In this document: positions 1 to 24,000 of the stretch, one piece after another
Position numbering within the stretch: position 1 is the first letter of the stretch
Layout of the letters: every line of letters begins with the position of its first letter
Assembly (NCBI GenBank): GCA_963765845.1
Contig: CAVXYJ010000003.1
Location: 44,888-68,887 of the forward strand
From: an uncultured Actinomycetota bacterium
GTDB lineage: Bacteria > Actinomycetota > Actinomycetes > Frankiales > Frankiaceae
Length of the DNA: 24,000 bases
Direction of reading: 5' to 3'
Position numbers and translations under genes: made by a program
The notes under the pieces: generated by a model
What the model was told of the DNA's origin: nothing
What the model saw: only the letters and a program-made list of their open reading frames with translations
Databases searched by the model: none

Positions 1-1068
1 GCCGTAACCGGCGTACTGGCTTCGCAGGGCGGCTTCGCCGGGACGGTGATGGTGGCGCACGATCGCGTGCGGGGTGAAGACGATCGAGTGACCGTTGAGC
101 AGCGCCTGGCTGAACATGGCCGTGTCTTCCGACCCGCCGGCGGGAGATCCCGCTCCGAGCGCGGGGTCAAAGCCGCCTGCCTCCTCCAGCACCTCGCGAC
201 GGAAGGCCATGTTGACCCCGGCGCCGAAGGCAGGCAGCGGATAGAGCGGGTGCTGTGCCCGCTTCTCGACGGGATCAATGACCTGGCGCACCAGCGCGCG
301 GCCCTTGCTGTGGCCGCCGAATTCCTCGAACCAGATCTGGGCCTGCGTCTCCAGTTCGGCGGGCAGGACCAGCCCGGTGGCGCATCCCGCACCAGCCGCG
401 CTGGCCAGCGCCTGCCAGAGCTGGGTGAGCCACTCGGGGTCGACTTCGGCGTCGTCGTCGGTGAACGCGATGAAGTCGCCGCGAGCGTGATGCACGCCGG
501 TGTTTCGGGCCCGGGAGAGACCGGGCCGCGGCTCGACAACGACACGCACCGAGACGTGGGCGTCCCCGGCATCGCCGAGCACGTCGGCAGCGACCTCGCG
601 CATCAGCTGCTCGACCCCGTCCTCGGGACTGCCGTTGTCGACGACGAGCAGGTCGACCTGCGGATATTGCAGGCGCAGCAGCGAACGAAGGCAGTCCGGA
701 AGCTGCTGCGGGCGGCCCCGCGTACAGAGCACGACCGAGGCCGGCGGGGCCGAAGCCAGGGCATCCCGGCGCTGGGCGAGGAAGGCATGGTCGGCACGGT
801 CACGCTCGGATTCGCCGGGGCCCGCGGGCACACCCAACTGCGCTTCGACGGCGGCTGCCACCCCGCTCGCGCCAAGGCGGCCGAGCGGTGTCGGCACGTC
901 GAGGATGCCCAGGACGCGACCGAACCGGCGAACCAGTACGCGGGCGGTGGGGTACCCGCGTTCACCCGGCTCGGGTTCGATGTCACTGAGCCCGGCGCCG
1001 AGGTCGATCTCCAACAGCCGGATCGGTGACTGGCTCTGACGGTCGCCGGGTGCGACGGCGCTGTCCAT
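1..1068 (-). CDS. Family-2 glycosyltransferase (GT-A fold). The 3' end (C-terminus) runs off the left edge of the window.
   Basis: This ORF is absent from the track because it has no stop inside the window. My reverse-strand translation starts at the ATG that is the complement of cat 1066-1068. It reads MDSAVAPGDRQSQSPIRLLEIDLG...SVVLCTRGRPQQLPDCLRSLLRLQYPQVDLLVVDNGS...GLSRARNTGVHHARGDFIAFTDDDAEVDPEWL...GAGVNMAFRREVLEEAGGFDP. These are classic GT2 blocks (VVDNGS, RN.G, DDD). The frame stays open to base 1 (356 codons). The + strand ORF 46..1029 is its antisense shadow. Confidence 0.85.
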   Translation of the reverse strand, partial: MDSAVAPGDRQSQSPIRLLEIDLGAGLSDIEPEPGERGYPTARVLVRRFGRVLGILDVPTPLGRLGASGVAAAVEAQLGVPAGPGESERDRADHAFLAQRRDALASAPPASVVLCTRGRPQQLPDCLRSLLRLQYPQVDLLVVDNGSPEDGVEQLMREVAADVLGDAGDAHVSVRVVVEPRPGLSRARNTGVHHARGDFIAFTDDDAEVDPEWLTQLWQALASAAGAGCATGLVLPAELETQAQIWFEEFGGHSKGRALVRQVIDPVEKRAQHPLYPLPAFGAGVNMAFRREVLEEAGGFDPALGAGSPAGGSEDTAMFSQALLNGHSIVFTPHAIVRHHHRPGEAALRSQYAGYG

Positions 1069-1140
1069 GTTCTTAACATCGGCTGCCGCGGACGTGTCTG
1101 GAGCCGTTGACTACTCCAGTCGGAGTAACTGAGCGTCGAG

Positions 1141-1165
1141 AATTGGGGCCATTCGGCCCTTAATT
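1141..1165. promoter_or_regulatory. Imperfect inverted repeat AATTGGGGCC-attc-GGCCCTTAATT in the low-GC region between the two divergent glycosyltransferase genes.
   Basis: The core GGGCC (1146-1150) pairs with GGCCC (1155-1159), and the flanking AATT pairs with AATT. Its function (operator or RNA hairpin) is unknown. Confidence 0.2.
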
Positions 1166-1320
1166 CTTTCCTTCTGACTACGTACAGTAGTGATGTCACC
1201 TTCGCAACACGCTGGGTGACGGGGTAGCGATGACCCGACGACGAGTGTGGTCGCCCCAGTGCCGTCGGCGAGCAGTGGCGAAACCGGACCTCCCGCATGT
1301 GTGAGGCCGGGGAGGCCGCA

Positions 1321-2193
1321 ATGACCGTTCTTCAGTCTGATGAGCGACGTGAGCGAGTCAGCATTGCCACGCCCCGCATCTCAGTGATCGTTCCAACCCG
1401 CAACGAGGCCGAGAACCTTCCGATCGTCCTCGCCGCCCTCCCGGCGGAGTACGAGGTGATCGTCGTTGACGGCAACTCGACCGACGGCTCGGCCGAGGTC
1501 GCCCGTCAGCTCAGGCCCGATGCGATCGTGCTGAACCAGACCCGTCGCGGCAAGGGCAATGCCATGGCGTGTGGTTTCGCCGCGGCCACGGGAGACATCC
1601 TGGTGATGCTCGACGCCGACGGATCCGCTGACCCCAAGGAGATTCCCCGGTTCGTTCGGGCCCTGATGGAGGGCGCCGACTTCGCCAAGGGAACGCGCTT
1701 TGCGGCCGGCGGCGGCAGCAGCGACATCACCCGATTCCGCCGGCTGGGCAACAAGGCGCTCAACGGCCTGGTCAACGTGATCTACGGGACCACCTACACC
1801 GATCTTTGCTACGGCTACAACGCATTCTGGCGGCACTGCCTGCCCGTCCTTGACGTCGAGCCTGGAGCCTCGAGCGATGACCTGCTGTGGGGAGACGGCT
1901 TCGAGGTCGAGACGCTGATCAACATCCGGGTGGCGCGGGCCGGCCTGAGGGTCGTCGAGGTTCCCTCCTACGAGCAGGACCGGGTCCACGGTGTCAGCAA
2001 CCTGAACTCTGTCAGCGACGGCGTTCGCGTACTTCGCACGATCGCCACCGAACGCCGCCGTAGCGTTCGCCCGCGTGTGATTACGCTGCCCGCCTCCATA
2101 GAGCCGAAGGAGATCCGCCTTCCAGCGTCGCGAGCCGGCACGCTGGAGGTCATCGACCTCGCGGCCGACGAGACGGTGCGACTCGAGGTCTGA
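1321..2193 (+). CDS. Family-2 glycosyltransferase (polyprenyl-phosphate sugar transferase-like).
   Basis: Track ORF 1297..2193. I prefer the ATG at 1321 because GGGGAGG at 1309-1315 lies 5 nt upstream. Motifs: ISVIVPTRNEAENLP, VIVVDGNSTDGS, RRGKGNA, VMLDADGS, and a GFEVE region typical of GT2/DPM1-like enzymes. Confidence 0.9.
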   Translation: MTVLQSDERRERVSIATPRISVIVPTRNEAENLPIVLAALPAEYEVIVVDGNSTDGSAEVARQLRPDAIVLNQTRRGKGNAMACGFAAATGDILVMLDADGSADPKEIPRFVRALMEGADFAKGTRFAAGGGSSDITRFRRLGNKALNGLVNVIYGTTYTDLCYGYNAFWRHCLPVLDVEPGASSDDLLWGDGFEVETLINIRVARAGLRVVEVPSYEQDRVHGVSNLNSVSDGVRVLRTIATERRRSVRPRVITLPASIEPKEIRLPASRAGTLEVIDLAADETVRLEV

Positions 2194-2339
2194 ACCTTGC
2201 CTCTGACGGGACCGCGGAACCTTTGCGCATCGAAATGCCTACTTGACCGCGACGGGTAGATTCGGCGATCTTGTTTCAGCGTGCTTCTCAGCGGCGAGAT
2301 ACGCGTGACGACTCCCGACGACAGAGAGCCTCGGACGGC

Positions 2340-2537
2340 ATGAAGGTTGTTCTGGCGCCGCTGGTCGGCGCAAAGGCATCCCTGGTCGAACGACAGGGTG
2401 AGCTCGTTCTGATCCTCGACAGTGGCACGTCGAGGTCCCTGGCAGCCGCGCTGCGAAGGGTGCTCGCGCCGGTGCGCGGCTGCATCAACGAGTCCGGGAG
2501 CGTCACCGATCCTGTCCAGGCGGGGTACGCGCCGTAG
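2340..2537 (+). CDS. Hypothetical small protein (65 aa). This is a weak call.
   Basis: This is the internal ATG of track ORF 2271..2537 (MKVVLAPLVGAKASLVERQGELVLILDSG...). By my hand count about 80% of codons end in G or C, which fits coding sequence in this genome. There is no recognisable family and only a weak RBS (GGACGG). Confidence 0.3.
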   Translation: MKVVLAPLVGAKASLVERQGELVLILDSGTSRSLAAALRRVLAPVRGCINESGSVTDPVQAGYAP

Positions 2538-2556
2538 CCATGGATGGCCGCCGGTC

Positions 2557-2802
2557 CTAGGACGCCTCCGTGTGATCGGCAGCCTTGGGGAGGTGCACGC
2601 CGCCCTCGCACCACGGGTCGCCGCCGGCTGCCGTCGCCCACGTCTCGGACGCGCCGGCGATGACGCCCTGCACGATGCTCTGCCGGCATCTGCTGCAGGT
2701 GCTGCGCGGCACCTCGCGCTGCTCGACCGCCTCCGTGCGCGCGTTGGGATCCCGGGGACGCAGCACCACCGCGACGTTGTCGTGGATCGTGACGATAGGC
2801 AT
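2557..2802 (-). CDS. Hypothetical small Cys-containing protein (81 aa), downstream of ilvD on the same strand.
   Basis: Track ORF 2557..2817. I prefer the ATG at 2802 (MPIVTIHDNVAVV...), which is preceded by GGGAGATGG. GC3 bias is very strong across the ORF. It contains C-x2-C (STCSRCRQ) plus a distal WCEGGVH. I recognise no family. Confidence 0.55.
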   Translation of the reverse strand: MPIVTIHDNVAVVLRPRDPNARTEAVEQREVPRSTCSRCRQSIVQGVIAGASETWATAAGGDPWCEGGVHLPKAADHTEAS

Positions 2803-2955
2803 TCCATCTCCCTGCAACTCACTCCCGAGACCAACAAGGTGCCTTGTCTTGTCCCACCGTTCCAGGGACCTTGGTCACAGAAAAGTGAATACAGGTGAAC
2901 GTTTGGTGACGGGTCGCAGGAAGCCGGGCATGTCGAGCTGCACGCGCAAAGCCGG

Positions 2956-4795
2956 CTACGGAACCAACCGGGCGGCACCCTTGTCAGCGGACTGAGCCAG
3001 CGCGGCATACGCCCGCAGCGCGGCTGAGACCGGACGCTCGCGCTTGCACGGTTCCCAGCCGAGTTCGTCGCGTTCCGCCCGCCGCGCGGCGAGAACATGA
3101 TCGTCGACCATCAGCTGGAGCGAGCGCGCAGCTATATCGATCCGGATGATGTCGCCGTCCTCGACCAGCCCGATGCTCCCGCCGCGGGCTGCCTCCGGTG
3201 AGACATGCCCGATCGACAGCCCGCTGGTCCCACCGGAAAACCTGCCGTCCGTGATCAACGCGCACGCGGCGCCGAGCCCGCGGCCCTTGAGAAAGCTCGT
3301 CGGGATAGAGCATCTCCTGCATGCCTGGCCCGCCCTTGGGCCCCTCGTAGCGGACAACCACCACGTCGCCGGCGACCACGGTCCCGGCAAGGATCGCCGT
3401 CACCGCATCGTCCTGGCTCTCGGTGACCTTGGCCGGTCCCTCGAAGAAGAGCTGCCCGTCCGCGACGCCGGCAGTCTTCACGACGCAACCGTCCTCGGCC
3501 AGGTTGCCGTAGAGCACGGCCAGGCCGCCGTCGGCGCTGTAGGCGTGTTCGACATCCCGGACGCAGCCGGCTACCGGGTCGATGTCCAGCGACTCCCAGG
3601 TGGCAGTGGAGCTGAACGCCTCGGTGGTACGCACTCCGCCGGGAGCCGCCGAAAACAGCTGCAGCGCTGCGTCTGCTGGCTCGGGCTGCCGGACGTCCCA
3701 TGCCGTCAGCCACGAGTCGAGGTCCGGGAACTGGACGGTGTGGACGCCTCGTTCGAGCAGTCCCCCGCGATCGAGCTCGCCGAGGATCGCCGGGATCCCA
3801 CCGGCCCGGTGGACGTCCTCCATGTGGTAGCGCGGCGTGCTGGGTGCGACCTTGCAGATGCACGGTGTCGAGCGGGAGAGCCGGTCGATATCGGCCAGGT
3901 CGAAGTCGACCTCGCCCTCGATGGCCGCCGCCAGCAGGTGCAGCACGGTGTTGGTGGATCCACCCATCGCGATGTCGAGGCGCATCGCGTTGGTGAAGGC
4001 CTCCCGCGTCGCGATCGAGCGCGGCAGGACCGCCTCGTCGTCGCCGCCGTAATAGCGGCGGCACAGGTCCACGATGAGCCGTCCCGCCTCGAGGAACAGG
4101 CCTTGGCGTGCGGCCGACGTCGCGAGGGTCGATCCGTTGCCGGGCAGCGCCAATCCGAGCGCCTCGGTCAGGCAGTTCATCGAGTTGGCCGTGAACATGC
4201 CCGAGCAGGAACCACAGGTCGGACATGCCGAACGCTCGATGTCGGCGAGGTCGTCGTCGGAGACGGAGTCATCTGCTGACGCCGTCATCGCGGAGATGAG
4301 ATCCAACTTGGGACGCGCGACACCGTCGCGGACGACGGCCTTGCCCGCCTCCATCGCACCACCGGAGACGAAGACCGTCGGAATGTTCAGGCGCATCGCC
4401 GCGATCAGCATGCCGGGCGTGATCTTGTCGCAGTTGGAGATGCACACCAGCGCATCCGCCTGGTGGGCCTGCACCATGTACTCGACCGAGTCGGCAATCA
4501 GCTCGCGGCTGGGAAGGCTGTAAAGCATCCCGCCGTGGCCCATCGCGATGCCGTCGTCCACGGCGATCGTGTTGAACTCCCGCCCGACGCCGCCCGCGGC
4601 GGCGATCTCGCCTGCGACCAGCTTGCCGAGGTCGCGAAGGTGGACGTGGCCGGGAACGAACTGCGTGAAACTGTTCGCGACGGCGATGATCGGCTTGCCG
4701 AAGTCGCCGTCGGTCATGCCGGTAGCTCGCCACAGCGCGCGGGCACCCGCCATGTTGCGGCCGTTGGTGGTGGTCCGGGAACGCAGCTCAGGCAC
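2956..4795 (-). CDS. ilvD: Dihydroxy-acid dehydratase (long, E. coli-type IlvD). The reading frame is interrupted by a 1-nt insertion, which is either a pseudogene or a homopolymer sequencing error.
   Basis: Near full-length collinearity with E. coli IlvD as I remember it: [86 protein letters not shown], and [17 protein letters not shown]. The start is a GTG (complement of cac 4793-4795), in frame with track ORF 2984..5026 and preceded by GAGGA. After MQEMLYP, the conserved [37 protein letters not shown]...SADKGA continues in the frame of track ORF 2956..3390. The span is 1840 nt, which is 613 codons plus 1 nt. Confidence 0.93.
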
Positions 4796-4901
4796 GGTCA
4801 GTCCTCGTCTCTCGTGGCCCGTCGAGCCTACGAGTACAAGCGCGGGGGCGTCGAACCACCGGACTGACCGATTCGGGATCGGCTTCGCCCAACGCTGAAA
4901 C

Positions 4902-6593
4902 CTAGCGATTCCCCCGAGGGTGGTCCACGGATTCGGCGGCAATGACGACCCGGTTGCGGCCGGAGGCTTTCGCGGCCAGCAGCGCCTCGTCGGCCGCGGC
5001 GACGACACCGTCGAACGAGTCGGCATCGGCGGATGACGCGAGGCCGAAGCTGATGGTGAAGGGCGCGACCCGGCCGGCGGTCAGGGCCAGTGCGAGGTTC
5101 TCGCGTACGCGTTCGAGCACGATCGTCGCCGCATCCATATCGCTGCTCGGCAAGACGAGGACGAACTCCTCGCCGCCGTAGCGGGCGGCGATGTCATCGG
5201 GCCGGATGGACTCACGCAGCACGCGGGAGAACAGCCGCAGCGCTTGATCACCGGCCTCGTGTCCGTGGGTGTCGTTCAGGAGCTTGAACTGATCGAGATC
5301 GCCGTACGCCAGCGCGTAAGGGACTGCCTCCCGTTGCAGGTCACGCACCCGATTCTCCAGGCTGCGCCGGTTGGACAGGCCGGTGAGCGGGTCGCTGCGC
5401 GCCTGGGTCTCGGATTCTTCGAATGCGCGCAGCATCGCGACGCGCTCTGCCGCGCGCCGGGAGGTGACTTCCAGGTACTCGACCTCGGACTGCGTCGGCG
5501 CCACATTGTCGGGTCCCACGGCATGCGTGACGCCCACAGCCTTCCCGCCAAAGCTGATCGGAACGCAGGCAGCCGAGCACGGGCCGGACGGACGGTCCTG
5601 CAGATAGGGGCAGGCGCTAAGCGCGCTGCTCGTCGGGAAGATGAGCGTGCGGCCGCGGGTGGCGGCCGGGCAATCACCCGGCGCCGCGACCCCGCAGCGG
5701 TTCGGTTCTTCGAGGCCGGCATTTCCGACGCTGACCGTCCGCTGGAAGTGAGCTTGGCTGGAGTCGGCGACGAGGACTTCCAGCTGCGGCCGGGCGAGCG
5801 ATTGGCGCAGCGCCTTGTCCACGACGCGATAGACATCGGGTTCGCTTTTCGCCATGTCCAGGGCCTCTTGCAGGGCTGTCGCGTAGGCCTGGCGTCGAGC
5901 ACTCTCGCGTTCGGCGCGCTCCCGGCGGTGTGCGCGCTGGCCGAAAGCGAAAGCCATCGCCAGGGTGACGAGAGCGGCGAGAGCCACCGTGGTCAGCAGT
6001 GTGGTCCGGGCTGTGCCGAGGTCGCTGACGCTCTGACTCAGGTCGGGGTTGACGGCCCCTCCCAGCTGCGTGGCGGCAGTCGCGGTAACGGCCCACATCC
6101 GGTCAAATGCCGAGCGCTCAGCCGCGATCGGAGCGGCGACCTGAGCTGGCGGGAGACCCGCAATGAGTGGAGCCAAGGCTGTATATGCCTTGGTGAACGC
6201 CGCGTTCGCCGCGATGAGGTCGCGAGCAAGGCCAGGAAGCTGCGCGGCCGGAAGGGCCTTCACGAGGTCTTGCGTCTGAACGGTCAGTGTCTGGATGAGC
6301 TGGGCCGCTGCGGCCACCTTGAGACCGGTCGCCGAGGTCGGCTTCACCGCTTCAAAACCGGGCTCGATGAGTATCTGGAACTCCGACAGCGACGTGCGCA
6401 GGTCGGCGACCTGCTGCTCGACCAGCGCATCCCGCTGCGCCAGCTGCAGCCTGCTCTCGCCCGACCAGAGCGGACGCAGATTCAGCAAACCCGCAGCGGA
6501 TATCGCGACGAGAACGGCGGCGGCGAACGCCCAGATGGAGCGCCGCACATGAGACGTCGCGGTGGTTGCCTGTCGCACGCGCTCTCCCCTCAT
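4902..6593 (-). CDS. Membrane-anchored diguanylate cyclase (GGDEF domain) with an extracytoplasmic helical region and a Cys-rich GAF-like cytoplasmic sensor.
   Basis: The C-terminus reads [12 protein letters not shown]...[24 protein letters not shown]...[18 protein letters not shown]. The active-site GGEEF lies at 5163-5177, and an RxxD I-site (RPDD) sits at the canonical spacing upstream. There are two predicted TM helices (about residues 20-37 and 198-218). Five Cys fall in residues 300-343. Confidence 0.92.
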
Positions 6594-6806
6594 CGGGTCT
6601 CCGCGCTCCCGGCGACACCGAGTCCCTCTCCACGCACATCGGCAGGGACTGCTGCCAAGGCAACGAGCACAAGGTCCCTCCGGTCGCCGGTCGCCGGTTG
6701 CCGACGCCGGCCTGGTGGCCGAGGCCTGGCAGATCCACAGCCACCGGCCAGGGTCGCGAGGCCTAGGGGTGGCGTTGCACTCGTGGCGTTGATAGGTTCC
6801 GGCCCT

Positions 6807-6852
6807 GCAGCGTCGAGGGACTGGTCAAGACATCGGCCTTCCTCGACGCTGC
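6807..6852 (-). terminator. Candidate stem-loop (perfect 12-bp stem, 22-nt loop) downstream of the ABC operon and upstream of the diguanylate cyclase.
   Basis: GCAGCGTCGAGG (6807-6818) is the exact reverse complement of CCTCGACGCTGC (6841-6852). It lies about 110 nt past the stop of the last operon gene (6964). It has no U-tract and a large loop, so a terminator function is uncertain. Confidence 0.25.
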
Positions 6853-6963
6853 GCCATCGCGTGGCCCCTCGCGTAATTCCCGCCGGGTCCCGTACCCCCT
6901 GGGGCTATCCGGCTGAATCCCGATGACGGCATCAGGCCTGGGCGTGCGGGGCTGGATGTGCTT

Positions 6964-7332
6964 TCAGGCCGTGGGCGAGGCGTCCCTTTCCTCGCGAACG
7001 GCAGCCAGGACGCGCACCACGTTCTCCTGCCCTTCGTAGACCTGCCGGAGCAGCCATAGCCGCAGGAACCGTGCTAGCGAGGCGAAGACGAAAAGCGCCG
7101 CCCCGATGACGCTCAAGGCGAGCATGGTGATCGCGAGAATGATTTCTGACTGGATGTTGCGGGGGTCGGATTGAGACGTGGACGACTGGTAGACGATGAA
7201 CGCCACCACAACGCCGACAATCATCAGTGCGACACCGACAGCCTGCAGTGCACTGTCGCGGCGGCCGCGGTTGGTCTTGACCTTCAAGTCGGCGACGTCC
7301 GCCTTGAACTGATCGATGCGGTTATCGGTCAA
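6964..7332 (-). CDS. Small 2-TM membrane protein, the last gene of the ABC importer operon.
   Basis: TTG start (complement of caa 7330-7332), with GAGGA 4 nt upstream. It begins only 6 nt after the upstream ATPase stop. There are two clear hydrophobic helices (ALQAVGVALMIVGVVVAFIVY and IILAITMLALSVIGAALFVFASL). Codon bias is coding-like. I recognise no family. Confidence 0.7.
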   Translation of the reverse strand: MTDNRIDQFKADVADLKVKTNRGRRDSALQAVGVALMIVGVVVAFIVYQSSTSQSDPRNIQSEIILAITMLALSVIGAALFVFASLARFLRLWLLRQVYEGQENVVRVLAAVREERDASPTA

Positions 7333-7338
7333 CGTTCC

Positions 7339-8067
7339 TCACGTCCCTAGATAAGCGGCGGACAACTGCGTTTCGATGGCGGACGGGGAACCGATCTCCG
7401 TCACGCGCCCTTGCAGCATGATGGCGGCGACATCGGCGATCGTCAGCACCACGCGCGCGAACTGCTCGACGAGCAGGACGGAGATGCCCTCTTCAACAAG
7501 CTGCGCCACGACGTCGTACAGCGACTTGACGACCAGGGGCGCGAGCCCCATGGACAGCTCGTCGATGAGCAGGATCGCCGGCGACGTTCCGAGTGCCCGT
7601 GCCAGCGCGAGCATCTGCTGCTCACCGCCCGAGAGCGTGCCCGCCAATTGTTTGCGTCGCTCACCTAATCGTGGAAAGCGCGCGTAAGCCGCGTCCTCGA
7701 GCGAGTGCAGGGAAAAGCCGAGCCTGGTGGCAAGCCAGAGGTTCTCGCGCACCGTGAGGTTGGGAAAGATGCCGCGGCCTTCCGGGACGGTGCAGACGCC
7801 GAGCCGGGCAAGGTCCTCGGCGGATGCTCCGGTGACGTCACGCCCGGCCAGCCGCAATTCGCCGCGGGTCGGAGTCATGAGGCCCGAGCAGACCTTCAGC
7901 GTCGTCGATTTCCCGCCGCCGTTGGGGCCGAGGAGCGCCATGGTCGAGCCGGCGGGCACCGCGAAGTTGACACCGTGCAAGACCTCGATCGGCCCGTAGG
8001 CAGCGTGCACTCCGACTAGTTCCAGCAGCGGTGGCGGCTGCTCTGCCGAGTCCGGTGAGACGCTCAC
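7339..8067 (-). CDS. ABC transporter ATP-binding protein, LivF-like (HAAT family).
   Basis: Walker A GPNGGGKST, signature LSGGEQQML, Walker B ILLIDELS. I place the start at the GTG (complement of cac 8065-8067), which overlaps the upstream gene's TGA as GTGA. The track's longer N-terminus (from 8184) lies inside the upstream gene and is Arg-rich junk. Confidence 0.92.
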   Translation of the reverse strand: MSVSPDSAEQPPPLLELVGVHAAYGPIEVLHGVNFAVPAGSTMALLGPNGGGKSTTLKVCSGLMTPTRGELRLAGRDVTGASAEDLARLGVCTVPEGRGIFPNLTVRENLWLATRLGFSLHSLEDAAYARFPRLGERRKQLAGTLSGGEQQMLALARALGTSPAILLIDELSMGLAPLVVKSLYDVVAQLVEEGISVLLVEQFARVVLTIADVAAIMLQGRVTEIGSPSAIETQLSAAYLGT

Positions 8068-8804
8068 GCGGCACCCTCTGCGGCACCGAGGTAGGCGTCG
8101 ATCACCGCTTGGTCGTTGCGTATGTGCTCTGGCGTGCCGACCGAAATGATGCGGCCGTAGTCCAGGACGTGGATGGTCGAGCACACCTGCATCACGAGCG
8201 ACATGTCGTGCTCGACAAGGCAGATCGCAAGGTCGTCGGTCGCGGCGAGCCGGCGCAGCAGCTCGCCGAATTCCTCAGTCTCGCTCTCGGTCTGCCCTGA
8301 CGCCGGCTCATCGAGCAGCACGACCTGGGGCCGGGTCATCAGCGATCGGGCGAGTTCCACCCGGCGCGCCGTGCCGGTAGCCAGCTCCGTGATGTCGCGA
8401 TGGGCGACGGAGGTCAGCCCGACGATCTCGATGACCTCATCCGCGCGGGCGTTGACGTCGACGCGGTCACTGAACTTTGCGGCGTTGCGAATCTGCCCTG
8501 CCACCCGGACGTTGTCGCGCACGTCAAGCGAGGTGAAGAGCTCGAGGCGCTGGAAGGTGCGCGAAAGTCCTTTGCGGGCACGTTTGAACGGCGGTAGCCG
8601 GGTGATGTCTTCGCCGGCCAGCAGCACCCTGCCGCCCTGCGGCCGCAGGAGCCCGGTGATGACATTGAAAAGTGTGGTCTTTCCTGCGCCGTTCGGCCCG
8701 ATGAGCCCGGTCACGGTGCCTTTCTCGACGGCCACCGATACGTCACGAAGTGCGATGTTGCCACCGAACTGGACGGTGACGCCCGCGGACTCCAGAAGCG
8801 GCAC
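8064..8804 (-). CDS. ABC transporter ATP-binding protein, LivG-like (HAAT family).
   Basis: Walker A GPNGAGKTT, a LivG-type C-terminal motif (VIDAYLG), and Walker B VVLLDEPASG. The start is a GTG (complement of cac 8802-8804), 1 nt after the permease stop and preceded by GGGAG. The track's N-terminal extension to 8927 overlaps the permease. Confidence 0.92.
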   Translation of the reverse strand: MPLLESAGVTVQFGGNIALRDVSVAVEKGTVTGLIGPNGAGKTTLFNVITGLLRPQGGRVLLAGEDITRLPPFKRARKGLSRTFQRLELFTSLDVRDNVRVAGQIRNAAKFSDRVDVNARADEVIEIVGLTSVAHRDITELATGTARRVELARSLMTRPQVVLLDEPASGQTESETEEFGELLRRLAATDDLAICLVEHDMSLVMQVCSTIHVLDYGRIISVGTPEHIRNDQAVIDAYLGAAEGAA

Positions 8805-8805
8805 G

Positions 8806-11109
8806 TCAGTCTCCCGCCACGGCTGTGACCGCGGTGGTGGCTGAGGTGAGAGCCGGCATGGCGACGGTGGTCGCCGACGCCTTGCCGGTGGGCGCCGGGA
8901 TACCGAGATGATCGTCGAGTTCGGCAAGCATTTCCGGGGTCATGGGCAGATCGATGCCGACAAGTTCCAGCGGAACATCGAGCGCAGACTTGCGTTCCGG
9001 CGCTTCTGCCTTGAAGGCCTTCGGCATGAGCATGCGCGCGATCGCCGGCCACAGCAGGAACAGCAGCAACGTGGCGACGACGAACCACCAGTTGCTGATG
9101 CTGTTGGTGTCGGCGAGGACGTAGACGACAATTTCGAGCCCGACGCCGAGCGCAATCATCGGCTTGACCTTCGCGAGCGGCTTGAAGCCGTTCATGATGT
9201 CGCTGACGAAACCGCTGGGATTCTTGCCGAGTCCGATGCCGACGATGGCGGGCAGAACAGTGGTGAACGTGGCCAGCCAAACGAACATGCCGTTCAAGCT
9301 GCCGTGGTCGGCACCGATCTTGCCGAAGCTGTTCTGGATGGACACATAGGCGACGCCGACGAGAAGGCCACCGGCGAAAGCTCCGCTGACGTAACCAATG
9401 CCGGCGATCACAACCGACATCACGATCCCCAGGCTGCTGAAGATGGTGAAGCTGTTGATGTCGACGGTGACCAGCGCGGCCGACAGCAGCGCGCCGCCGA
9501 GCCCGGCAATACCGGCTGACAGCATGAATACACCGAGCTTGAGCCGGATCGGGTTCTGACCCAGCGTGGCTGACGCCGCTGGGCTGTCCTTCATGGCGAT
9601 GAGCCGCTGGCCGAAGCCGCTACGCCGAAGCAACACGATGAGCACGCCGAGCACGGCGAACAGCACCGTCAGGAACATGAGGAACGTTCCCGGCTTACGG
9701 GCGTCGAGCGGGCCGATCTTCGGCGCCGGAACGTTCAGCGAGCCGTTCGTGAAGATGGTGAACTTCTGCCCGAACCAGCTGTGCTGGCTGCTGTCTTCCA
9801 AGAGCATGTGCGAGACGAACACGCCGAACGCCATGGTGGCCAGCGCGAGATACAGCCCGCGCAATCGCAGGGCCGGCAGGGCCGCCAGCCCGCCCGCGAG
9901 GGCACAGACCAGGAAGGCGGCGACCAGTCCCCAGACGGTCATATAGCTGTTGACGCTCGACCCGGCGACGCCGAGGTGGAAGGCGATGATGGCGCCGATG
10001 GCCCCAAAAGCCAACGGTGCCAGGTTCAATTCACCGGCGTACCCGGTAAGCGGAACGAGCGAGAGAGCAATGAGGGCAAAGCCCAGCCCGACGTTCATGT
10101 CGTTCAGGGCGGTCGCTGCCATGAGCCGGCGGAGCAGGAACATGCCGACGATGAGAATGACCGCCCACAGCAACGCTTGCCGGACTGAGGGCACGGCAAA
10201 CCGCTCGCGCGCGCGGACCAGGCTCGTCCCGCGCAGGCGATCCGATGGGAGTAGCAGCAGCGCGATGAACAGCAGGATCATCGACAGCGACTCACGGAAA
10301 TGCGATATCACCGGAGTATTGCCGAGGTAACCCACCACGTAGTTGTCGGCCAGCCCGATGATGATGGCGCCGGCAAACGTCCTGGGGACGCTGCGCAGGC
10401 GCCCGAAGACCGCTGCCGCGAACGCATCGATGACCAGCAGCGTCAGCTGGTTCGGGTCGAGGGAGCCCCCGAGGATCGGCGTGATGAGGATCCCGGCGAG
10501 CGCAGCCAGGAACGCACCGAGCGCCCACGAGAAGGTCGCCAGCCGCAGCGGCTTGCCGCCGTTGAGCCGCAGTAGGTCCGGATCATCGACGACGCCTCGC
10601 ATCGCTACGCCGATGTAGCTGTGCGTGAAGAGGAATCGCAATCCGAGCGCGATCACCAGGGCGCAGCCGAGCGCGATGAACTCGTGGTAGGTCACCCGGC
10701 TGCCGAAGATGGAGACCGAACTGTCGCTGCCGAAGAAATAGTCCAGCCGGCGCGGGGTCAGCGGGTTCCAGATCCAGTTGGCCAGTGGCACCGCGCCGAT
10801 CGTCAACGCGATCGTCACCGTGATCTTGGTGATCTCGGAGGTGTTGCGCAGCCCGCGCATGATGGCGATGTCGAGCACCGCGCCCAGCAGGGGGGCGAAG
10901 ACGAAGAGCACGACGAACAGTGCCAGGGGGGCTGACCAGTGCCAGCCCACCCGGAACTGCCAGTAGATGTACGCCGACAGCATCGCGATCGCTCCATGAG
11001 CGAAGTTGAAGATGCCGGAGGTGGTGTAGGTGAGCACCAAGCCAGAGGCGGCGATGCCGTAGACGCCTCCGAGGATGAGCCCAAGGAGGGTGTACTGCAG
11101 GAAGAGCAT
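8806..11109 (-). CDS. Fused LivH-LivM type branched-chain/hydrophobic amino-acid ABC permease (767 aa) with an extra C-terminal membrane-plus-tail extension.
   Basis: The N-terminal third is LivH-like (MLFLQYTLLGLILGGVYGIAASGLVLTYTTSGIFNFAHGA). The middle is LivM-like (LIALSLVPLTGYAGELNLAPLAFGAIGA...MKDSPAASATLGQNPIRLKL). The ATG is the complement of cat 11107-11109, with GAGG upstream. It is a single uninterrupted ORF. Confidence 0.9.
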   Translation of the reverse strand: MLFLQYTLLGLILGGVYGIAASGLVLTYTTSGIFNFAHGAIAMLSAYIYWQFRVGWHWSAPLALFVVLFVFAPLLGAVLDIAIMRGLRNTSEITKITVTIALTIGAVPLANWIWNPLTPRRLDYFFGSDSSVSIFGSRVTYHEFIALGCALVIALGLRFLFTHSYIGVAMRGVVDDPDLLRLNGGKPLRLATFSWALGAFLAALAGILITPILGGSLDPNQLTLLVIDAFAAAVFGRLRSVPRTFAGAIIIGLADNYVVGYLGNTPVISHFRESLSMILLFIALLLLPSDRLRGTSLVRARERFAVPSVRQALLWAVILIVGMFLLRRLMAATALNDMNVGLGFALIALSLVPLTGYAGELNLAPLAFGAIGAIIAFHLGVAGSSVNSYMTVWGLVAAFLVCALAGGLAALPALRLRGLYLALATMAFGVFVSHMLLEDSSQHSWFGQKFTIFTNGSLNVPAPKIGPLDARKPGTFLMFLTVLFAVLGVLIVLLRRSGFGQRLIAMKDSPAASATLGQNPIRLKLGVFMLSAGIAGLGGALLSAALVTVDINSFTIFSSLGIVMSVVIAGIGYVSGAFAGGLLVGVAYVSIQNSFGKIGADHGSLNGMFVWLATFTTVLPAIVGIGLGKNPSGFVSDIMNGFKPLAKVKPMIALGVGLEIVVYVLADTNSISNWWFVVATLLLFLLWPAIARMLMPKAFKAEAPERKSALDVPLELVGIDLPMTPEMLAELDDHLGIPAPTGKASATTVAMPALTSATTAVTAVAGD

Positions 11110-11131
11110 CAGACCGCCTCTGGCGCCGGTG

Positions 11132-12550
11132 TCAGGACTGCGGCTTGATCACGCTCGATGTGAGGAAGGTCGTCGCGATGCGATCGGAGTTCAGCTTTAC
11201 TCCCCACAGCGACTGCGGCACCGCCGCCACGTACTCGGGGTTGCAGTCGAACGTGCCCGGCTTCGTCGGGTATTCCCGCGAGAACGTGGTGCCGGTCAGC
11301 TTGATGAGCATGCCACAGGACGGAGGCTTGTTGTTGCCCGGGTCGGTGGGGGCGTGCATCCCTCCACCGGTCCACTTGTGCACCGCGGAGAGCTTGTTCA
11401 CCATGCACTGGCGGGTAAGCGTGGAGCCGCAGGCCTTCGCCTCCGTCGCCCACAGCAGGAACGAGGAGACGGCCTGCTCCCCGAGCTGGCTGTAGGCGCC
11501 ACCGTCAGCCTTGACGATGTCGATGTACTGCTTGACCGCCGGCACGACGTTGGCTTCCTCAAGCGGGATGAACGCCGAGCGGATGTGCGCGTTGTTGGCG
11601 TAGCCGTTGGTGTTGGCGGCCGAGAACTGGGTGCTGTAGAGGTTCGTCTCCATGAGGATGACCGGGTTGTAGTTCAGCTGGTGCATGGCGGTCAGGAAGT
11701 TGCTGATCACAGGCCCGGGGCTGACGTTCACCATCAACAGCTTGACGCCGCAATTCTTGAGCTTCTGCACGAACGGCTTGTAGTCCGACTCGCCCAGGTA
11801 GTTGATGGTCACGTCGCAATTCGCCGACACAAAGCCGGCCTTCTTCATGGCGTCCGCGTCCTTCACCAGCGAGGTGTGCGCTGCCTGCAGCGTCGAGTCC
11901 ATGAGGGCGAACTTCTTCACCGCGTCTGGATAGAGCTTCGCCATCTGGTAGTACGACGAGGCCGGCTGGAAGTCGACCGGGTTCGGCACGCCCTGGTACT
12001 GCATCGGCCCGTTGGCAAACGCAGCCAGTACCGAGTAGCCCTCAGTAGTGACCATGTTGCACTTCACCCGGGTGGCTTCGGCCGCACCGTCAGCGGCGAA
12101 GCCCTCGCCGACCATCATGAAGTCTTTGGTGCACGCCGTCGTCATAACGTTGTTAGCCAGCGTGATCTTCGCATCGTAGAAGTCACCGATGATCTTGCGG
12201 CCGTTGATACCGCCCTGATCGTTGCACCACTTGATGAACGCCTTGACCGAGTCGCCCATCTCCTTGTTCAGACCGGGTGACTGGGCGAAGCCGCGGTCAT
12301 CGCCGTAGCCGATCTCGATGGTCGAATTGGTGACTCCCCGGTCGGTCGCCCCTGTGGCGCTGCCGGTGCCGCAAGGCGATGCGAGCGTGCCGAAAGTCTT
12401 GCCCGCGGCCGATGATGAGCTGGAGGATCCAGCACTCGGCGCGGTCGACGACTGGGGGGTCGAGCCCCGTCCACTGCTCCCGCAAGCAGCGAGTGCCATC
12501 ACCGCCGCGGTAGCCAAACCGACCAAACCAACTGCACGGCCGTTTCGCAC
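11132..12550 (-). CDS. ABC transporter substrate-binding lipoprotein (type I periplasmic binding fold, Leu/Ile/Val-binding family-like).
   Basis: I place the start at the GTG (complement of cac 12548-12550), which is preceded by GGAGGGG. This gives VRNGRAVGLVGLATAAVMALAAC, a signal peptide with a lipobox Cys, followed by a Ser-rich linker. The body (IEIGYGDDRGF...INGRKI...NVMTTACTKDFMMVGEG) is typical of Liv-type binding proteins. It is the first gene of the operon, 22 nt upstream of the permease. Confidence 0.88.
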   Translation of the reverse strand: MRNGRAVGLVGLATAAVMALAACGSSGRGSTPQSSTAPSAGSSSSSSAAGKTFGTLASPCGTGSATGATDRGVTNSTIEIGYGDDRGFAQSPGLNKEMGDSVKAFIKWCNDQGGINGRKIIGDFYDAKITLANNVMTTACTKDFMMVGEGFAADGAAEATRVKCNMVTTEGYSVLAAFANGPMQYQGVPNPVDFQPASSYYQMAKLYPDAVKKFALMDSTLQAAHTSLVKDADAMKKAGFVSANCDVTINYLGESDYKPFVQKLKNCGVKLLMVNVSPGPVISNFLTAMHQLNYNPVILMETNLYSTQFSAANTNGYANNAHIRSAFIPLEEANVVPAVKQYIDIVKADGGAYSQLGEQAVSSFLLWATEAKACGSTLTRQCMVNKLSAVHKWTGGGMHAPTDPGNNKPPSCGMLIKLTGTTFSREYPTKPGTFDCNPEYVAAVPQSLWGVKLNSDRIATTFLTSSVIKPQS

Positions 12551-12643
12551 AGCCCCTCCAGGTGTGTCCCGAGTCACATGACGCGGCGAACAGTACCGCA
12601 CTCGCCTCACCGAAGGGGAGAACTCGTGAAACAACGTTCCCGA

Positions 12644-12656
12644 GTCGTTATACGAC
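12644..12656. promoter_or_regulatory. Palindrome GTCGT-TAT-ACGAC in the divergent heliorhodopsin / ABC-operon intergenic region. It is a candidate operator.
   Basis: Read directly from the sequence. It sits in the lowest-GC part of the 321-bp intergenic region. I can map no promoter from sequence alone. Confidence 0.2.
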
Positions 12657-12871
12657 CAAGTCGCTGGCACGCAAGGGCCGCGGATCAGGTCCTTTTCGTG
12701 GTGCAAGCGAACACGTTTGCGGGACGAGCAATAACATCGGTGTCACATCACGATGATCCGTTCGGCCCCCTGCTGGACAGCTTCCAACCCTGCTGCGGGT
12801 GGTCGTGTGATGCTGAAGCAGCGCCTCTCAGGGCCGGCGCGCGGCGTGCTGATGGCGCGGTTCGGAGGTGG

Positions 12872-13624
12872 ATGCTCGTGGCTGACTCCAGACTGGCCGG
12901 GCTGCGGCGGTGGAATCTCGGACTGGGCGTGCTGCACGCCGGACAAGCCGTCGCGATCCTCGTGCTCGCCAACGGGTTCGCGATCACCGTCACCGCGTCC
13001 TACCCGGCGGGCCCGCCCGGCACGACACCCTCCGCGCCGTCCGCGTTGTTCGATGTCGCGATCGGACCCGCGGTCGCGGTCTTCCTGTTACTGGCCGCGC
13101 TCGACCACCTGCTGACTGCGACCGCCGCCCGCTCGATCTACGAGGCGGATCTGCGCCGGGGCATCAACCGGTTCCGGTGGATCGAGTACTCGCTCAGCGC
13201 CTCGATCATGATCGTGCTGATCGGCTTCTACTTCGGCCTGACCGCCATCACCACCGTCGTGGCCATCATCGGAGCAAACGTGGCGATGATCCTGTTCGGC
13301 TGGCTGCAAGAACGCGCCAACCCACCGGACAGGACCGCGACGACGATGCTGCCGTTCTGGTTCGGCACCGTTGCCGGCGCCGCGCCTTGGATCGCCATCG
13401 TGATCAACCTCGTCGGCGCCGACCAGGTACCCGGCTTCGTCATCGGCATCTTCGTCTCGCTGCTGATCGCGTTCTTCACCTTCGCCGTGAACCAATGGCT
13501 GCAGTACCGCGAGATCGGTCCATGGCGCGAGTACGCCTTCGGCGAGAAGGCCTACCTCGTCCTCAGCCTGATCGCCAAGTCACTGCTGGCATGGCAGATC
13601 TTTGCCGGTTCCCTCGCCTCCTGA
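12872..13624 (+). CDS. Heliorhodopsin (7-TM retinal-binding photoreceptor protein with a predicted N-in topology).
   Basis: This is the 3' part of track ORF 12578..13624. The ATG at 12872 follows GGAGG (12864-12868); a GTG at 12878 is an alternative start. There are seven hydrophobic helices. Several blocks match the reference heliorhodopsin 48C12 as I remember it: LANGFAITVTASYPAGPPGTT, FRWIEYSLSASIMIVLI, NVAMILFGWLQE, LPFWFG and GEKAYLVLSLIAKSLLAWQIF. Key residues are the TM7 Lys K236 (aag 13577-13579), TM3 Glu E105 (gag 13184-13186), His22 (12935-12937) and His79 (13106-13108). Confidence 0.93.
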   Translation: MLVADSRLAGLRRWNLGLGVLHAGQAVAILVLANGFAITVTASYPAGPPGTTPSAPSALFDVAIGPAVAVFLLLAALDHLLTATAARSIYEADLRRGINRFRWIEYSLSASIMIVLIGFYFGLTAITTVVAIIGANVAMILFGWLQERANPPDRTATTMLPFWFGTVAGAAPWIAIVINLVGADQVPGFVIGIFVSLLIAFFTFAVNQWLQYREIGPWREYAFGEKAYLVLSLIAKSLLAWQIFAGSLAS

Positions 13625-13668
13625 CCAGGCCCCGCCACTGCCGGCGATGAGGTACGTGGGCGAACGAG

Positions 13669-13692
13669 TCCGGTGACAGACTCCGGTGACAG
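13669..13692. repeat. Perfect tandem direct repeat TCCGGTGACAG-ac-TCCGGTGACAG (11-nt unit, 13-nt period) between the heliorhodopsin stop and the GDPD-like gene.
   Basis: Read directly from the sequence: 13669-13679 and 13682-13692 are identical. It lies 45 nt after the heliorhodopsin stop and about 190 nt before the GDPD start. The confidence value is for the repeat existing. Any regulatory role is unproven. Confidence 0.6.
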
Positions 13693-13883
13693 CGGCCGTG
13701 AGCGCTCGTCCACGTCCGGAGGGCTGCCCGTCGAACCGCGGCAGGCGTAACGGATGTTGCCCTCTGCGCTACGGAGGCGATACGGCGCGAGGCGCTACTG
13801 TTTCGAACGCGCCATCCGCACTGATCACCTATGCGCGGGCCGGCGGTGCCGGTCCACCGAAGTCGAAGGCGAGGACGAGCGAC

Positions 13884-14954
13884 GTGAGGTCCTGGCCGGG
13901 GATGAACGGATCCGGCGTCCGCCGGCACACCGGAGCGGTAGCGATCGCCGGAGCGTTGGTGACGCTGCTGGCGAGTGCATGCGGTGCGAGCACGACGGGC
14001 CCGAGCGCGAGCAGCAGCCCTTCGCAGCCCGCCGCGTCCGCATCAGCGTCGGCGTCGGCGTCCGCAGCGCCGGCGGGCAAGGACCAGTGGTTCGGTCGTC
14101 ACGTCGTCGCCATCACGCACAACGGCGGTGAGTACGCGTTCCCGCAGGACACGTTGTTCGCCCTGCGCAGCGCGCAGGCGCTGCACATGCAGGTGCTCGA
14201 TGTGGACATCCAGATGAGCAAGGACAACGTGCCGGTGCTCATCCATTCCGAGACGCTGGCTTCGAGCACGAACGGCCACGGCAACGTCGCCGACTTCACC
14301 GCCAAGCAGCTTTCCGAGCTGGATGCGGCATACCAGTGGGTGCCGAACTGCGGAACCTGCGGTGGCAGGCCGGCATCGGACTACCCCTACCGCGGCGTCC
14401 GTACCGGCCAGCAGCCGCTACCGAAGGGCGCTACCAGCCGAGCGGAATTCGGTGTGCCGACGCTGGAAGAGGTCATGGCCGCATTTCCGCAGGCCTACCT
14501 CGACATCGAGCTGAAGCCGGAATCGGAATCGGCGACGGTCGTTGCGGCCCTCATACACAAGTTTCACCGAGAGGACCGCACGATCGTCGCGTCCTTTGAC
14601 GACAAGCAGATCGCCGCCTTCCAGAAGCTGGCTCCGACGGTGGCCACCTCGCCGGGGCAGACCGCGTCGACGAACTTCTTCCTCGGCAAACCGATGGTTC
14701 CCGGCTTCCAGGTACTCCAGGTGCCCTACCGATACGAGTTCGGCGGCAAGCTTGTGACCGTGGTGACGCCGAGCCTGGTCAGCAGGGCCCACGCCGCAGG
14801 CCTGGCGGTGTGGGTCTGGGATCAGGGAGAAACTCCGGGCAAGGCGCTGTACCGGACGCTGGTGGCGCTGGGCGTCGACGGGATCCTGGCCAGCAAGCCG
14901 TCGGATCTGCTGGCCGTGCTGCAAGCCGACCACAAGCAGTGGTCAGGCACGTAG
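13884..14954 (+). CDS. Secreted or lipoprotein glycerophosphodiester phosphodiesterase (GDPD)-family protein with divergent active-site motifs.
   Basis: Track ORF 13686..14954. I prefer the GTG at 13884 (GAGGA 8 nt upstream) or the ATG at 13902. This gives a signal peptide ...GAVAIAGALVTLLASAC followed by a Ser/Ala-rich linker. The GDPD-like core is AITHNGGEYAFPQDTLFALRSAQA...LDVDIQMSKDNVPVLIHSETL...GVPTLEEV...LDIELK...VWVWD. Confidence 0.8.
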   Translation: MRSWPGMNGSGVRRHTGAVAIAGALVTLLASACGASTTGPSASSSPSQPAASASASASASAAPAGKDQWFGRHVVAITHNGGEYAFPQDTLFALRSAQALHMQVLDVDIQMSKDNVPVLIHSETLASSTNGHGNVADFTAKQLSELDAAYQWVPNCGTCGGRPASDYPYRGVRTGQQPLPKGATSRAEFGVPTLEEVMAAFPQAYLDIELKPESESATVVAALIHKFHREDRTIVASFDDKQIAAFQKLAPTVATSPGQTASTNFFLGKPMVPGFQVLQVPYRYEFGGKLVTVVTPSLVSRAHAAGLAVWVWDQGETPGKALYRTLVALGVDGILASKPSDLLAVLQADHKQWSGT

Positions 14955-14979
14955 GCGAGCTAGCCGCGTGCCACGTCCC

Positions 14980-15639
14980 TCAGCTGGCGGCAGCGACGAT
15001 GGCGCCCACAGGTGAGTGGTGAAACGCCTTCATGAACGAGCTGACCGATGCGTGTGAGCCGGCAAGCTCGAGTGCTCCGGTTCGCTGCGCGTGGACCAAG
15101 GTGTTGCGGCCCAGGTAGGTGCGGTAGAGCGTCGATACATCAGTGCGCAGCGTGAGGTCGATGTCGAACCCGGGATCGGCCAGGCACAGCGAGGGTGAGT
15201 CCTCGACGACGATCCAGTAGCGCTTGGGGTGGTCATTGAACGGGACGTACACCGTGAACCGCGGACCGGGCAGCGCCGTCGCATCGAGTTGTCGGTGCAG
15301 CCACCACATCAGTAGGTCCGGGTCCAGCTCGTCCTGCTGGGGGTCGCCGAAAGTCCAGCGCGCGCCCCACGTCGCGAGGCCGAACACGACGGGCTGGAGG
15401 TCGCGCCCCGCCTCGGTCAGCTGGTAGGAGCCATCAGGTGCCAGCACGACGACACCTGCCGCCTTCAGCTGCCTGAGGCGGCGGCTCAGCAGCGCCCGCG
15501 ACAGGCCAGGGTTGCCGCGGACCAACTCGTTGAAGTGGTTCGCACCCGTGAGCAGGTCACGCACGATGTGGATCGTCCAGCGGTCTCCGAGCACCTCGGC
15601 CGACCGGGAGATCGGGCAGTACTGGCCGTAGAACCCCAT
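14980..15639 (-). CDS. HxlR-family winged-helix transcriptional regulator with a ~100-aa C-terminal extension.
   Basis: CPISRSAEVLGDRWTIHIVRDLLTGANHFNELVRGNPGLSRALLSRRLRQLKAAGVV is the HxlR signature. At 219 aa it is roughly twice the minimal HxlR size. It is divergent from the cupin gene. Confidence 0.88.
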   Translation of the reverse strand: MGFYGQYCPISRSAEVLGDRWTIHIVRDLLTGANHFNELVRGNPGLSRALLSRRLRQLKAAGVVVLAPDGSYQLTEAGRDLQPVVFGLATWGARWTFGDPQQDELDPDLLMWWLHRQLDATALPGPRFTVYVPFNDHPKRYWIVVEDSPSLCLADPGFDIDLTLRTDVSTLYRTYLGRNTLVHAQRTGALELAGSHASVSSFMKAFHHSPVGAIVAAAS

Positions 15640-15657
15640 ACCGGACCGTACTCCGGT
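15640..15657. promoter_or_regulatory. Palindrome ACCGGA-ccgtac-TCCGGT abutting the HxlR start codon in the HxlR/cupin divergent region. It is a candidate autoregulatory operator.
   Basis: Read directly from the sequence. HxlR-type regulators commonly bind inverted repeats in divergent promoters. A second weak inverted repeat, GTTC-N7-GAAC, lies at 15656-15670. Confidence 0.25.
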
Positions 15658-15756
15658 TCAGTAATGGAACTACCCCTCACTGGAGCTCGCGGTCTTGACT
15701 GAGGTCCTCACCCCGGGACGGTTCTCGCGAAGCGTTCCACCACGAGCGGAGGAACC

Positions 15757-16149
15757 ATGCGGATCACCAAGGACGACATCCCGACCCGCTTCGAGGTACC
15801 AGGAGCGACAGCCCGCCGGCAGACCGACTTCGGCAGCGCTGCCGGCTACGCCGCGCTCGGCGCGGAGTACTTCTCCCTCGGCGCAGGCACCGACATCGCC
15901 CCGCTCCTTCGGGGGCTGCACGACGACGCCTGCCAGTCGCCTCACTGGGGCTTCCTGATCTCCGGCGAGCTGGTCGTGGCCTACGTGGACGGCCGCACGG
16001 AAACTGTCCGCGGTCAGGACGTTTTCTACTGGCCGCCGGGACACAGCGTCCGCGTCGTCGATGACGCGGAGGTGGTGCTGTTCAGCCCGCAGGTCGAGCA
16101 CGGGGCCGTCCTGGATCACATGGTCACCCAGCTGTCCGCGTCGGCATGA
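15757..16149 (+). CDS. Cupin-domain protein.
   Basis: 130 aa. It has a beta-barrel cupin-like core (HWGFLISGELVVAYVDGRTETVRGQDVFYWPPGHSVRV). GGAGG lies upstream of the ATG at 15757. It is divergent from HxlR across 117 bp. Confidence 0.8.
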   Translation: MRITKDDIPTRFEVPGATARRQTDFGSAAGYAALGAEYFSLGAGTDIAPLLRGLHDDACQSPHWGFLISGELVVAYVDGRTETVRGQDVFYWPPGHSVRVVDDAEVVLFSPQVEHGAVLDHMVTQLSASA

Positions 16150-16193
16150 CCGCAGCCGCCAGCCGGAACACTCACGTCATCGAAGGAGTCACC

Positions 16194-16742
16194 ATGAACG
16201 GAGCGGAGCAACTCGCCGTCATCATCCCGAACCTGCGTAGCGTGGCGGCGCGCATCGACGACCGGCAGCTCACGGGCCCGACGCCGTGCTCGGCCTTCAC
16301 CGTGGCGGGGGTCCTTGGCCACATGACGGGGCTCGCCGCAGCGTTCGCGCCGATGTTTCGCGGCGAGCGGCAACCTGATGACGCGGCCGGCTCACCCGGC
16401 GCCGTCGCCGCGTTCGACGCCGCCATGGCCGATCTGCTCGACGCCGTCCAGTCCGACGGGGCCCTCGCGCGAAACATCCAGACCCCCGGCGGGTCCATGC
16501 CCGGCGAGGTGTTCTCGCGCATGGTCGCGTTCGATGGTCTGGTCCACGGCTGGGACCTCGCGACCTCGACGGGGCAGTCCTGGGATCTTCCCGAGGAACT
16601 TGTCACGGACGTCGACGGCTTCGCTCGTCAGGCGCTCACACCACAGATGCGCGACGGCGAAGCGTGGGCCGACGAGCAGCGCGCGCCTGACGGTGCCTCG
16701 TGCATGCAGCGGCTGGTGGCCTTCTCAGGCCGCACCGTATGA
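16194..16742 (+). CDS. DinB-like / TIGR03086-type (mycothiol-dependent isomerase N-terminal domain-like) actinobacterial protein.
   Basis: Track ORF 16146..16742. The internal ATG at 16194 has a perfect GAAGGAG 6 nt upstream. The alternative ATG at 16146 overlaps the cupin stop as ATGA. Typical blocks are LTGPTPCSAFTVAGVLGHMTG and FDGLVHGWDLATSTGQ. Confidence 0.8.
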   Translation: MNGAEQLAVIIPNLRSVAARIDDRQLTGPTPCSAFTVAGVLGHMTGLAAAFAPMFRGERQPDDAAGSPGAVAAFDAAMADLLDAVQSDGALARNIQTPGGSMPGEVFSRMVAFDGLVHGWDLATSTGQSWDLPEELVTDVDGFARQALTPQMRDGEAWADEQRAPDGASCMQRLVAFSGRTV

Positions 16743-16812
16743 GCTGATGCCGGCAGGCGATACCGCGTGGGTGCCCTTGCGCATGACGGATCCGCGGAGA
16801 TCTCAGCGCTTG

Positions 16813-18033
16813 TCATGGGGCTGACGCGCTCAGGTCGTCGGGATCATCACGTTCGGCGGACTGCCAGGCAGGCTGGCGCGCCACCCGAACGAACGGGTTG
16901 GCGACTGCCGGCACTCTCAAAGCCGCCCACCGGCCACGCACGCGGGCGTATGGCGACCAGCCGCCACCTGCCTGCCGGAGCCGTACCGATGCGTACTCGC
17001 GGGCCCGGCTCGGCAGCGCCGCACCGGCGAACAGCACCGCGGCGCCCACCGCGATGTTGGCGACGAATGTGCCCGGGTCGACGGAGGTGCCGAGCACCTG
17101 GGGAATCAGCGCGATGGCCAAGGCCGGCGGATGCAGACCGCCCGCCAGCGCGAAGGTCACCAGCACGGCCGCTACCGCCAGCAGCCCGCTCCCCCAGGCG
17201 GTCGGCACATGCGCCATGGCCAGGGCGCCTTCAGCGGCGGCGAAGACAAGCACGGCCCAGTGCCGCAGCCCGGCCAACGCTGACGTGCCACTCGCTGTCT
17301 GCTCGATCGTCGCGACGATCATCGGCGGGGCGACCGCGGCTGCGGCCAGTCCCAGAACCGGCCATGCCACGAGAACCCAAAGCACGGCGACGGCCCAAAC
17401 CACGGTCATCACCGCCGCCGGCAGCCGACCTTCCGCCGCTTTGGCCTCGGCCGGGTACCCGTCGGCGCTGCGAGCGCGAGACCGTTCAAGCCCGCTGATC
17501 ACGGCCAACAGCCCGCACAGCCCCAGCACCGTCAGCGGGAACATCCAGCTCCGGACACCGAAAACGACCGGGAACACTCCCGCCGACACCGACGGCGCCA
17601 GCCGTGACGCCACCAGTTGCAGGCCCAGCACCGCAAGGGAGATCGCGAGGATGACGCCGACCGGGCGCGAGAGTCCAGCGTTGGCGATGATGACTCCCAC
17701 CGCGGCAAAGGTGGGCGGCACCAGCGCCAGCTTCAACGGGGACCGGCTCCAGCCGGGAAGGCGCAGCGCCAGCACGCCAAAAGAGATGGCCGCTGCCTCC
17801 GGAAAGATGAGGTTCGCGTCGTGGGTAGCCGTCGACAGCACCAGCATCGGCGCGACGGCGACGTAGACCAGCGGCCAGCGCCGCCGGCCGGCGATCGCCC
17901 GGCGGAACCCCGCACCCACCTGCCCCTGCCGGCTCACCGCCCGGCGCCCCTTCGAATCCACACCAGCCAGCATCTCCGGCCCGGACCGATCCCTCAATCG
18001 CCAATCCGACAACCAGCCCAAGAACGCCGTCAT
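16813..18033 (-). CDS. Polytopic integral membrane protein, HPP-family-like. The functional assignment is tentative.
   Basis: Track ORF 16813..18159, but codons above about 18086 overlap rnpB, so I use the ATG at 18033 (the ATG at 17973 is an alternative). It has many hydrophobic helices. An HPP motif context (AGGLHPPALAIALIP) lies in the second half, and a related segment (THDANLIFPEAAAISFG) in the first half. GC3 bias is strong throughout. Confidence 0.6.
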   Translation of the reverse strand: MTAFLGWLSDWRLRDRSGPEMLAGVDSKGRRAVSRQGQVGAGFRRAIAGRRRWPLVYVAVAPMLVLSTATHDANLIFPEAAAISFGVLALRLPGWSRSPLKLALVPPTFAAVGVIIANAGLSRPVGVILAISLAVLGLQLVASRLAPSVSAGVFPVVFGVRSWMFPLTVLGLCGLLAVISGLERSRARSADGYPAEAKAAEGRLPAAVMTVVWAVAVLWVLVAWPVLGLAAAAVAPPMIVATIEQTASGTSALAGLRHWAVLVFAAAEGALAMAHVPTAWGSGLLAVAAVLVTFALAGGLHPPALAIALIPQVLGTSVDPGTFVANIAVGAAVLFAGAALPSRAREYASVRLRQAGGGWSPYARVRGRWAALRVPAVANPFVRVARQPAWQSAERDDPDDLSASAP

Positions 18034-18085
18034 CAAGCGAGCCGCCCGGAACTGCTCGCTGGAAGCCACAGGCAACACAAGCGGG

Positions 18086-18527
18086 GCGACGGACGAGTCG
18101 GCCTGTACGCCGGGTTCTGTGCCCGGCCGCCCGAGGTCGGCGCGGCGACGGTCATCCATCTCGGCCTGCCGTTGCCGACAGCCTCTAGCGGTCTACCCGC
18201 AGGCTCGGACGGGCCGTCCTCGAACGCCTGCGCAGGCACCGCGGCGAGCCCGGGCCCCTCTTGACCTTGCTCCGGGTGGGGTTTACCGAGCCGCCCGGGT
18301 CACCCCGGACGCTGGTGGTCTCTTACACCACCGTTTCACCCTTACCGCGCGGCCGGGCAAGCAGCCGCCGGCGGTCTGCTTTCTGTGGCACTGTCCCGCG
18401 GGTCACCCCGGGTGGGCGTTACCCACCACCCTGCCCTGTGGAGCCCGGACGTTCCTCGGCGCGCCCTCAAGCCCGCCGAAACGGGACAAAAGGAACGCAA
18501 CGCGACCGTCCGGCCGGCTCGTCCGCC
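18086..18527 (-). ncRNA. rnpB: RNase P RNA, bacterial type A.
   Basis: The reverse strand carries the universal RNase P blocks in the correct order:
- GAGGAACGUCCGGGCUCCACAGGGCAGGGUGGUGGGUAACGCCCACC
- ACAGAAAGCAGACC
- GGUAAGGGUGAAACGGUGGUGUAAGAGACCACCAG
- GGUAAACCCCACCCGGAGCAAGGUCAAGAGG
- AGAUGGAUGACCGUCGCC
- CACAGAACCCGGCGUACAGGCCGA
The 5' CGGACGAGCCGGCC (18512-18525) pairs with the 3' GGCCGACUCGUCCG (18090-18103) to form P1. The ends are uncertain by about 5 nt. Confidence 0.95.
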
Positions 18528-18562
18528 GACGCTCACCGTACGACGGGTCGTACGCTGCCGCC

Positions 18563-18934
18563 ATGACGTCGCCTGAGCAACCGCCGTTCGACCCGAACGC
18601 GACGACCCAACAGCCGCTGCCCCCTCCGACCCGGGCGGCACCGGCATCCCCGGTGCAGCCGGCGCAGCCGGTGAAACGCGGGCCCGGCTGGGGCGCTTAC
18701 CTGATCACCGTGCTCGCGCTGGTCATCCTGGCTGCGGTCATCGTCTTCGTGCTGCAGAACAACGAGCCGTTGACGGTCAAGTTCCTCAACATCAAGCACC
18801 ACTACCGAAAGAGCTCCATCGCCCTCGGCGCCGCGGCCATTGCAGGATTTCTCGTCGGCCTCTTCCTCGGATTGATTCCGTGGCTGTCGACCCGCCGAAA
18901 GTTGCGCGCGCTGCGCCGCGGCAGCCAGCTCTAG
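18563..18934 (+). CDS. LapA-domain (DUF1049-like) small membrane protein with a Pro-rich N-terminus.
   Basis: This is the 3' part of track ORF 18119..18934, whose upstream part overlaps rnpB on the opposite strand. From the ATG at 18563 it reads MTSPEQPPFDPNATTQQPLPPP...GWGAYLITVLALVILAAVIVFVLQNNEPLTVKFLN...ALGAAAIAGFLVGLFLGLIPWLSTRRKLRALRR. That is the 2-TM architecture typical of LapA-domain proteins. Confidence 0.75.
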   Translation: MTSPEQPPFDPNATTQQPLPPPTRAAPASPVQPAQPVKRGPGWGAYLITVLALVILAAVIVFVLQNNEPLTVKFLNIKHHYRKSSIALGAAAIAGFLVGLFLGLIPWLSTRRKLRALRRGSQL

Positions 18935-18943
18935 CAACGCCCG

Positions 18944-20062
18944 GTGTGGGCGGCCGCCGGGGTCGCCGGACTACTGACGCTCGTCACCGGCCTGCTGCCG
19001 CTGGGCGAAGCCGGCGACGTGACGGCTCGAGTGGGGCCGGTGCTCGGGTTCCTCGTCGCCGTGACGGTATTGGCGGAGCTCGCCGAACGCGCCGAGGTCT
19101 TCGAGCAGGCCGCTGACCGGGTCGCGCGCGCCTCCCGGGGAAGCGTGCCGCGACTGTTTCTGATGGTGTGCGGGGTCGGCGCCATCACCACGATCCTGCT
19201 CAGCCTGGATACGACGGCCGTGCTGCTGACCCCCGTCGTACTCGCCCTGGCAGGGCGCCTCGGACTGCCACCACTTCCGTTCGCCATGACGGCCGTCTGG
19301 CTCGCGAACACGGCAAGCCTGCTGCTGCCGGTCAGCAACCTCACCAACCTGCTCGCCGCCGACAAGCTCGGCATGTCCGCGTCGGCGTACGTCGGCAAGA
19401 TGCTGCTGCCGTCGGTGGTCGCCATCGCCGTCACCGTGCTGGTGCTGCGGGTCCGGTTTCGACGCGAGCTGAGCGGACGGTTCGCTCCTCAGCCGCGACA
19501 TGAGCCGGCCGATCGTGTGCTGTTGGCGATCAGCGCCGTCTGCTGCGTCGGTTTCGGCCCTGCGGTGATTGCCGGCGCGCCCGCCTGGGCTGCCGCCACC
19601 CCGGCCGCTGCCGTGACTGTCGGCGCGTTCGCCTGGCGACGCCGGTCGCAGTTGCGCTTCGGGCTCGTGCCGTGGCGGCTGGTGGTTATGGTCGAGGGCT
19701 TGTTCCTGGTCGTCTCCGCGGCTGGACGGCACGGGCTCGACCGGCTTGTGCATGACGTTCTCGGAGGCGGTGGGACGTGGCGCGTCGGGAGTATCGCCGC
19801 AGCTACCGCCAACGCCTTCAACAACCTGCCCGCCTATCTCGCGCTCGAACGCCAGACATCCCGTCACGACCTGCTCGCCCTGCTGTGCGGCGTGAATATC
19901 GGGCCGCTGGTGCTGCTGTGGGGTTCGCTCGCCACGCTGCTGTGGCGGGAGCGCTGCAGGGCGCGCGGCCTGAACGTGACGGCGCGCGAGTTCGCGGAGC
20001 TCGGGTTGGTAGGAGTGCCGCTCGTGCTGGCAGCGACGCTCGGGGCACTCAGCCTGGCGTGA
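18944..20062 (+). CDS. ArsB/NhaD-superfamily (arsenical pump / anion permease-like) membrane transporter.
   Basis: 372 aa from the GTG at 18944, 9 nt after the upstream stop. The protein is polytopic. Characteristic blocks are LSLDTTAVLLTPVVLALA, ANTASLLLPVSNLTNLL and NNLPAYLAL...GVNIGPLVLLWGSLATLLW. Confidence 0.8.
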   Translation: MWAAAGVAGLLTLVTGLLPLGEAGDVTARVGPVLGFLVAVTVLAELAERAEVFEQAADRVARASRGSVPRLFLMVCGVGAITTILLSLDTTAVLLTPVVLALAGRLGLPPLPFAMTAVWLANTASLLLPVSNLTNLLAADKLGMSASAYVGKMLLPSVVAIAVTVLVLRVRFRRELSGRFAPQPRHEPADRVLLAISAVCCVGFGPAVIAGAPAWAAATPAAAVTVGAFAWRRRSQLRFGLVPWRLVVMVEGLFLVVSAAGRHGLDRLVHDVLGGGGTWRVGSIAAATANAFNNLPAYLALERQTSRHDLLALLCGVNIGPLVLLWGSLATLLWRERCRARGLNVTAREFAELGLVGVPLVLAATLGALSLA

Positions 20063-20357
20063 CGGTCGCAGGCTGATCTTCGCGTCCCCGCACACGGCCG
20101 AACCAGCACCGGTCACCATCGTCCGCGCGCTGCACTTCGGCGGGGCCGGCGAGCCCCGCAGCGGCCTTGATCTGCGGCGAGTTGCTGAAGCTGGCGCGCC
20201 TTCCGCCGGCTTCGGTCTCCGTGCCATCGTCGTTGGGTGGACCGTTCTGGCGCTGGCCTGGGCGGCGTTGACGCGGCGCACGCGACGGTCGCACCTCTCG
20301 CAATCTGCCCTGTGAATAGGGTTGGTGAGCTGCCCGTTCGATGCTAGACTCGAACAC

Positions 20358-21634
20358 ATGGTCGAAGACGGGTTCGGGGTGAAAGCAGCGCAGTTGCATG
20401 CGCTGGCCGCCGAACTCGCCGCCGCTGATCTCAGCGGATACGTCCGGGGTGCTGGCCGTCGAGGTGCTGCCGGAAGTGCTGGGCGCGGGCCGTCAGCTGG
20501 ATCTGCTGTCCTGCCGGCGATCGAACGCGCCGACCGGTCCGGTGCCTACGCCATGGACGGGGCGGCGTCGACGAAGGCGTTCGTGCGTGGCTCTCGGGTG
20601 AGTCTGATGGGTGGGTGTCCAAAAGGGTGCAGGCCGGGCGGGCGCTGGCCGACCGGATGCCGGTCACCGCCAAAGCGTTCGAGGCCGGTGACCTCGGCCT
20701 GGATCATGCTTGGGTGATCGTGCAGGCGACGAAGGAGCTGCAGCACGATCTCGCCGCCGACCTGGAGGCGTTCCTCGCCCAGCAGGCGGCGCCTTTGACG
20801 CCACGGCAGCTGCGGGTCGTCGCCGAAGAACTCCTCGCCGCCGCCGCCCCCGAGCAGTCCGCGGACCAGGCGGCCCGCAAACACGCCGCCCAGCATGTCC
20901 ACCTGTCCGAAACCCTCGACGGCCGGTGGCGGCTGGATGGCTGGCTGGACGCCGAAGCCGGCCTGATCGTCTCCAAAGCCATCGCCGAGTTCCTGCGCAA
21001 ACCCGACCCCGACGGTGATCTGCTCACCGAATCCATCGGCAGTCGCCGCGCCGAAGCCCTGGTGCAAATGGCCCGCCACGCCACCGCCCACGCCGAAACC
21101 TGCCACGGCGAAGGCGGCGGAAGGCACACCGTCATCGTCGGCCTGTCCCATCAGGCCCTGCTCGACGGCCTCGGTACCGCCGGCACCCCCGAAGGCCAGC
21201 GCCTGCCCGCAGCGGCTGCCCGCCGGATGGCGTGCGACAGCGGGATCATCCCCGCCGTGTTCGGCTCCGACTCCGAAACGTTCGACTTCGGCCGCCGTAC
21301 CCGCACCATCAGCGCCGGGCTACGCCACTTCCTTATCGCCCGCGACGGCGGATGCGTCTGGCCCGGCTGTGACCGGCCACCCTCCTACACCGAAGCCCAC
21401 CACCGCCAGTACTGGATAGACCGCGGCGAAACCAACCCCGGCAACCTCGAACTGCTCTGCCTGGCGCACCATCACAAAGTGCATGAAGGCGGCTGGAACA
21501 TGACCATCGGCCACGACCCCGACCACACCCCCTGGTTCTGGCCACCCGACGGACGACCACCCCTCCAAGGCCACCGCCGACCACTCCTGCAACCCCTACT
21601 CCGAACACCCGGACACACCCCCAGGAGGACATAA
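20358..21634 (+). pseudogene. DUF222 + HNH endonuclease protein (REP13E12-like family). The N-terminal region is disrupted by three frame changes.
   Basis: The C-terminal 339 aa (track ORF 20615..21634) carries a DUF222 body and an HNH motif (EAHHRQYWIDRGETNPGNLELLCLAHHHKVHEGGW). The family-typical N-terminus is spread over three frames:
- frame 0: MVEDGFGVKAAQLHALAAELAAADLSG
- frame 1: VLAVEVLPEVLGAGRQLDLLS
- frame 0: LPAIERADRSGAYAMDGAASTKAFVR
- frame 2: WLSGESDGWVSKRVQAGRALADRMP
High GC3 follows these switches. They fall at about 20446-20449 (a GGGG run), 20510-20511 (CC) and 20586-20588. Confidence 0.8.
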
Positions 21635-21649
21635 CCAGTGACCGGCGGG

Positions 21650-22888
21650 CTACAAATTCGGACGGGCTTCCGACGCCGAAGCAAGCTGCGCGATCAGGCT
21701 GACGACGTCGCCGATCACGATGACGGCCGGCGCTGCGAGCGCGAATTCAGCCGCTTGCTTGGCGACCGTTTCAAGCGCGCTCACCAGGACCCGCTGCGCC
21801 GCAGTTCCGCCCTGCTGGACGCAGGCGACGGGAGTCGCCGGATCACGGCCGGCGAGCAGAAGCGCATCGGCGATGGCAGGCAAGGTGTGTACAGCCATGA
21901 GCAGCACCACCGTGGCAGTGCCGGTACCGAGCCGCGACCAGTCCACGGTGGAGCCAGGATGCCCCGGAGGCAGATGGCCGGAAGCGACGACGAATTCCTG
22001 GGCCAAGCCTCGGTGCGTGAGGGGGATGCCGGCGAGCCCCGGCGCGGCGATGGCAGAACTGATGCCGGGAACGACCGAGCATTCGACGCCAGCCGCGGCA
22101 CACCCGAGCAGTTCCTCGCCGCCGCGCCCGAAGATGAAAGGATCGCCGCCCTTGAGCCGAACGACGCGCTGCCCTGCCCGGGCTCGCTCGACCAGTAGCG
22201 CGATGATGTCTTCCTGCTTGGCGGCTGGCCCGCGCGGGCTCTTGCCGACGTCGAGCACCTCGACCCCCGCCGGCAGGTCCTGCAAGAGAGAGCGCGGGCC
22301 GAGCCGGTCCGCGACGACGACGTCAGCCGCCCTGAGTGCCTGCAGCCCGCGCACGGTGATCAGGTCAGGATCGCCCGGGCCTCCGCCGACCAGGACCACG
22401 CACCCGCCGCCCTTGCGCCGCTGCGGGCTTGCCGGCACAGCGAGCGAGCCATCATGGAGTTGATCAATCACCGCGTCGCGCAGGCCGGCCGAACGCCGCG
22501 GGTCCCCAGAGGTGACGGCGATCGTCACCCCTGCTGCGGTTCCGGTGGCGGGGGTCACGGCGGGGGTTTGGTCGCCTGCGTCGGCCCGCACGCACCAGAG
22601 CCCCGCCGCGTCGGCATCGGCGGCGATACGCGTTTGGGCGGCGGGGTCGGAGGTGCAGGCGTGCACCAGCCAGGCCCCCTGAAGGTCACCGGTCGCGTAC
22701 GGACGCAGGACCATCTCGAGCTGATCTGCCAGCTCGCGGATGGCCCGGCAAGGAGCAGGGTCGATCACCGCCACATGCGCGCCAGCGGCCAGCAGCCGCG
22801 GCACGCGGCGAGCCGCCACCGCCCCGCCGCCCACGACGACGACCCGCCGGCCGGTCAGGCGCAGCGAGAGCGGGTAGAGGCCGGCCAC
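21650..22888 (-). CDS. cysG: Siroheme synthase-like bifunctional protein: an N-terminal precorrin-2 dehydrogenase/ferrochelatase-type NAD domain plus uroporphyrinogen-III C-methyltransferase.
   Basis: GTG start (complement of cac 22886-22888). The N-terminus has a Rossmann motif (RRVVVVGGGAVAARRVPRLLAAGAHVAVI). The C-terminal half has SUMT motifs: VVLVGGGPGDPDLITVRGLQALRAADVVVAD, VVRLKGGDPFIFGRGGEE and VPGISSAIAAPGLAGIPLTHRG. Confidence 0.9.
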   Translation of the reverse strand: MAGLYPLSLRLTGRRVVVVGGGAVAARRVPRLLAAGAHVAVIDPAPCRAIRELADQLEMVLRPYATGDLQGAWLVHACTSDPAAQTRIAADADAAGLWCVRADAGDQTPAVTPATGTAAGVTIAVTSGDPRRSAGLRDAVIDQLHDGSLAVPASPQRRKGGGCVVLVGGGPGDPDLITVRGLQALRAADVVVADRLGPRSLLQDLPAGVEVLDVGKSPRGPAAKQEDIIALLVERARAGQRVVRLKGGDPFIFGRGGEELLGCAAAGVECSVVPGISSAIAAPGLAGIPLTHRGLAQEFVVASGHLPPGHPGSTVDWSRLGTGTATVVLLMAVHTLPAIADALLLAGRDPATPVACVQQGGTAAQRVLVSALETVAKQAAEFALAAPAVIVIGDVVSLIAQLASASEARPNL

Positions 22889-22921
22889 GCCCCCATCCTG
22901 CCGACAAATGCGGACGGCCGG

Positions 22922-24000
22922 CTAGCGCAGCGACGCCCCCGTGATGGCGCGACCGATGACGAGACGCTGGATCTCGCTCGTCCCTTCGAAGATCGTGTAG
23001 ATCTTGGCGTCGCGGGCCATCCGCTCGACCGGGTACTCGCGGGTGTAGCCGTTGCCGCCGAGGATCTGCATGGCACGTTCGGTGACCCAGACCGCGGTCT
23101 CGCCGGCGTACAGCTTGGACATCGATCCTTCGGCCGCGGTGAACTGACGGCCCTGGCGGGCCATCCACGCGGCGCGCCAGGTCAGCAGCCGAGCCGCGTC
23201 GACACGGATGGCCATGTCGGCGAGCGCAAAGGCGATGGCCTGGTTCTCCGCGATGCGTCGTCCGAACTGGACGCGCTGGCCCGCGTAGTCACGGGCATAT
23301 TCGTAGGCGGCGCGCGCGATGCCGACCGCCTGGGCGGCTACCGACGGTCGGGACGCCTCGAAAGTGGCCATCGACGCGTTGCCCTTGGAACGCACGCCTT
23401 CGCGGGCCCGGGCCAGGCGCTCGTCCAGCTTCTGCTTGCCACCGAGGACGCACGCGGCGGGGATCCGGCAGTCGTCGAGCACCACCTCGGCCGTGTGCGA
23501 CGCCCTGATGCCGTGCTTGGCGAACTTCTGACCCTGCGAAAGTCCTTTGGTACCAGGGGGAATCACGAAGCTCGCCTGACCGCGGGTACCGAGCGACGGG
23601 TCGACGGTGGCAACGACGACATGCACGTTGGCGATGCCGCCGTTGGTGGCCCACGTCTTGGTGCCGTTGAGCACCCACTCGCGCGCCTTCTCGTCGAAGA
23701 CCGCCCGGGTCTTGATGTTGCCGACGTCGGACCCGGCCTCCGGCTCCGACGAGCAGAACGCAGCCACCTTCACGTCGTTCTCGTCGCCGAACATCTGCGG
23801 CACCCACTCAGCCGTCTGCTCCTGCGTTCCGTTGGCCACGACCGAGACGGCGGCGAGGGTCGTGCCCACGATGGCGAGCCCGATGCCCGCGTCACCCCAG
23901 AAAATCTCCTCCATGGCGACCGGGATGCCGAGCCCGCTCGGCTCGAACCATTGCGTCGAGAAGAAATCCAGCGAATAAAGCCCGACCTTGGCCGCTTCCT
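22922..24000 (-). CDS. Acyl-CoA dehydrogenase. The 5' end (N-terminus) runs off the right edge of the window.
   Basis: Track ORF 22922..23914. The frame stays open upstream to the window edge (...EAAKVGLYSLDFFSTQWFEPSGLGIPVAMEEIFWGD). ACAD blocks are AAFCSSEPEAGSDVGNIKTRA, NGTKTWATNGGIANVHVV and YTIFEGTSEIQRLVIGRAI. Confidence 0.92.
   Translation of the reverse strand, partial: EAAKVGLYSLDFFSTQWFEPSGLGIPVAMEEIFWGDAGIGLAIVGTTLAAVSVVANGTQEQTAEWVPQMFGDENDVKVAAFCSSEPEAGSDVGNIKTRAVFDEKAREWVLNGTKTWATNGGIANVHVVVATVDPSLGTRGQASFVIPPGTKGLSQGQKFAKHGIRASHTAEVVLDDCRIPAACVLGGKQKLDERLARAREGVRSKGNASMATFEASRPSVAAQAVGIARAAYEYARDYAGQRVQFGRRIAENQAIAFALADMAIRVDAARLLTWRAAWMARQGRQFTAAEGSMSKLYAGETAVWVTERAMQILGGNGYTREYPVERMARDAKIYTIFEGTSEIQRLVIGRAITGASLR

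Follow-up and report, generated by a model that had tools for sequence, protein, structure and literature searches.

A heliorhodopsin gene without a conserved genomic partner in an uncultured actinomycete

The open reading frame (ORF) at positions 12872 to 13624 of the 24,000-nucleotide stretch of DNA analyzed here (the window) almost certainly encodes a heliorhodopsin (HeR), and our analysis leads us to consider it probable, at roughly three chances in four, that the product is a functional photosensor that does not pump ions. The protein is an ordinary orthologue of an already known type, with hundreds of public relatives in actinobacteria of soil and freshwater, and its gene is under purifying selection. 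The genomic context indicates no partner for this HeR and provides no new handle on its function.

The assignment to the family comes from profile and structure searches. Residues 11 to 248 matched the complete Pfam profile PF18761 (positions 1 to 242 of 242; E = 1.7e-98; 329.3 bits against a curated cutoff of 26.7), and the NCBIfam equivalog model NF038020, named "heliorhodopsin HeR," was likewise matched from end to end (positions 1 to 244 of 244; 277.3 bits against a cutoff of 100). The type-1 rhodopsin family PF01036 gave no match at an E value of ≤0.01 in the Pfam search, which reported only PF18761 and a subthreshold DER1 hit. Matches to solved structures, obtained by HMMER, included the HeR 48C12 (6su3, 6uh3, and 9ljj; E of about 8e-66; residues 8 to 248 against 48C12 residues 9 to 253), the archaeal TaHeR (6is6; E = 8e-54), and the eukaryotic Cv06 (9vfc). 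Identity to crystallized 48C12 amounts to 119 of 239 aligned residues (49.8%), and with 50% identity to several crystal structures, we took the fold as settled. These results bear out the preliminary description of this DNA, which had called the product a HeR and not a type-1 rhodopsin and had matched it to four sequence blocks of 48C12; all four blocks are present in the alignment to 6su3, 6uh3, and 9ljj, and the HeR profile search that it had proposed returned scores far above the curated cutoffs.

Individual residues were compared with those of 48C12 (PDB 6su3, 6su4, and 6uh3), the HeR of an actinobacterial fosmid from Lake Kinneret. The residues first proposed as the retinal Schiff-base lysine (K236), the single counterion glutamate (E105), and the two conserved histidines (H22 and H79) do fall in the corresponding columns of 48C12, with codons at the positions originally given (Table 1). 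All four are invariant in the 82 sequences of an alignment made up of the window protein, 48C12, and 80 genomic relatives (the best 80 of at least 337). We also compared 27 positions that the structure papers on 48C12 treat as functionally important. At 25 of them the window protein has the same residue, including, besides the four just named, S232 (48C12 S237) and the polar cluster R102, E147, Y221, and E225 (R104, E149, Y226, and E230 in 48C12). The other two, S76 and S112 of 48C12, are replaced by A75 and A110; both alanines are the usual residues of the clade, and 81 of the 82 aligned sequences have alanine at position 75. Only two internal residues of the window HeR deviate from a 90% consensus of this alignment. 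The window HeR and 48C12 are of the same length class and share the same positive-inside pattern, as well as the fenestration residues F162, G169, F206, and A210 (48C12 numbering), while the window HeR differs further in having phenylalanine in place of N207 and a loop 5-6 that is five residues shorter. The protein has all of the residues that define the family and lies in the well-populated actinobacterial group of the type protein 48C12 (subfamily 1, or group A).

Hydropathy analysis found seven hydrophobic segments, matching the seven helices initially described for the 250-residue product. Lysine and arginine are confined, as had also been noted, to the N-terminal tail (three residues), loop 2-3 (three), loop 4-5 (two), and loop 6-7 (two), with none in loops 1-2, 3-4, and 5-6 or in the C-terminal tail. 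This positive-inside count of 10 versus 0 predicts the inverted, N-in/C-out topology that had been put forward for the protein and that is established for the HeR family. The window HeR resembles type-1 microbial rhodopsins (bacteriorhodopsin and proteorhodopsin; PF01036) in its seven helices, the last of which carries the retinal lysine, and it differs from them in the absence of a PF01036 match, in its opposite predicted topology, and in a single glutamate counterion where type-1 proteins have helix-3 motif triads.

At least 337 relatives were found in a contig scan of GTDB species genomes, with one genome per species. Among the matches listed, the closest is 96% identical and comes from the uncultured Actinomycetota metagenome-assembled genome (MAG) MFD02416.bin.2.193 (CAVQDA01), followed by proteins of a Jatrophihabitans MAG (88%), of Nakamurella and Williamsia (79%), and of Nocardioides, Geodermatophilaceae, Ilumatobacteraceae, and others (67 to 77%). 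The best 80 of the at least 337 relatives are all labeled Actinomycetota, except one: a freshwater MAG labeled Bifidobacterium breve, a label that looks wrong. The exact sequence of the window HeR is absent from the large protein collection that we searched (contig index and protein clusters). Since an equivalog model names the protein automatically and a 96% relative is accompanied by hundreds at 67 to 88% identity, we regard the window HeR as routine, and it adds little beyond a correct annotation because it has no conserved partner, fused domain, or unusual active-site residue; the function of HeRs is a question for the family as a whole. What the locus does contribute are three data points, namely, that soil-type actinomycetes (relatives of Jatrophihabitans and Nakamurella) have HeR genes that stand alone and are under purifying selection, that the clade of the window HeR has alanine at 48C12 position 76, and that the same clade has a residue other than Asn at position 207.

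Translation of positions 12872 to 13624 on the forward strand gives the same 250-residue protein that was quoted in the preliminary description, ending at a TGA codon (positions 13622 to 13624). The GC3 of the gene is coding-like (0.888), and the string GGAGGTGGATG around its ribosome-binding site is the same in the 96% relative. The reading frame remains open back to position 12578, and a longer ORF of 348 codons starting from an ATG there was considered and rejected: the GC3 of the upstream stretch is 0.58 versus 0.89 in the gene, comparison with the 96% relative reveals non-triplet indels of 1 and 5 bases, which leads us to judge the extension from 12578 to 12871 to be noncoding, and a conserved GGAGG precedes position 12872. 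At the N terminus, 14 codons of the 96% relative are absent from the window HeR; the gap falls in the variable cytoplasmic tail, and the N-terminal tail that remains is approximately as long as that of 48C12. Purifying selection on the gene follows from dN/dS values of 0.11 to 0.19 (Nei-Gojobori method; window HeR against five orthologues), with 0.15 against the nearest relative.

Table 1. Positions of the HeR gene, its key codons, and adjoining features in the window
Feature	Position	Strand	Basis or remark
ABC ATPase, LIV operon	7339-8184	-	
ABC ATPase, LIV operon	8064-8927	-	
Fused double BPD_transp_2 permease, 767 aa	8806-11109	-	LIV operon
Peripla_BP_6 lipoprotein, LIV-type ABC substrate-binding protein (SBP)	11132-12706	-	Pfam domain; upstream of and divergent from HeR
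Divergent intergenic region between the SBP gene (-) and the HeR gene	12548-12871		Presumed to contain the HeR promoter
Shine-Dalgarno GGAGG	12863-12867	+	4 nt 5' of ATG 12872; read from the sequence
HeR coding sequence, 250 aa plus stop	12872-13624	+	PF18761, NF038020, PDB 48C12, GC3, dN/dS
H22 codon CAC, first conserved His	12935-12937	+	Aligns with 48C12 H23
H79 codon CAC, second conserved His	13106-13108	+	Aligns with 48C12 H80
E105 codon GAG, single counterion Glu, helix 3	13184-13186	+	Aligns with 48C12 E107
K236 codon AAG, retinal Schiff-base Lys, helix 7	13577-13579	+	Aligns with 48C12 K241
GDPD lipoprotein gene	Likely start near 13902	+	Start judged from signal peptide; downstream of HeR

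Upstream of the HeR gene and divergent from it lies a complete operon for an ABC importer of the LIV type (branched-chain amino acid family), beyond which are genes for a membrane GAF-GGDEF protein and then IlvD. In the ORF for its substrate-binding protein, the first 55 codons have a GC3 of 0.67 versus 0.87 for the remainder, and the lipoprotein signal peptide begins near residue 53. Downstream, the GDPD gene probably starts about 280 nt past the HeR stop codon; farther on are HxlR, cupin, and MDMPI genes, the RNase P RNA, an ArsB/CitMHS-type permease, a DUF222-HNH protein, a CysG-like protein, and an acyl-CoA dehydrogenase. The divergent upstream neighbor, the gap of about 280 nt to GDPD, and neighbor families that recur at no more than 9 of 75 HeR loci lead us to infer that the HeR gene stands alone, presumably with its own promoter. 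The divergent intergenic region yielded no sigma-70-like promoter, no terminator, and no Rfam element, and scans for promoters, terminators, and inverted repeats around the HeR gene returned nothing exceeding shuffle expectation; the single terminator-like match nearby is within the coding sequence. No riboswitch or regulatory RNA was found near the HeR gene, the only Rfam match in the window being the RNase P RNA elsewhere.

The 96% relative is syntenic with the window over the 20.7 kb compared, and its neighbor proteins are 83 to 98% identical to those of the window, which indicates that the window derives from a close relative of MFD02416.bin.2.193. When 19 window proteins were compared by tblastn with 80 HeR loci, the LIV permease and substrate-binding protein adjoined HeR in this relative only and were absent in relatives of 88%, 85%, and 82% identity, while GDPD lay near HeR in this relative and, on the opposite strand, at one additional locus. 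A functional link of HeR to the LIV operon or to GDPD on the basis of synteny was rejected on these grounds. De novo clustering of the neighbors within four genes of HeR at 75 loci produced as its largest family a generic SDR (9 of 75 loci), the other top families being ABC ATPases and, as assigned by eye, quinone oxidoreductase-like and MFS-like proteins. In the five nearest distinct relatives, the flanking genes identified by Pfam are all different: a Pup ligase and ArsR; a Gln-amidase-domain protein and a radical SAM enzyme; a disulfide oxidoreductase and a PF03601 protein; CsoR and DUF5995; and an unknown protein and an ABC-2 permease. Tightly packed neighbors on the same strand were present upstream at 7 and downstream at 11 of the 75 loci, according to rough gene calls. 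With no neighbor conserved across the 75 loci, the context points to no partner, and an equally unpatterned HeR neighborhood is described in the one experimental study that deals with close relatives (bioRxiv 10.1101/2024.05.16.594530).

Judging from its relatives, the window HeR would form, at K236, a protonated Schiff base with all-trans retinal that E105 stabilizes and would absorb green-yellow light at about 550 to 560 nm, whereupon the retinal would isomerize. The Schiff-base proton would then pass to an internal acceptor group containing H22 and H79 without being released, giving a long-lived signaling state and no net movement of ions. In what is the most speculative step, a partner protein, which would be encoded elsewhere in the genome, might read this long-lived state via the positively charged cytoplasmic loops. 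The searches of the window's coding-like ORFs turned up no crt or blh family, in agreement with the preliminary description, and retinal would be supplied either by genes that lie beyond the window or by the environment. The closest measured relative that we found is BagHR of Blastococcus aggregatus (Geodermatophilaceae), whose genomic copy is 71% identical to the window HeR; its absorption lies at 559 nm, and neither in NaCl nor in CaCl2 did it show pumping (bioRxiv 10.1101/2024.05.16.594530). Both proteins have the Ser76-to-Ala change, the canonical histidine pair, and a variable, non-operonic neighborhood; BagHR comes from another actinomycete family, and 29% of its residues differ from those of the window HeR. 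The view of the family with which this analysis began, as non-pumping and slow-cycling proteins whose role is under debate and may extend to the regulation of partners, agrees with the literature (PMC11109279; bioRxiv 10.1101/2024.05.16.594530).

Regulation of a partner protein is the best-documented output of bacterial HeRs, and we judge it the most likely output here too, with the arguments for and against about evenly balanced. In the OcHeR-OmrDE system, HeR stimulates an ABC exporter via its charged cytoplasmic loops (PMC11109279), and glutamine synthetase and photolyase are other HeR-regulated partners, as cited in that article. The window HeR belongs to the same family as the HeRs of these three systems, has positively charged cytoplasmic loops of the sort implicated in binding a partner, and happens to adjoin an ABC transporter. 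Their partner genes, in contrast, lie in the same operon as HeR, and the analogy is weakened by the fact that the window HeR is not so placed: its ABC neighbor is a divergent importer whose linkage is not conserved, and the window contains no glutamine synthetase, photolyase, DegV, or drug exporter or exporter-type ABC gene. HeR-partner operons are recognized by co-transcription of the partner gene and by conservation of that linkage among related HeR loci. We found neither at the window locus, which sets the window HeR outside the operonic HeR-partner systems.

Two lines of work speak against reading the protein as a non-pumping photosensor, the first being a 2025 preprint proposing that HeRs in general are mainly carotenoid-antenna proteins (bioRxiv 10.1101/2025.11.27.691015). 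Applied to the window HeR, this would make it mainly a two-chromophore light harvester that recruits a xanthophyll of exogenous origin to a lateral fenestration next to the retinal ring, which we consider unlikely. The fenestration motif, as the preprint gives it in 48C12 numbering (aromatic residues at 162 and 206, small residues at 166 and 210, and Gly 169), is present in the window HeR as F162, T166, G169, F201, and A205. Residue N207 of 48C12, however, which the preprint calls conserved and important for the positioning of the carotenoid, is F202 in the window HeR, and the 82 aligned sequences have Phe (42), Met (21), or Ser (13) in 76 cases and Asn in only 3. Moreover, a type-1 sodium pump cited there bound carotenoids only after the residue equivalent to N207 was changed to Gly, the evidence offered in the sections considered here consists of structural comparison and docking rather than measured binding, and an antenna role leaves the use of the absorbed energy unexplained. 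The residues other than Asn that the clade has at position 207 bear on this recent claim of general carotenoid binding by HeRs.

The divergent arrangement of the locus raises the question of whether HeR modulates the neighboring LIV-type importer in response to light, in the manner of OcHeR-OmrDE, and we find this very improbable. The two units share an intergenic region of about 320 bp, their arrangement also occurs in the 96% relative, and ABC transporters are one of ten frequent classes of HeR neighbors, with one HeR-ABC pair shown biochemically (PMC11109279). That precedent, however, is a heterodimeric drug exporter and not a binding-protein-dependent importer, the divergent genes are not co-transcribed, and the permease and substrate-binding protein adjoin HeR at just 1 of 80 loci. 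ABC ATPases of any kind occur within four genes of HeR at 7 of 75 loci versus about 14 that would be expected by chance, as roughly estimated. The narrower proposal that HeR has been recruited in the window organism and in MFD02416.bin.2.193 alike to couple light to the LIV importer, either by binding or through shared intergenic regulation, is one to which we give very little credence; if it were true, HeR-ABC coupling would include a nutrient importer in addition to a drug exporter.

The second line of work that speaks against a non-pumping photosensor concerns viruses, since some viral HeRs are reported, in the abstract of one article, to transport protons, the giant-virus protein V2HeR3 among them (PMC12873467). 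It is nevertheless highly unlikely that the window HeR acts as a proton channel or pump in the same way: it belongs with the 48C12 group and not with the viral subfamily, its arrangement of H22, H79, and E105 is that of the non-transporting 48C12, and its 71% relative BagHR showed no transport (bioRxiv 10.1101/2024.05.16.594530). The viral subfamily is also described, in the antenna preprint, as being without the fenestration motif, which the window HeR has (bioRxiv 10.1101/2025.11.27.691015).

Finally, HeR genes are frameshifted or fragmented in three Geodermatophilaceae strains (bioRxiv 10.1101/2024.05.16.594530) and the window gene is missing 14 N-terminal codons of its 96% relative, but we find it hardly credible that it is a decaying or nonfunctional remnant, given its intact frame, the retention of every key residue, a dN/dS of 0.15 against its nearest relative, its coding-type GC3, its preserved ribosome-binding site, and the location of the missing segment in a variable cytoplasmic tail that is still about the length of that of 48C12.

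At the position equivalent to N207 of 48C12, the reference heliorhodopsin (HeR) of solved structure, the window protein carries a phenylalanine (F202, in the pair F201-F202 encoded at window 13472-13477). In the alignment of 82 sequences, made up of the window protein, 48C12, and the best 80 of at least 337 relatives among GTDB species genomes, this column holds Phe in 42 sequences, Met in 21, Ser in 13, and Asn in 3. In a 2025 preprint (bioRxiv 10.1101/2025.11.27.691015), this asparagine is described as conserved in HeRs and as lying along the proposed carotenoid, and the spread of residues that we observe is relevant to how widely the carotenoid-antenna proposal can apply among HeRs.

The cytoplasmic N-terminal tail of the window HeR is shorter by 14 codons (42 nt) than that encoded at L001, the syntenic locus whose HeR is 96% identical (window 12872-12905 versus L001 9960-10040; MLMADSGFAGQHDAGDVGDRRLAGL in L001 against MLVADSRLAGL in the window protein). 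Near-identical ...GCCGGGC... strings flank this indel, which suggests that the difference arose by a slippage deletion. The tails of other HeR relatives are likewise 15 to 25 residues longer than that of the window protein, and these longer tails share a conserved G-V-(D/T) motif that the window HeR does not have.

Orthologues 78 to 79% identical to the window protein were found in two Williamsia genomes, and in both an ABC-2 membrane protein gene follows 45 nt downstream of the HeR gene on the same strand. Williamsia is a genus with mycolic acids and an outer mycomembrane, and the presence of HeRs there is hard to square with the statement that restricts HeRs to monoderm cells. A HeR with 71% identity is encoded on a 3.8-kb contig from a freshwater MAG set (L028, CAMDCC010000293.1) labelled "Bifidobacterium breve", a label that almost certainly reflects a mistake in taxonomic assignment or in binning.

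Downstream of the window HeR lies a gene for a glycerophosphodiester phosphodiesterase (GDPD) lipoprotein, in which an Ala/Ser repeat follows the lipobox. A GDPD homologue (37% identity) directly adjoins the HeR gene, on the opposite strand, in an unrelated Acidimicrobiales MAG (L056). With about 70 loci compared, a pairing that recurs independently just once falls short of significance by our rough estimate.

Coordinates of features in the window and in related loci
Feature	Sequence	Coordinates	Strand
Membrane-anchored GAF-GGDEF diguanylate cyclase gene	Window	4902-6593	-
Complete LIV-type ABC importer operon	Window	7339-12706	-
GDPD lipoprotein gene	Window	13686-14954	+
RNase P RNA, bacterial class A (full-length match to RF00010, 257 bits)	Window	18090-18521	-
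DUF222 + HNH endonuclease ORF	Window	20429-21634	+
HeR gene	L007, Williamsia herbipolensis ARP1	10001-10744	
HeR gene	L010, Williamsia sp. Leaf354	10001-10744	
GDPD homologue	L056, Acidimicrobiales MAG	10796-11611	-

Two long ORFs overlap the RNase P RNA. One (16813-18159, - strand) has no Pfam match, and the sole match of the other (17867-18934, + strand), to LapA, is below the cut-off and falls near the C terminus, outside the RNA. Both ORFs are thus spurious, in part or in full. The DUF222-HNH ORF was not found in the syntenic L001 and, since genes of this type are often mobile in actinobacteria, may be an insertion specific to the window genome.

In the LIV-type importer, a single fused protein of 767 aa, which matches BPD_transp_2 twice, provides both halves of the permease, and a Ser-rich linker follows the lipobox of the substrate-binding lipoprotein. 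The GAF-GGDEF gene lies downstream of this operon on the same strand, with a small 122-aa ORF in between. As called, the GAF-GGDEF and IlvD ORFs overlap by about 125 nt, and IlvD therefore probably begins at a site downstream of its called start.
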